From Dictyostelium discoideum (taxonomy: Eukaryota): DNA of 64,000 nucleotides. The translations under genes were made by a program, and so were the position numbers. The DNA is taken from assembly GCA_000004695.1 (NCBI GenBank), contig CM000151.3:768001-832000 (forward strand), written 5' to 3'. Shown one piece after another: positions 1 to 64,000 of this stretch; position 1 is the stretch's first letter, and the number at the start of each line of letters is the position of its first letter. The notes below the pieces were generated by a model. That model had not been told where the DNA came from. It saw nothing but the letters and a program-made list of their open reading frames with translations, and did not search any database.

Positions 1-273
1 ACCACCACCACCATAATTAATTTTTGGAGATTCTAAACATGATTCGGAAATATTATTATTTTCACTTGTAATAAAAACATTACCTTTAAATGAAAATTTA
101 ATTGAGTTCAAATATTCTTTGTTTTGAAATTCAAGAAACGATGATACCGTATCAAATGAAACTGGAAAATAATAAAAATTATATAACCTTAAAAATTCAA
201 TAATTTTATTTTTAATAACTATATTTCTCCATAGTTTGAAAAAAATAATAGAATTTTCCTTAACAATATTCAT
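1..273 (-). CDS. 5' part of an unidentified protein-coding gene running off the left window edge (Gly-rich, ...NYGGGG)
   Basis: The minus-strand frame is open from plus positions ~160 to 1, reading ...SFDTVSSFLEFQNKEYLNSIKFSFKGNVFITSENNNISESCLESPKINYGGGG. Third codon positions are A/T-biased. A candidate initiator ATG lies at 273..271 (MNIVKENSIIFFQTMEKY). It would be followed by a weak GTTATT donor and a ~58-nt AG-free intron ending at a ttccag acceptor, and the phases match. The 5' structure is uncertain. Confidence 0.3.
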   Translation of the reverse strand, partial: MNIVKENSIIFFKLWRNIVIKNKIIEFLRLYNFYYFPVSFDTVSSFLEFQNKEYLNSIKFSFKGNVFITSENNNISESCLESPKINYGGGG

Positions 274-1621
274 TTTATTATTATATTTATTTTTTGAATA
301 AAAAAAAAAAAATAAAAATAATCAAAAACAATTAAGAAAAAAAAAAAAAAAAAAAATTCAAAAAAAAAAATCAAAAACATTTAAGAAAAAATAGAAAAAA
401 AAAAAATTAGAAAAAAAAAAAATTAAGTATGAAACTTTAAAAAATGAGATAAAACAATTGAAAATTTAGGTATATGTTTTTTTTTGAATATTTATTAATA
501 ATAATTTATTTTAAATTGGAAATTGAAAAGGTTTTTTTTTTATTTTTTTTTTTTTTTTTATTATTTAATATAAATACATTGATTTTAATGAAAATTAATG
601 GAGTAGGTGTTGGGTAGTAATCTTTCAGTGGTGTATCTTTTAGATACTCATTTTGGTTTTATCTGATTGAATGTTGAAGTATTTTTGCCATTACCTTTGG
701 CCATCAGTGTAAGTCTTTTCAAAAATGTGCAAATGAATGAGATTGGTTATGAATGTTTAGACAACCATGGCTTTTGTGGATGACAGAATCGTTCTCTTGG
801 TACTATGATAGAAATTTTTGAAGATCAAGCTATAATAGGGTTTGCAAATGTATCTCATATCTGTGTTTGAAATTGGGGTGAGTTTGAGGTGAGACTACTG
901 AGGAGATTTTTTTTTTTTTTTTTTTTATTTTAATTTCACAAGGTAAAAAGAAATAAATGAATAATAAAAAAAAGGGATATATATAAAATGGGTAAAGCAA
1001 AAAAAAAAAATTAAAAATTAAAAACCAAAAATCAAAAAAAAATAATTAAAATTGTTTTAGGAAAAAATGAAAATAAAAATCAATTTTTCATTTTTACATA
1101 AAATTTATTAATGTTTTATTTTAATTTAAATAAATATAGTTAAAATTAGTTGTTTTTAATAAATTAATTAACTTCCTAATAATAAAAAATTATTGGTTTT
1201 TCATTTTTTTTTTTTTTTTTAAAAATCTATAACAAAACCCATATAATTAATTTTAATTGGTTGATTGTATAATTATCAAAAAAAAAAAAATAAAAAGTTT
1301 TAAAAATTTAATAAAAAAAAAATAATTTTAAACAAAAATAAAAAATAAAAAAATTAATAATTAAATAAAAATTATTAAATAGGAAATTCCTTCAAAAAAA
1401 AAAGAAAAAAAATTCATCATAATGATGTTTTTTTAAAGGCAAAAAAAAAAAAAAAAATTTTATTATTTGAATATATAAAAAAAATAATAAAAATAATAAT
1501 TAAATAAAAATCATAAAATAGGAACCACATTCAAATTTTAATTTCTATTGGCTCCACATAGAATAAATAAAGAAAATTTCCACTATTTACACAAATTTAA
1601 AAATAATTAAATAATTAAAAA

Positions 1622-1657
<36 letters not shown>

Positions 1658-2368
1658 TATAAGAATAAGAATAATAAAAAATAATGGTTGAAATTTTTTT
1701 AAAATAATGATTCAAACACCCCTCAAACACAACTAGTTCCTATTTAAGAAAATTCATTTAACAAAAAAAGAATTGTTTTACGGTGATTTAAACGTTTAGA
1801 AAAAAAAAAAAAAAAACAATTAAAACGAGAAACGGGTTAAAAAAATAAATAAAATTAAAAATAACAATATATATATATATTAAAAAAACACACACTCACA
1901 CACTAGTGTCTTTGAAATGGTTTTTTTTTAATTTTTTTTTGTATTTCTCAATAGAAATTTGAAATCACACTATCACATAAGATTATCATAGCTTTTAACA
2001 TTAAACATTGGGGGATAAGGGTGTTACCAATTTGATAAATTGTATAGGTGAGTGTTGAGTAAATTATTTAGTGGTTGTATATAAAAAGATGTTTTTGTTT
2101 GATTCATCATTAAATTAAATATTTATTTAATTATTTATTTATTTATTTATTTATTTTTATTATTTATAATTTTTTTTTTTTTTTATTTAAATTTTCAAGA
2201 CGCGCTTCTTTTTTTTTTGTATTTTTTAATATTTTTTTTTTATATTTTTGAAAAACTAAAAAGGAATTAAAAATATATAAATATATTTATTTATCAAAAA
2301 AAAGAAAAAAAAATATAACCCTTTTTTATTTAAAAGAAAAAAAAAAAAAAAAAAAAAACTTAATTAAA

Positions 2369-2414
2369 ATGAAAACTAATAATTTCTCTGATTTCTTTAA
2401 AAGTAATTATACTT

Positions 2415-2462
<48 letters not shown>

Positions 2463-2655
2463 AATCATTTTTTTTTTATTAGTGATAATTTTCAGAAAAA
2501 GAATTGAACCATCATATAAAGCAAACCAAAAAAGACCATTACTTAAAAGAACAAAGAATTTTATAAGAACAACTTCAAATATAGTTGATACATCTAGAAA
2601 ATTAGTTAGACAAAAAAGAAATTATGCATTTGATATGAATAATTTACTTTGGTAA
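2369..2655 (+). CDS. candidate small two-exon gene for a 69-aa K/R-rich basic protein (exons 2369..2402 and 2483..2655)
   Basis: Exon 1 is ATG AAA ACT AAT AAT TTC TCT GAT TTC TTT AAA A followed by a GTAATT donor. The 80-nt intron (2403..2482) is A-rich and has no internal AG. The acceptor is tattag, and A+TG completes an ATG codon. The downstream frame is open to TGG TAA at 2653..2655. The product is MKTNNFSDFFKMIIFRKRIEPSYKANQKRPLLKRTKNFIRTTSNIVDTSRKLVRQKRNYAFDMNNLLW, with Dictyostelium codon usage (AGA for Arg). No recognisable homolog. Confidence 0.3.
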
Positions 2656-2677
2656 CTAAAATAATATTTTTAATGAA

Positions 2678-2678
<1 letters not shown>

Positions 2679-2772
<94 letters not shown>
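2679..2772. repeat. (AAT)n microsatellite, ~31 units
   Basis: A perfect aat trinucleotide run is visible directly in the sequence. Confidence 0.95.
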
Positions 2773-2773
<1 letters not shown>

Positions 2774-2893
2774 CCGACTCGACTTGAATTTCCATTCGAA
2801 AAATAATTAAAATAAAAAAAAAAATAAAAAATTTTTAAAAAAAAAAAATAAAAAACACATATATATTTATTTATAATTTATTTATTTTAATAG

Positions 2894-2930
<37 letters not shown>

Positions 2931-3014
2931 AATAGTATTATTATTACTATTATTATTATTATGTTTTTTACTTTTTTTTAATTTTACTTTTTTTTTTTTT
3001 TTTTTTTTTTTAAT

Positions 3015-4141
<1,127 letters not shown>

Positions 4142-4200
4142 TTTTATTTTTATTATATTTTATTTTTATTTTTATTTCTTTTAAATTTAAATGGAGTTAT

Positions 4201-4235
<35 letters not shown>

Positions 4236-4551
4236 ATATAGAATGTATAGCTTCGAAGAAAAAAAAAAAAAAAAATAAAGTTTTTAGAGAAAGAAACTTT
4301 AACTAATTTTTTGTTTTTGATTTTTTATTTTTATTTATTTATTTATTTAGTTTATTTTTAATTTATTTTTAATTTTGGTAAATTTTTTTTTTTTTTTTTT
4401 TTTTTTTCAAAAAGCTTTCTGATTATAAAAACTCTATATTAAAGTAATAGTTAGTAATAGAAGAGTTTATATGAAAAAAAGTTATTGTGGTGAGTTATTA
4501 GTAAATAAATATATAAAATTATGTGTATGAATGGGTGAACAAACAAATTTT

Positions 4552-4590
<39 letters not shown>

Positions 4591-5061
4591 ATATAAAAAA
4601 AAAAAAATGAAAAAATTATTTTTTTGTGTTTTTTTTTTATTTTTTTTTTGAAATTTCTTGATACTATTTTTGGATCTGTTTTGTAAAATTTGTGATCATT
4701 GAAAAAGGAGATATTTTTTATTTTTTTTTATTTCCAAATATTTAATTTTTTAAGTTATCTATACACTGTAATCATAATAAGATTTTTTTTTTTTTTTTTT
4801 TTTTCTGATTAACAGGAGGAGGATACTACCAAATTTAGCTAAATTACCAAAAATAAAAACGGACTTAAAAAATGAAGTTAGGGATTTAAAAAAACAACTA
4901 ACACAACAACAATAGAACAATTGAAATATTAAAATATGATATGGTGAAATTAATTTTAGGCTATTCAATTTTATATCCAATACATTTATAATGGTATTAA
5001 CTTTAAACTTTATTATTTTAAAAAAAAAAAAAAACAATAAACTTTTATTTATTTATTATTT

Positions 5062-6417
5062 TCAAGTATCTGAAATAATTTCATTTTCATTATTTTTTTT
5101 TGTGGATATTGAAATATTTGATGATTCTTGTTCTTGTTCTTGTTCAATATCATTTTCAACTTCATATTCATCCTCATGATCTTCATCTTCACCTTCACCT
5201 TCATATTCATGATCTTCATCTTCATGATGTTCATATTCATCATTGTTTTCACTATCATGGCCATGTCCCTCCTTAATTCCTTCAATTGGAAGAGCTAGTT
5301 CATTTGTTAAATCATTATTTGATGGTGGATTAAATACAACACTTTCTTGTTTACTTTTACTAAATAAACCAATTGGTTTTATAGAATTTGGTCTTTTCTT
5401 TTTCTCTGATTGATTTCTATTTTTATTTTTATTTTTATTTTTATTTGAATTGGAATGGTCAGAACCATCAGAAGAATCATCATCATCATCATCACAATCT
5501 TTTTTATCCAATGAAAAACTTGATGATTTTGCAAATGTTTGATTTAATCCTAGACCTTGAGTTGTAATAAAATAAATTTTATCACCAAATAATAAACCTA
5601 TACTAATGGCGGTAGTAGTTACAGAGCATATACAAATTATAGTCTCTAGAGATGCAATCGGTTGTGGTGATGATGCTGATGATGATGATGAAGATGGTGC
5701 AATTAATAATATTATAGTGAAAATACAAAATAAAATTATAAATACACTAGTAGTAATTGGTTTTGATTCATTAAATTCTTCAATATCAACCAATTTGATT
5801 TTAAATGAAATAAAACATGTACCTAATAATTTTAAACCATGGAATGCTAACAATATATACAATGCGATCGAACCTTGATCATTATTCGTACAAACATTTG
5901 TATATTGATAAAATGATGTTCCTATTATTCTAGACTCCGATTTAATATCACCCAAACCTTGCCATAATGCTAATATCAATACATCAACCACTAATATACC
6001 AGCTACCCATGGATACAATTTCCAATTTGTAATTGAACGTTTTCTTAATTTTTTATTATCAAATAATAACCAAACTCTCCAATTCTTTATCAATAAACTA
6101 CCCAAGAAAATTGTATAACCAATACTTAATAGCCAAACTCTACCTTGACAAGTTTTATCTGTTGCTGGTTGTGAAAATAAAATACAACCAGTGAAAATAA
6201 CTATACATCCAAATAAAATTAACAATAAAAATGATGGGCTTGATGATTTTAAAATTCTTGCATTTCTAAGTACTGTAATAAAAATCATTCCCAAAACACA
6301 AATAAATATACAAAATATTGATACACTTAGTATACTAATTTTAATTGAATTTGAATAACTATCAACCTATATTAATTAATAAATATTAATATGTAATCAT
6401 ATTATTATTATTATTAA

Positions 6418-6475
<58 letters not shown>

Positions 6476-7760
6476 ATTATTATTATTATTATTATTATTA
6501 TTAAAACTTACAAATTCTAATATTTCTTTATTATCAATAATTTTTATATTTGAAGCATTTAAAAGGTGTGAATTTGAGAATTGTTCATTTGTAATACAAC
6601 CATTTGTTTGTTTTTGATTGTAGATATTATTAAATAAATTATTACATAAATGAGGGAAATAATAATTTGTTGAATGATTTTTTAGTTTATTTATTTCATC
6701 ATTAATTTGTTTTTGATAAATTTTTGGAATGAAATTATAATTTATTATTGGTTCAATTTCTGGGGTAAAATTAGTTGTTCCATTTAATCTTGAAAAACTA
6801 GTTATATAAATTATATCATAATCTACCCAACTACCATTAATTATAGTATTGGTTATATCTATTAATAGTTGAGACCATTCTAATTTAAAAGAGAATGGAA
6901 ATTTATCATTATAAATTTTTGAATATTCAAAACCTGTTAAACCCAATCCAATACCACCATTATCAATTACTGCCAATTGAATAGAATTATCATCTTGATC
7001 ACTTCCAATGAAATCTACACCTTTTGAAATTAATAATTTCGAAATTTTATATGATATTTTTTTATTATTATTTTGATTATTAAAATTATTTGAGCATACT
7101 AAAAATGTAATATTTGGATTACTATTAATTGCTCCAATATAAAATGCGTTTGTTAATCTTTGATAATCTGTTTCAATATTTTTTGTTGAAATAAATCCAA
7201 TTTTACCAGTCTTTGAAATTAAACTTGAAATGAATCCCAAATAATAAAAAGATAGGTCACTATTTATATTCAATATTTTCACTCTTGGTAAATCATCAGG
7301 TATTGGTCTTTCATTATCATTTCCTTTTATTAACCAAAATATTTCTTTATTTTTATACAAACGTGAATAATTAATTATAAAATTTGAATGTGAGTTAATT
7401 GTAGAAATTAAAAAATTGCTTCCTTTATTAATTGATTCAATAATTGCATTATTTATTGCCTAATATTATGTTTTGGGTGTGTGGTGTGAGAAATAAAAAA
7501 AATTAGTGAAAATATGAAAAAAAGCGAAAAAAAAAAAAAACAAAAACACTTACATTTTGATTATTTTCCAAATTAGTAAAAACAATTGAATTTATATTTA
7601 AATTTTTTTCAACTTGTGTCCTTGCATAATTAAACATATAATTAACTCCAATATCATTATAATCACCTGATAGTAACAATGATATTTTACAAATATTTTT
7701 GTTTGAAAGTGCACCAACAACACAGTTCAAAATTAAAATCAAAAAAAACACTTTTTTCAT
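5062..7760 (-). CDS. class C (metabotropic glutamate/GABA-B-like) GPCR with an N-terminal Bmp/PnrA-like periplasmic-binding domain, Grl-family member A; exons 7554..7760, 6512..7459, 5062..6366
   Basis: Exon 1 encodes a signal peptide (MKKVFFLILILNCVVGALS) plus ...KISLLLSGDYNDIGVNYMFNYA, the Bmp-family GxxGDxGFN motif. Exon 2 continues the Bmp fold, and exon 3 encodes 7 TM helices with family-3 motifs (RVWLLSIGYTIFLGSLLIKNWRVWLLF...NWKLYPW). Introns: 7460..7553 (GTAAGT...AG) and 6367..6511 (GTAAGT, contains (ATT)n, acceptor atag|GTTGAT). Exon lengths give 207 + 948 + 1305 nt, all in frame. The C-tail is acidic and His-rich. Confidence 0.85.
6401..6503. repeat. (ATT)n imperfect microsatellite within the second intron of GPCR gene A
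   Basis: Seen in the sequence. The ORF track reads it as poly-N, but it lies downstream of the GAA TTT|GTAAGT donor, so it is intronic. Confidence 0.85.
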
Positions 7761-8317
7761 TTTTAATTCTATTATTTTAATATTAATTTTTATGGTTTGC
7801 TTAAAAGCATTGTATTTTTATTATTCATAATAAAAAAAACAAAAATGGTCTTGGTGTTATTATCAAAATAAAAAAAAAAAAATAAAAAAAAAAAATATTA
7901 TTATTATATTATTATAAAATAAAATTTTAAATTTAAATTTTTTAAAAAAAAAAAAAACAAAAAAGTACAAAACAAAACAAAACAAAAAAAATTGGATTTG
8001 TCATTACAATAATATGTAAAGGTATTAAAATCCATTTTTTATCTTTTTGATTGGTTTAAATTTATTTTTGGCCAAAAAAATCAATTTCATGAAAAATTAA
8101 TGAAAAAAAAAATAAAAAAAAAAATAAATAAAAAATTCTTTTTGTTTTTTTTGAAAAAAAAAGTGTATAAAAGATTATATATTTGATTACCCACCCTTTA
8201 TTATTATTATTATTATTATTTTTATTATTTAATTTTATTTTATTTTTTAACCATGTATATATAAATTCTATAAAATTTTTTTTTTTATTTTTATTTTTTT
8301 TTTTTTTTTTTTTTTTA

Positions 8318-10661
8318 TTAAAGGTTATTAGAATCAATTTCAACTTCACCGTTTAATTGATTTGATAATCTTTTTGATTGAATTACTGATACATTATTTT
8401 CTTCAATGTTTTCTTCTGGTTGTATGATATCTTCATTACTTCCAGCAATTTGTTCATCTTTTTCTTCATCAATTTGTTGAGTTTCATTTTCATCATCTTC
8501 AGTATCACTACTGAAATGAGCCAAAACACTTTGTTGAGTTACGACTATTGCTTTTTTACCATTTTCTTCTGATGATTCTGAATCATCTTCTTCGCCAGTT
8601 TTCTTTTTCTCTAATGATTGTGAGAAACTTGATGATTTTGAACTTGAAGCGAATGTTTGATTTAATGCGGCACCTTGAGTTATCATCTTGTAGAATTTAC
8701 TGCCAAATAGTAATATTATACTAATTAAAGTTGTAACAATTGCACAAACACAAATTGTTGTAACTTGACTTGTAACTGATTGTGGTGATACCATTAATGG
8801 AATAACAATGAATAAACAAAATGTAATGATATAAACACTTGATGCGATTGGTTTTGATTCATTAAATTCATCAATATCTACAACTTTAATTTTAAATGAA
8901 ATAAAACATGCCACTAGTAATTTAATACCATGAAATACCAATAATATATATAACGCAATTGAACCTTGATCATTACTTGAACAAACATTTGTATATTGAT
9001 ACTTTGTTAATGAATCAATACCAATTCTAGACTCTGATCTAATATTACCCAAACCTTGCCAAAATGCTAATATCAATACATCAGCAGCTAATATACCAGC
9101 TACCCATGGATACAATTTCCAATTTGTTATTGAACGTTTCTTTAATTTTGGATTATCAAATAGTAACCAAATTCTCCAATTCTTTACTAATAAACTACCC
9201 AAGAAAATAGTGTAACCAATACTTAATAACCAAACTCTTGCTCTACAAGTTCCTTCATTTGGTGATTGTGAAAATATAATACAACCAATAAATATTAAAA
9301 TACACCCCATTAAAATTAAAAATAAAAATGCAGGACTTGCTGATTTTATAATTCTTGCAGTTCTAAATACCAATACTATAATAATTGATATAATACATAA
9401 AAATATACAAATTGATGATGTAATTGTAATACCCAATTTCATTGAACTTGAATAATCAACCTATTATAATATAAATAAAAAAAATTTAATTATTATTTGT
9501 TTTTTTTTTTTTTTTTTTTTTTTTCACAAAACTTACAAATTCAATTGGAATTGTATAAGTTCCAAAACTAATTGTTTTTGAATATTTATCACCTTTTAAA
9601 ACTTGTTGATTTTTTTCAAATTCATTATATGAAATACAACCATTAACATCTAATTTATATCCGAGGTCAATGTACATTGGATTACATCTAAATGGGTTGA
9701 AATCATCATTTTTTAAAATTTCAATTTCATTATTTACTAAATCTCTAATTGATTGTGGTACAAGATAACTATATTCATCAAATAATAATGAACCACCAGG
9801 ATTTAATGAAGTTTTATAGTAATCACTGTCTGGCCAAGTATCATTTATGACATGAGAAGCATATTTTACAAATACATCAGTCCAATCGGTGATATAGGAT
9901 AAACCGATATTTGCACTACCATAAATTAAACGAGTTGGATAACCAGTTACACCTAATCCTAGACTACCACTATCAATAACTGCTTTTTGAACAGACATAT
10001 CATCTTGAGACATACCAAGGAAATCAGCACCATTTGAAATTAACATCTCTGCCGCTTTATATGCAACCTCTGGGTTAAACCAGGAACCAGTGAATGTTGT
10101 CACAAAAGTAATGTTTGATCTTGCTTCTTTTGCACCCAAATAAAATGCATTACCATTTGATGCTATATATGCACCGGGGCTTACAAATCCAACAACTCCG
10201 GTTTTTGACATTTTACCAGCGAAATAACCAAGTGTGAAATGAGCACGATCAGTATTAAAATCCAAAACTGCAACTTTTGGTAAATAATCAACTGGTCTTG
10301 CAGATGTTTTTATAATCCAATAGATATCGGAATCTTTATATAGTTTAGCATATTTGAGTCCCATTTCAGTTTGACCACTTGATGCAACAACAATTAAATT
10401 TGCGCCTTGAGCAATAGCATCTTTAAATGAAGCTTCGGAAAGTTCTTCAGATTCATCCAAATTTTTATAATATAATGAAAAATCAGATAATTTTAATATT
10501 GATTCTGCCTTTACTCTTGCTTCATTAAATTGATAATTATATCCAAGATCTGAAAAGTCACCACTTAATAATACAGCTATTTTACAATTTTTTGATTTAA
10601 CAAATTTTGAATAATTAAAAAAAATTAAAATTAAAAGAATAATTGAAATTAAATTTTTCAT
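8318..10661 (-). CDS. class C GPCR with Bmp/PnrA-like extracellular domain, Grl-family member B; exons 9537..10661 and 8318..9460
   Basis: Signal peptide MKNLISIILLILIFF. Bmp motif KIAVLLSGDFSDLGYNYQFNEA. The donor is ...IPIEF|gtaagt, the intron (9461..9536, 76 nt) is poly-T rich, and the acceptor is aatag|GTTGATTATTCAAGTTCA ATG. The 7TM exon is about 90% identical to gene C. Both exons are multiples of 3 nt, in phase 0. Confidence 0.88.
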
Positions 10662-10795
10662 TTTATTTGAACTTTTTTTTTTTTTTTTATATATATTTAA
10701 ATTCTTTTATTTTTAATTTATTTTTATTATATTTATTTTTAGTTTTATATAAAATGATTTTGATTTTTAAAAGAATGTTTATTTTAGTTTTTTAA

Positions 10796-10831
<36 letters not shown>

Positions 10832-11737
10832 TAATATTGTAATGATACAAATTTAATTTTATCAGAAATTTATATCTTTTAAAAATTATATAAATAATTT
10901 CTATTTATAAAACAAAGGGAAGTAAAAAAAAATAAAAGAAAAAAAGAAAAATAAAAAATAAAAAAAGACTAAGGTTATTTTTTTTTTTTTTTTTTTTTTT
11001 TGCTATGCAAAAACTATTAAGAACAAATATTAAAAAAAAAAAAAATTAGCAAATTTCTTTTTGCAGCGACAAACGAATTACATCTCTCTGCTGTGATTAA
11101 AAAATTGTAATGACTTGATTGGGTGAGCAAAATTTTAAAGTCCCCAATAAATTTGAAATTCAATCAATTTGATCATAGCAGTTTAAAAAACTGTTTTTGT
11201 ATTTGCCAAACGTAATTTTGAAAAATCTCGAAATAATTCAAAAAAAAAATTTGTCTAAAAAATTAAAAAATATCTAATCTTGATTGGTTTTCTCAAAAAC
11301 TTATCGTCGAAAATAAAAAAAAAAATAAAAAAAAAAAAAATTCTTAAAAACTATTATTATAACAGAGTTTTTGTTTTTAAATTTTTTTTTTTTTTTTTAA
11401 AAAAAAAACAAACTTTTTGATTTTTATTATTTTCCAACCTAAATTCGTTCAAAAAAATATCTTTTTTTTTTTTTAACATATCATATGAGACAAAAAAAAA
11501 AAAAAAAAACAGTTTTCGGCCTTTGGTTCGAATAAACTGTTTAAAATATCATAATAAAAATAATTAAAAAAAAACGAAAACAAAAAAAAAAAAAAAAGAA
11601 GAAAATAAAAAATAGATAAAAATAAAACAATTTATTATTTTTAAAAAAAAAAAAAAAAAATTAATACTATATATTGTTTTATTATTTTTTTGGTTCTATA
11701 AAAATTTCTTCACTTTTTTTTTTTTTTTTTTTTATAA

Positions 11738-14211
11738 TTATACATCATCTGGATCGATTTCAGATTGATTAAAATTTTTTGATAATCTTTTCTTTTGTAT
11801 TATTGATTGATTTTCATTATCTTTTTCTAAATTTTCATCTTTTTCTAAATTTTCATCTTTTTCTAAATTTTCATCTTTTTCCAACTTTTCTACTTTTTGA
11901 CAATCTTCAACTATATTATTTTGATTATTTTGATTATTTTCAATTTCATTTTCATCATTTTGATTTTCTAAATCAAGTTTTGAATCTTGTTCAGCACTTG
12001 TACAACTATCACTACTGAAATGAGCTAATCTCGAATGATTATGTTGAAGATTAGGAATTTCACTATTTGAATAGTTTTTAATTTGTGGTAATTTCTCTTC
12101 AGATTCATCAGAATCTTCAAATTCTAAACCATTTGATTTTGATTTTTGTTTCTCTAATGAAAGTGAGAAACTTGATGATTTTGTATTTGTTGCAAATGTT
12201 TGATTCAATGCAAGACCTTGTGTTGCCATCATATAAAACTTACTACCAAACAATAGTGATATACTAATTAAAGTTGTAACAATTGCACATACTACAATGG
12301 TTATCACTTGACTTGCAACTGATTGTGGTGATACCATTAATGGAATAACAATGAATAAACAAAATGTAATGATATAAATACTCGATGCGATTGGTTTTGA
12401 TTCATTAAATTCTTCAATATCAACAGCTTTGATTTTAAATGAAATAAAACATGCTGCCAATAATTTAATACCATGAAAAACCAATAATATATATAACGCA
12501 ACTGAACCTTGATCATTACTTGAACAAACATTAGCATATTGATACTTTGTTAATGAATCAATACCAATTCTAGATTCTGATCTTATATCACCCAAACCTT
12601 GCCATAATGCTAAAATCAATACATCAGCAGCTAATATACCAGCTACAAATGGATACAATTTCCAATTTGTTATTGAACGTTTCTTTAATTTTGGATTATC
12701 AAATAGTAACCAAATTCTCCAATTCTTTACTAACAAACTACCCAAGAAAATTGTATAACCAATACTTAATAACCAAACTCTAGCACCACAAATACCATCA
12801 GTTGGTGATAGTGAAAATATAATACAACCAGAAAAAATAATAATACAACCAAATAAAATCAATAAACAAAATATTGGACTTGCTGATTTAATTATTTTTG
12901 CATGTCTAAACATTATTACTAACACCATTGATATAATACAAAACAAAATACAAAATCCAGAAACAATTGTTAATCCAAGTTTCATTGAATTTGAATAATC
13001 AACCTATATCATAAAATTAAAATAAAAAATATTAATATTTCAAATTTAATATTGTTTTTATTTTAATTTTTCACACTTACAAATTCAATTGGAATTGTAT
13101 ATAAACCAAGATTAATAGTTTTTGAAATATCAGTACCTTTTAATAATAATTTAGTATTTTTAAATTCCATATCATTTGCACAACCATTTGAATCAAAATT
13201 TAAATTAATTTGACTATACATTGGATTACATCTAAATGGTTGATAGGAACTATTTTTTAATTTTTCAATTTCAAGAGAAACAAGTTTTTGAACTTCAGAT
13301 GGAACACGATAACTAAATGTATCGAATAGCAAAGAACCACCCTCAGCTAATGTTGTATAGTAGTCAGTGTATTCTGGCCAGGTATCATTTAAGATATGGC
13401 CAGCGTATTTAATGAAAACATCACTCCAATCTGTGATATAGGAAAGAGCGATATCACTACCCCAAATTAAACGATTTGAAAAACCGGTAATGCCCAATGC
13501 CATTTTACCACTATCCATCAACGCCTTTTGAACAGACATATCATCTTGTGACATACCGATGAAATCTGCTCCATTGGAAATTAACATTTGTGATGCTTTA
13601 TATGCAACCTCTGGATTATACCATGAGCCAGTGTATGCATTTAAAAATGTTACATTTTTTCTTGATGCCAATGCACCCAAATAAAAACTATTGGAATTGG
13701 CAAGTGCCAATATTTGAGGACCTGGCGAAATAAACCCAACTGTACCACTGGTTGTTAAATATCCAGATACAAGACCAAGTGTATAATGTAAAAGATGAGT
13801 ATTAAAATTTATAACAGCAACTTTTGGTAAATCATCTGGAACCGGTCTGCCTCTACCTCTAATTAACCAATAGATATCTTTATCTCTATGTAATCTTGCA
13901 TATTCATAACCGATACTTGTATGAACACTTGATGAAATGACAATGAAATTTGCACCTTTTTTAATTGAATCTTCAATTGCTTGTTTGGCCAAATCAATTG
14001 ATACTTCAAGATTTTTATAACACAACGACATCTCCAAATTCAACGCTGATTCTGCTTTAATTCTCGCATTATTCATTTGATAATTATATCCCATATCACT
14101 CCAATCACCACTTAATAATACTGATATTTTACATTGTTTTAATGAATTTATATATTTTAAATTAAATAAAAATGTAATAAATAAAATAATTAAAAATTTT
14201 AATTTATTCAT
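11738..14211 (-). CDS. class C GPCR with Bmp/PnrA-like extracellular domain, Grl-family member C; exons 13081..14211 and 11738..13003
   Basis: Signal peptide MNKLKFLIILFITFLF. Bmp motif KISVLLSGDWSDMGYNYQMNNA. Donor ...IPIEF|gtaagtgtg. The 77-nt intron is 13004..13080, and the acceptor is atatag|GTTGATTATTCAAATTCA ATG. The 7TM domain is nearly identical to gene B. The C-tail carries a (LEKDEN)4 repeat. Confidence 0.88.
11815..11900. repeat. 21-bp tandem repeat (~4 copies) encoding the LEKDEN x4 repeat in the C-terminal tail of GPCR gene C
   Basis: The plus strand shows tctaaattttcatctttttc repeated. On the minus strand this translates to ...KLEKDENLEKDENLEKDENLEKDNEN. Confidence 0.8.
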
Positions 14212-14260
14212 TTTATTTTTATTTTTATTTTTATTTTATGAATTTATAATTATTTTATTT

Positions 14261-14319
<59 letters not shown>

Positions 14320-14782
14320 TACAGGTATAAATTCTACAATTACAGTTATTATTATGTTAAATTTTCAATTGTGTATCAAATTAAATTAAAAAGAAAAAAA
14401 AAAATAAAAAAATAAAAATGAAGGTTAGTTAAAAATATTTATTAGACAAAAAAAACAAAAAAATAAAGCAAATACTTCATTAACAAATTTTTTAAAAAGA
14501 ACGAGCAAAATCTCGTCTTTCTTGTGATATCATTTCTATTGCCAATTATTTATATAATGGGGTTTTTTGATTTTTTTTTTCCTTTTCTGACCAATCAAAA
14601 ATTGATTACAAAATCTTTGTTTGCAGATTGATTTGACTATTTTTTTTTTTTATTTTTTTTTTTTTTTTAATTTTTTTTTTTTGATTATTTTTGATTATTT
14701 TTGATTATTTTTTTTTTTTTTTTTGATTTTTTTGATTTTTTTTTGCCAGATTAAATCAATTCTTATAACAAGATTGCTAATG

Positions 14783-14815
<33 letters not shown>

Positions 14816-15831
14816 AAAAAAAAAATTTAAAAAAAAATTAAAAATAAAAATAAATAAAAAATAAAAATAAAAAAAATCCTATCGAGTCCAAACCAATGGT
14901 TGGCCGAGAAAAATAATTCATGGTCTGTTTGGTATGAAATTTCTAAAATGTTCAATCATTATTAAACAACGTTTGGCACAAGTGGATATTGATTATTCAC
15001 CCAAAAAGATACTTTATTTCCATTTTTTTTTTTATTCTTTTTATTTTTATTTTTTTTTTTTATTTTTTTTATTTTTTTTTTTTATTAAACAACAAATAAA
15101 TATTGTAATAATCTGTAATTGGTGCATTTTCAAAAATAAAACATTACCCAATCATAGATTTTTTTTTAAAAAATTTTTTTTTTTTTTTTTAAGAAACCTT
15201 TTTATTATTATTTTTTTTGTAACGGTTTTTTTTTTTTTGGGAATGGTTTTTTTTTTTTTATTAAATTAGATTTAAAGGACAATGACAAACAATTTCTTTT
15301 ATTAAAAAGTAACTTGTAAATAAATTTTTATAAAAAAAAAAAAAATATAAATAATAAAAAAAAAAATAAAATAAAATAAATGGTGGTCGAATTAAAATAT
15401 TTTAGTAAATCTGAAATTAAATTTTAAGTTTTTTAAAAAAAAAATGGTTTTAATAATTTATTTAAACCTTTTTTTTCTTCATTTTATTGGATAATAAATA
15501 ACATTTAAATAGTAATAAATACAAAATTTACACCACCAAAAAAAAAATTAAAAAAAACAGAAAATCCACTACTTTTTCTATAAATAATAATTTTTTAAAA
15601 AAAAAAAAAATATATATATATATATTAATAACACAAACCACACCACCACAACCAATAGTTTAATTTACAATAAATTTTTTTTATTTTTTTATTTTTTTAT
15701 TATTTTTTTTATAAATAATTTCTTCTTCTTTATTTTAAATTTTCTTTCTTATTATTTAATTATAATTATTATTATTATTAAAAATAAAAATTTTTTAAAA
15801 CTTTTTTTTTTTTTTTTTTTTTTTATTACAA

Positions 15832-16785
15832 ATGAAATCAATTCAAAAATTACAAAAAACATGGTTAATTTCTGGAAGTTCAAAAGGTTTAGGATTCTCT
15901 TTATTAATAAAATTATTAAAATCTGGTTTTAATGTTGCAGCATTTACAAGAAATAAAGAAACTATTGAACAATCCATTATTGAATTTGAAAATGATGAAA
16001 ATGATGAAATCAAAATTGATAAAACCAATTTATTAATAATACAAGTTGATATAACTGATAATGAAAATGTAAAGAAATCAATTGATCAAGTTATTGAAAG
16101 ATTTGGAAGTATTGATGTTGTTACCAATTGCGCAGGGTATGGATTATTTGGAGCATTTGAATATTGTAGTGAACAAGAAGTGTTTAAACAATTCCAAGTG
16201 AACCTTTTTGGTACTTTTAATGTTGTAAGAAATTCAATACCACATTTAAGAAATAATAGTAATAATACACTTGGACCTAGAATCTACAACATATCATCCA
16301 TATGTGGATTCTTTTCATCATTTGCTGGAATATCAATGTACAATTCGTCAAAATCAGCAATTGATGGATTTTCAGATAGTTTGAATGCAGAATTACGGGA
16401 AAAGAATATACATGTCACTGTTGTGAATATCGGTGGTTTGAGAACATCGTTTTTGAAAGCAAATGGTGATAGTGTTTTGGCAAAGGATAATGACAGGGAT
16501 ACCTATAGAAGTGCAACAGATATCATTGATAAACATTTCAATGAAATCAATGGTAATCAATTAGGTGATCCAAATAAAGTTGCAGATATCTTAATTTCAA
16601 TGGCTATTAATAATACAGAACCTCCAATGCATTTATTCTTAGGTTCAGATTCAATTTGTTTAGCTCAATTAAAATTAAAATTATTATCTGAAGAAATTGA
16701 AAAATATAAATCATTATCAACTTCAATTGATTTTAATAATTCTAAACCATTTGAACTAAGTCATTATATATCTTCAAAAAAATAA
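15832..16785 (+). CDS. short-chain dehydrogenase/reductase (SDR) family oxidoreductase, single exon, 317 aa
   Basis: Cofactor-binding TGxxxGxG motif (ISGSSKGLGFSL). NxAG motif (TNCAGYG). Catalytic S...YxxxK (SSICG...YNSSKSA). Uninterrupted ORF with Dictyostelium codon bias. Confidence 0.9.
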   Translation: MKSIQKLQKTWLISGSSKGLGFSLLIKLLKSGFNVAAFTRNKETIEQSIIEFENDENDEIKIDKTNLLIIQVDITDNENVKKSIDQVIERFGSIDVVTNCAGYGLFGAFEYCSEQEVFKQFQVNLFGTFNVVRNSIPHLRNNSNNTLGPRIYNISSICGFFSSFAGISMYNSSKSAIDGFSDSLNAELREKNIHVTVVNIGGLRTSFLKANGDSVLAKDNDRDTYRSATDIIDKHFNEINGNQLGDPNKVADILISMAINNTEPPMHLFLGSDSICLAQLKLKLLSEEIEKYKSLSTSIDFNNSKPFELSHYISSKK

Positions 16786-17168
16786 TAAAAATAATGAAAA
16801 TAATAATACTAATAATAATAATAATATAAAATAAAATAAAAATAAATTATTCATTTATTTCTTAAAAAAAATTTCGTGTGATACCACGAATTGTGGGTGG
16901 GAAATTTATGAATTAATATCTTTATTTCCGAGGTTTGTTTTATTTTCTCCAAATAAAAAAAAAAAACCTAAAAATATTATTTTTTTTTTTATTTTATTTT
17001 TTTTTTTTTTTTTAAATTTTTTTTTTTTTATGACAAAAAAATTAGATATTTTACTGTAAAAAAAAAACACAACACTGGTTTTTTTTTTTTTTTTTTTTAA
17101 ATTCGATCAGTATTGTATATATATTTAACAAGTTGTTCTCGCAACAATTTAACCAACTTTTGTATAAT

Positions 17169-17203
<35 letters not shown>

Positions 17204-17457
17204 CAATATTTCTTAATATAATAATAATAATAAATAATATAAAAATATAAACAAATATAAATATAAATTATATAATATACATATATACATGAAATAAATT
17301 TAATAATAATAATAAAAATTATATAAATATAGATAAAAAACAATAAAACAATAAAATAAAAAATAAAAATAAAAATAAAACAACTAAATATAGATATAAA
17401 AATAAAAATAAAAAAAATAAAAAATAAAAAATAAAAAATAAAAAATAAAAAATAAAA

Positions 17458-17736
17458 ATGGAGCAATATGAAGATAAATCAGGTCTATTATTAGTTCAAC
17501 TAAATCAATTATCAGATAATAGATCAAAGAAAGTATTACAGGGTTTCGTTAAAGATGTTTTAACTTATGAAAAATCAAAAATTGGTACTCAACTCACAGA
17601 TAGCGAAACTGAATTAGGAGTATCTAAATCATTAGTACAATCATCAAAACAACAAAATATATCATCAACTTATTTCCTAGATTTATGTAATAAACATATA
17701 ATAAATTCAGAATTTACAAGTAGTTATTTATATTAA
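17458..17736 (+). CDS. hypothetical small protein, 92 aa
   Basis: ATG-initiated ORF with typical Dictyostelium A/T third-position bias. It sits in an otherwise non-coding AT-rich spacer preceded by an (AAAAAT)-like repeat. No domain recognised. Confidence 0.4.
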   Translation: MEQYEDKSGLLLVQLNQLSDNRSKKVLQGFVKDVLTYEKSKIGTQLTDSETELGVSKSLVQSSKQQNISSTYFLDLCNKHIINSEFTSSYLY

Positions 17737-17909
17737 ATATGGAAAAAAAAAAAAAAATTGACAAAAAAAAAAGTAAGTAAAAAAAGAAAGAATTAATAAT
17801 GTAAAAAAGAAGTCTTCTTTTATCTTTTAAACCTCTTTTTTTTTTTTTTTTTTTCTATTTATTTATATTATATATATATATTTTTTTTTTTTTTTATTTT
17901 CTATTAATC

Positions 17910-17988
<79 letters not shown>

Positions 17989-19267
17989 ATGTGCGATTCT
18001 ATTTTTAAATACATTAAAAATAATAACACTAAACTCAAAATTATGAATCATTTGTTACATCATAATAAATTATATATATCACTATCAATATATCTTTCTA
18101 TATAATCGTATTAATAAAAAAACAATAAGGAAAACATAAAAAAAAATACCATATAAAAATTATAGTGGTTGTATTTTCATCGAGATTAAAAAAAAAAAAA
18201 AAAATTAAAAAAAAATTAAAAAATAAAAAAAAAAAATTAACATCTTAAATCTTAAAATCAATCACATTCACACCCTAACAATAACAACAACAACATATAT
18301 ACCAACATTTCAAAATATTCGCTCACACACAATAAACACCACATTCACACAATTAGCCCACAAACACAATAAACTCCATAAACATTGATTTAACAAAGAA
18401 GTTGGATTTTTCTTTTTTTTTTTTTTCTTTTTTTTAAAAAAAAAATATTGTGGGTGTTGTGTGTTTGTGTTTGACAATAAGGTTTTATGTTTTTCTTTTT
18501 TTTTTTTTTTTTTTTTAATAATTCCACATTAACCAACTCAAAATTTACTATTTTAATTCAACTCACACACACATTCCACACCAAAAGTAATATAACTCCT
18601 TATCATTATCATTTTTTTTATTTTTTTATTTTTTTTTTTTATTTTTTTTATTTTTATTTTTTTTTTTTTTGTTAAATTTTGTTTTTTTATTTTTTTATAT
18701 TCTTTTTTTTTTATTCATTTTTTTTTTTTTCCATACAATTTTTTTTTTTTTTTCTTTTACCATCAACAACACCATCAACTACAATAACTGCATTGTAAAT
18801 ATTTTTGTTTATTTTAAATCCATCACCCAATTTTAAAAAAAAAAAAAAAAAAAAACTTATAGTTTTTTATTTTTTTTTTTTGGTTTTTTTTTTTTGGTTT
18901 TTTTTCCATCATTTGTTTTTTTTCTTGAATAATCTATTTTTTTCAATCAAAAAAAAAAAAAAAAAAAACAATAATGATAATGGTAAAAAAAAAAAAAAAA
19001 AAAAAACAACCAAACAAAAAAAAAAACAAAAAAAAACCAATACCACCACCACATACTGATAAAATTTTTATATAATACTTCAATTTTTATTTTTAATCTT
19101 TGTTTTTATTCTATATTTAAATTTTTTAAATTTTTTATTTTATTTTTATTTTTTTTTTCAAAAACAACTTGTATTTCTAATATTAAAATAATTTTACCAA
19201 AAAAAAATAAAAAAAAATAAAAAAAAAAATTATTTAAATTAAATTATTATTTTTTTTTTTTTTTTAG

Positions 19268-19461
19268 ATCAACCTAGCATTTTATGGAAAATTGTGGAAT
19301 ATATTATTAGTGAATTGAATTATTTAGATAGAATTTTAGATTCGTATCAAGAGAAAAAAGAAAATACAAAAATATTGGGATCTACCTCCATAAGACTTGA
19401 GGAAATATCTTATTTATTATCTTATATACAATCATCACCAAAAATGCATACAGGAGAATAC
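19268..19461 (+). CDS. internal 5' exon, probably belonging to the downstream PH/RapGAP gene (encodes DQPSILWKIVEYIISELNYLDRILDSYQEKKENTKILGSTSIRLEEISYLLSYIQSSPKMHTGEY)
   Basis: The exon is bounded by a poly-T...ttag acceptor at 19266-67 and a consensus GTAAGT donor at 19462. It has no in-frame ATG, so an upstream mini-exon is implied. The candidate is ATGATAATG G|gtaaaa at 18974..18983, which has the correct phase. The next 729 nt downstream contain no AG dinucleotide until ttacag at 20189-90. That acceptor is in phase with the large ORF. Confidence 0.5.
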
Positions 19462-20110
19462 GTAAGTGTTGGATTTTTTTATTTTTTTTTTTTCTATATT
19501 AAAATATTTATTTTTATTATTATTATTTTTTTATATTTTTATATTTTTTTTTTTTTATTATAAACATATATAAATACAAAAACAATTGTCCCCCCTCATC
19601 AACACCACCACTACCACCAACACCACCACATTTAATTGAAATTTTATTTTAAAAATCAAATTATTACTTTTTTTTTTTATTTGATTAAAATTTTTTTTTA
19701 TTTTTATTTATTTTTTTATTTTTTAACTTAAAACTTTTATTATTATTTATTTTTATTTATTTTTCCACAAAAACATTGTATTATCATAATTTTTATTTAT
19801 TTTTTTATTTTTATTTTTATTTTCACCTTATTAATTAATTTATTTTAATTTATTTTAAAATTTTTAATTATTTATTTTTTTAATTAATTTTTTTTATTAT
19901 TTATTTTTATTTAAATCTACAATATTTTTTTATTTTTTTAATTTTTTTTTCGTTATTATCTTTTATTTTTTTATTTTCTAAACACATTTGGAAAAAAAAA
20001 AAATAAATAAAAAACTAAACAAAAAACCATATTAACCATGAAAATTAAATTATTTATTAAAAAAAAAAAAAAATTTAATTATAATCATCGACATTATTAT
20101 TATCATCATC

Positions 20111-20142
<32 letters not shown>

Positions 20143-20190
20143 ATACAACAACCACAAATACAACAACAACAAATACAACAAAAATTACAG

Positions 20191-23100
20191 TCAGAATTAT
20201 TAATCGGTATTAATGGACATATGAAAAAGATAACGTTAAAATTAAAGAATAATTTAGAAGAGGATCAATATTCAAATTGTGTAAAATATGGGTGGATTGA
20301 GAAAAGATGTGGTAAAAATCAATCATTTAGTTCATGGAAAAGAATGTGGTTTATATTAAAAGATAGTAAACTTACATATTATATTAAAGAAAAGAATTTA
20401 AAGAAAAGATCATCAACAATTGGTAGTACTCAAGAATTTTTTAAACAACAACATGGAATAGATAATAATAATTGTACAAATAGTAATAGTAATAATAATA
20501 ATAATAACTCTGATTTGATTCACTTATCAGCACCTTCATTATCATCATCAACATCATCAACAATATCACCAATAAGCTCATCATCATCATTAACAACTAC
20601 AACAACTACTACAACAACAACTACAAATGCAAACACAAATAATGGATTATCAGATTCAATAAATCATGTATATTTAGAAGGTGAACTTGGTAAAAAGAAA
20701 GAAGGTAAAGGATGGAAAGTTAGATGGATGAAACTATTGGAACATTCATTAGTTTATTATAAATCATCAAAAGATAAAGAACCATTGGGTATAGTTAATT
20801 TGAATGAGTGTCAAGATTGTGAAGTTAATAAAGAATCATCGAATAAATTCGTTGTTGTACATTCAAGTAATCGATACTATTTTAAAACCAATACAAAACA
20901 AGAACTCACTCAATGGGTTAAATCCGTTAAATCTAGAATACCTTCAATCAATCAAACAAAGATGGATTTAGATCAATTCCAATTAAAAGGTGTCATAGAA
21001 TTTAATAGTATACAACAAATCGCTGAAACTTTCAAATTTAATAGTCAACCAAATTGTCTAACAATTACAACTGATGAAAAAGCATATTATCTATCATTCG
21101 ATTCAAATAAAGATAAACTGGATTGGTTAAATCAATTGAATTTAACTATAAATAAATTTAAAGGTGGTTTCAATAGTGGTGGTGGTTCAAATAATTCTTC
21201 ACCATCATCTTTACAATCACAACAAGCTAAGGAGAGTGGTAATGGTGGTAGTTTAAGTCCAAATATACTTGGTAACTTTAAATCATCTATTAAACCATGG
21301 AGATTCTCATCTTCACCTTCTCAAGGTCGTGTTTCAATTGGAGGTGGTGGTGATAGATCATCAACTCAAGTTAAATTTGTTGATAATCCTTTATCAAAAA
21401 GTTCAAATAAAGAGGAGTTTGATGGTGGTGAATATGGTTCACAAATTTTACCAAGAAAATCAACAATCATTGGTCCAAATGGTGGTGTTAAAGTTAGTAC
21501 AAGTGGTGCTGTTGAATTATCACCAGTTTTAATTTCAAGTAATAATAACAATAATAATACAATAAGTTCAAGTGGTAATTCAATACCAACTTGTTTAAGT
21601 GATTTAATTAATGAATCAAGTGATAATGAAGATGGTGATGATTTAAAGATGATGATACCAGAATCATTAAAGAATGAAATGATGAGAAGATCAGCAATTA
21701 GTTCATTGAAAAATTTTAAGTTGGAAATTTTTATTTGGTCAAATCATCAAGAGGTTTTCACATTTCTTTTCTCTGATTCAGTGTTGGTAGATCAAGTTAA
21801 AGCATTTGCTTTTAAAAAGATACCTTCATTAGCAAATTTATCAGTATTGGATTATAGATTAGGTATTGATGAAGATACACTATTGGAAGTGGAATTCTTA
21901 AAGTTTATATATAGTCATACAATGGTTGAATTGGCATTAAAGACTTGTGGTATCGTAAAGATTGGTATTTTCCATCATCGTAAGGATAGAAGAGTTAAAG
22001 AGAAATTATATTCAGATAAATTCTATGGTCATCTTTTATCACAATCACCAGATGGTCGTAAAGGTAATGGTGTTGGTATTGGTGGTAATGGTATACCTAT
22101 TGAGTATTCAAGAAGTGAACCAAATCTTCAATCATGTCTATCATCTTCACCTTCAACTAGAGAAACTATGGTACCATCTTCACCATCATCACATCAATTA
22201 ATAACACCACCACCATCATTAAAACAATATGAACAACAATTATCATCATCATCATCATCATCGTCACAACAACTACAACTACAACTACAACAACAAGAAC
22301 AAGAACAACTATTACAAGAACAACCAGAAGCTGAACAATCACAACCAGAACCACAACCACAATTAGAACCAGAATCAGAAATAGAGATTGAAGAATTAGA
22401 ACAACCAATTGAAGAACTATTGAATATTTCAACTACACCAATATCAATACGTAGTAATTCAATTTTATCAAGTTCAACATCTGCATCATCATCACCATCT
22501 TCAACACCATCATTGACACCAGTAATTGAAAGACAACAAAAAATGTCAGCAGCAGGTTGGCATAGTGTTAATCCAAGTGTAACATTGAATCAACGTAGAC
22601 AATTGATTAGTGGTTGTCCAGGTTGGAATATTGAAGTATCGAATCCAACTTCAACATTCACCAGTCAAGGTTTCAAACCAAAATTCGATAAACAAGAGCA
22701 TGGATTCTATAGACGTTATAATTTCGATGGTACAAGTACGGTTCAAAGCTTTTTAGGTGTAGATATGAAAATGGGACCATTGGCATTCAGTTTGGCAAAA
22801 GATGCCAATGATAACTATCGTGGTGTACTTCATACAAAACATGGCGCAAAGACAATTAGTGAAGATTCTAAAAATATCGTTGGTATTTTAAATCTCCTTT
22901 CATTGAGTAAAAAAGTAAAGACAAAGAAAGTGGTCTCCCATTTAATTGGATTATTGGATCCATCGATCGATGCAAAACTTTTAAATTTAGCTTCAAATCA
23001 ATCAGAGTTACAAAAAGAACTCTTATCATTTGAGGAACGTCAAACCACAAGTGGTTTTAAATTTGGTATGGTCTATTGCAGACATGGTCAAGTCACAGAC

Positions 23101-23676
23101 GATGAAATCTTCTCCAATAAACAAGGTAGTCCAGAGTGGGACGAGTTCTTATCATTGATTGGTGACAAGATTGAATTGGTCGGTTGGCCACATTATAGTG
23201 CTGGTTTGGATGTTAAATTCAATTCAACAGGTACTCACTCTCTATACACCGATTATCATGGAAATGAAGTTATGTTCCATGTTTCAACAATGTTACCTTT
23301 CTCCACTACCGATTATCAACAAATTGAAAGAAAACGTCAAGTTGGCAATGATATTTGTGTTGTCATCTTTAATGATGGTACTCTCTCTTATATGCCAAAT
23401 ACAATCACTTCTCAATTCAATCATGTTATCATTCTTGTTCAATACGATAAACAAAACAATGGTTATAAAGTTTCAATGGCTTGTAAAGATGGTGTTAAAT
23501 CACCTTTCGAACCCCTATCTCCAAATAATTTAATTAAAAAATCTGATATTAAAGATTTCATTTTAACTAAATTAATTAATGGTGAATTGGCTTCATTACA
23601 AGCTCCTGTATTTGCTTCAAAAATTACTAGAACTAGAGAATCTTTATTAAATTATTATATTTCTCAATTTTTATAA
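20191..23676 (+). CDS. Rap GTPase-activating protein with N-terminal PH domains (main exon). If translation instead starts at the upstream ATG, the ORF begins at 20038.
   Basis: Two or three PH-like modules are present (GWIEKRCGKNQSFSSWKRMWFILKDSKLTYY, EGELGKKKEGKGWKVRWMKLLEHSLVYYKSSKD...QWVKSVKS and a third). The C-terminal RapGAP catalytic domain contains the ...GNDICVVIFNDG...ITSQFNHVIILV motif. Ser/Thr/Gln-rich linkers separate the modules. The stop TAA is at 23674-76. Confidence 0.85.
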   Translation, partial: SELLIGINGHMKKITLKLKNNLEEDQYSNCVKYGWIEKRCGKNQSFSSWKRMWFILKDSKLTYYIKEKNLKKRSSTIGSTQEFFKQQHGIDNNNCTNSNSNNNNNNSDLIHLSAPSLSSSTSSTISPISSSSSLTTTTTTTTTTTNANTNNGLSDSINHVYLEGELGKKKEGKGWKVRWMKLLEHSLVYYKSSKDKEPLGIVNLNECQDCEVNKESSNKFVVVHSSNRYYFKTNTKQELTQWVKSVKSRIPSINQTKMDLDQFQLKGVIEFNSIQQIAETFKFNSQPNCLTITTDEKAYYLSFDSNKDKLDWLNQLNLTINKFKGGFNSGGGSNNSSPSSLQSQQAKESGNGGSLSPNILGNFKSSIKPWRFSSSPSQGRVSIGGGGDRSSTQVKFVDNPLSKSSNKEEFDGGEYGSQILPRKSTIIGPNGGVKVSTSGAVELSPVLISSNNNNNNTISSSGNSIPTCLSDLINESSDNEDGDDLKMMIPESLKNEMMRRSAISSLKNFKLEIFIWSNHQEVFTFLFSDSVLVDQVKAFAFKKIPSLANLSVLDYRLGIDEDTLLEVEFLKFIYSHTMVELALKTCGIVKIGIFHHRKDRRVKEKLYSDKFYGHLLSQSPDGRKGNGVGIGGNGIPIEYSRSEPNLQSCLSSSPSTRETMVPSSPSSHQLITPPPSLKQYEQQLSSSSSSSSQQLQLQLQQQEQEQLLQEQPEAEQSQPEPQPQLEPESEIEIEELEQPIEELLNISTTPISIRSNSILSSSTSASSSPSSTPSLTPVIERQQKMSAAGWHSVNPSVTLNQRRQLISGCPGWNIEVSNPTSTFTSQGFKPKFDKQEHGFYRRYNFDGTSTVQSFLGVDMKMGPLAFSLAKDANDNYRGVLHTKHGAKTISEDSKNIVGILNLLSLSKKVKTKKVVSHLIGLLDPSIDAKLLNLASNQSELQKELLSFEERQTTSGFKFGMVYCRHGQVTDDEIFSNKQGSPEWDEFLSLIGDKIELVGWPHYSAGLDVKFNSTGTHSLYTDYHGNEVMFHVSTMLPFSTTDYQQIERKRQVGNDICVVIFNDGTLSYMPNTITSQFNHVIILVQYDKQNNGYKVSMACKDGVKSPFEPLSPNNLIKKSDIKDFILTKLINGELASLQAPVFASKITRTRESLLNYYISQFL

Positions 23677-24437
23677 AAAAAAAAAATAAAAAAATAAAAA
23701 AAAAAAAAATAAAATAAAACAAAATAAAATCAATTCAATTCAAATCAAATTAAATCAAATCAAATATCAAAAATTAAAAATTAAAAATCAAAAAAAAAAA
23801 AAACTAAAAACATATAATGGTGTAATAACAATTCCAAAAAAAAAAAAAAAAAAAAAAAAATACCAATTATTACTTAATATGATAAGGTAATAAAATTATT
23901 TAAATTTATAAAATTATATTTATTAATATAAAAATTTATTTTGTGTATTATTTTATTTTTTTTTGATATTTTTACAAATTATTTTAAAGATTCTTGAGTT
24001 TATTTAAATTCTTTTTTTATTAAATTGAAAATATTTCCAAAAGTAATAATATAATCTTAATTAAAAAAAACATATCACAAAAAAAAAAAAATTATTTTAA
24101 AATAAAACTGGATTTCCTCTCTTTTAATTGGAAAAATTAAAAAAATAAAAATTAATAAATAATTATTATTAAATTGGAAATAATTTTATTTATTTTTCGA
24201 TCGTTATTAGAAAAAAATAATTTTGATGAATTCAGATATTTTTTTTTGATTTTTTTAATTTAATTTTTATTTATTTTTTTTTTTTTTTTTTTCATGAAAA
24301 AAACATTTTTATTTTTTTTTTTTTTCAAATTAGATATTATCCACAAAAACACACCACACACCTAATATTTTTTATTTATTTATTTAATTTAATTTATTTA
24401 TTTATTTATTTTTTACAGTACAATATCAAAGATTTAA

Positions 24438-24535
24438 AAAATAAAATAAAACAAAATAAAATAAAATAAAATAAAATAAAATAAAATAAAATAAAATAAA
24501 ATAAAATAAAATAAAATAAAATAAAATAAAATAAA
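24438..24535. repeat. (AAAAT)n pentanucleotide repeat, ~20 units
   Basis: aaaataaaat... is seen directly in the sequence, immediately upstream of the FHA-kinase start codon. Confidence 0.95.
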
Positions 24536-24552
24536 TTTATGTAATATACCAT

Positions 24553-28032
<3,480 letters not shown>

Positions 28033-28697
28033 AATCCAAACAAGAATAAAAATAAAATAAAATCTTTCTAGGGAAAAAAAAAAAATGAAAGAAATAAAAT
28101 TTTTATACACTTTTTTTTTATTTAATATGTGATTTCCATTAATGAATAAAAAAAAAAAAAAAAAAAAAAAATTATTAAATTATGAAGTAATTAATTAATT
28201 TGAAGTTTTTAATGGATGTTGATGTTCAAGAATGTGTGTTGGTAAATTAAGTTTTTTATTTTGGTGCGTAATTACCCACCTTGCACATAAATAAAAAAAA
28301 ATAATGCCAGCGAACCAAATTAAAAAAAAAAAATCTTTTTGTTTTTAGACTTTGATACTTCGCTTTGTGGACCAAAAAATATTTAATGTAAAATAAAAAA
28401 AAAAAAAAAATTGGACATTACATTATTGTCCCACAAAAAAAAAAATTTAAAATCATTCTTTTTATTGACACGAAAATGATTAGGAGTTCGATATTTTTGA
28501 TTTCTTTTTTTGTCGTTTTTCATTACAATTTCGTTGATTTTCATATTCAATTTTTTTTATTTTTTTTTATTTTTTTTATTTTTTTTTTAAAAGTATAAAA
28601 AGAAAAAAAATTATGAAGTCTAAATATAATAAAAAGAATCAAAATAACTTACAAATAAATTATTTTATTACTTTTAAAAAATAAAAAAAAAAAAAAA

Positions 28698-28839
28698 ATG
28701 AAAGCAGCTGTTTTTAAACAAATAGGTGGGGATTTAGAGATTGTTGAAGTTCCAGTACCAGAACCAAAACAAGGTTGGGTTAGAATCAAAGTTCATTCAT
28801 GTGGTGTATGTCACAGTGATAATGCTTGCAAATATGGTA

Positions 28840-28923
<84 letters not shown>

Positions 28924-29982
28924 TTTCATTTTATTTAATTTTTTGATTATTTAATTATTTTATTTTAATAATCTTTTAATTATTTTTTTTTAAATTTATT
29001 AATTTATAGGAAATTTTGGAAATTCATATCCACGTATTCCAGGTCATGAAGTATTTGGTGAAATTGAAAAATTGGGTGAAGGTGTTGATCCAAATTATTT
29101 CAAAATTGGTAAATTAGTTGGTGTTGGTTGGTGTGTATATTTTTAAAAAAAATAATACAAATAATAAAAATAAAAATAATATATATATAATAAAAATAAA
29201 AAAGTAATATATTTATTTAAATAATTTAATTTAGGTTTGGTGGTAATCATTGTGGTAAATGTAGAGAATGTTTAAATGATCAATGGATATTTTGTAAGGA
29301 ATCATTAATTTGTGGTATTCATTATGATGGTGGATATGCTGAATATATGGTTGCACCATCAGATTCATTAGCATTTGTACCAGAAGGAATGAATGCTGAG
29401 GAAACTGCACCATTATTATGTGCTGGTATTACTGTATTCAATTCATTTAGAAATCAAAATATCAAAGTTGGTTCATTGGTTGGTGTTCAAGGTTTAGGTG
29501 GTCTTGGTCATTTAGCAATTCAATTTTGCAAGAAAATGGGTTATGAAGTTATTGCAATGTCAAGTGGTGATCAAAAAGAGAAATTAGCAAAAGAATTAGG
29601 TGCAGCTCATTATGTTAATATTTCAAAAGATGGTTGGATTGATCAAATGAAGGCAATTGGTTCAGTTCAATGTATTTTATTAACTGCTCCATCTTCATCA
29701 ATTGTTCAATCATCTTTGGATGCTTTAGGTGTGAATGGAAAGTTAGTACTTTTAGCTCTTTTACCAGAACCATTCAATGCAAATTCTCTAACTTTAATTG
29801 GTGGTAATAAATCAATTATTGGTTGGTCTTCAGGTGATTCTCGTGATACAGAACAAACATTGAACTTTGCAAATAAAAATCAAGTAAAAGCAATGGTTAA
29901 AACTTTCCCATTGGAAAATGTTAATGAAGCTTTACTTAAAATTGCTGATGCTAGATTTAGACATGTAGTAAAGATTTTATAA
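28698..29982 (+). CDS. zinc-dependent alcohol dehydrogenase (MDR superfamily); exons 28698..28836, 29010..29130, 29235..29982
   Basis: Catalytic zinc motifs CGVCHSD and GHE (PRIPGHEVFGEI). Structural-zinc Cys cluster CGKCRECLNDQWIFC. Rossmann fold GVQGLGGLGHLAIQF. Introns: 28837..29009 (GTAATT donor, (ATT)n inside, acceptor tatag) and 29131..29234 (GTGTGT donor, acceptor atttag). The exon sum is 1008 nt, or 336 codons, in frame. Confidence 0.85.
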
Positions 29983-30397
29983 AAATAAAAAAAATAAAAA
30001 GAAGATGTCTCTTCTTAAATTATTAAATCTATTTAATAAATAACAGATTTTTTTTTAAAAAAAAAAAAAAAATAAAAAAATAAAAATAAAAAAAAAAAAA
30101 CCAAACCAAACCAATCAATTAATACTTTAATTTTGAGAAATATAAATAGTTTAATAAAAAAAAAAAAAAAAAAAATTAGCTCGTTAAAATTTTTTTTTTC
30201 TTGTGACATATTCTGAAATTTTTTATTTTACATTAAAAATATAATTTCGGGTTTTTTAATTTTTTTATTTTTTTTATTTTTTGGATACCATTTTTTTTAT
30301 TTTTTGATCACTATTTTATTTTTATTTTTTTTGATTACTATTTTATTTTTATTTTTTTTATTTTTGTCAAATTGGAATAGGATTTAATTTGACAAAA

Positions 30398-30847
30398 ATG
30401 AAAATAAAGTTATTGTTTATTTTTATATTGTTTCAATTTTTTTGCAATTCAATAAAAGCAACAGAACATTTTGTACATGGTGATCTAATAAAATATCCTT
30501 CTGCCTCATATGCAACTTCATGCTCCTTTTATTTCAGTGTTGTATTAACAAATTTAGAACAAGAAGTTTCCCGTATTTCAATTGAAGATCCTTTCTATTC
30601 TGAAGGTTTTTATCCCTCCAAAGATAAAAAAACGGTTATTCTAAAGACGTCTAAAGGAGATTTACAATTAGGAAACACTACTTTGAACTTTTCAGTATTT
30701 AATTCTTCAAATTCAAAATTTTATTCTTTTAATGTAACTTGTTCTTGTAATAGTAAGTATTTTTTATTTTATTTTTTTATATTTTTATTTTATTTTTTTT
30801 TATTTTATTCAATTTAAATTTTATTATTTTATTTTTATTAATTCTTA

Positions 30848-30896
<49 letters not shown>

Positions 30897-33800
30897 GAAT
30901 TGGAATAGAATTTAATTTGACAAATTACAAAGTCATTCCATTATCAAGTGGTTTTGTATATAGTTATTTATGCATTGTATTTAAAATTATAGATTTTCCT
31001 GAAGATATTATATTAGGGGGAAATTCAAATGTTGGTGATATTATTGGTTCAGGATATTTAGGAAATAATAATTATTATATGCAATTTAATAGTATAAAAT
31101 CAATTGCACCATCAGTAAATACCTCAATTATGTTTTTAAACAATGAATGGTTATCATTTATGTTTGATCTTCCTCTTCAAATTAGTATGTATACAATTGT
31201 AAATAATTATATTTATATTTCATAATAAAAATATTGAAAAAAAAAAAAAAATTAACATTATTTTATTAAAAAAAATAAATTAAAAAATAAAGATACATAC
31301 ACAGAAATTGAATCATTAGAATATTATCCAAATAATAATTATACCTTCAAAAATAATATATTAGGTTTTGGAGATTTAAAATTAAAAACCAATTCATCAA
31401 ATTTATTGATAACTTCAAGCTTTATTTCACCTTTTAAGGTTGGAGGAAATAATATAGATGAAGTTTTATATTTGATTCCATTTTTTAATATAATACCAAC
31501 TACATTTTCAATTAAAATTCAGAATGGTGCTTCTTTTATTGAAAAATATATTAATTTTGATTTGAGGAGTAAGTATAATAAATATATAGTATTGTTTTAC
31601 TTTTTTTAATAATTTATAATTATTACCCTTTTACTTACTTTTTTTTTTTTTTTTTTTTTTTAAACAATAAAAAAAAAAGATTTGGAAAATAAAGTGGTAG
31701 TTGTTAATTTGGGAAGTTACCAAAATAATGGTGAATATACTAGTTTAGAAGGTGTTCAAATAAAAAATATTTCAATTTTAGATTCTATTTATTTAGTAGT
31801 ACCACCAAAGATGATTGAAAAACAATTTTCATTCCCATTTGGATTTATTGGTGGAAATTCAAATCAATCATTCCTTTCATTATCATTTCTTTCATATCAA
31901 AGCTATGGAATAGATTCTATTTCAATTGGAATTGGTAACACCAATTTAGGCTCCTTTAAAACCACCGGTTCAACTGATGTTGCCCCACCATTATTATTAG
32001 CCTATGAAATAAGTATTTCAAATTATAATACAGTACTTTTCAAATTAAAAGTAAGCGACAACCAAAGCGGTATAAAATTAATACGATCGACTTCAGCATT
32101 GGTCATGCTTGGTGAATCATTGGTTTCAGGTGATTCATTAAATGCTACACTTGAACTTAGATTTCCATTTGATCAATATCTTACCTTAATTATGTTATGT
32201 GATAATGCATTGAATTGTAATACCTACAGTTTTGACTCTTATTATTTTATACAATCACCAAATATTATAAGCTATTTAAAACCACCAAATCAATTATTTT
32301 CAATACCAAAAGGTAAGACTATAGTCCATCCACAATACTAATCATAAAATAATTTCTTTTATTTCTATTTTATTAATTTTTTTTTTTTTTATTATTGTAA
32401 TTTAGAATTTGATATTAGTAATTGTATTCTTGATATTTCATTTAAATATAATGATTTAGCGGTTACAGATAAATCAATTGCAAATGTTATGTATTTAGAT
32501 ATAGTAAATTTCCCAACCGATAGAGATTTTATCATTAATTTATTTCCAAATCCAAGTATCTCTTTTTTAATACCACCAACTTATATTGCAACATATAATA
32601 ATGTAACAAAGAAATTTGAATGTGAATTTATTGTACCTGCCAATATTAATATTGGCCCACTACAATACTATTTAACTTTTAATAGTTTTATTGTTTTTAG
32701 TTTCTCTTTACCAAATCATTTCCAATTAAATATTAAGGAATCATTATATGCCGATTTTATTGGTCCAATTGCAACTAAAGTTTTAAAATATCAAAATGGT
32801 GGTAGTGGTGGTTCAAATGTATTTGGATGGGAATTTTCATTTGAAAATGATATAAATGGATATAATGAGGGTTATATTCTAGTAAGAGGTTCAATTGATA
32901 TGGCAATTAGAAATATTACAGGTGTATTATCAAGTGGAACAATATTTAGTGGCACTTATAGTTTTAGTGTAAACATTTCTATTACTTGTATATCTCAAAC
33001 TTATTCTATCGTTTATGCAAAATTTATTGATACTCAAGGACAACAAACAGTATTTAAAGTGGCAAATGAATTAAAATTTGAAATGTTAATGAATCCATTT
33101 TACCAACTTATAAAAAACGATGAAAGTTTTATAGATATCGATCTTGTTTGCGACCCAACTTTTTTATCATCAGCTGGAACAACGATAAACCCAAGTTTAA
33201 TTGAATTTACAATTTCAAAAACTGTGTTGGAAGTATTTTCAATTGATAGAAATGTAACATTTAGTTATAATGCATATCATCCAGATGGTTTACTTGATTC
33301 AATACATCCAATAATTTATCTATCATCATATGATCAAGAATTTATTACTGGAATTCAATCAACAACAATGACTCCAAAAAACTCAACCGTTATGAAATAT
33401 ATAACAACCATTGAAGTTCCAATAGGATTTGGTTATCCTGGTGGAATTATTGTAAGTTGTTATGGATTTATTTCAAATGCAGGTACACATAGTGGTTTTA
33501 CATCAAACCTTTTAAAAAAATCTGGTTTTCAATATAAAATTAATTCAGCAAAGAATTCAATGAATGTCATATTAACTGGAAATAGTGAATTATCAAGTAA
33601 TGGTGGGAAATTAATTATTTATGGTAGATTTTTAAGCTCAATTGCAACCGTTACTGTTAAATATAAAAATATAGAAAGTACGTACACACCAATACAACTA
33701 TCAGATACTCAATTCCTTTTAGATTCTATTTCAGCTTCAGACTATTATATTACAATAACAGCAAAAACTACATCTGGTGCTTCTTCTAGTAGTCTTATTG

Positions 33801-34915
33801 TTTATCCAAAATTATTTAAAAATACTACTTTACTAAGACCATCACCAACACCAACGCCAACACTACCAACAACACCAACACCAACAATTAAATGTAAAAC
33901 TACATGTGGTGAATCAAATAAACAAGGATATTGTTCAGTGACACAAGCTGTTTGTATTTGTTATTCACCATGGATCGGTGTTGATTGTCAATCTCAAATC
34001 GTTACAGTACCGCCTCCAAAAATAAATGAAACTAATCCATCAACTGAAATTACAACACCTAGTACATCAGAAATTAAATATTCATCAATTGTTTCAATTG
34101 TTTCATTAAGAGAACTTGACTATAATGATAATGTTGTAAATAATTATACATTTGATAAATGGGTATTTAAATCGATTTCTGATACTCAAAATAAAAAGAT
34201 TTATAGTTATTTTTCAAATATTACAATGAATAATCAAGTCGTATCAAATATTACATCAACTTTAGAATGGAATTCTCAAGCATCAATCGTACAATTTGCA
34301 GGTCAAGATATTTCATTAAATCCATCATCAATAAAGTATACAATTTCAATTTCAAAATATAACTTTTTAAATCAATTAAATACACTTCAATTAGTAATGT
34401 CTGCATCGATTCAAGCTCAAAATAATCCACAATCTGAAAATGATGAATGCTCATCAAATTCATTTGGAAATTCATCATCATCACCAAATCAAGATAAAAT
34501 CGATTCAAACTATATGCAACTTCAAGTTAATGATCATTCATTTTATGGTAGATTTATTAAGAGATGTTTATTAGATTCAAGAATTGTACCAATTTCAAAT
34601 TCAAAATTAGATGAAAATCAAATAGAACAAAAGAGTAATAATAAAATCAGTTCATTCATTGGAATTAATATACCATGGTTTTCGAGTGAAGCGATTATAG
34701 ATCCTGATTTCTCAGTTTTGTTAAGTCATTCTGATAACCCATGTAATGGAGTCAATGGAGATTCAGGTTTAACAAAATCACAATTAATTGGTATAATTGT
34801 AGGCTCTGTTTGTTTATTTATTGTTTTATTTATAATTGTATTTTATTTTCTCTTAAAAAGTTGTTTAACATTTAAAATCTTTATTTACAAATTATTTAAA
34901 AAAAGAAAACATTAA
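30398..34915 (+). CDS. large type I transmembrane cell-surface glycoprotein with an EGF-like Cys-rich module and Pro/Thr linker (Tgr/Lag-like family is a guess); exons 30398..30752, 30909..31184, 31293..31568, 31680..32312, 32406..34915
   Basis: Signal peptide MKIKLLFIFILFQFFCNSIKA, and many N-x-S/T sites. PTPTPTLPTTPTPT linker followed by CKTTCGESNKQGYCSVTQAVCICYSPWIGVDCQ (EGF-like). C-terminal TM helix LIGIIVGSVCLFIVLFIIVFYFLL. Four short AT-rich introns with GTAAGT/GTATGT/GTAAGA donors. All exon phases are consistent (phase 1 at every junction), and the total is 4050 nt, or 1350 codons. Confidence 0.75.
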
Positions 34916-35057
34916 ATAAAAAAATAAAAAAATAAAAAAAGAAAACATAAAATAAAAAATAAAAAAAAAAATTAATTATTAAAAAAATATTAAAGTAAAA
35001 AAAGTTGTGTTATTTATTATTTTCTCTGTTCTTATTGTTCCAGAGGTTTAATTGAGT

Positions 35058-35106
<49 letters not shown>

Positions 35107-36152
35107 ACTGGAAAAAATATGGGAAAAAAAAAAATTTAAAAAAAAAAATAAAATGATACAAAATGGAATGTACAGTTGATTAAAATTTAATTATAAAAAC
35201 TGGATTTATAATTTAAATCTAGATATAGCATGGAGGAATACAATAATAACGATAAAGAATTATTGGAGCCCATTTAGAATTTGTATTTATTGATGAAGAA
35301 CTAATATTATTAAAATTATTATTTACTTGATCATTTATTTTTGTTGATTTACTTGGTTTTCCAAAATTGGAATTAATAATATTTACTATATATTAAAGAA
35401 TTAAAAATTAATATTACGTTAATAAAACTTAAATATATATGAAAAGAAAGAAATAAAAAAAAAATTAAAAATATTTATTTAATTCTTACAAAATAATGAC
35501 ATTTTTTTGATTTTTAGAAAAAATTAATTGAATATTAATATTTATATATATAATTTAAAATTAAATAATTTGTTTAAATAATGAAAAATATAAAAAAAAA
35601 AAATTAATTATTAAATAAATTTAAAATTATTTGTTCAAAAATTGGTAAAAATAAAAAAAAAAAAAAATAAAAAAAAAAAAACAAACTGCTAAAGAATGTA
35701 ATTTGTAAACAATTTTAACACACATAATAGATTTAAATTCGGATAAGAACATTTTTAGTAGAAAATAAAAAAAAAAAAAAAATGGTAATAAAAGGCAAAA
35801 ATTATAGATAAGCAATTTTTAAAAAAAAAAAAAAATTGAATATTATGTATAGAGGATTTAGTGTTGAGTGTGTTAATTTGATAATTTTACCCCCAAACAA
35901 AAACCCCTACCACCAACACCACATATATCTTTCTTTGAGTTTATCAATTTGAAAAAAATAAAAATTAAAAATAAAAAAAAATAAAAAAAAATTAAAAAAA
36001 AAAAAATAAAAATAAAAAAAAATGCAATGATTTAACTCATTTCAAATCAAATATACAAAATATAATTATTATTATTATTATCATTATTATTATTATACAT
36101 CATTTAAACCATACCAGTATAAAAAGTTAAAAAAAAGATAAATATAGATACA

Positions 36153-36154
<2 letters not shown>

Positions 36155-36229
<75 letters not shown>
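36155..36229. repeat. (AAT)n microsatellite, ~25 units
   Basis: Seen directly in the sequence, in the intergenic spacer. Confidence 0.9.
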
Positions 36230-36232
<3 letters not shown>

Positions 36233-36249
36233 TAAAAATAATAATATTC

Positions 36250-36286
<37 letters not shown>

Positions 36287-36974
36287 AAAATATTTTCTTT
36301 TGTGTGTTTTTTTTGTGTTTCCAAAATAAATAAATAACACTATTTTTACCACAATTCCCCACAACATATATATAGTAATTAATTTTAATTTAAATGGCAA
36401 TAATCAAATTATTGAAAATACCATATGATATTGAAAATTAGTATTTTCTATAAGCGACGATAACAATCGAGATAAAATATGTCAAGGAACAACAAAATTT
36501 CAAATAACAATCTAAAAGTGTGAATAATTCCAATATTTCTTTATTTTATATATTTATTTGTTGAACTATTTATTAATCCAATAAAAAAAAAAAAAAAAAT
36601 TATAAGATAAAAATATTTCTTTTTAAGATTTTTGTGTTTAATTGAAAAAAAAAAAAGAAAAACACGGAAATGTGTTACAATGAAATTAATTAAAAAACAA
36701 TATTTTAAAAATACTGTATTCATCATCATAAAAAAATTAAATTAATTATATTTTAAAATTTAAAATATTTTATTATTATAATTTAATTATTAAAAATTAA
36801 AAATGATTAAGGTTGGTATTTTTGAAAGAGGTTTTTTTTTTTTTCCCAATTATAAATTTTAATTGTTTTAAAATCTTTTTTTTTTTTTAAAGGAAATATT
36901 TAAAATCGTATACTTGATTTAAATCATCTTTAACAATATATTTTTCAAGCATAATTTTTTGTTTGATGTTCTTG

Positions 36975-37026
<52 letters not shown>

Positions 37027-37202
37027 TTAGTGTGCATGTGTTGAAAAACTATTTTATAAATTAATATATATATATATTAATAAATTTGTTTTTATTTATT
37101 TTTTATTTTTTATTTTTTATTTATTTTTAATATTACATTTATTACCTTTTTTTTTTTTAAGTTTATATTTTTTCATTTATAATTATAAACAGATTATTAT
37201 TG

Positions 37203-39046
<1,844 letters not shown>

Positions 39047-39240
39047 TTTATATTATTTATTATATTTACAACTTTTTTGATATTTATTTTTTTATATATA
39101 TTTTATTTTTTTCTTTTCTTTTTTTTTTTTTTTCTTTTTCTTTTTTTTTCTTTTCTTTTTTTTTTTTTTTTTTTGAAATGGTATAATTGATTCTAAACAA
39201 TGATTGAATGGATAAAATAATAGTAATAATAGTAATAGTA

Positions 39241-39330
<90 letters not shown>
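39241..39330. repeat. (AAT)n microsatellite, ~30 units, in the promoter region of the F-BAR/SH3 gene
   Basis: Seen directly in the sequence. Confidence 0.9.
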
Positions 39331-39704
39331 TAATGAGGAATATGTTAGTTACTGTTAATTATTGTGTGATTAGAGAGAAAGAGTGTGTGTGGTGTGTGTA
39401 ATTTTTATATCTGTTATATTGTGTGATTGTGATGGTCTTCTTAAAAAAATGTATATTTTTTTTATTTTTTTTTTTTTTTGGGGGAATCAAAATAAGTTTT
39501 TTTTTTTTTTTCAAGTAATTAAAAAAAAAAAAAAAAAAGAAGCAATACAATAAATATATTGAAAAGTAATGATAATAATGTATAAAATAGTTTAGAAATA
39601 CACGTACATGTATTTGGTGGTTGTGGTTGTGTAACAAGTTTGTCAAAAAAAAAAAAAAAAATTAAAAAAAAAAATTAAAAAAATTAAAAAAAAAAAAATC
39701 ATAA

Positions 39705-39743
<39 letters not shown>

Positions 39744-40536
39744 CAAAAAAAAAAAGTTTTAGTTATGGCATTAACAACAACTTGACCGCCATACATTTTT
39801 TTTTTTTTTTTTGGCTTTTTTTTAATAATAAATTCCAATAATAATTCAAATTTTTTTTTTTTTTTTTTTCAAAAAAAATAATTTCAAATGGTTATAATGG
39901 TTTATAACCGAATGCAATAAAAAAATAGGAGAAAAAAAAAAAAAAAAAATTTTTTTATATTTTTTATAAAAAATATCCTGATTGCGATCGATTTTTTTTG
40001 GCATTGCTTAAAAAAAAAAAAAAAAAAAAAATATTATTTGTTATGTTTTTTTTTTTTTTTTTCCTTACTTTTTTTTTTTTTCCTTACTTTTTTTTTTTAT
40101 TCTATTACTATTTTTATTCTATTACTATTTTTTTTTTTATATTTTTTATTTTCTTTCTTTTTTTTTTTTTTTTTTTTTTTTTTTTGCAAGATATTTCACC
40201 CAATACCAGGTTAGGATTTATTTTTTAGGCTATTATGATAATCAAGTGACTTTTTTTAAAAAAAAAAAAAAGCAATAGTTTATTGATATTTGATGGGTTG
40301 TTTTTAAACAATAAACCCAACAATAGATGCAGCACTTTTATTTTTGTTTTTTTAATCAACAGAAATTTTAATTTTAATTTAATTTTTTTTTTTTTTTTCT
40401 TTTTTTTTTTATTCTTTTTTTTTTTTTATAAGGGGATTCACTAAGATTACTTGTCAAATATCTAACTTTTATTTTAAACTAATATCATAAAAAGTTATTG
40501 TTATAATTATTTTTATTTTTTTATTTTTGGTTATTA

Positions 40537-40568
<32 letters not shown>

Positions 40569-40714
40569 AATATTTTAAACCAAATAACTAATTAAAAAAA
40601 AAAAAACGATATAAGAGAAACGTGCTTCTTTGAATATAGAAATAGATTCTAAATATGATGTGTGGTCCTTCAATTGTGAAATTTAAAAACCCCTAATTAT
40701 TGTTTTTGACTGCT

Positions 40715-40749
<35 letters not shown>

Positions 40750-41236
40750 TGTGTCTTTTGCTTCTGGTTTTTATTTGGAAAGTTTTTAGAAATGTTTATA
40801 TATTTAAAATAATAAAATCACATTTAGAAGATTAGGGTTTTAAAGTTTGGATTGTTTGTAGTCCAGACAACTGGTACCAGGACTTTTTTTTATTTATTTT
40901 ATTTTTTTTATTTTATTTTATTTTTTTTATTTTATTTTATTTTTATTTTATTTTTTTTGTTTTTTTTTTTGTTGCTTTTTTTTACCAGCAATATCCATAA
41001 ATGTTGGGAAGTTAAGAAAAATTCCAGACAATTGACAAAATTAAATTTTGAAGTTCATTTGAAATTATCTAAAATAGCAATAAATTAATTAAATATATTA
41101 CTATTATTATTAAAATCCTACTTACTTAATGAAGACTTGAAAAAGAAGCGTTTGTAAAAAATAAAAATTTATTAATTAAAATTTTAAATAATATGGGTTT
41201 TTAAAACACAATAATAGTGTGTATAATATAATATTA

Positions 41237-41267
<31 letters not shown>

Positions 41268-41533
41268 TAAAAATAAAAAATAAAAAAATTAAAAAAAATT
41301 TATATACCCCACAACAATTAAATTATTATTTATTATTAATTTTTTTAAAAGTTTTTTTTTTTTTTTTTTTTAATTAATAAGGATATTTTATTTATTTATT
41401 TATTTATATTATTATTATTTTTTCATTTTTTATTTCTTTTTAAACTTTAAATTTATTTAATCATCAACATATTACATATATAACCACAGCATGATGTGAT
41501 TTAATTCGGCTTTATAATTGATTTTTATATAAA

Positions 41534-41565
<32 letters not shown>

Positions 41566-41927
41566 CTTTTCTTCATTCTTTTTATTATGGAATATACCGG
41601 ATCACGGCAAATTTTAAAATTTCATTTTTTTAATTCACTTTTTTTATAAAATTTCATTTTCAATTTTTTTTTTTTTTTTTTAATATTTTTTTAATTTTTT
41701 TTTTAATTTTTTTTTTTTTTTTTTTTGTAAATTAATATAAATTTTTTTTTTTATTTTTTATTTTTTTTATTTTTTAATTATATATACACATATATAAAGA
41801 AATTTATTATTATTACTTTAATTGTAATAAAATAGTATATCATTAATTTTTATTTCTATTTTTTTTTTATATAACTTTTTTTTTTTTTTTTTTTTTTTTT
41901 ATAAAATTTTATTAAATTAAAAAAAGA

Positions 41928-42027
41928 ATGAATCAAGCCGTAGCAGAATCAATTAATAAATCATTAAAATCTTCAACAGCAGATTATACCCCAAAAGGAT
42001 ATCATATTACCGAATTAGAATCTGGTA

Positions 42028-42066
<39 letters not shown>

Positions 42067-42099
42067 AAAATAATTTTTTTTTTTTTTTAAAAAATTAAA

Positions 42100-42166
<67 letters not shown>

Positions 42167-43771
42167 CAAATTAAATTAGATTCAATTTATTTAGATGAAC
42201 ATTTTTCAGGTAATGCAAAGATTTTCCATAATCCAGCAGTAGCAGTATTATATGAACAAGCATTGGCATTTGAACATGGATCAGCAATTACAAGTACAGG
42301 TGCATTGGTAACCAGATCAGGTGTAAAGACTGGAAGATCACCAAAGGATAAGAGAATTGTAAAGGAACCATCATCACAAGATGATATTTGGTGGGGACCA
42401 GTCAATATTGCAATGGATGATCTTTCATTTATGATCAATCGTGAAAGAGCCATCGATTATTTGAACACTCAAGAAAAGATCTACGTTATCGATGGTTACG
42501 CAGGATGGGATCCAAAATATCGTATCAAGGTTAGAGTCATTTGCGCACGTGCCTACCATGCTCTCTTTATGCACAATATGTTAATTCGTCCAGCCAATAG
42601 AGAAGAGTTAAGAAATTTTGGAGAACCAGATTACACCATTTACAATGCAGGTCAATTCCCAGCAAATCGTTACACTAAGGGTATGTCTTCAAGCTCATCA
42701 ATCGCCATTGATTTCGCTCGTAAGGAAATGGTTATTTTGGGTACTCAATACGCTGGTGAAATGAAAAAAGGTATTCTCACCATCATGATGTATCTCATGC
42801 CAAAGATGGGTGTCTTACCATTACATTCCTCTTGCAATCAAGCTCGTAACAATGGTGATACCACATTATTCTTTGGTCTCTCTGGTACTGGTAAAACTAC
42901 ATTATCCGCCGATATTAACCGTGAATTAATTGGTGATGATGAACATGTTTGGACCGATACTGGTTGTTTCAATATCGAAGGTGGTTGCTATGCAAAATGT
43001 ATCGATCTCTCTCGTGAAAAGGAACCAGAGATCTTTGATGCCATCAAGTTTGGTGCTGTTTTAGAGAATGTCGTCTACAATGAGTACTCTCGTAAGGTCG
43101 ATTACAATGATGTCTCTATCACTGAGAACACCCGTTGTGCCTACCCATTGGAACATATCCCAAATGCCAAATTCCCAGCTATTGCCGGTCATCCAAAGAA
43201 TATCATTATGTTAACTTGTGATGCTTTTGGTATTCTCCCACCAGTATCTCGTTTAGATGCCAATCAAGTTATGTACCATTTCATTCAAGGTTATACCGCC
43301 AAAGTTGCCGGTACTGAAGTTGGTGTCACCGAACCAACTGCAACCTTTTCAAGTTGTTATGGTGAACCATTCATCGTATGGCATCCAACCAAATACGCTG
43401 AAATGTTGGCTTCTCAACTCCATAAACATTCAGCTCGTGCTTGGTTAATTAATACTGGTTGGACTGGTGGTTCTCATGGTGTTGGTTCTCGTATTAAATT
43501 GGCCTACACTCGTGCCATCATCGATGCCATTCACAGTGGAGAACTTGAAAAAATTCCAACCACTAAAATGGATGTTTTCGGTTTCCAAGTACCAAATAGT
43601 TGTCCAGGTGTTCCATCTGAAATTTTAATGCCAATTAATGGTTGGGCTGATAAAGAGAAATATGTTTCAACTATGCATAAATTGGCTAAATTATTTATTG
43701 AAAATTTCAAAAAATTCCAAGATAAAGCTTCACCAGAACTTGTAGCAGCCGGTCCAATATTACCACAATAA
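41928..43771 (+). CDS. pckA: phosphoenolpyruvate carboxykinase (ATP); exons 41928..42024 and 42180..43771
   Basis: PEPCK-ATP signatures: ...[14 protein letters not shown], the kinase-1a P-loop [12 protein letters not shown], and ...GDDEH.W.... Exon 1 reads [32 protein letters not shown]. It ends TCT G|gtaagt. The 155-nt intron is poly-T rich and ends ttaaattag. An alternative acceptor at 42194 is also in phase. The total is 1689 nt, or 563 codons. Confidence 0.92.
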
Positions 43772-44085
43772 AAAAATAAAAATAAAAATAAAAACCAAGA
43801 AAAGAGTGTATATTTTTTAAAACTCAAAGGAAAAAAAATAAAATAAAATAAAATAAAATAAAATAAAATAAAAGTAAATAAAAAAAAAAAAATTAAATTT
43901 AAAAAAAAAGTTAAACATAAAACAAAAATAGATATAAAAAAGGTTTATTTTTAGAAATCAAACAAGAAAAAAAAATAAAAATAAAAATAAAAATAAAAAA
44001 AAAAAAATAAAAATAAAAAAATATCTTAAAATATAAAAATGGAAAAATAATGATGAGTGGCGCTACTTAATCAGTTTTTTTTTTA

Positions 44086-44129
<44 letters not shown>

Positions 44130-44561
44130 AAAAAAAAAATAAAAATAAATTAATTTTTATTTTTATTTTTTTATTTTTTTAATCACCACAAAAAAAACAA
44201 ACATTTGAGTGTGAAAAAAGGTGTTTGAAATATTATATATATATTTTGTACAAATTTTTTCATTTCAAAAAAAAAAAAAAAAAACCAAAAAAAAACCAAA
44301 ATTAAAAAAAAAAAAAAAAAAAAATTATTTATTCATTCATCCAAAAAAAAAAAAAAATTGTATTAATAAATTTTTGTATATATATAAATAACTAAAAAAA
44401 AAAAAAAAAAAAAGAAAAGGAAAAAAAGAAGGAAAACAAAACAAATCAAAAAGAAAGAAAAAAAAGAAAAAAAAACCAAAAAAAAAAAAAAAAAAAAAAA
44501 AAGTAAGATAGAGTTATTTATAGTTTTTATGCAAAAATAAAAATAAAAATAAAAAAAATTA

Positions 44562-44600
<39 letters not shown>

Positions 44601-44737
44601 ACAGAAAAAAAAATAAAATAAAAAAATAAAAATAAAATAACTAACTAAATCTTATTTTATTTTATTTTATTTTATTTTGTTTTATTTTATTTTATTTTAT
44701 TTATCTAATTTTTTTTTTTTTTTAAAAAAAAAAAAGA

Positions 44738-46339
44738 ATGTCAGCACAAAGACAATTTTCAGAAGATCTTTGGGATAAATTTGAATCAGTTGTTAAAAAA
44801 GTTGATAATGGTAAAATTTTCACACAACAATTAAGTAAATTTCTAAGTAAACAACAACAAATTGAATCAGCCTATGCCAAGAGTTTAGTAAAGTTATGTA
44901 AAGATAAATCATTTGCACCAGAGGTTGAAATGGGGACATTGAGAGATTCATTTCAATGTTATCGTGAACAATTGGAATTGATTGGAGCATTACATGAGGA
45001 ATTTTCAAATAGATTAGAGAAATTAGTTACCATTGGTATCGATGGATATTTGGAAGAGAGTAGAAAACAAAGAAAAGCATTGATTGCCAATGGTGAAAAG
45101 TGTACAAAGGATCTAAAGACTGCGGAGTCAAATGAGTCAAAAGCAAAGCAAAACTATGAAAAGTTAAAGAGGAAACAAGAGGAGGCCAATGAAGATCTCT
45201 CAAAACAACCTCCAGGCGCCAAAGAACAAAAGGCCAGAAAGACATTGGAATCTGCAACTAAAGCCGCTGACAAAGGTGATAATGAGTATAGGGAGAGTGT
45301 GAAATGTTTGCAACAAAATCAACAGAAATTCTATCATGAAGAGATGCCAAGAATTTTAGATGATCTTCAAAGATTTGAAGTTGAAAGAATTGATAAATCA
45401 AAAGATTGGTTAATGGAAGTTATCACTCAAAATGAATTGGTACCACCCGCTGTTATCATTCATAATGAAAACATTAAAAAAGGTATTGAATCTATCGATA
45501 GAGAACGTGATCTTCAAAATTATATCTTGGTAACAATGAGTGGTGCTCAAAAACCACCAGAAGCTCAATATGAACCTTATCAATCTGGTGGTGGTTTTGC
45601 AATAGTAAATAGTTCAAGTAATAGTAATTTAAATATAAGTCGTAAATCTGGTGAATTAAATGGTGGTGGTAGTATCCAAAATGGTGCTTCAATCATTTCT
45701 TCACCACAACAACCACAATATCAAAATATAGATCATCAAACTCCACCACAACCAAATATTATAATACAGCAACATCAACAATCAAACAACAACAACAACA
45801 CCAACAATAATAGTAATGTAATGACAACTCCACCACCACCACAACCACAACCACAACAACAACAATTACCTCAACCAACTCAATTAAATAATCCACCACA
45901 ACCACCAATTTCTTTAAGTAAAAATGATAGTAGTAATAGTATAAATAGTAATAGTAATGGTGAAATTGTAAGAGCACTTTATGATTATAATGCAACAGAG
46001 GAGAATGAAATTTCATTTAAAGCAAATGCTTTAATTAAAGTTGTTTTACGTGACGAAAGTGGTTGGTGGCAAGGTATGGTAATTGGAGAGAGTGATCGTA
46101 TTGGTGTTTTCCCAAGTAATTTTATTTCAGATTCTTCTGATTCTTCAAAGAAAAGAGTGGATGTAGCAGGTAGAAAATGTAAAGTACTTTACGATTATCG
46201 TACAGATTGTGAGGGTGAATTAAATATTAAAGAAGGTGAAATTTTAACAATTGAATATGAAGATGAAGGTTGGTTCTTTGGTTCAAATGAATCAAATGTT
46301 TCTGCAAGATTCCCTTCAAACTATGTTCAAGTCATTTAA
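44738..46339 (+). CDS. F-BAR domain protein with two C-terminal SH3 domains (Bzz1/Nwk-like architecture), single exon, 533 aa
   Basis: N-terminal F-BAR (SEDLWDKFESVVKK...IESAYAKSLVKL...). Q/N/P-rich linker. SH3 #1: IVRALYDYNATEENEISFKANALIKVVLRDESGWWQG...GVFPSNFI. SH3 #2: KCKVLYDYRTDCEGELNIKEGEILTIE...GWFFG...FPSNYVQVI. Confidence 0.88.
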   Translation: MSAQRQFSEDLWDKFESVVKKVDNGKIFTQQLSKFLSKQQQIESAYAKSLVKLCKDKSFAPEVEMGTLRDSFQCYREQLELIGALHEEFSNRLEKLVTIGIDGYLEESRKQRKALIANGEKCTKDLKTAESNESKAKQNYEKLKRKQEEANEDLSKQPPGAKEQKARKTLESATKAADKGDNEYRESVKCLQQNQQKFYHEEMPRILDDLQRFEVERIDKSKDWLMEVITQNELVPPAVIIHNENIKKGIESIDRERDLQNYILVTMSGAQKPPEAQYEPYQSGGGFAIVNSSSNSNLNISRKSGELNGGGSIQNGASIISSPQQPQYQNIDHQTPPQPNIIIQQHQQSNNNNNTNNNSNVMTTPPPPQPQPQQQQLPQPTQLNNPPQPPISLSKNDSSNSINSNSNGEIVRALYDYNATEENEISFKANALIKVVLRDESGWWQGMVIGESDRIGVFPSNFISDSSDSSKKRVDVAGRKCKVLYDYRTDCEGELNIKEGEILTIEYEDEGWFFGSNESNVSARFPSNYVQVI

Positions 46340-46410
46340 ATAATCAAATAAATTCAAAAATAAAATCAAATAAAATCAAACAAAATCAAATAGTTAAATT
46401 ACATTTTGTT

Positions 46411-46454
<44 letters not shown>

Positions 46455-46810
46455 AGTCAAACTTTTAATTCAATTTTTAAAATATAAAACGTTATAATAA
46501 TAATAATAAAATAAAATAAATGATATATAATTTCTATCATTGGTATAATATACTTATTTTGGTAATTTGTTTTATTTTTATATTTTATTGTTTTTATAAA
46601 TATAAAAATAAAATAGGAAATCGGGTATTTTTTTTTTTTTAATTTTGGTGGGAATTTTATATAGATTCTTTTACTATTTTAGGATTTACCTTTTTTTTTT
46701 TAATTATAAATTGATTGGTTTTTTTTTTTTTTTTTTTTCATTCCAATATCAATTTAACAAATAAATCATATTTAATATTCAACTAATAAATAAAAAATAA
46801 AATAATTGAT

Positions 46811-47155
46811 ATGAATAATAATCCAATAATTAAAAATTATAAAAAATCGCTATCTCAATCATTTGATGATTTACTTGTAAATAAAGATATCGATGATTCA
46901 TTCACTTGTCCAATTTGTTTAAAATTATTAATTGATGCTCGTCAAGGGTGTTCAGAAGGTCATGTATTTTGTAATAATTGTATTACATCTTGGTTAAAAA
47001 ATAAAAATAATTGTGCAGTTTGTAGACTTCACATTTCACAAAATTGTTTATCAAAAAATAGATTTTTAGAATCAAATATTAAAAAAATTAAGGTAATTAT
47101 AAAAATATAATTATTATTATATAATTAATCAACTAACTATGTATTTATATTATTA

Positions 47156-47209
<54 letters not shown>

Positions 47210-47474
47210 TTATATGAAATAATAATAATAATAGGTTTTTTGCCCAAATAAGAATGATTTAAATGATTTAAATGATGATTCTGATGGTTGTCCGGAAATT
47301 CTTGAAATTGGTAATGTTGAATCCCATTCACTCAAATGTATTCACAGATTTGTGCTTTGTCAATATGGTGGTGATAAATGTGGTCCTGTTAGATTAAACA
47401 AACTATTATCTCATGAAATTGAATGTCCCTTTGTTGAAATCCAATTTGAAAACTCTAAAAAAACAAATTCCTTA
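46811..47474 (+). CDS. RING-finger / TRAF-type zinc-finger protein; exons 46811..47092 and 47235..47474
   Basis: C3HC4 RING: CPICLKLLIDARQGCSEGHVFCNNCITSWLKNKNNCAVCR. Donor ATT AAG|gtaatt, poly-T intron, acceptor aataatag|GTT. Exon 2 encodes a TRAF-type zinc finger, FCPNKNDL...CIHRFVLCQYGGDKCGPVRLNKLLSHEIECPF. Stop TAA at 47472-74. Confidence 0.75.
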
Positions 47475-47747
47475 AAAAAAAAAAAAAATTTTAGATTTCA
47501 AATCCCAAATAGCCCACAATAATTTTCACATAAACATTAATAATGCACCATTTTCAAAGGTTTTATCCAATCTAAAAATCTAAAAACAATATGGTCTGGT
47601 AATTAATTTAATTGAGTTGCCAGTATTTATTTAAAATAAAATTCTAATCAAGTTATAAAAGTAAAAATAAAAATAAAATTAAGTAAAATAAAATAAAAAA
47701 ATAAAAAAAAATCTTTATTATCTTTAATAAATTAATTAATTAATTAT

Positions 47748-47759
47748 TATTATTATTAC

Positions 47760-47857
<98 letters not shown>
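47748..47857. repeat. (ATT)n microsatellite, ~36 units
   Basis: Seen directly in the sequence. Confidence 0.9.
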
Positions 47858-47858
<1 letters not shown>

Positions 47859-48082
47859 TTTCTTGAACCAGCACCTTGAGAAGCGGCAGCATTTGTTTGA
47901 GCAGCTGGTGGTGGTGCTGCCATATTTACTAAGATAATTAAAAAGAGTGGAAGTAAATAGAACCACTTAATTAATAATAATAATAATAAAAATAAAAATT
48001 GTAATTTAAATTAAAATTGTAATTGATTAGTATATTGATCCTTATTTTTAATGTTTTTTTTTGTTTTTTCTTAAAAACTATT

Positions 48083-49023
48083 TCATAATTTACTTACATA
48101 TTTTCCAATAAATGATTGACTTTCCTCTTTTTCTTTTTCTTTTTCTTTCTCTTTTTCAACCTTTGGTTCTTCGTAGACCAACTTTAAAATATCCTCAGAG
48201 AAATCGATGATAACAAATAATTGATCTTTATCATCACCAGTAACTGGTGGTGATTTCTTTAATTGATAATTACTTGCAACAATATTCATATTATTTGAAT
48301 CTAAATTAATCTTTAAAAATTCATATTGTAATGAAGAATCATTTAAATTACCCTATATATTTATATCCATATATCAATTTATATAAATTCAATTTGAATT
48401 TGAATTTAACAATATATTTAAAAATAAAAAAAAGGATGGTATTAGTAAAATAAAAAAATAAAAATAAAAATAAAAACTATTATTATATAACAAACCTTTG
48501 GTAATGAAGAAAAAGATAAATTACTTGGATCTTTATCAGATACAACTGTTGTTTTAAATAAATCACATGATTTTTGATACAACTAAAAATAATTTTAATG
48601 TAATAATAAATTTGATAAATATATTATTTTTTATAAATTATATATATTATATATTACAAATTATATATTATATAATATATATTATATAATATATATTATA
48701 TAAATTATAATTTATATATTATGATGATGATGATGATGACTTACTGATCTACTTTCTTTTGTTAATGAATTTTTACATTTAATTTGAATTGCTTTTTTAA
48801 AATTTATAGAATCAACAGAAGTGATAGAATTGGTAGAGTGTGGTATTAATTTAGGTTTGAATAGAATTTTACATGATTTCGATTGATCTTCATTATGATA
48901 CATTGTAAATTCAATATCCTTTTGATTATTTAAATTTGAAACTGTTATACTTTCACTAATTTGTAATATTATTGTAAATAATGCAATAACAATAGATATT
49001 ATTGTTATTTTATTAAATTTCAT
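48083..49023 (-). CDS. small secreted protein (~211 aa) with a (KE)n stretch; exons 48745..49023, ~48496..48582, 48083..48352
   Basis: Signal peptide MKFNKITIISIVIALFTIILQISES. Exon 1 ends AGA TCA|gtaagt. The intron carries complex (AT)-rich repeats. Exon 2 is LYQKSCDLFKTTVVSDKDPSNLSFSSLPK. Exon 3 is GNLNDSSLQYEFLKINLDSNNMNIVASNYQLKKSPPVTGDDKDQLFVIIDFSEDILKLVYEEPKVEKEKEKEKEKEESQSFIGKYVSKL*. The exon sum is 636 nt. Exon-2 coordinates are accurate to about 1-2 nt. Confidence 0.6.
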
Positions 49024-49457
49024 TTTATTTATTTGTATATTTGTATATTTATTTATTTATTTATTTATTTATTTGTTTGTTTGTTTGTTAATTTATTTAT
49101 GTGTTAGTTTGTTCTTTCTTTCTTTCTTTCTTTCTTATTTCTTTATTTTTTTATATATTTGTGTTGTCCAATGAAAAATGAAATTCAAACTTGAAATTAA
49201 AAAATAATTTTCATATTATTTGAAACCTTGTAAATTTTTTAAAAAAAAAAAAAAAATAAAAAAAATAAAAAAAATAAAAAAATAAAAAATAAAATAAAAA
49301 ATATATATGTTTAAAAAAAAAAAAAAGTTTAATAAAAAAAATTATTTGTTAAAAAAAATAGGTGGAAAGGAATAATCAATTTAAGTTCATTGTAAGAAAT
49401 AAAAAAATAAAAGAAATAACTTTAGTGAAAAAAAAAAAAAAAACTAAAAAAATAAGA

Positions 49458-49488
<31 letters not shown>

Positions 49489-49598
49489 GTTTAGTTGAAA
49501 AATATTATTTGTTTAAAAAAAAAATAGGTGTAAAAGGAATAATTAATTTAAGTTAATTGAAAAAGAAAAAAATAAAATATCATAATAAATCACTTTGG

Positions 49599-49641
<43 letters not shown>

Positions 49642-49880
49642 ATATTGATTAGTGCGCAACTTAAATTCCAAATTATTTATTAGTGTGTAATTATAAGCGA
49701 TTTCAAGAAAACAATTGAGATGGGCAACGCAACTAGCATCTTATTTTGTGATGCTCAAAATAAGTTATATAATAAAAAATTAATAAATTAAATTTCAGTT
49801 ATAAAAATAAAAAAATAAAAAAAACAATTTAGATGAGTATTTGGCCTCTCTTATTTTGTGATGCTCAAAATAAATTATTC

Positions 49881-49913
<33 letters not shown>

Positions 49914-50431
49914 GTTAAAGTTAAAAAAAAATAAAATAAAATAAAAAAAAATAAAAATAATAAAAGTATACTCCGTTTTTGATTTTATTGTTGTTCAACG
50001 TTGTTTTTTTTTTTTTTTTTTTATACTTATCAAATCACTTTTCCACCAGTCATTTAATGACGTAAGTTATCTTGATATTTTTATTGTTTAATTTTGGAAT
50101 GTTGAAAAAAAAAAAAAAAAAAAAATTTTAAATAAAATTCTTTAACGCTGTGTTGAAAACGGAGTTTTTTTTTTTCAAAACGATGTGAAAACGGAGTGAC
50201 TTTTTTCTTTTTTTTCGAGTATTTGTTGATTGTTTATATGGAAAATGAAGTAATCCTGTTTTAACAATGCGAACCTTTTGAGAATAAATTTTTTTTTTTT
50301 TTTTTTTTTATTCTATTCTTTATTATTATTTTTTTTTTTTTAATAATTATTGATTGTTATTATCTACAAATAAAAATAAAAACAAATAAAAACAAATAAA
50401 AAAAAAATAAAAAAATAAAAAATAAATAAAA

Positions 50432-51693
50432 ATGTCAACATTGACACCACCAACATTTTTAACAGTAGAATTATGCCAAACAGCATTTAACAATTTATTT
50501 AAATTATATTATACAGATCATGACCATAGTGAAGAGGAGGGGGGTGGTCATGAAGGACATATTCATGCTGGTGTTACGTGTGAAGAAGATCCAGATAAAC
50601 AATATTCCAAACCAATTCATATAGCAGCAGTTTTCATTATTCTTGGTGTAAGCTTTCTTGGTACGATGATACCAATTTTAGCAACCCATATAAAACAATT
50701 AAGAATTCCAAGATATGCAATCATCGTTGGTAAATCCATCGGTATTGGTGTTGTATTGTCATGTGCTTTCATTCACATGTTACTACCAGCCGTCATTTCT
50801 CTCACATCGGAATGTTTACCAGAATCATGGCATGAGGGTTACGAAGCCTATCCATACCTCTTTGCCCTTCTTGCTGGTATCGTTATGCAATTCATTGATT
50901 TCGTAGTTCTCCAATACTTAACTAACAAAGAGGCTAAAAAACATTTATCATCTTCAAATGACAATATCTCACTTCACGATGTTCATACTCCAGGTGGTGG
51001 TGATGGCCATACTCCAGGTGGTGACGAACATTCAAAATCCCATTGTCACGCTCCAAGTGGTGCTCATGGAAGTCATGTCCATGGTGGACTTTTAATGGAT
51101 CCAGCTGCTCTTAAAACTATTGAAGCTTATTTATTAGAATTTGGTATTACAGTTCATTCAGTTTTCATTGGTTTGGCTGTTGGTGTTGTTGATGATTCAA
51201 CTTTAAAAGGTAAATTAATTATTCTTTAAAAAAAGATTTTATTTATACATGCACATATTAATTTTCCATCTTTTTTTTTTTCCTCCTCTCCTAAAAAATA
51301 GCTTTATTAGTTGCATTAGCATTCCATCAATTTTTTGAAGGTGTTGCACTTGGTTCTAGAATTTCAGATGCTAAATTAACATCACATTGGCATGAAGCTT
51401 TATTAACATCAATTTTTGCAGTTTCAGCACCAATTGGTATTGCAATTGGTGTAGGTGTTGCCTCTTCTTTAAATGTTAATGGTCCAACCTATTTAATTGT
51501 TCAAGGTGTTTTTGATAGTGTTTGTGCTGGTATTTTACTTTACATCGGTTTCTCTTTAATGATTAAAGATTTCCCTGAAGATATGGAAGAATTATGTAGA
51601 GGTAAAAAATATGAATACTTTTTACGTGCTGGTTTATTTATAGGTCTCTGGGTTGGTGCTGCAATGATGGCTTTCATTGGAAAATATTTGTAA
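50432..51693 (+). CDS. ZIP (ZRT/IRT-like) metal-cation transporter; exons 50432..51209 and 51311..51693
   Basis: ZIP signature helices HSVFIGLAVG and ALAFHQFFEGVALGS. His-rich cytoplasmic loop HDVHTPGGGDGHTPGGDEHSKSHCHAPSGAHGSHVHGG. Donor AAA G|gtaaat. The 101-nt intron has a polypyrimidine tract, and the acceptor is ctttattag|TT. The total is 1161 nt, or 387 codons. Confidence 0.85.
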
Positions 51694-51858
51694 AAAAAAA
51701 AAAAAAAAAAGTTAAAAATAATATATATAAATAATAATTTGGTTATTGGTGGACAATAACTAGATTTCCATTTTTGTACAAAAAAAAATAAAAAAAAATA
51801 AAATAAAATAGAAAAAAAAAATATAAAAATAAAAATAACCAATTATGCGTAATCAAAA

Positions 51859-51891
<33 letters not shown>

Positions 51892-52253
51892 CTTAAAAAC
51901 TTCGTTTCGTTTGAATATATTTAGTGAAACGAAATTTAGGAAATATTTTATTCTTAAAGAAATGATAGGTTTCACTTTGTTTTTAAAACTATTTCCAAAA
52001 ATGGAAAACACTTTTTTTGGATGGGGAAATGTTATTTTTTTTTAAAAAAAAAAAAATTAAAACATCTTTCTTTTTTTTTAATCATAAAAAAAAAAAAAAA
52101 GTCTCCCATATTTCAATTTAATAAAGTATAAAAAAAAAATAAAAAAGAAAAAATAAATAAAAATTTATATATGCATTTGCACACCTGGATTAATATTTTT
52201 AATTTGGTGGTCGAGTTTTATTATTATTATTATTATATTATATCATTTTAAAT

Positions 52254-53485
<1,232 letters not shown>

Positions 53486-53906
53486 TTTCTTTGACTTATA
53501 TATATTTATTATTTATTTATTTATTAAAAACACTGGAAAGTTGCGTTATTCTGTGTGTGTTTGTGAGATTCTGTATTTGTGTTTCTTTGAGATGATCTAA
53601 AGGAATAAATTAATGTTATTTGTTAATAATATGTTGAAAGCACTTTTCAATGTATATAATTAATATTAATTATTTCTATTCTGACAACTATCGAAAAGAA
53701 AAAAAAGAAAAAAAGAAAAAAAAAAAAAAAAATGTATTTTTATGGTTTTTTTTTTTTTTTTTCCAACTTGAAAAAAAGGGCGGCGTTGGAATTTTAATTT
53801 TTTTTGATTTTTTTTTTTTTTTTTTTTGCGTTGTAAACGTGGTCGTTAAAGAAAATGGAATACAAAATAAAAATAATAATATTTTATTTTTAACTTTTTT
53901 TCTTAG

Positions 53907-53937
<31 letters not shown>

Positions 53938-55415
53938 ATAATAATAATAATTATATATGTATAAAACAAAAAAAATAAAATAAAATAAGATAATAAAAAA
54001 TAAAAACTAATGTTGATATCTTTTTTTAATTTTTTTAATTTTTTTTTTTTTGTACAAGATATTTTTCTATTTTCGAATATTAATTTTCATACTTTATAGG
54101 TTTTTTTTTTTTTTTTTTATATTTTTTTTTGGAAAAAAAATAAAATAATGATGCGAACAAACCAACTGATCGAGTTTTTTTTATTTTTTTTATTATTATT
54201 ATTAATTTAGGATTTATATAAATATAAATTTAATATACATATACTAGCCTTTCTATTTGCATAGTTGTAAAATAAAATATAAAAAAAAAAAAACAAAAGA
54301 AAAAAAAAAAACAAAAAAAAAAATAATAAAAAAAAAAAAAGAATGTTTTTTTTTTATTAAATTAAATAGTATGGAGGGTTGTTTGTGTTTGTGTTTTTTT
54401 TTTATTATTAATTGATAACCACACATTATTGTACAAAGATTGAAAGAACAAATTTAATTTTTTATTTTTTTTTATTTTAATTTATTTTTATTATTATTAT
54501 TTTTTTTTTTTTTTTTTTTTTTTTTTAAGTGCGCTATATATTTGTGTGGGTGAGTGAATGTATGTGTTTGCATCTCTTTATTTCTCATTTGAGAATAAAG
54601 GTGAGAACGAATTTTTGAAGTATTATTTATTTAAATTTTGATCACTTTTTTTTTTTTTTTTTTTTTTATAATATATTTTTAAAAAAACTTTAAAAAATTT
54701 ATATTCATTAATTTTATTATTATATCCTCCAGTATGATTTAATCATATAGGTTTTTTTTTTTGAATGAATGAATTTTTTTAATTACAATACCTTTTATCT
54801 TTATTTTTTTATTTTAGTTAATGTTCAAGACAACTAAAAATACAAATAAATATAATAAACTTTGAGGGATAAATATATATCGATGACTGAAAAGCAAAAA
54901 AAAAAAAAAAAAGCAAAAAAAAAAAAAAAAAAAATCTAAAAAAATAAAAAAAAAAAAAAAAAATTATTTTAATTTTTTTAAAAAAAAAATAATCAGTTTT
55001 GGTCTAACGGATCGTTCCAATTTTTTTATTTTTTTTTATTTTTTTTTTGATTATTATTTTTTCTTATTTTATTTTATTGTTTTTTTTTTTCTTTTCTCCT
55101 AAAAAATAATAAAAGAAGATGAGGGATTTGATTCGGAAAAAAAAAAAAAAAAAAACCAAAAAAAAAAAAAAAAAAAAATTTATTAAAAAAAGAAATCAAA
55201 ATATATATATTCTAAACATAAATATTATTTTATTATTTTATTATTATTATAATTATTATTATTTTTATTAACCTTTTTTAATTTTTTTTAATTATAATTT
55301 TTTTTTTTTTTTTTTTTTTCTATTTTTTTTTTTTTTTGTATTTATTTTTATTTTATTTAATTTTTTTTTTTTTTTAATTTTTTTCCATATGATTGGTTAT
55401 TTATTTAGGGTTAGT

Positions 55416-55447
<32 letters not shown>

Positions 55448-55942
55448 GAAAAAAAAAAAAAATAAATAAATAAATAAATGTGGTTTTAGTGTAAATATCA
55501 TAAAAATCAAATAAAATCACAAAAAGCAATATTTTGCTCAATACAAAAATAAAAATATGTGCAGAAAAAAAAAAAAAATAAATAAAATAAAATAAAATAA
55601 AATAATAAAAATAAAATAATAAAAATAAAATAAAAAAATAAAAATAAAATAAATTAAATCTAAAGAGTTTATAAAGGAAATATTTTATTGTGTATGTGTG
55701 AGGTATATGGATATCTATTCTTGTCTGATGATAATGATTTGTAAAAATTATTTATTTATTTTTTATTCAATCAATAAAATATTCTTCAATTTGTAAATAA
55801 AATAAAATAATAAACCAAATTGCATTTACCTTTTTTTAAAAAAATTTATTTTTATTTTTTATTTTTTTTTAAATTTTTTTTTTAATTTTTTTTTGTCTTA
55901 TATATATAAACTTTTCTTTCTTTTTTCTTTACCTTCTCACTA

Positions 55943-56010
55943 TTTTAAAATAAAAATAAAAATAAAAATAAAAATAAAAATAAAAATAAAAATAAAAATA
56001 AAAATAAAAA
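55943..56010. repeat. (AAAAAT)n hexanucleotide repeat, ~12 units
   Basis: aaaataaaaataaaaat... is seen directly in the sequence. The ORF track renders it as KIKIKIK. Confidence 0.9.
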
Positions 56011-56908
56011 ATGTTTTTACTAAAAAATCAGGACAACTATTTTTTGTTTTTTTTTTATTTTTAATTTTTTTTTTTTTTTATAATTGTCAGAAAGTCAGCG
56101 CTCACAAACTTAAAATAGAAAGAAACATTCTGGCGGCAATCGTTAAAAATATTATTTTTTTTTTTTTTTTTTTTTATGTACGTGGTTTTTTAACGACAAC
56201 AGGAAACCTTTTAAACAAAATAATTTTATAATAAAAAAAAAAAAAAAAATAAAAGAACCCAAAAGTGGAAAATTCAATCCTCCAAATTTTTTTTTTCTCT
56301 TTTTATTAATTATTAAAATATTTTTATTTATACAAAAATATAAGTAATTTTGGAAATATTTGAATTTAAAATTAAGAATGTGTGAACATTCCAAGTTATA
56401 TTTGGTTATTAATAGTTTGGACCATAATTTATAAAATCGTGATGGAAAAATGACAATTTTAAAACATTAAATATTTCATATTTTAAAAAGAAAAAAAAAA
56501 AAAAGAATAAAAATAAATAAATAAATTGTTCAATGGAATAAATCAAAAAAGATATTTTGTGAAACTAATAAAAATTACCCCCACTCGCAAATGCGTTTAT
56601 TAAAATAGTTTTTTTAATTATTTTTTTATTTTTTTTTTTTCCATTATTTTTTTTATTATTTTTTTTTTTTTGTTTTATTTTGTTTTATTTTGTTATATAA
56701 TTTTTGTTTTTTTTTTTTTTATTTGGTTGAACTCAATTTGGTAATAAAGTTTAAAATATATTTTATCAATGTCAAATTACACAAACTATTTTTCATTTAA
56801 TTTAAAAAACAAAAAAAAAAATAAAAATAAAAATAAAAAAAAATAAAAAAAAAAAAGAAAAAAATAAAATTTTTTTTTTTTATTTTTTTTTTTATTTTTA
56901 TTTTTTTA

Positions 56909-56961
<53 letters not shown>

Positions 56962-57176
56962 TTGGTACCATCAAAAATTTATAATTCTTTTTTTGTTTTA
57001 TATTATTTTAATTTTTATTCTATTTAATTTTTTTTTTTTAAAAAACAAAATTTTTTCTTCATTTAATCTTTTTTTTTTATTATTTATTTATATAAAAATA
57101 TTTTATATAAATAAGGAAAAAAAAAAATAAAAAATAAAAAATAAAAATAATAATATAATAATAATAAATTTTATTC

Positions 57177-57211
<35 letters not shown>

Positions 57212-57353
57212 ATATTTAATAAATATATAAAAATCCAACCTATTGTTTTTTTTTTTTTTTTTTTTCAATTTATTTTTTTATTCTTTTTTTTTTTTTATTT
57301 TAAAAAAAAATATATATATATTGTATATAAAATATAAATATATTTTTTAAATA

Positions 57354-59451
57354 ATGGAGGAAGATGAAGAAACAAAAAGATTAAATGAACGTCGTCGTAT
57401 TAGAGAAGAGAGAAGAAAGAAACAAGAAGAGGATGACGCAAAAGAGGACCAAGAGAGAAAAGCAAGAGAGGAAGAACGTAAAGTTCGTAAAGAAGCAAGA
57501 ACCAAAGAAAGAGGTGAGCGTGAAGCACAACAAAAGAAAGAATTGGAAGAATATATAAAGAGAACTGAAGAAGAACGTAGACAACGTAGGGAAGAACGTG
57601 AGAAACGTAGGATAGAAGAAGAGAAACAACAAAAAGAGGATGAGGAAAAGAGAAAGAGACAACAAGAAGAACGTGAAAGAAAACGTCGTGAAGAAGATGA
57701 AGAAAAGAGAAAGAAAATCAAAGAGTTGGAGGAATCACGTAGGAAGGTGTTAAAAGAGTTGGAAGAGGATGAGAATAGTTCACAAGTCGATTCGATTCTA
57801 TCACAAAAGAAGAGACGTTTAATTGCACGTCAAAAGATTGAATCAATTCTAGCATCTGTCGACCCAAGCAACTCACAATACGATCAAACCCAACCAACCC
57901 CAATTAAAATAGTATCATTATTATTAACGGATGAATTGAAGGAGGAGGTCATTGATTTGGTGGCAAGTGGTGGATTTAGATCATTGGTGGATTATATGTC
58001 GCAACCAGCATCCATCTCAACCATGGCAGAGTATTTGGTTGATATCAATGTGGGTGCCACCATTTTCGCTTCAAAACCAGAGTTCTTAAATGGTACAGCC
58101 TCGTTAGAGTTAAAGAATTCCTTAGCGAGAATGCAAGCTTCCTACGAAATCTTAAAGGGTGGAATTCAAACCATGGCAAAGATTATCACTGATCCTTCAA
58201 ACTCGTTCATATTGGATATACTCTTCTCTATGATTTCAAATCCACCTCCTATTCCACTTACAAATATGCACATTTTCACAGACCTAGTATGTAGTTATAT
58301 GAGTCGTAAACCAGAATTACTCATTTACATTTGCAATAACAAGGATACAATCTTACCTTCATTGATGCAACATCTTTCAAATAGTGAAACTGTTGATTTA
58401 TTATTGAAAATGGCTGAAATCGAAATGACACAAAGTAATGAAACCACATCTAATAGCAGCAGTGGTGGTAGCGCAGCATCATCATTTTTTAGTTTATTTA
58501 CAGGTTCATCAAGTAGTAGTAGCAGTAGTAACAACAATAACAACAATAGTAATAATAAAGAGAAACCAAATTGGACAAATGATTTAACACCATATTTAAT
58601 TTTAAGAATTAATGAAATTAGTAATTTAGAGAATGTTATAGTTGATCAATTAGATTTAGAGATTGATAATATTCAAAGATTAATGTTTGAATTAGTAAAG
58701 AAATATCCAAAATCAAAAGTTGCTCATCATTTATGTGGTCAATCATTCTCTAATGCAGTTTTAAGAAATGGTTTTAAATTAGCATTGGTTCATCCTTACA
58801 CTTCACCATTCTCATCATCAATGTTATCATTAATTTGCACATTAGTAGATTCGTCAGTTACAATGACTCAGTCTTTAATTACAAATTCTTCATCATCTTC
58901 TTCATCATCATTATTATCGTCATCATCGTCCTCATCATCATTATTATCATCATCATCATCATCAAATCAAGATTTACCATCAGTTATAAATTTATTATTT
59001 AAACAAATCGTTATCATTGATGATATTAGTAATGGTGAAGATAATTCAAGAGAGTTATCACCAATAAAAGCAATCTCTGAAATTTTAACCATTAAAAAAG
59101 ATTCACAAGAGATATTTAGTATTGTACGTTTGAAATGTTTACATTTAATTAATTCATTGGTAAAAGCAAATATTTCAAAATTAGATCGTGAAATTTGGGA
59201 GAGTGGTATCTTAAAGAAATGTATTGATATCTTTTTCGAATATGAAACCAATAATGTCATCCATTGTATGATAGAAGGTATCTTAACACCATTAATTCAA
59301 CGTTGTCTTGGTAGTGATGATGAAGAATTTATGTGTCATTTATTAAAAGATTGTTCCTTTGTTTCAAGAGTTGTAAATATTTTAAGTGGTGGTAATAATA
59401 GTGAATTAAATCAAATTAATAATAGTAATAATAATAATAATGATAATAGTA

Positions 59452-59493
<42 letters not shown>

Positions 59494-61079
59494 TAAATGG
59501 TAGTTTAAGTGGAGCTAGTAAATTAAGTGCATTATTTGTAAATAGTAAAGATAATGATGTAGTTATAGTTGAACAACAAAAATCTGAACCAGTAATTGGT
59601 GCACCAGCTCCTGCAATGGGTTCATTATCAAGAGGTGGTGGTAAAAAGATAAGAAGAAAGGTATCTTTCTTTAGTACTGATGAAGATTCAACTTCAAATG
59701 CACAAGATGAAAATAATACTAGCAGTAATACAAATGGCGATGTTAAATTAGCAATTGGTGATTTATCAATGTTTCAACCACCAACTTCAACTCCAGCTCC
59801 AGCCACCTCAACTACTGAACAATCTTCCGATAAAAATTCTTTAGAAAATACAGTAGTTAGCTCAGAAAAGAGATTCTCTGCAACTTTAACTTCAACTTTC
59901 TCTATATCTTCATCCTCTTCTTCTTCAACATCTTCTACATCTTCTACATCAACTACTACAACAAAGATAAATGGCACCTCTAGTAGTAGTAGTAATAGTG
60001 GTAGCAGTAGTATTAGTAAAAAAGCAGAAAAAGAATTAAAGGAACAAGAGAAACAAAAAATAAAAGAGTTGATGGATACCTTAAAATCAAAACAATTAAC
60101 ACCAGATCAAGAAAAAGCAATTAAATCACAAATTAAGCAACTCAAGAAAGAAAAAAGACAAAAGAAAGAAGAAAAGAAATTAGCAAAAAGATTAAAAGAA
60201 AAAGAAAAAGAAAGTAAATCAAAATCATCAACATCAACATCATCATCTACTTCTTTAAAGAATAGTTCTGGTTCAGTAGTTTTACCAACATCAACAAACA
60301 AATTAAAATCGTCTTCATCAAACTCACCATCATCTTCACCAGTTTTAACATCAACCACTACATCCACATTAGCAGCAGCAACAACAACAACAACAACACC
60401 AACATCCACCACAGCACCAACCACAACCACAACAACAACAACAACAATGACAACAACAACAATTACTTCAACTTTATCAGATCAATCAAGTGATACAAGT
60501 AGTAATAGTGATAGTTGTTCAAATAGTGATGTTTCAAGTGAAATCTCAAAACTATCATTAAATGACAATTCTCAACCAATCGAGGCATCAGTTGAAAATA
60601 TTGAATCAATTGAAGAGCAAAGTGTAGTAGTAGTATATCATAATGAAGAATCGTCTAACAATGGTAGCAGTAATAATACCGAATGTAATAATAGTAAAAT
60701 AAATGATGAATCATCAACTAACACCCCAACCACCTCAACCACCACAGCAACAAAGAAGAAAGGAGTAAATCATAATGTTGGACATATTATATCACTATGT
60801 ATTGAAATTACCCATATCGTTAACAAGAGTAAAGGTCAATTGCTTAGAGATATTGTTGATGAATGTTGCCTATTCCAAGGTCAATGGGATGAAGTTGTTG
60901 TACCAAAATTACGTCAAGAAATATCATTTAGAAATATCAAACCAATTGGTACCGTTTCAATGCGTAAAGGTAGAAAGGGTGCTCCACCAACTCCATTTGC
61001 AAATGTTGAATCTTTCCAAAATATGGCAAATGGTGTTCCAATTCCTCCAACAAATCCTTCCTCAAAATTCTTTTTCTAA
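57354..61079 (+). CDS. SAPS-domain protein (SIT4/PP6 phosphatase regulatory-subunit homolog) with a ~150-aa ER/K-rich charged N-terminal extension; single exon, 1241 aa
   Basis: The central region aligns with the SAPS family. ILDILFSMISNPPPIPLTNMHIFTDLVCSYMSRKPELLIYICNNKDTILPSLMQHLSNSETVDLLLKMAEIE matches [32 protein letters not shown]...DLLLRLL. IFSIVRLKCLHLINSLV...IDIFFEYETNNVIHCMIEGIL matches FFKYTWNNFLHTQVE. The N-terminus has E/R/K repeats (EERRKKQEED...RKRREEDEEKRKK). Ser/Thr/Asn-rich linkers are present. The ORF is uninterrupted. Confidence 0.8.
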
Positions 61080-61536
61080 AAATATAATAATAATAATAAT
61101 ATAATAAAAAAACAAAACAAAAAACAAAAACAAAAATATAATAAACAAAAAAGAAAAAAAAAAAAAAAAGAAAAAAAAAAAGAAAAAAAAATATTAAAAA
61201 AAAAGATCTATATGGCAAAGAAATAAAAAAAAAAAAAAAAAAAAAAAAGAAAAACAAAAACTAACAAAAAAAAAATAGAAAAATAAACTAAATAAACATA
61301 TTTGAAAATTAAAAAAACTTATTTCTTTCTTTTCTTTCTTGATTTTATTATTTTTTTTTTGTTAGTTTTTGTTTTCTTTTTTTTTTTTTTCTTTTTTTCT
61401 TTTTTTTTTTTATTTCTTTACCATATAGATCTTGATTTTATTATTTTTTTTTTTATTTTTTTATTTTTATTATTTTTTTTTTTTTTTTTTGTTTATTAAT
61501 TTACATGTATAAAAAAAAGATAGCAAGAATGCAAGA

Positions 61537-61809
61537 TTATTCACCCAAAAATTTAGTTGATATTTGATCTATAATATCATAAGAATCTTTCCAAATTTCA
61601 GATCCATCATCTTCATTTTTATGTTCCTCTAAAAATTCACTAAATTGAACTAAAAAAGCAGTTACTCTGGAAACTGAATCTATTATCATTGTTTTATTTT
61701 CATCTAAAATTTCAATTTGTTTCTTTACATCATATATATCTTTAGTTTCATCTGCTTTAAATCTTTCAACATTTTCAATTTGTAATTGTTCTTCTTTTTT
61801 ATAAAGCAT
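61537..61809 (-). CDS. hypothetical small acidic coiled-coil protein, ~90 aa
   Basis: ATG-initiated ORF (MLYKKEEQLQIENVERFKADETKDIYDVKKQIEILDEN...) with Dictyostelium codon bias. The frame stays open a further ~15 codons upstream past a possible aatag acceptor, so a 5' exon cannot be excluded. Confidence 0.4.
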   Translation of the reverse strand: MLYKKEEQLQIENVERFKADETKDIYDVKKQIEILDENKTMIIDSVSRVTAFLVQFSEFLEEHKNEDDGSEIWKDSYDIIDQISTKFLGE

Positions 61810-61967
61810 ATAATCTTTTTCTAATCTATTAATGAAAGGGGGTTTATTTATAATTTTATTTATAATTTTATTTATAATTTTATTTATTATTGTTAATTTT
61901 TAATTATTATTATTTTGAAAATAAAACCAAAAGTTAATAAATTACTTATGTGTAAGAAATAATTATT

Positions 61968-62002
<35 letters not shown>

Positions 62003-62366
62003 CAAATAATACCTTTTTAGTGCATCAATTTTAATTTTTAAACTTCTTTTTGTGTCCAAAACCATTGTGTTTTATTCTTTGTTTTTATTTTTGTTTTTTA
62101 TTTTATTTTATTTTTTTTTTTTTTTTTTTTCACCCACAAAAATAGATTTTGAAAATGACAATTTAATTTTTTTTTTTTTTTATTATTTATTTTTTTTTTA
62201 CATTTCCACAAAAAAAAAATAAAAAATAAAAATTAAAAAAAAATAAAATTAAAAAAACGATTGTTTGTCGTCTTTTTATTTTTTTTATTTTTTTTTTTTA
62301 TTTCCAAAACATTTTCTTTTTTTTTTAATAAAATACAAATATAAAAATAAAATAATAAGAAAAAGA

Positions 62367-64000
62367 ATGGCAGATGAAGATGATGGATTACAATTAAATA
62401 TTTGTTATTTACAACGTGTACCTAAAAAAGAAATAAATTCAAAAGCAGAAGAGGAAGCCTACTTTAAAGAAAATATCAGTAATAATAATAACTTTACAAA
62501 TAATAGAGCATATAGAGAGAAAACAAACAAAAATGAAAATAATTTAAATAATAATAAGAACAACAACAATAACAACAATAATAATAAAACTTACAATAAC
62601 AACAATAGTAATAATAGTTACAATAATAATAATTACAATAATAACTCATTTAATAATAATAATAATAATAACTATAATAATAATAATAGCAATAATAATA
62701 ATAATTCAAATAATAATAATTTAAATAAAAAACCAACATTTTTAGAAAAGAAAATTCAACAAGAACAAAAACAAAAAGAATTAAAAGAATTAAAAGGACC
62801 ACAACATCATAGATATAGGAATCAAGAGAATGAAGAGTCAAATGCAATTGAATCAAATTCAAATAATTTTAAAGATAAATATAAGTTTGCAGAAAATAAA
62901 ACTAAAAAAGATGAATTTAATAGACCAATTTTAGAAACAATTGAAAGTAATATTAAAGTTGAAAAATCTGAAACATTCAGTTCAATGAATTGGGGTTCAT
63001 TACAATTATCTGAAACATTGGTAAGGAATTTAGTTGGACATATGAAACATGAAAAACCAACACATATTCAAGAGGCATCGATAACACCAATTTTAAAAGG
63101 TAATGATGCATTGGTTAAGGCACAAACTGGTAGTGGTAAAACTTTATCCTATTTAATACCAGTGGTGCAAAAATTAACCGAACAACGTGTTACAAGATCA
63201 GATGGTTGCTATTGTGTAATCATTACACCAACAAGAGAATTATCATCACAGATTTATGAAGAACTTCAAAAACTTTTAAAACCATTCTATTGGATCGTTC
63301 CGGGTATAATTATGGGTGGTGAGAATAGAAGTGCTGAAAAAGCACGTATACGTAAAGGTATAAATATTTTAGTTGCAACACCTGGTAGATTATTAGATCA
63401 TTTACAAAATACTCAATCATTTCCAACTGATAATATTAAATGGTGTATTTTGGATGAAGCTGATAAATTATTGGATTTAGGTTTTGAAAAGGATGTTACC
63501 ACTATCATTAATTTATTAGATTCAAAAAAGAGAACAATGAAATTCAAAAGACAAAATATTTTAGTTTCTGCTACTCTTAGTGAAGGTATTTCAAGATTGG
63601 CTTCATTATCATTAACAAGTCCAGTTTACATTGGTTTGGATTCAAAAGTATTAGAAAAAGGTGAAAATCCATTCCAAGCTGCTGAAAAAGAAATGCTTCA
63701 AGCTCCAAAACAATTGGATCAATTTTATGTTGAAGTTGAATCAAAAGAACGTCTAACTTCTTTAATAGCCTTTATTAGATGGAAAACTTCAAATATTACA
63801 ATTGATAAAGGCGATGTTGCCTCTGGTAATAGTTCAGCAAATTCAAAAATGATTGTTTTCTTTTCATCATGTGATTCAGTCGATTTTCATCATTATATGT
63901 TTAGTAATATGAAAATGGATAAAGAGAGAGGTGTAAAAAGAACAAAGAAAGAACAAATTAAACAAGATAAATTAATTCAACAACATAAACAAAAGAATTC
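62367..64000 (+). CDS. ddx31: DEAD-box ATP-dependent RNA helicase, DDX31/Dbp7-like (5' part; the gene continues beyond the window end)
   Basis: Helicase motifs I (AQTGSGKT), Ia (PTRELSSQ), Ib (TPGRLLDH), II (DEAD in ILDEADKLLDLGFE) and III (SAT in VSATLSEG). There is extended similarity to DDX31 (KLLKPFYWIVPGIIMGGENRSAEKARIRKGINILVATPGRLLDHLQNTQSF). An N-terminal poly-N low-complexity region follows the ATG at 62367. Confidence 0.85.
   Translation, partial: MADEDDGLQLNICYLQRVPKKEINSKAEEEAYFKENISNNNNFTNNRAYREKTNKNENNLNNNKNNNNNNNNNKTYNNNNSNNSYNNNNYNNNSFNNNNNNNYNNNNSNNNNNSNNNNLNKKPTFLEKKIQQEQKQKELKELKGPQHHRYRNQENEESNAIESNSNNFKDKYKFAENKTKKDEFNRPILETIESNIKVEKSETFSSMNWGSLQLSETLVRNLVGHMKHEKPTHIQEASITPILKGNDALVKAQTGSGKTLSYLIPVVQKLTEQRVTRSDGCYCVIITPTRELSSQIYEELQKLLKPFYWIVPGIIMGGENRSAEKARIRKGINILVATPGRLLDHLQNTQSFPTDNIKWCILDEADKLLDLGFEKDVTTIINLLDSKKRTMKFKRQNILVSATLSEGISRLASLSLTSPVYIGLDSKVLEKGENPFQAAEKEMLQAPKQLDQFYVEVESKERLTSLIAFIRWKTSNITIDKGDVASGNSSANSKMIVFFSSCDSVDFHHYMFSNMKMDKERGVKRTKKEQIKQDKLIQQHKQKN

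What the first reader, a model, noticed from the sequence alone, without database searches (positions are those of the whole stretch)
5062..14211. Tandem triplet of Bmp-domain class C GPCR genes with uneven divergence between ligand-binding and 7TM exons
Three same-strand genes (5062..7760, 8318..10661, 11738..14211) share one architecture: signal peptide, Bmp/PnrA-like periplasmic-binding domain, family-3 7TM. The intron position is conserved (…IPIEF|gtaagt … ag|VDYS.SMK). The 7TM exons of copies B and C are about 90% identical at the protein level. Their extracellular exons are much more diverged, and copy A is divergent overall with an extra intron. This points to recent duplication followed by gene conversion of the 7TM exon, or to diversifying selection on the ligand-binding domain. 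Tail composition also differs between copies: an acidic, His-rich tail in A and a (LEKDEN)4 repeat in C.
Basis: partly seen in the sequence, partly recalled or inferred. Interest (0 to 1): 0.6.

Follow-up and report, generated by a model that had tools for sequence, protein, structure and literature searches.

The report
Tandem amoeba receptor genes swapping cores
Three neighbouring, already annotated Dictyostelium class C receptor genes (grlO, grlB, grlA) are old duplicates, and grlA and grlB repeatedly copy a roughly 470-base stretch encoding membrane helices 3 to 6 onto each other while the rest of each gene evolves independently.

Summary
Three minus-strand genes with clean GT-AG models encode a signal-like N-terminus, a Bmp domain and a 7tm_3 domain. 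They are the known D. discoideum genes grlO (copy A), grlB (copy B) and, by length and position, grlA (copy C).

Comparison with five related genomes shows that grlA and grlB are old paralogs. Orthologs form 100% bootstrap clades in the Bmp exon and in the TM7-plus-tail segment, and 97.5-100% in TM1-2. A tract of about 470 bp spanning TM3-TM6 groups by species instead. It lies at window 8774..9241 in grlB and 12317..12784 in grlA.

- In the tract, paralog dS is 0.09-0.20, below ortholog dS of 0.28-0.44. Elsewhere paralog dS is 0.3-0.9.
- Site patterns are 43 concerted versus 13 orthologous in the tract and 36 versus 544 outside (p = 2.5e-33).
- The intron and flanks are at background similarity.

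This is recurrent interlocus gene conversion of part of the exon. It is not recent duplication, and ortholog dN/dS of 0.04-0.23 gives no sign of ongoing diversifying selection on the Bmp domain.

A second tandem Grl pair at a different locus shows the same TM3-TM6 mosaic. A dispersed paralog with equal protein conservation does not. grlO is an occasional participant.

This is a new example of a known process in known genes.

The parts
5062..7760 (-). grlO (copy A). Exons 7760..7554, 7459..6512 and 6366..5062; introns 7460..7553 and 6367..6511. Encodes 819 aa with a partial Bmp domain and a 7tm_3 domain.
   Evidence: Gene model. Pfam hits. The protein is 100% identical to XP_645479.1, 'Metabotropic glutamate receptor-like protein O'.
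8318..10661 (-). grlB (copy B). Exons 10661..9537 and 9460..8318; intron 9461..9536. Encodes 755 aa with Bmp and 7tm_3 domains.
   Evidence: Gene model. Pfam hits. The protein is 100% identical to XP_645480.1, 'Metabotropic glutamate receptor-like protein B'.
11738..14211 (-). grlA (copy C). Exons 14211..13081 and 13003..11738; intron 13004..13080. Encodes 798 aa with Bmp and 7tm_3 domains.
   Evidence: Gene model. Pfam hits. Length (798 aa) and position next to grlB match GrlA in Table 1 of PMC1885808. The exact sequence was not found in the protein collection.
8774..9241 (-). Gene-conversion tract in grlB, residues 449-604 (TM3 to the start of ECL3). The minimal extent is 8804..9220 and the maximal extent is 8762..9265.
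   Evidence: Quartet site patterns, segment dS, NJ bootstrap trees and coordinates. The tract differs from the grlA tract at 25 of 468 nt.
12317..12784 (-). Gene-conversion tract in grlA, residues 451-606. It lies 3543 bp from its partner tract, in direct orientation. The minimal extent is 12347..12763 and the maximal extent is 12305..12808.
   Evidence: Same calls as the grlB tract. AX4 alone shows 15 synonymous differences per 100 synonymous sites in the tract, against 153 per 352 outside (p = 8e-8).
5656..6144 (-). Homologous TM3-TM6 segment of grlO. It appears to be an occasional, patchy recipient of conversion from grlB or grlA.
   Evidence: In the TM4 bin, concerted sites number 19-22 against 15-19 orthologous. 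D. cf. discoideum GrlO has a 71-nt run identical to its GrlB. GrlO ortholog dS is raised in this segment (0.32-0.88, against 0.06-0.47 in the flanks). In a protein tree of this segment, GrlO joins B+C with 79% bootstrap.
11819..11898 (-). An 18-bp tandem repeat encoding the (LEKDEN)n stretch of the GrlA tail.
   Evidence: TRF reports 4.4 copies at 93% match. The repeat is absent from the orthologs.
6400..6503 (-). An (ATT)n microsatellite that fills most of grlO intron 2.
   Evidence: TRF reports period 3 and 34.7 copies.

Best explanation
The three genes are the annotated D. discoideum class C (GABAB-like) receptors GrlO, GrlB and GrlA. Each has a Bmp-type periplasmic-binding-protein ligand domain fused directly to a family-3 seven-helix domain.

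grlA and grlB are ancient tandem paralogs in direct orientation, about 3.5 kb apart. Their ligand-binding exon, TM1-2, TM7 and C-terminal tail have evolved independently under purifying selection.

A segment of about 0.42-0.50 kb encoding TM3, ICL2, TM4, ECL2, TM5, ICL3 and TM6 has been repeatedly overwritten from one copy to the other. This is non-allelic (interlocus) gene conversion. It happened independently in at least four lineages of the D. discoideum species group, and in both directions.

Shown: the tract, its boundaries, its recurrence, its absence from the intron and flanks, the same mosaic in a second tandem Grl pair, and its absence in a dispersed paralog.

Inferred: the mechanism is homologous-recombination repair that uses the neighbouring copy as template. 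The tract is confined to TM3-TM6 because this is the most conserved part of the whole Grl family. It therefore keeps enough nucleotide identity for heteroduplex formation, while divergent flanks block extension or converted flanks are removed by selection.

A few paralog-specific residues persist inside the tract in most species: GrlB W494, V558, V568 and D572 against GrlA F, A, A and E. This suggests patchy tracts or selection against converting those sites.

grlO takes part only sporadically.
For: 1. Gene identity: and PMC1885808.
2. The gene order C-B-A is conserved in D. citrinum, D. firmibasis, D. dimigraforme, D. cf. discoideum and a second D. discoideum strain.
3. Quartet site patterns switch from orthologous to concerted only at GrlB residues about 442-621. 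Bins there run orth 3-36 / conc 17-55, against orth 46-289 / conc 0-14 elsewhere.
4. Site classes: 43 concerted-only (35 at third codon positions) versus 13 orthologous-only in the tract, and 36 versus 544 outside; Fisher p = 2.5e-33.
5. In the tract, within-species paralog dS is 0.085-0.195, below ortholog dS of 0.28-0.44. Elsewhere paralog dS is 0.32-0.89.
6. NJ trees: B and C form 100% ortholog clades in the Bmp exon and in TM7 plus tail, and 100% and 97.5% in TM1-2. The tract groups by species (D. dimigraforme 89%, D. citrinum 77%, D. firmibasis 67.5%).
7. AX4 alone: 15/100 synonymous differences in the tract versus 153/352 outside, p = 8e-8. The ortholog control shows no comparable drop.
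8. Intron and 300-bp flanks are at shuffled-background identity.
9. Replication: a second tandem Grl pair (L007-L010) shows 60 concerted versus 15 orthologous sites in TM3-6, and 38 versus 420 outside, p = 9e-39. Its paralog dS is 0.08-0.14 against ortholog dS of 0.39-0.64.
10. Negative control: a dispersed paralog is 91-92% identical in protein over TM3-6 but only 85% in nucleotides. Its pattern is orthology-dominant (33/7/6 and 28/8/8 for orth/conc/other), against 10/25/1 for the tandem pair in the same two species.
Against: - No conversion event was observed directly; everything rests on comparative inference.
- dS was estimated with Nei-Gojobori and Jukes-Cantor in a genome with extreme AT codon bias. 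Absolute values are unreliable, although the contrasts are internal to the same genes.
- Trees are distance-based (NJ), and two species-wise nodes have only 59-68% bootstrap.
- Four of the comparison genomes were assembled from Nanopore reads and polished with Illumina reads (PMC12745789). Cross-mapping in a 95-97% identical tract could in principle mimic a few concerted sites.
- Between two D. discoideum strains the tract shows almost no concerted sites (1 versus 12 orthologous). Conversion is therefore episodic, and none is demonstrably recent in AX4.
- No GC-biased conversion signature is visible (GC3 is 0.15 in the tract, against 0.07-0.19 elsewhere).
- Why the boundaries fall at TM3 and TM6 is inferred, not tested.
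Confidence: 0.9

Rival explanations
1. There is no DNA exchange. TM3-TM6 is simply under very strong purifying selection and codon-usage constraint, so both amino-acid and synonymous divergence between the paralogs are low there.
For: TM3-TM6 is the most conserved protein segment in all Grl comparisons. Identity there is 77-94% between any two family members. Ortholog dS is slightly lower in the tract than in the Bmp exon (0.28-0.44 against 0.41-0.67; GrlA Ddis-Dfir p = 0.006).
Against: Constraint cannot produce species-specific synonymous states shared by both paralogs (35 third-position concerted sites). It also cannot make paralog dS lower than ortholog dS. A dispersed paralog with the same protein conservation (91-92%) has only 85% nucleotide identity, and its concerted count equals the homoplasy background.
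Confidence: 0.03
2. A recent tandem duplication was followed by rapid divergence of the extracellular Bmp exon, driven by positive selection, with the 7TM exon still close to its state at duplication.
For: The Bmp exon is much more diverged than the 7TM core (59% against 85% protein identity). Paralog dN/dS is higher in the Bmp exon (0.47) than in the 7TM core (0.32).
Against: - B and C each have one-to-one orthologs in five other genomes, with 100% ortholog clades in the Bmp exon.
- Synonymous divergence in the Bmp exon is near saturation (dS 0.6-0.9).
- TM1-2, TM7 and the tail of the same exon are also old.
- Pairwise ortholog dN/dS in the Bmp exon is 0.04-0.23, which indicates purifying selection.
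Confidence: 0.03
3. Conversion is real, but the TM3-TM6 confinement is maintained by selection rather than by homology limits. The two tandem receptors may need an identical helix 3-6 module because they share a G protein or transducer, or because they pair with each other as class C receptors do. On this reading homogenised variants are favoured and conversions elsewhere are purged.
For: - The same TM3-TM6 boundaries recur in two independent tandem pairs.
- The closest solved relatives are the GABAB1 and GABAB2 subunits (E = 2.5e-22). [quoted passage not shown]
- From general knowledge of class C structures, ICL2, ICL3 and TM3 form the G-protein contact, and TM3-TM6 carry the transmembrane dimer interfaces.
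- Paralog-specific residues persist inside the tract.
Against: - There are no interaction or coupling data for GrlA and GrlB.
- Their reported mutant phenotypes differ in developmental stage: grlB mutants show delayed aggregation, and grlA is needed for late development and sporulation (PMC10445921).
- Homology-limited conversion predicts the same boundaries without any selection, because TM3-TM6 is the family's most conserved block.
Confidence: 0.2
4. The concerted pattern is an assembly or polishing artefact. Short reads from one paralog were mapped onto the other in the non-reference genomes.
For: Four comparison assemblies were built from Nanopore long reads plus Illumina short reads (PMC12745789). 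The tract is 95-97% identical within each genome.
Against: - The AX4 reference window itself shows the low-dS tract (p = 8e-8).
- AX4 carries states shared by its two copies and absent from all other species, for example alignment columns 483 and 552.
- The D. firmibasis assembly carries a different accession series and locus-tag prefix (GCA_036169595.1, RB653_) and shows the same pattern.
- No tract is 100% identical, and fixed paralog-specific sites are preserved inside it in most genomes.
- The same signal appears at a second locus.
Confidence: 0.02

Closest known systems
Dictyostelium Grl family of class C GPCRs (GrlA-GrlR): Prabhu et al. 2007, PMC1885808; Hall et al. 2023, PMC10445921
   Same: The three genes are members of this family. 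GrlB and GrlO match the database entries exactly. GrlA matches by length and position. The Bmp-plus-7TM architecture and the clustering of grlA, grlB and grlO on chromosome 2 are already described in those papers.
   Different: Term searches of the two papers found no mention of gene conversion, concerted evolution or a mosaic history of the 7TM domain. The family trees described in those passages use full-length sequences and infer lineage-specific amplifications.
Interlocus (non-allelic) gene conversion between tandem paralogs. Examples from general knowledge include primate L/M opsins, globins, RHD/RHCE and olfactory or vomeronasal receptor clusters.
   Same: A discrete internal tract is homogenised between direct-repeat neighbours. 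Paralogs group by species inside the tract and by orthology outside it. Synonymous sites are affected. The process is recurrent and bidirectional.
   Different: Here it acts on class C receptors of an amoebozoan. It is confined to TM3-TM6 and not to an exon. It has persisted across a divergence described as comparable to human and mouse (PMC12745789). It recurs with the same boundaries in a second tandem pair. No GC-biased signature is visible.
GABAB receptor subunits GB1 and GB2 (for example PDB 7c7q, 6uo8)
   Same: These are the best solved-structure matches to the GrlB 7TM domain (E = 2.5e-22 and 3.6e-21). Like GABAB, the three proteins have a bilobed binding domain joined to the 7TM domain with no cysteine-rich linker detected by Pfam.
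   Different: The ligand domain is of the Bmp/PnrA type, not the ANF_receptor type. Heterodimerisation, a coiled-coil tail and G-protein coupling were not tested. Sequence similarity is limited to the 7TM domain.
Bacterial Bmp/PnrA-like ABC-transporter substrate-binding lipoproteins (Pfam PF02608)
   Same: The N-terminal domain of all three proteins matches this profile above the curated cut-off.
   Different: The domain is fused to a eukaryotic 7TM receptor instead of serving an ABC transporter. In GrlO only profile positions 2-188 of 301 match, and the domain carries poly-Asn insertions.

Membership tests
Class C (family 3) GPCR | Seven-helix domain matching the 7tm_3 profile above the curated threshold. 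| tested here: met
   PF00003 scores 167.1, 180.9 and 184.7 bits against a cut-off of 33.5, covering profile positions 2-251 of 251 in all three proteins. Seven hydrophobic segments are present. The PDB hits found are the class C receptors GABAB, mGlu, GPR156 and GPR158.
Class C (family 3) GPCR | Large extracellular bilobed domain of the periplasmic-binding-protein type, N-terminal to the 7TM domain. | tested here: met
   A Bmp (PF02608) domain is present in all three. It is of the Bmp type rather than the ANF_receptor type, as already described for most Grl proteins (PMC1885808, PMC10445921).
Class C (family 3) GPCR | Cysteine-rich linker domain between the binding domain and the 7TM domain. 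It is present in mGlu, CaS and taste receptors and absent in GABAB. | tested here: not met
   The Pfam scan at E <= 0.01 returned only Bmp and 7tm_3. The Bmp exon joins TM1 within about 10 residues of the intron junction. This matches the GABAB-like subgroup and does not exclude class C membership.
Class C (family 3) GPCR | Signalling through heterotrimeric G proteins, and constitutive dimerisation. | not testable with these tools
   No computation was available. The literature cited in PMC10445921 gives only mutant phenotypes for grlA and grlB.
D. discoideum grlA / grlB / grlO | Sequence identity to the annotated AX4 proteins, and the chromosome 2 cluster. | tested here: met
   Copy B equals XP_645480.1 (GrlB) and copy A equals XP_645479.1 (GrlO), both exact. 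Copy C is 798 aa and adjacent to grlB, as GrlA is in PMC1885808 Table 1. Its exact sequence was not in the collection, so that single assignment rests on length and position.
Interlocus gene conversion / concerted evolution | Paralogs group by species inside a bounded tract and by orthology on both sides of it. | tested here: met
   See the segment NJ trees, the binned quartet patterns and the per-site list. The 5' boundary lies between alignment columns 449 and 464, and the 3' boundary between columns 602 and 617.
Interlocus gene conversion / concerted evolution | Synonymous divergence between paralogs within a genome is lower than between orthologs, in the tract only. | tested here: met
   In the tract, paralog dS is 0.085-0.195 against ortholog dS of 0.28-0.44. 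In the Bmp exon, paralog dS is 0.61-0.89 against ortholog dS of 0.41-0.67.
Interlocus gene conversion / concerted evolution | The signal is not explained by constraint alone, tested with a paralog that is equally conserved but not adjacent. | tested here: met
   A dispersed GrlM-type paralog gives orth/conc/other counts of 33/7/6 and 28/8/8 in TM3-6, with 85% nucleotide identity. The tandem partners give 10/25/1 with 94% nucleotide identity. This control was run for the second pair, not for grlA/grlB.
Interlocus gene conversion / concerted evolution | Direct observation of conversion events, such as segregating tracts in populations or mutation-accumulation lines. | not testable with these tools
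   Only two D. discoideum strains were compared. They show 1 concerted, 3 'other' and 12 orthologous sites in the tract, so no clear event has occurred since their split.
Bmp/PnrA-like substrate-binding protein | Match to PF02608 above the gathering score. | tested here: met
   Scores are 41.1 (GrlO, partial, profile positions 2-188 of 301), 80.2 (GrlB) and 40.2 (GrlA) bits against a cut-off of 24.1.

The most novel reading that the evidence does not exclude
The TM3-TM6 cassette may be kept identical between tandem Grl neighbours because the neighbours work as a unit. They might form a GABAB1/GABAB2-like heteromer, or be two sensors feeding one shared transducer. On this reading gene conversion is the means by which selection keeps their dimer and G-protein interface matched, while ligand domains, TM7 and tails specialise. 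The same module would then be a general design rule for the expansion of the Grl family in group 4 dictyostelids. It would also mean that family trees inferring lineage-specific amplifications are partly distorted by concerted evolution.
Probability: 0.15. Interest if true: 0.7.

Novelty: new member of a known kind. Interest (0 to 1): 0.42.

Why it matters
The genes and their architecture are already known. What is added is their mosaic history.

- **Phylogenies.** Trees of Grl receptors built on the 7TM domain or on full-length sequences mix two histories for tandem members. This can blur orthology and inflate apparent lineage-specific amplification.
- **A functional module.** Helices 3-6 with both intracellular loops are exchangeable between neighbours. 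The ligand domain, TM1-2, TM7 and the tail carry the paralog-specific information. This gives a ready-made guide for chimera design, and a testable hint that GrlA and GrlB share downstream coupling or pair with each other.
- **A dated example.** It documents long-lived, recurrent non-allelic gene conversion in Dictyostelium, replicated at two loci and with an internal negative control.

Tried and rejected
- A second homolog search using only the GrlB 7TM region returned a single odd hit, P0024, a 398-aa model with 7tm_3 and PDR_CDR. It was useless for finding other Grl loci.
- The route that worked was an exhaustive representative search, then P0033, then the last homolog search.
- An exact look-up of the copy C protein found nothing.
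- Intron and flank alignments between B and C are no better than shuffled AT-rich sequence, so they give no usable Ks. They show only that conversion does not extend there.
- GC-biased conversion: GC3 in the tract (0.15) is not distinctive.
- The whole window has no tRNA genes and no Rfam matches.
- D. purpureum could not settle when the duplication arose. Its three paralogs cluster together in every segment, and no sister species was available.
- The idea that GrlO is fully part of the converting set was rejected. Outside a TM4/ECL2 patch its pattern is orthology-dominant.
- Literature searches for gene conversion or concerted evolution in Grl genes found nothing relevant.
- Structure prediction was not used, because no conclusion depended on it.


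Full report
**What is there**

The window is extremely AT-rich Dictyostelium DNA. Translating the minus strand of the three stated intervals gives three clean gene models with GTAAGT...AG introns, all in phase 0.

- Copy A has exons 7760..7554, 7459..6512 and 6366..5062 and encodes 819 aa.
- Copy B has exons 10661..9537 and 9460..8318 and encodes 755 aa.
- Copy C has exons 14211..13081 and 13003..11738 and encodes 798 aa.

Pfam finds a Bmp/PnrA-like domain and a complete 7tm_3 domain in each, all above the curated cut-offs. In copy A only the first two thirds of the Bmp profile match.

The intron just before TM1 is shared: ...IPIEF|VDYS in B and C, and ...EILEF|VDSYS in A. Copy A has one extra intron.

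Copy C's tail holds an 18-bp tandem repeat (11819..11898, 4.4 copies) that encodes the LEKDEN units. Copy A's tail is acidic and contains histidine.

No other family member lies in the window. B versus C protein identity is 85% over the 7TM core, 74% over the whole second exon and 57-59% over the Bmp exon.

**Identity of the genes**

Copy B is exactly XP_645480.1, metabotropic glutamate receptor-like protein B (GrlB). Copy A is exactly XP_645479.1 (GrlO). Copy C has the length (798 aa) and the position next to grlB that Table 1 of PMC1885808 gives for GrlA. Its exact sequence was not in the protein collection.

[quoted passage not shown] It lists no signal peptide for GrlO.

PMC10445921 summarises the known roles. 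grlB mutants aggregate late. GrlA is needed for late development and sporulation.

The genes, their architecture and their clustering are therefore already known.

**Uneven divergence in AX4**

Nei-Gojobori estimates for B versus C are as follows:

| Segment | dS | dN |
|---|---|---|
| Bmp exon | 0.70 | 0.33 |
| 7TM core | 0.29 | 0.09 |
| Tail | 0.66 | 0.35 |

Finer mapping shows the low values come from one block, GrlB residues 449-604. There, nucleotide identity is 94.7% (25 differences in 468 nt). It is 69% in exon 1, 77% in TM1-2, 79% in TM7 and 63% in the tail.

Synonymous differences number 15 per 100 synonymous sites in the block and 153 per 352 outside it (p = 8e-8).

Hydropathy and the alignment to GABAB subunits place the block from TM3 through TM6. 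It includes both large intracellular loops and ECL2.

**Comparative test**

The homolog search returned orthologs of B and C as adjacent genes in four other genomes. I fetched the loci for D. citrinum, D. firmibasis, D. dimigraforme, D. cf. discoideum and D. purpureum, and later for a second D. discoideum strain.

The order C-B-A, flanked by the same short-chain dehydrogenase gene, is conserved in all except D. purpureum, which has two tandem copies. My exon models reproduce nine of the ten annotated proteins exactly; the tenth, D. cf. discoideum GrlA, had no deposited protein to compare with.

Four results agree on a codon alignment of B and C from five genomes.

- **Quartet site patterns.** Patterns summed over species pairs are overwhelmingly orthologous everywhere (per 30-codon bin, orth 46-289 against conc 0-14). 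The exception is GrlB residues about 442-621, where concerted patterns dominate (orth 3-36 against conc 17-55). The third possible pattern is essentially absent there.
- **Unique sites.** The tract holds 43 concerted-only sites, 35 of them at third codon positions, and 13 orthologous-only sites. The rest of the gene holds 36 and 544 (Fisher p = 2.5e-33).
- **Synonymous divergence.** In the tract, within-genome paralog dS (0.085-0.195) is lower than between-species ortholog dS (0.28-0.44). In the Bmp exon paralog dS (0.61-0.89) exceeds ortholog dS (0.41-0.67). Ortholog dS in the tract is only slightly lower than elsewhere, so mutation rate or codon bias cannot explain the drop.
- **Trees.** Bootstrapped NJ trees give 100% ortholog clades for B and for C in the Bmp exon and in TM7 plus tail, and 100% and 97.5% in TM1-2. 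In the tract B and C pair by species: D. dimigraforme 89%, D. citrinum 77%, D. firmibasis 67.5%, and a joint D. discoideum plus D. cf. discoideum clade at 59%.

The per-site list shows many third-position states that co-vary in both paralogs across species, for example AATTT/AATTT, AACCA/AACCA and AATCT/AATCT.

The 5' boundary lies between alignment columns 449 and 464, and the 3' boundary between columns 602 and 617. In window coordinates the working tract is 8774..9241 in grlB and 12317..12784 in grlA.

The intron and 300-bp flanks of B and C align no better than shuffled sequence in any species. An internal patch flanked on both sides by orthologous sequence is the signature of gene conversion, not of unequal crossing-over.

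**History**

The duplication predates the split of these species. [quoted passage not shown]

At least four lineages homogenised the tract independently.

Direction appears to be both ways. D. firmibasis GrlB carries the GrlA-type F494 and E572. D. dimigraforme and D. firmibasis GrlA carry GrlB-type states at columns 516 and 592.

In the D. discoideum lineage the last homogenisation is older than the split of the two strains compared (1 concerted against 12 orthologous sites in the tract). It is about as old as, or younger than, the split from D. cf. discoideum (8 against 8 in the tract, 0 against 56 in the flanks).

A few non-synonymous paralog-specific sites persist inside the tract in most or all species: W494/F, V558/A, V568/A and D572/E. 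Conversion is therefore patchy, or those sites are protected by selection.

**Copy A (grlO)**

Outside a short region its pattern with B and C is orthologous. In the TM4 bin, however, concerted sites equal or exceed orthologous ones (19-22 against 15-19).

D. cf. discoideum GrlO has a 71-nt run identical to its GrlB.

GrlO ortholog dS is raised specifically in TM3-6 (0.32-0.88, against 0.06-0.47 in the adjoining segments). That is expected if foreign patches are imported in some lineages.

In protein trees GrlO is basal in the Bmp domain but joins B+C in the tract with 79% bootstrap. I read this as occasional, short conversion into grlO. The evidence is suggestive, not conclusive.

**Generality and control**

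Using the exhaustive representative search and the last homolog search, I found a second tandem Grl pair at an unrelated locus and fetched it from four genomes (L007-L010). It is probably grlH/grlC, which are adjacent on chromosome 3 in Table 1 of PMC1885808. That identity is not verified.

It has the same intron position and the same mosaic.

- Concerted sites dominate from the end of TM2 to ECL3. In one bin, for example, there are 9 orthologous and 38 concerted sites.
- Paralog dS in TM3-6 is 0.08-0.14, against ortholog dS of 0.39-0.64.
- The Bmp exon, TM7 and the tail are orthologous.
- Site classes are 60 against 15 in the tract and 38 against 420 outside (p = 9e-39).

As a negative control I used a dispersed paralog of that subfamily, of the GrlM type (L011, L012). 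It is as conserved in protein over TM3-6 (91-92% identity to either tandem gene, against 94% between them). Its nucleotide identity is only 85%, and its quartet pattern is orthology-dominant, with concerted counts equal to the homoplasy class (33/7/6 and 28/8/8). The tandem pair gives 10/25/1 in the same two species.

Protein-level constraint therefore does not generate the signal. Adjacency does.

**Mechanism**

Shown: recurrent, bounded, bidirectional homogenisation of TM3-TM6 between direct-repeat neighbours about 3.5 kb apart.

Inferred: this is homologous-recombination repair that uses the neighbouring copy as template. The tract is limited to the segment that purifying selection keeps similar enough for heteroduplex formation, which gives a self-reinforcing loop. 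Diverged flanks stop extension, or selection removes conversions that would overwrite the paralog-specific ligand domain, TM1-2, TM7 and tail.

A selective reading cannot be excluded. In it, the neighbours need a matched helix 3-6 module for a shared G protein or for pairing, as class C receptors do. It is the most interesting open possibility, but nothing here tests it.

**Rivals**

- Constraint alone is contradicted by the concerted synonymous sites, by paralog dS falling below ortholog dS, and by the dispersed-paralog control.
- Recent duplication with diversifying selection on the Bmp domain is contradicted by the one-to-one orthologs, by near-saturated dS in the Bmp exon, and by ortholog dN/dS of about 0.04-0.23.
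- A polishing artefact is unlikely. The AX4 reference alone shows the tract and carries shared derived states of its own. The D. firmibasis assembly, with a different accession series and locus-tag prefix, agrees. Fixed differences survive inside the tract. A second locus replicates the result.

**Novelty and score**

The genes are known, and gene conversion between tandem paralogs is a familiar process. Term searches of two Grl papers and four full-text library searches found no report of gene conversion or concerted evolution for Grl receptors.

I rate this a new member of a known kind, of moderate interest. It corrects how Grl phylogenies should be read. It defines an exchangeable TM3-TM6 module, replicated at two loci. 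It gives a concrete, testable hypothesis about shared coupling or pairing of GrlA and GrlB.

Noticed in passing
window 6367..6511 (repeat at 6400..6503): Intron 2 of grlO consists almost entirely of an (ATT)n microsatellite of 34.7 copies. In D. firmibasis and D. dimigraforme the corresponding intron is short and was bridged in-frame by tblastn.
   Followed up: partly
window 11819..11898: The 18-bp LEKDEN repeat in the GrlA tail is specific to the AX4 lineage. The orthologous tails in the other genomes have different acidic, Lys-rich sequence there. The second D. discoideum strain encodes a longer GrlA (810 aa, against 798 aa in AX4).
   Followed up: partly
window 6512..7459 (grlO exon 2); L002 and L003: The GrlO Bmp domain matches only profile positions 2-188 of 301. 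It carries poly-Asn runs whose length varies greatly between species (very long in D. firmibasis). GrlO evolves faster than GrlA or GrlB. PMC1885808 lists no signal peptide for it, despite a hydrophobic N-terminus.
   Followed up: partly
L007 4139..6490 and 8001..10360; L008, L009 and L010, equivalent genes: A second tandem Grl pair at a different locus (probably grlH/grlC), next to Arf and Glyco_hydro_20 genes. It shows the same TM3-TM6-limited concerted evolution in four genomes.
   Followed up: yes
L004 6403..8706 and 10001..12339 (D. purpureum): The D. purpureum tandem pair has very uneven dS: 0.43 in the Bmp exon, 0.095 in TM1-2 and 0.20 in TM3-6. It also has a 189-nt identical run in the tail. 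All three D. purpureum paralogs cluster by species in every segment. The cause could be an independent duplication or broader conversion. This cannot be resolved without a sister species.
   Followed up: partly
L005, GrlO gene (about 14434..15675), TM4/ECL2 region: D. cf. discoideum GrlO carries a 71-nt run identical to its own GrlB, where AX4 GrlO is about 85% identical and has a 2-codon deletion. It looks like a recent short conversion into grlO.
   Followed up: partly
P0024 (D. discoideum ACTFIW_009895, not in the window): A 398-aa predicted protein combines a 7tm_3 domain (58% identical to the GrlB 7TM domain) with a PDR_CDR ABC-transporter Pfam hit. It may be a mis-joined gene model or a truncated Grl paralog.
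   Followed up: no
window about 11040..11560 and about 14440..14660: Islands of higher-complexity, less AT-rich non-coding sequence lie in the intergenic regions upstream of grlB and grlA. The whole window has no tRNA gene and no Rfam match. Their conservation in the other species was not checked.
   Followed up: no
window 15832..16785 (+) and 20038..23676 (+): ORFs lie at the positions where the syntenic loci have a short-chain dehydrogenase gene and a PH/RapGAP gene, so synteny around the cluster is conserved in the D. discoideum group. An IPK gene lies beside the Grl genes in both the D. discoideum-group loci and D. purpureum.
   Followed up: partly

Follow-up and report, generated by a model that had tools for sequence, protein, structure and literature searches.

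A probable three-exon structure for Dictyostelium discoideum rapgap3, with an upstream exon and a 729-nt AG-free intron

The rapgap3 gene of D. discoideum (DDB_G0271806) probably consists of three exons, 17458..17719 + 19268..19461 + 20191..23676, with introns of 1548 and 729 nt and a product of 1313 aa; we put the probability of this model at roughly 0.8. Positions are those of the window, the whole stretch of 64,000 nt that was analysed, which corresponds to D. discoideum chr2:768001-832000. The three-exon model amounts to ordinary biology and an annotation correction. It has the same 729-nt intron, the same large 3' exon, and the same three PH and Rap_GAP domains as the reference rapgap3, to which it adds 147 N-terminal residues (17458..17719 + 19268..19443) and the 1548-nt intron. 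Neither the merged 1313-aa sequence nor a 1314-aa one is present in the protein collection searched. The features of the locus are as follows (a slash marks a splice border).

17458..17719, + strand: putative exon 1, 262 nt, M1..T87 plus 1 nt, phase 1; from orthologue homology and a coding score of +94
17720..19267, + strand: predicted intron 1, 1548 nt, phase 1; donor ACAA/GTAGTT, acceptor t16-AG/AT (AG at 19266-67)
18863..19265, + strand: second AG-free zone, covering the last part of intron 1; flanking AGs at 18861 and 19266, gap of 405 nt
19250..19265, + strand: T16 tract adjoining AG/exon 2; pyrimidine tract of the acceptor and possibly, in addition, the poly-T of a core promoter within the gene
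19268..19461, + strand: exon 2, 194 nt, phase 1 at its start and phase 0 at its end; the reference model includes just the final 18 nt
19444..19446, + strand: reference start codon (MHTGEY...), from the dictyBase span, the phosphosite numbering, and the first residue of Q55AN8
19462..20190, + strand: intron 2, 729 nt, phase 0, GTAAGT...ttacAG, without internal AG; in the reference model
20038..20190, + strand: N-terminus given in the list of open reading frames (MKIKLFIKKKKK...poly-Q); intronic here, coding in KAM9951554.1 (1212 aa, P0151)
20191..23676, + strand: exon 3, stop codon included; encodes three PH domains and a central region, with Rap_GAP at the C-terminus; 100% identical to Q55AN8

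In dictyBase, rapgap3 spans chr2 787444..791676 (4233 bp), which is 19444..23676 of the window, and is composed of exon 19444..19461, intron 19462..20190, and exon 20191..23676. The reference protein (Q55AN8 = XP_645484.1, P0001) has 1167 aa, begins with MHTGEY, and is 100% identical to the gene in the window. RapGAP3 carries three PH domains and acts as a GTPase-activating protein on Rap1. In Pfam, the product of exon 3 matches PH in three stretches (E=2e-30) followed by Rap_GAP (E=1e-56). The gene was reportedly characterised by Jeon et al. in 2009. It has been studied in PMC4012079 and PMC6166812, and the published phosphosite numbers T82 and T431 match only the spliced model 19444..19461 + 20191..23676. 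GFP-RapGAP3 expressed from the 1167-aa coding sequence goes to the leading edge and the cell cortex (PMC4012079), so an N-terminal extension is dispensable for that behaviour.

The N-terminal region and its orthologues

Two orthologues were compared. One is the A. subglobosum protein XP_012752290.1 (1134 aa, P0003), which is a gene prediction. The other is a protein of 1214 aa (P0152) encoded on intron-less, transcript-like contigs of environmental or transcriptome origin (Ga0256895_1002871, Ga0256782_1002588, and SRR8446436_12872); these three contigs are independent and have a common 3' end. Both orthologues share the architecture of RapGAP3, N-terminal region included, while the length of the S/T-rich linker differs between them and the D. 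discoideum protein. Among 154 proteins, they are the only two that match either the exon 1 or the exon 2 segment. Their N-terminal signature, M-x-x-[YH]-E...QLSD-x-R-x-K; LDLC..H; PS[IL][IL]WKI..Y.I.EL..L, is found in D. discoideum only when exons 1 and 2 are joined. In A. subglobosum, which has no intron at the position of intron 1, a single continuous genomic ORF of 157 codons contains the counterparts of both exon 1 and exon 2 and is followed by an intron at the intron 2 position.

Exon 2 (19268..19461) is internal and truly coding, as originally predicted, on the basis of its conservation in both orthologues and its coding score in a single frame. By BLASTP, the 58 codons of exon 2 that are not annotated match the 1214-aa orthologue (P0002/P0152) with 57% identity (E=1e-19) and the A. 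subglobosum protein with 43% (E=6e-13). Residues 88-147 of the merged model have 56% and 43% identity to these two proteins, compared with 61% and 49% in the annotated part. The codon log-odds score of exon 2 is +30 in the coding frame, which falls in the range of coding sequence, and below zero in each of the five others. Open non-coding windows of equal length average -43, with -5 as their 95th percentile; only 3% of the non-coding windows of this length are open at all. Codon-position periodicity is also seen (GC1/GC2/GC3 = 0.29/0.29/0.17). The original prediction described this exon as having no in-frame ATG, which is not correct: 19444..19446 is an ATG in the coding frame (..SSPK M HTGEY) and precedes the donor by 6 codons. 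Upstream of 19444 exon 2 has no in-frame ATG, and an upstream exon is therefore needed.

The orthologues place this upstream exon at 17458..17719, and the start of the gene about 2 kb upstream of the annotated one. An ORF of the window, 17458..17736, is identical to DDB_G0271804 (Q75JD8 = XP_645483), which is annotated as a 'putative uncharacterized protein' of 92 aa. With the start Mets aligned, DDB_G0271804 matches both the N-terminus of the 1214-aa orthologue (38% over 47 aa, E=3e-8) and the A. subglobosum protein, in the latter at residues 7-41 (46%, E=2e-7). At the protein level exon 1 is homologous to and colinear with the N-termini of the orthologues, the exon phases are compatible, and the C..H..PS..W spacing is the same in the merged model and in both orthologues. 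An in-frame stop lies 4 codons upstream of the exon 1 ATG, and the start Mets of the orthologues are likewise preceded by in-frame stops. The DDB_G0271804 ORF stops 5 codons past a phase-compatible GT, at the point where the orthologues run on into the exon 2 homologue. DDB_G0271804 would thus be rapgap3 exon 1 read past its donor, with the last 5 residues (SSYLY) and the stop being intronic, and not a separate gene. A start at 19444, the earliest in-frame ATG of exon 2, as in the reference, would drop the conserved 147-residue N-terminal region and leave DDB_G0271804 an orphan.

Alternatively, the reference may be complete. The gene would then have undergone fission in the D. discoideum lineage, DDB_G0271804 would be independent, and 19268..19443 would be a 5' UTR that is open by chance. 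Public databases do annotate the two genes separately, intron 1 is very long and AG-rich with a weak donor, and promoter-like sequence precedes exon 2. The 58 codons argue against fission, however, as they are conserved to the same degree as the annotated protein, open where few non-coding windows are, and biased in codon usage in one frame specifically. The end of DDB_G0271804 just past a usable GT speaks against it as well. We consider fission quite improbable.

The AG-free intron 2

The stretch 19462..20190 was originally singled out for its lack of AG and interpreted as an intron. The stretch is real. On the + strand, AG occurs only at 19465, which is within the GTAAGT donor, and next at 20189, which is the acceptor, leaving a gap of 724 nt. 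It is also a genuine intron, one that is annotated already, on the basis of the reference model and of the position and phase that it shares with A. subglobosum. Its borders, TAC/GTAAGT (19462) and ttacag/TCA GAA (20190/20191), are in frame with the RapGAP ORF; these borders and the acceptor before 19268 are as first described. The window's remaining clear introns have donors of this type too (GTAAGT or GTATGT). The acceptor is the first AG downstream of the donor's own AG. With the intron removed, ..SSPKMHTGEY/SELLIGINGHMKK aligns without gaps with both orthologues. The orthologous intron of A. subglobosum (L001 3472..3535, GTATGT..AAAAG) is in phase 0 and follows the homologous ..EY codon. 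It is only 64 nt long, compared with 729 nt in D. discoideum, while position and phase are equal. On its transcript-like contigs the 1214-aa orthologue reads ..REY/AELL.., with no insertion at this position.

The gap of 724 nt is the longest without AG on either strand of the window, followed by gaps of 405, 387, and 366 nt. The interior of the intron (19468..20188, 721 nt) has 12 G and zero AG. Given this G count, 3.6 AGs are expected from the window's own non-coding rate of A before G (0.33), with P(0)=0.013, and a fraction of 0.003 of the mononucleotide shuffles of the AG-free stretch had no AG. When the whole window was shuffled with composition kept in 50-200-nt blocks (n=1200), a gap of at least 724 nt on either strand appeared once, and the rapgap3 region itself was AG-free in 0 shuffles. 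Intron 2 is composed of 87% A+T, 11% C, and 1.7% G (the non-coding mean for G is 5.3%) and contains CCACC-rich and CAA-repeat stretches. Most of the length of the gap is owed to this paucity of G. The AG-free interior may reflect very low G on the sense strand together with selection to remove AGs that would compete with the acceptor, since splicing takes the first AG past the branch site. A motif scan found no CTRAY motif anywhere in intron 2. We know of no link between this AG-free intron and regulated splicing.

The uninterrupted ORF 20038..23676 (1212 aa), which begins with an ATG and was deposited as KAM9951554.1 for another D. discoideum assembly, could be taken to mean that there is no intron here and that the start lies inside 19462..20037. 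The first part of this ORF encodes MKIKLF and a poly-Q segment, and CAA-encoded poly-Q is common in Dictyostelium proteins. The openness of the segment is uninformative, since it is a pure CAA repeat (GC1/GC2/GC3 = 0.53/0.04/0.04) that is open in all three frames. Its 51 residues have no homology to either orthologue, and it is exactly at this point that the orthologues enter the exon 2 homologue. The conserved position of the A. subglobosum intron and the published phosphosite numbering, which uses the spliced model, also argue against continuity. An intron-less gene is very improbable. Because 19462..20190 is an intron, the MKIKLF/poly-Q start of the ORF is intronic, in agreement with the original prediction.

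Intron 1 and the region upstream of exon 2

In the three-exon model, exon 1 of D. discoideum would splice to exon 2 through the weak donor GTAGTT, as suggested by the orthologues, giving a predicted junction 17719^19268. No GT other than the one at 17720 gives phase 1 while preserving both the conserved CNKH..EFT and a C-to-W distance of 18 residues, as in the two orthologues. This donor is unlike the GTAAGT/GTATGT donors at the window's other clear introns and departs from the consensus typical of D. discoideum. This weak donor, the length of 1548 nt, and the 17 internal AGs of intron 1 count against the merged model, as does the T16 tract before exon 2, which resembles a Dictyostelium start site and from which a transcript would yield the annotated 1167-aa protein. 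None of the internal AGs lies within the last 405 nt. Since intron 1 as predicted has 17 internal AGs, whole-intron AG-freeness is not required for splicing here. Intron 1 also contains a T74 run and CA-rich stretches, and it has no frame-specific coding signal. Searches for Rfam families and tRNAs between the exons found none. Just one hexamer in intron 1 resembles a branch site (WCTAAY): TCTAAT at 19176, which is 87 nt short of the 3' splice site; by a rough calculation, about 1 such hexamer is expected by chance.

The 3' end of intron 1 (18863..19265) had been noted as a second AG-free stretch. It is indeed free of AG (12 G, P(0 AG)=0.008), but its length is not exceptional in itself, as a gap of 405 nt is close to the typical window maximum of about 415 nt in shuffles. 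A possible 10-nt initiator micro-exon at 18974..18983, spliced to 19268, had been placed in this zone. The ATG does lie in an AG-free zone upstream of an acceptor, and GTAAAA is a plausible donor. The proposed reading, ATGATAATG G/gtaaaa, counts one G twice, however. The real sequence of 18974..18989 is ATGATAATGGTAAAAA, and its sole GT is at 18983-84. An exon ATGATAATG/GTAAAA on the + strand has 9 nt and phase 0, reads MIMINLAFYGKLWNILLVN* into the next exon with the stop after 19 codons, and has no counterpart in the orthologues; a version in phase requires a TA donor. The orthologues have about 87 conserved residues upstream of exon 2, not 3, and the upstream coding region that they indicate (17458..17719) is 1.5 kb further upstream than the micro-exon. 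Such a micro-exon is next to impossible.

As an addition to the three-exon model, the gene might have two promoters, although this is doubtful. A distal promoter upstream of 17458 would give the 1313-aa protein, while an internal one, with a near-TATA at 19231, the T16 at 19250..19265, and a start at about 19267, would give the 1167-aa protein from an mRNA having the rest of exon 2 as a 176-nt leader. Transcription start sites of Dictyostelium lie about 2 bp past the end of a poly-T tract and about 29 bp past a TATA box (PMC3371697). The T16 tract, which also serves as the acceptor's pyrimidine tract, ends 2 nt before exon 2 and so would fit the poly-T part of this signature; a long T run abutting the AG is mostly absent at the window's other clear introns, and the reference start ATG at 19444 has a good context (AAAAATG). 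On the other hand, a scan of 18152..19569 found no consensus TATAAA(A/T)(A/T), the only near-match being TATTTAAA at 19231..19238. The leader would contain an upstream ATG at 19284 that opens an ORF of 8 codons. The Met at 19444 is not conserved, the orthologues having N and S there in the alignment, and every orthologue contig that reaches the 5' end encodes the long form.

A more far-reaching interpretation is unlikely. It combines a 1313-aa RapGAP3, whose 147 N-terminal residues would be missing from all constructs and entries so far, with a special role for the long introns, one of them AG-free and without CTRAY. These introns would reflect an unusual choice of 3' splice site (through a branch point far away, or strict use of the first AG), would contain an internal promoter by which the gene changes between a long and a short isoform in development, or both.

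The two introns of the three-exon model can be compared with those of known types. Introns of D. discoideum (n=17300) are 89% A+T and have a median length of 103 nt, a mean of 143 nt, and an SD of 158 (PMC2483917). The introns of rapgap3 are like them in being GT-AG, AT-rich, and G-poor, and intron 2 has the GTAAGT donor. In length they differ, 729 nt being about 3.7 SD and 1548 nt about 8.9 SD above the mean. The AG-free zones of 724 and 405 nt far exceed the distance that usually separates a branch point from the 3' splice site, and only the one of 724 nt is beyond the shuffle expectation. In human introns, AG dinucleotide exclusion zones are found with distant branch points (Gooding et al. 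2006, PMC1431707). These zones are long AG-free regions just upstream of the 3' splice site, as in rapgap3. In rapgap3, by contrast, the zone extends over all of intron 2, and the extreme scarcity of G in a sequence of 87% A+T accounts for most of it.

Locus identity and public gene models

The window is very AT-rich, with coding features of the Dictyostelium type. Its long ORF (20038..23676) encodes three PH stretches followed by a Rap_GAP domain at the C-terminus (Pfam), as has been published for RapGAP3 of D. discoideum (PMC4012079); the accession DDB_G0271806 is found in PMC6166812. A dictyBase header in a phosphoproteomics supplement places rapgap3 on chromosome 2 at position 787444 to 791676 (PMC6397043). 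With its end set at the ORF stop (23676), this 4233-bp span begins at 19444, an ATG, and puts base 1 of the window at chr2:768001, equal to 12 x 64000 + 1. The same supplement reports the phosphosites T82 (LKKRSSTIGSTQE) and T431 (ILPRKSTIIGPNG). These numbers and the length of 1167 aa fit one model only: an exon at 19444..19461 (MHTGEY), an intron at 19462..20190, and an exon at 20191..23676. The sites would be numbered 127 and 476 in the unspliced ORF, and 144 and 493 in the model of the original prediction. An exhaustive search of representative proteins returned Q55AN8/XP_645484 (1167 aa), which is 100% identical and begins with MHTGEY.

The long 5' intron that had been predicted from the lack of AG dinucleotides is therefore correct, but it is already in the reference annotation (19462..20190, 729 nt), and this main claim adds nothing new. 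The exon at 19268..19461 had been said to have no in-frame ATG; in fact 19444..19446 is in frame and is the annotated start. A second public model for D. discoideum, KAM9951554.1 (locus tag ACTFIT_002235), leaves ORF 20038..23676 unspliced (1212 aa), so that it starts inside the intron and translates its CAA repeat. The unspliced 1212-aa model is effectively excluded, and the start of this ORF (MKIKLF and poly-Q) is intronic, as the original prediction held. The public models thus conflict (1167 aa, spliced, in the AX4 reference vs. 1212 aa in KAM9951554.1), and neither equals the orthologue-supported 1313-aa model described below.

A proposed three-exon model of rapgap3

Our best model, built from sequence comparison, merges rapgap3 with an upstream ORF and would encode 1313 aa.

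Proposed exons and introns of rapgap3
17458..17719, exon 1, 262 nt (proposed)
17720..19267, intron 1, 1548 nt (proposed)
19268..19461, exon 2, 194 nt (proposed)
19462..20190, intron 2, 729 nt (also in the reference)
20191..23676, exon 3, 3486 nt

The 59 codons before ATG 19444 are open as far back as the acceptor. Their codon log-odds score is +30.4 in frame and -17 to -55 in the other five frames, under a model in which 19 long ORFs of the window served as the coding set and its AT-rich non-coding DNA as the background. In-frame coding chunks range from 25 to 89 (5th-95th percentile), the mean for non-coding windows is -77, and the 95th percentile for open non-coding windows of equal length is -5. 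GC by codon position in exon 2 (0.29, 0.29, 0.17) shows weak periodicity in the correct phase.

The decisive evidence comes from two orthologues found in the representative search. One is XP_012752290 of Acytostelium subglobosum (1134 aa). The other is a protein cluster whose full-length member (1214 aa) is uninterrupted on three dictyostelid contigs of ~30% GC (L002, L003, and L004), from JGI samples 3300028164 and 3300026445 and SRA run SRR8446436. These contigs look like transcripts, because they share identical 3' ends and have CA-rich leaders of differing length (240-531 nt). The exon 2 peptide (QPSILWKIVEYIISELNYLDRILD...RLEEISYLLSYIQSSPK) is 57% identical to EPSIIWKIISYSIAELDYLDRALD...RLEEVSSMLAFLQSSPR of the 1214-aa protein (E=1e-19) and 43% identical to QPSLLWKILEYSIVELDHLEQQLD...RLDEISSLINYL of A. 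subglobosum (E=6e-13). Identity to the two orthologues is 56% and 43% for the unannotated segment of exon 2, and 61% and 49% for the annotated protein. Being as conserved as the annotated protein, the segment is therefore coding; as it contains no ATG, the start has to come from an exon further upstream. The earlier suspicion that exon 2 needs an upstream partner was thus well founded, and it leads to the gene DDB_G0271804.

The N-termini of the orthologues (MDRYEAKSNQLISLMSQLSDSRAKAALQKICQDL... and MDDHEQDDSSRQVLALIHQLSDARAKKVLIAFCQDL...) match a small ORF at 17458..17736 (MEQYEDKSGLLLVQLNQLSDNRSKKVLQGFVKDV...); E is 3e-8 for the 1214-aa protein, aligned from Met1, and 2e-7 for A. subglobosum. 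Public annotation treats this ORF as a gene in its own right, DDB_G0271804 (Q75JD8, 'putative uncharacterized protein', 92 aa). In its C-terminal part, YFLDLCNKHIINSEFT is matched by LIDSCFDHIKKALLIP and LLDLCYSHSKRSLTSS, directly before the exon 2 homologue. In-frame stops precede ATG 17458 and the start Met of every orthologue. A GT at 17720 (ACAA/GTAGTT), beyond which the ORF continues for 5 codons to a stop, ends exon 1 in phase 1, as the acceptor at 19267/19268 demands. The junction codon is A/AT (Asn), and with this splice the distance from C to W is 18 residues in all three proteins. In A. subglobosum, one continuous genomic ORF of 157 codons covers the homologues of exons 1 and 2. It ends in ..NEY/GTATGT and is followed 64 nt later by ..AAAAG/AAC GAA (NEL..), so this intron of 64 nt shares its codon boundary and phase with the 729-nt intron 2 of D. 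discoideum.

Other starts were considered. The GT at 17723 (GTTATT), likewise in phase 1, makes a poorer donor and would add one residue relative to both orthologues. Enumeration of all GT sites in 17740..19266 gave no convincing phase-1 donor with an in-frame ATG; such an ATG exists only for 17773 (ATG 17739; poly-K, with 15 AGs downstream) and for 18587/18671 (ATG 18487; poly-F), and none of these is coding-like or conserved. The original prediction had proposed a 10-nt initiator micro-exon at 18974..18983. In ATGATAATGGTAAAAA, however, the sole GT is at 18983-84 and leaves the ATG frame in phase 0. Joined to 19268 it reads MIMINLAFYGKLWNILLVN and then a stop; the phase claimed for it would need a TA donor. 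The micro-exon is effectively excluded.

Frame-specific coding signal in 16800..20300 is limited to the proposed exons; stretches that are CA-rich or made of CAA repeats score in more than one frame and on both strands, a compositional effect. Rfam and tRNA scans of the same region were empty, which leaves no hidden RNA gene to account for the long introns. A repeat search of both introns against the window gave low-complexity matches only, and Pfam found no domain in the N-terminal extension.

An internal promoter before exon 2 may produce the annotated short form, coexisting with the long one. A run of T16 stops 2 nt short of exon 2, in keeping with the start-site signature of Dictyostelium (PMC3371697). 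However, a consensus TATA is absent at -29, Met 19444 is not conserved, and the leader would carry an upstream ORF from ATG 19284. This out-of-frame ORF (19284..19310; 8 codons, MENCGIYY and a stop) is relevant only if the transcript starts at about 19267. A lineage-specific fission that reduced exon 2 to UTR is hard to reconcile with its open frame and undiminished conservation.

The proposed merge of DDB_G0271804 with rapgap3 is previously unrecorded; it involves ordinary splicing and corrects an annotation. An exact look-up in a collection of 15 billion proteins found neither the 1313-aa sequence nor the 1314-aa form (GT 17723, one residue more), and DDB_G0271804 is unmentioned in the paper texts and supplements searched. 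A word-indexed protein search with the N-termini of the originally predicted spliced form, the merged model, and the orthologue gave no match, and a metagenome scan with the N-terminal alignment gave no contig beyond one already known. It is reported that D. discoideum introns have a mean of 143 nt (SD 158, median 103) and 89% A+T (PMC2483917). Both rapgap3 introns (1548 and 729 nt) are extreme in comparison, which is plausibly why gene finders broke the gene.

Significance for studies of RapGAP3

RapGAP3 is a studied regulator of Rap1, PI(3,4)P2 feedback, and chemotaxis, and published work is based on the 1167-aa model. For expression constructs, one group used the coding sequence of the rapGAP3 cDNA, which they describe as full (PMC4012079), and phosphosites are numbered on the 1167-aa model (PMC6397043). 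The correction of the gene model is what matters in practice, and it is of interest to those working on RapGAP3. If the 1313-aa form is native, no experiment has so far covered a conserved N-terminal region, DDB_G0271804 should be withdrawn as an orphan gene, and proteomic searches would miss peptides such as HIINSEFTNQPSILWK (across the exon 1/2 junction), IVEYIISELNYLDR, ILGSTSIR, and LEEISYLLSYIQSSPK. The case also illustrates how very long introns lead gene finders to split Dictyostelium genes; the two public annotations of rapgap3 disagree with each other and with the orthologues.

AG-free stretches and other features of the introns

The AG-free stretch on which the original prediction rested is real. 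On the plus strand, the AG at 19465 (inside the GTAAGT donor) is followed by none before 20189 (the acceptor), and the gap of 724 nt is the longest in the window on either strand. The interior of intron 2 has 12 G (1.7%; the non-coding mean of the window is 5.3%) and 81 C. A precedes 33% of G in non-coding DNA of the window, so 3.6 AGs are expected there (P(0)=0.013); mononucleotide shuffles of the interior give P = 0.003. The whole window was also shuffled within blocks of 50-200 nt, preserving local G paucity. Of 1200 such shuffles, one produced a gap of at least 724 nt on either strand, and none left the intron 2 region AG-free. The gap is beyond chance, and most of its length comes from G depletion. 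The second stretch, 18863..19265, is AG-free as well (P=0.008 given 12 G), yet its 405-nt gap is a typical window maximum in the block shuffles. The other clear introns of the window are also G-poor, and in each the first downstream AG is the frame-compatible acceptor.

Examples of other G-poor introns whose first AG is the acceptor
24771..25057, plus strand, 287 nt
30753..30908
42025..42179
13080..13004, minus strand

The AG-free interior of intron 2 probably reflects sense-strand G depletion, typical of the window's introns, combined with avoidance of competing acceptors. Introns need not be AG-free in general: the proposed intron 1 has 17 AGs, each lying more than 405 nt from its acceptor. 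The branch-site motif CTRAY is absent from intron 2, and intron 1 has a single WCTAAY (TCTAAT), 87 nt from its 3' end; both results are statistically uninformative.

The proposed intron 1 contains an uninterrupted 74-nt poly-T run (17914..17987), which contributes to its unusual length and may be a tract sensitive to replication slippage or assembly. Also in intron 1, at 18496..18590, a leader-like stretch, C/A-rich and without ATG (aattccacattaaccaactc...cacacacacattccacaccaaaa), comes after a T21 tract and ends at a donor-like AAAA/GTAATA (18587). This stretch may serve as an alternative first exon, non-coding and joined to 19268; one AG only (18861) lies between it and the acceptor of exon 2. 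Segments of ~120 nt in intron 1 (19036..19154) and intron 2 (19613..19724) are 72% identical (blastn E=7e-9), each with AT-rich sequence after a motif of the CCACCACCACA type, and could represent a local duplication or a common low-complexity element.

The upstream neighbour (15832..16785, plus strand) is an ORF for a short-chain dehydrogenase/reductase of 317 aa (Pfam adh_short, E=5e-38). The spacer of ~670 nt before exon 1 (16786..17457) is likely the promoter and leader of the long rapgap3 form. Between 16997 and 17098 it has T-runs of 13-20 nt, among them T20 at 17079..17098, after which it becomes A-rich; a start near 17100 would be expected for the long form. The next gene downstream (24553..27785, plus strand) has a similar signature: an ORF from ATG 24553 reaches the donor GTATGT at 24771, and 287 AG-free nt, among the longest such gaps in the window, lead to ..AAATAG at 25057 and a long ORF of compatible phase to 27785.

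Follow-up and report, generated by a model that had tools for sequence, protein, structure and literature searches.

The window, a 64-kb stretch of Dictyostelium discoideum DNA, contains a divergent spacer of 1.4 kb that is bounded by a minus-strand ORF (48712-49023) on one side and by the ATG of a ZIP gene (50432) on the other. The ORF comprises 103 codons and is the first exon of the minus-strand neighbour. The ZIP gene lies on the plus strand and has two exons (50432-51693, intron 51210-51301); when spliced, it encodes exactly the D. discoideum AX4 protein XP_645494.1 / Q75JD1, which is recorded as a "ZIP zinc transporter protein" on chromosome 2 (8.48-Mb record). Three ZIP genes of D. discoideum, zplA-C, are close relatives of one another (PMC5758549). 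Because members of the protein cluster identify the other two (Q54T89 on chromosome 3, and zplC as the AX4-duplicated gene with two accessions, Q556U8), we infer by elimination that the gene at 50432 is zplB. The first-pass annotation had pointed to a GC-richer island in the divergent spacer, and indeed the GC content is 0.20-0.23 at 49600-50300 and 0.10-0.15 in the flanks. It had also listed two features in this island, a duplicated unit carrying a hairpin and a motif, GAAAACGGAGT, that occurs three times. Both are present in the sequence, with counts above those of every shuffle and with coordinates shifted by 1-3 nt only. As described below, the GAAAACGGAGT copies and the hairpin repeat are two unrelated things.

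Relatives of the ZIP gene were gathered by a protein search with exon 1, the contigs encoding them were then looked up, and orthology was assigned via cluster membership, pairwise identity and synteny. The zplB promoters compared were those of the window, of a second D. discoideum lineage (L001), of D. firmibasis (L002) and of D. dimigraforme (L011), and the zplC promoter was that of D. dimigraforme (L003). For zplA, promoters of D. discoideum (L005), D. cf. discoideum (L008), D. citrinum (L009), D. firmibasis (L006) and D. dimigraforme (L010) were used, and further promoters came from a divergent ZIP gene pair of D. purpureum (L004) and a ZIP gene of Acytostelium subglobosum (L007). The zplA-C paralogues are just 61-65% identical as proteins and their promoters are otherwise unalignable; the genes adjoining them differ from paralogue to paralogue, the ZIP gene alone being shared by all loci. 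In total the motif survey covered ~140 kb of dictyostelid sequence and roughly 60 intergenic regions.

In the zplB promoter of the window, GAAAACGGAGT occurs exactly on the plus strand at 50155-50165 and at 50187-50197, and an inverted copy with one mismatch, AAAAACGGAGT, occupies the minus strand at 49970-49980, so that the three occurrences, one of them inverted, were correctly described in the first-pass annotation. Three matches were reached in 0/100 shuffles, and the 64-kb window holds no further match (0.48 expected by chance). The inverted copy (copy 1, 49970-49980) belongs to the D. discoideum lineage only: it is kept in L001 and is missing at the same position in D. firmibasis and D. 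dimigraforme. Copy 2 (50156-50165, plus strand) reads AAAACGGAGT followed by T11 and is kept in 4/4 zplB promoters. Copy 3 (50188-50199, plus strand) reads AAAACGGAGTGA, matches the consensus given below in full, and shows no variation in L001, D. firmibasis or D. dimigraforme. The two direct copies are 32 bp apart and each has CG(A/C)TGTG before it. On the plus strand, this companion motif is CGCTGTG (CGNTGTG) at 50146-50152, 6 nt upstream of copy 2, and CGATGTG at 50181-50187, directly abutting copy 3; the enrichment count for CGATGTG was 4 vs 1.

Copies 2 and 3 are held in a conserved non-coding block of 263 bp (50025-50287, plus strand, from ACTTATCAAATCAC to TGAGAATAA), which is alignable in all four zplB taxa and has diverged less than any other part of the spacer. 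The block is conserved beyond synonymous sites, being 98.5% identical to L001, 83.8% to D. firmibasis and 80.8% to D. dimigraforme, where the 4-fold degenerate sites of zplB are 87.5%, 67.0% and 74.8% identical, respectively. The distance from the block to the ATG differs among the taxa (-240 to -390) because low-complexity (AAAT)n DNA expanded between them. One conserved sub-element, TGACGTAAGTTATCTTGATATTT (50058-50080, plus strand), is identical in D. discoideum and D. firmibasis and has one inserted base in D. dimigraforme; we take it to consist of a CRE-like half and an inverted GATA-like TTATC/GATA. Other conserved pieces of the block are ACTTATC(A/G)AAT(C/A)ACTTTTCC, CGAGTAT(T/C)TGTTGAT and ATGGAAA(A/T)TGAAGTAATCCTGTTT. 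A TATA-like box together with oligo-dT is the usual core-promoter layout of Dictyostelium, and because of this general architecture AATAAA followed by T21 (50283-50309, plus strand), about 120 nt before the ATG, is presumed to be the zplB core promoter. Copies 2 and 3 sit about 100-150 bp upstream of it.

The motif is not confined to zplB. Across seven social-amoeba taxa, each related ZIP gene that was examined has AAAACGGAGTG upstream, and elsewhere the motif is nearly absent. The consensus from 25 non-redundant sites is AAAA[A/G]CGGAGTG[A], with GGAGTG as its core. When ACGGAGT was counted on both strands, 25 copies were found in 12,380 nt of ZIP-upstream sequence (orthologues of zplB, zplA and zplC from five taxa, and both D. 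purpureum genes) vs 1 in 131,328 nt elsewhere (Fisher P = 5.6e-26), and this sole outside copy lies within a retrotransposon ORF. The zplB promoters hold three copies in the window, three in L001, two in D. firmibasis and two in D. dimigraforme, and the zplC promoter of D. dimigraforme holds one. Five copies are present in the D. purpureum spacer between the ZIP pair, two near one gene and three near the other. The zplA promoters carry two in each of five species (in D. dimigraforme one of them reads GCGGAGTG), and the two are oppositely oriented and 85-120 bp apart.

Because the motif was first noticed at zplB, the zplB loci were left out for a fair test, which still gave 15 copies in 5,749 nt (P = 3.3e-20). 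Pooled P values of this kind overstate the evidence because orthologous sites are not independent, a point addressed by per-lineage tests: the five copies of D. purpureum alone gave P = 1.6e-11, and the per-promoter Poisson P values, with the zplB loci excluded, lay between 1.7e-2 and 1.6e-11. An unbiased search for enriched 7-mers, run on five semi-independent promoters, placed ACGGAGT, CGGAGTG, AACGGAG, AAACGGA and AAAACGG on top after A/T low-complexity words, each of them being present in 5/5 of these promoters. In addition, the motif sites appear as invariant islands in the five-species zplA alignment and in the four-taxon zplB alignment.

The core extends to the ZIP gene of Acytostelium, a Group 2 taxon with 43% GC. 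The 1,158 nt upstream of this gene hold 9 copies of GGAGTG vs 3 in 5,929 nt elsewhere (P = 1e-5), and the extended form is rare in Acytostelium. At metagenomic ZIP loci, which come from GC-rich non-dictyostelid eukaryotes, GGAGTG was not enriched, and the element is, as far as seen, specific to dictyostelids. A Myb site (YAACGG) was considered and rejected, as several copies have no AAC (TTTACGGAGTG and GTGTACGGAGTG in D. purpureum); the core is therefore CGGAGTG.

The orientation of the motif is mixed and its distance to the ATG varies from -136 to -590. Relative to the ZIP gene, zplA promoters have one sense and one antisense copy, the zplC copy is antisense only, and D. purpureum has copies antisense to P0010. 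Three arrangements with neighbouring sequence recur: CGNTGTG-N0-6-(A)CGGAGT in D. purpureum and every zplB promoter, CACTT-N6-GGAGTG in the zplA promoters of 5/5 species, and GGAGTG-N7-CACTYC twice in D. purpureum (CACTTC) and also in Acytostelium (CACTCC).

The presence of the motif upstream of related ZIP genes and its near-absence elsewhere make a transcription-factor binding site very probable, and its occurrence in both orientations fits a site that is read at the DNA level. This is how the first-pass annotation had interpreted the iterated motifs as a whole. The interpretation stands for GAAAACGGAGT, which D. firmibasis and D. dimigraforme retain in their orthologous promoters and which is ZIP-specific and found in both orientations, and it falls for the hairpin units, which are absent from these relatives and nearly neutral. 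Judging from the sequence comparison, we favor, with reasonable confidence, a dictyostelid cis-regulatory element that would mark the ZplA-C promoters and through which a factor would co-regulate the ZIP paralogues, the hairpin repeat being separate and probably functionless. The exclusive association with ZIP genes, the retention across paralogues of such low identity, the mixed orientation and distance, and the half-site geometry all point to a site for a co-regulating factor. The candidate would be a sequence-specific DNA-binding protein that recognises the element in either orientation and acts on zplA-C together; it may be dimeric, or may act together with a second protein bound to the neighbouring CGATGTG or CACTT half-sites.

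Cellular zinc (metal) status would be the likeliest signal. Zinc responsiveness is plausible, and the label "metal-responsive", which the first-pass annotation had proposed as a possibility, is a reasonable conjecture for an element that is associated exclusively with ZIP genes. Zinc status is also the most economical guess because Zap1/ZRE, bZIP19/23-ZDRE and the nematode LZA system described below use the same architecture. Binding by a protein, the direction of regulation and the metal signal are what we infer from these patterns.

Known metal elements share this logic and differ in sequence. Zap1 acting on the ZRE is a yeast system, bZIP19/23 (bZIP19-23) with the ZDRE a plant system, and MTF-1 with the MRE a metazoan system. 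Like the dictyostelid promoters, these systems use at least two copies of a ~10-bp element within a few hundred bp upstream, and copies upstream of ZIP importer genes co-regulate paralogues. Unlike the dictyostelid element, however, their consensus sequences are neither present nor conserved in dictyostelid ZIP promoters: the ZRE (ACCTTNAAGGT) and the ZDRE (RTGTCGACAY) gave no match there at up to 1 mismatch, and the MRE (TGCRCNC) gave only isolated, unconserved matches, of which the one at 49652-49658 is not kept even in L001. An accidental positive control was provided by a metagenomic contig carrying a plant ZIP gene (L077), in which two RTGTCGACAY sites lie roughly 480-610 bp upstream of the start codon.

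The LZA element of C. elegans (for low zinc activation), which is found at zipt-2.1, zipt-2.3 and zipt-7.1, offers a further parallel (PMC5714235). It was discovered by the same comparative logic, and mutation demonstrated that it is necessary and sufficient for activation in zinc deficiency (PMC5714235). The LZA, itself an enhancer, resembles the zpl motif in that it is short, is common to several ZIP paralogue promoters and is conserved among orthologues amid diverged flanks (PMC5714235). The LZA works in either orientation and over varying distances (PMC5714235), and for the zpl motif a like variety of orientation and distance is seen in the sequence alone. A GATA factor acts alongside the LZA (PMC5714235), and the zplB block has GATA-like TTATC/GATA sites. 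The two differ in sequence, as the LZA is 19 bp long with a central ATGA (PMC5714235).

Another comparison concerns the human ZTRE, CACTCCCCCGGGAGTG in the SLC30A5 promoter, which is bound by ZNF658, a KRAB zinc-finger protein, and mediates zinc-induced repression of ZnT (efflux) genes (PMC4333095). The ZTRE and the dictyostelid element both sit in promoters of zinc-transporter genes, and the 3' half of the former, CGGGAGTGA, has its core in common with the dictyostelid ACGGAGTGA, from which it differs by one inserted G and by the first base. Paired inverted half-sites resembling the ZTRE are formed by CACTT-N6-GGAGTG in zplA and by GGAGTG-N7-CACTCC in Acytostelium; unlike the ZTRE, the zplB copies are direct repeats without a second half-site. 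The dictyostelid ZIP promoters do not match the ZTRE consensus (CACTCCC..GGGAGTG): its half-site GGGAGTG occurs in 2/12 ZIP upstream regions, the common part being otherwise the 6-7-nt core GGAGTG(A). To our knowledge, the KRAB zinc-finger family is not expected in Dictyostelium. The likeness of a 6-7-mer may be coincidental, and we treat it as a lead and make no claim of membership. There is a slim chance that the likeness to the ZTRE reflects an ancient kinship, both elements having (C)GGAGTG(A) as half-site and a zinc-sensing C2H2 zinc-finger protein, of the same type as Zap1 and ZNF658, as reader. If that were true, transcriptional zinc homeostasis via this half-site would be older than the split of Amoebozoa and Opisthokonta, and the element would offer a direct way to purify a zinc-sensing transcription factor, the first from Amoebozoa.

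Dictyostelium has seven Zpl and four ZnT proteins, and little is known of their activity or regulation (PMC5758549, PMC5770829, PMC7858047). Our literature search found no description of the transcriptional control of Dictyostelium zinc transporters, no zinc-responsive element of Dictyostelium and no study of zpl expression under zinc limitation, and a search with the motif string returned primers only; the ACGGAGT element is apparently undescribed. Metal-based ("nutritional") immunity to intracellular bacteria is widely studied with Dictyostelium as the model. An element of 10-12 bp that is specific to ZplA-C promoters, conserved from Group 4 to Acytostelium, makes the transcriptional control of zinc transporters directly testable and gives an experimental entry point into zinc-dependent transcription in amoebae.

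A real factor site common to the ZIP genes might respond to a signal other than metal, such as growth or development, cell type (prestalk or prespore), or phagocytosis and infection, and we give this alternative a minor share of our belief. The sole tie of the motif to zinc is the identity of the genes, the adjoining conserved sub-elements TGACGTAA and TTATC/GATA resemble general sites, and in infection with M. marinum the Zpl genes are reported to alter "in complex manners" (PMC7858047). On the other hand, among the roughly 60 intergenic regions sampled the motif lies upstream of ZIP genes only, a pattern seen more typically with a dedicated homeostatic regulon than with a developmental programme of broad scope, and its architecture is shared by zinc systems, including the LZA (PMC5714235) and the two ZDREs upstream of the plant ZIP gene in L077.

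Compared with a signal other than metal, it is considerably less probable that the block lies in a transcript, be it a long 5' UTR, an intron of the 5' UTR or an independent non-coding RNA, and that ACGGAGU acts in the RNA, as a protein-binding or structural element or through uORF-mediated control. Conservation begins right after a T21 run and stops before another T-run. A GTAAGT at 50062, which conforms to the 5' splice consensus, and a polypyrimidine tract (50200-50219) ending in AG at 50219 are also conserved, and an upstream ATG at 50238 is kept in 4/4 taxa. Part of the block could thus be a 5' UTR or a 5'-UTR intron (from GTAAGT at 50062 to AG at 50219), and such an intron in zplB would leave the DNA-level reading of the motif sites unchanged. 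Motif sites on both strands relative to the ZIP genes speak against a role in RNA. As to the uORF, it has 8 codons in D. discoideum vs 20-21 in the other species, and the nucleotides past its stop are conserved whatever the frame. The block lacks an RNA-structure signal: shuffled versions reach a stronger minimum free energy than the block itself (z = +1.43), and compensatory changes were found at 0/47 consensus pairs. A long-range stem between ACTCCGTTTTT (49970) and AAAACGGAGT (50156) was rejected because the upstream arm is limited to D. discoideum.

The first-pass annotation had suggested small structured RNAs as another possibility, and the searches for RNA genes lent this no support for either the block or the hairpin units, whether by Rfam, DUSE, tRNA, fold or covariation. 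Rfam yielded no credible match, either at the gathering score on the whole window or at E ≤ 10 on 48900-50500; the three weak matches had E of 3-10. ARAGORN detected no tRNA, and DUSE (WCCCAYAA) is absent from 28436 to 62132, hence from the spacer. The small RNA genes of Dictyostelium that are of Class I or driven by the DUSE likewise occupy small GC-richer islands in AT-rich spacers, are sometimes clustered and have T-runs following them (PMC7919456). Unlike Class I RNAs, the zplB spacer has no DUSE, no Rfam match, no conserved terminal stem and no compensatory change, and a Class I RNA as defined in PMC7919456 was rejected.

The hairpin repeat occupies 49705-49873. The 23-mer TTATTTTGTGATGCTCAAAATAA has exactly two copies in the window (49741-49763 and 49851-49873), a number reached in 0/100 shuffles, and the exact identity around it extends to 25 nt (49739-49763 = 49849-49873). 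Further upstream, a sub-block matches at 16/18 positions (49705-49722 vs 49818-49835). Both units are on the plus strand: unit 1 (49705-49766) consists of AAGAAAACAATTGAGATG, a variable segment of 16 nt and then TCTTATTTTGTGATGCTCAAAATAA, and unit 2 (49818-49873) has a G>A change in its loop in L001. Each unit is thus made up of the 16/18 sub-block, an unalignable segment (16/13 nt) and the exact 25-mer, with a period of 110-113 nt. The ~55-nt unit described in the first-pass annotation is therefore truly duplicated, whereas its similarity is not uniform, as 13-16 nt inside it cannot be aligned. The stem is weak, 8-9 bp long and A-U throughout but for one C-G. In isolation it folds as had been claimed, the two stems having dG of -6.5 and -4.2 kcal/mol and z of -2.1 and -3.3; the full unit prefers another fold (z about -1).

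L001 has both units, with the ATG of the unit-1 ORF changed to AGG and a 6-nt deletion, and neither unit is found in the orthologous zplB promoters of D. firmibasis and D. dimigraforme. Two small ORFs, MGNATSILFCDAQNK... and MSIWPLLFCDAQNK..., run in one frame through the 25-mer and were rejected as coding, with the first ATG lost in L001; a small protein or an alternative first exon was rejected as well, given that the peptide is not conserved in L001 although the deletion is in-frame and that both units are missing from the other species. In the 336 nt of 49624-49983 that align between window and L001, there are 24 mismatches, with 46 gap columns besides, a divergence comparable to the 12.5% at zplB 4-fold degenerate sites of the two D. 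discoideum lineages, whereas 50044-50283 shows 4 mismatches in 240 nt. The spacer also holds a ~167-bp tandem pair from a recent duplication (49336-49440 and 49497-49600). On this evidence the hairpin repeat would be a young, lineage-restricted tandem duplication of ~110 bp, seen in two D. discoideum lineages only and probably without function.

A function of the hairpin repeat in D. discoideum alone, be it as a small RNA or as a palindrome of recent origin to which a protein binds, seems improbable to us. The 25-mer is identical between the copies and differs from L001 by 1 change in 50 nt, next to a scrambled segment just upstream. This exactness is not significantly beyond what the local mismatch rate of ~7% predicts (3.6 changes expected, Poisson P about 0.13). 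The isolated z values of -2 to -3 come from an A-U stem within DNA of about 80% A+T, and an alternative stem of (A/G)GCATC with GATGC is possible in 4/4 copies. The absence from D. firmibasis and D. dimigraforme, the lack of any DUSE, Rfam or tRNA signal and the loss of the unit-1 ATG in L001 all speak against a function, as does the heptamer GATGCTC, which was found in no other ZIP promoter scanned, the zplB promoters of D. firmibasis and D. dimigraforme included. The neighbouring hairpins do not merit follow-up.

That all repeats, ACGGAGT included, are chance or neutral by-products of local duplication in low-complexity DNA is scarcely credible: the spacer does hold several recent tandem duplications (one of ~167 bp at 49336-49600, and the hairpin pair of ~110 bp), but these cannot explain the motif upstream of unalignable paralogue promoters, in D. 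purpureum and in Acytostelium, so that the chance or duplication reading is refuted for ACGGAGT and preferred for the hairpin units.

Within the conserved block of the zplB promoter (window 50025-50287), a sub-element at 50058-50080, TGACGTAAGTTATCTTGATATTT, has the same letters in both D. discoideum lineages and in D. firmibasis, and the D. dimigraforme version carries one inserted base. The sub-element pairs TGACGTAA, which is CRE-like, with a GATA-like TTATC/GATA in inverted orientation. GTAAGT, a consensus 5' splice site, also lies inside it, at 50062-50067.

The same block holds an upstream ATG at 50238-50264, ATGGAAAATGAAGTAATCCTGTTTTAA, which encodes MENEVILF*, and all four zplB promoters compared keep this ATG as well as the first 8 codons. 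In D. firmibasis and D. dimigraforme the reading frame from this ATG is 20-21 codons long. If the transcript start lies upstream of 50238, this short frame could be a uORF.

Farther from zplB, a second island at 49144-49263 is almost perfectly conserved, with 0 mismatches over ~120 nt between the two D. discoideum lineages, and its D. dimigraforme counterpart is partly recognisable (AATGAAATTCAAA). It probably serves the minus-strand gene next to zplB as its promoter or 5' UTR. The spacer that holds the hairpin pair also contains a tandem duplication with units of ~167 bp (49336-49440 and 49497-49600), each of which follows the pattern ATTATTTGTT..AATAGGTG.AAA.GGAATAAT.AATTTAAGTT.ATTG.... and is closed by a long A-run.

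A single minus-strand heptamer at 49652-49658, TGCGCAC, fits TGCRCNC, the consensus of the metazoan metal response element; it sits a little upstream of the first hairpin unit. Conservation of this heptamer does not extend even to the second D. discoideum lineage, so the match probably arose by chance.

At the D. discoideum zplA locus (L005, 2553-2612), a direct repeat of CCATTACACA flanks the sense ACGGAGTGA site of the promoter, and the site together with the flanking repeat reads cctCCATTACACAaaaaatccactttaaaacggagtgaagtatCCATTACACAtat; the upstream copy of CCATTACACA is kept in four of the five species. On L077, a metagenome contig with a plant-type ZIP gene, two ZDRE-type palindromes, ATGTCGACAT and ATGTCGACAC, were seen at 2299-2308 and 2426-2435, roughly 480-610 bp upstream of the ZIP start codon. 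On this contig the ZDRE, the known zinc-deficiency element of plants, thus has the same layout as the dictyostelid ACGGAGT motif of ZIP promoters.

On the downstream side of zplB, the minus strand carries a 327-codon ORF (52254-53237) that is nearly all serine, with >300 Ser residues consecutively; this extreme trinucleotide-repeat coding tract coincides with a region with a GC content of 40-46% and a strong GC skew.
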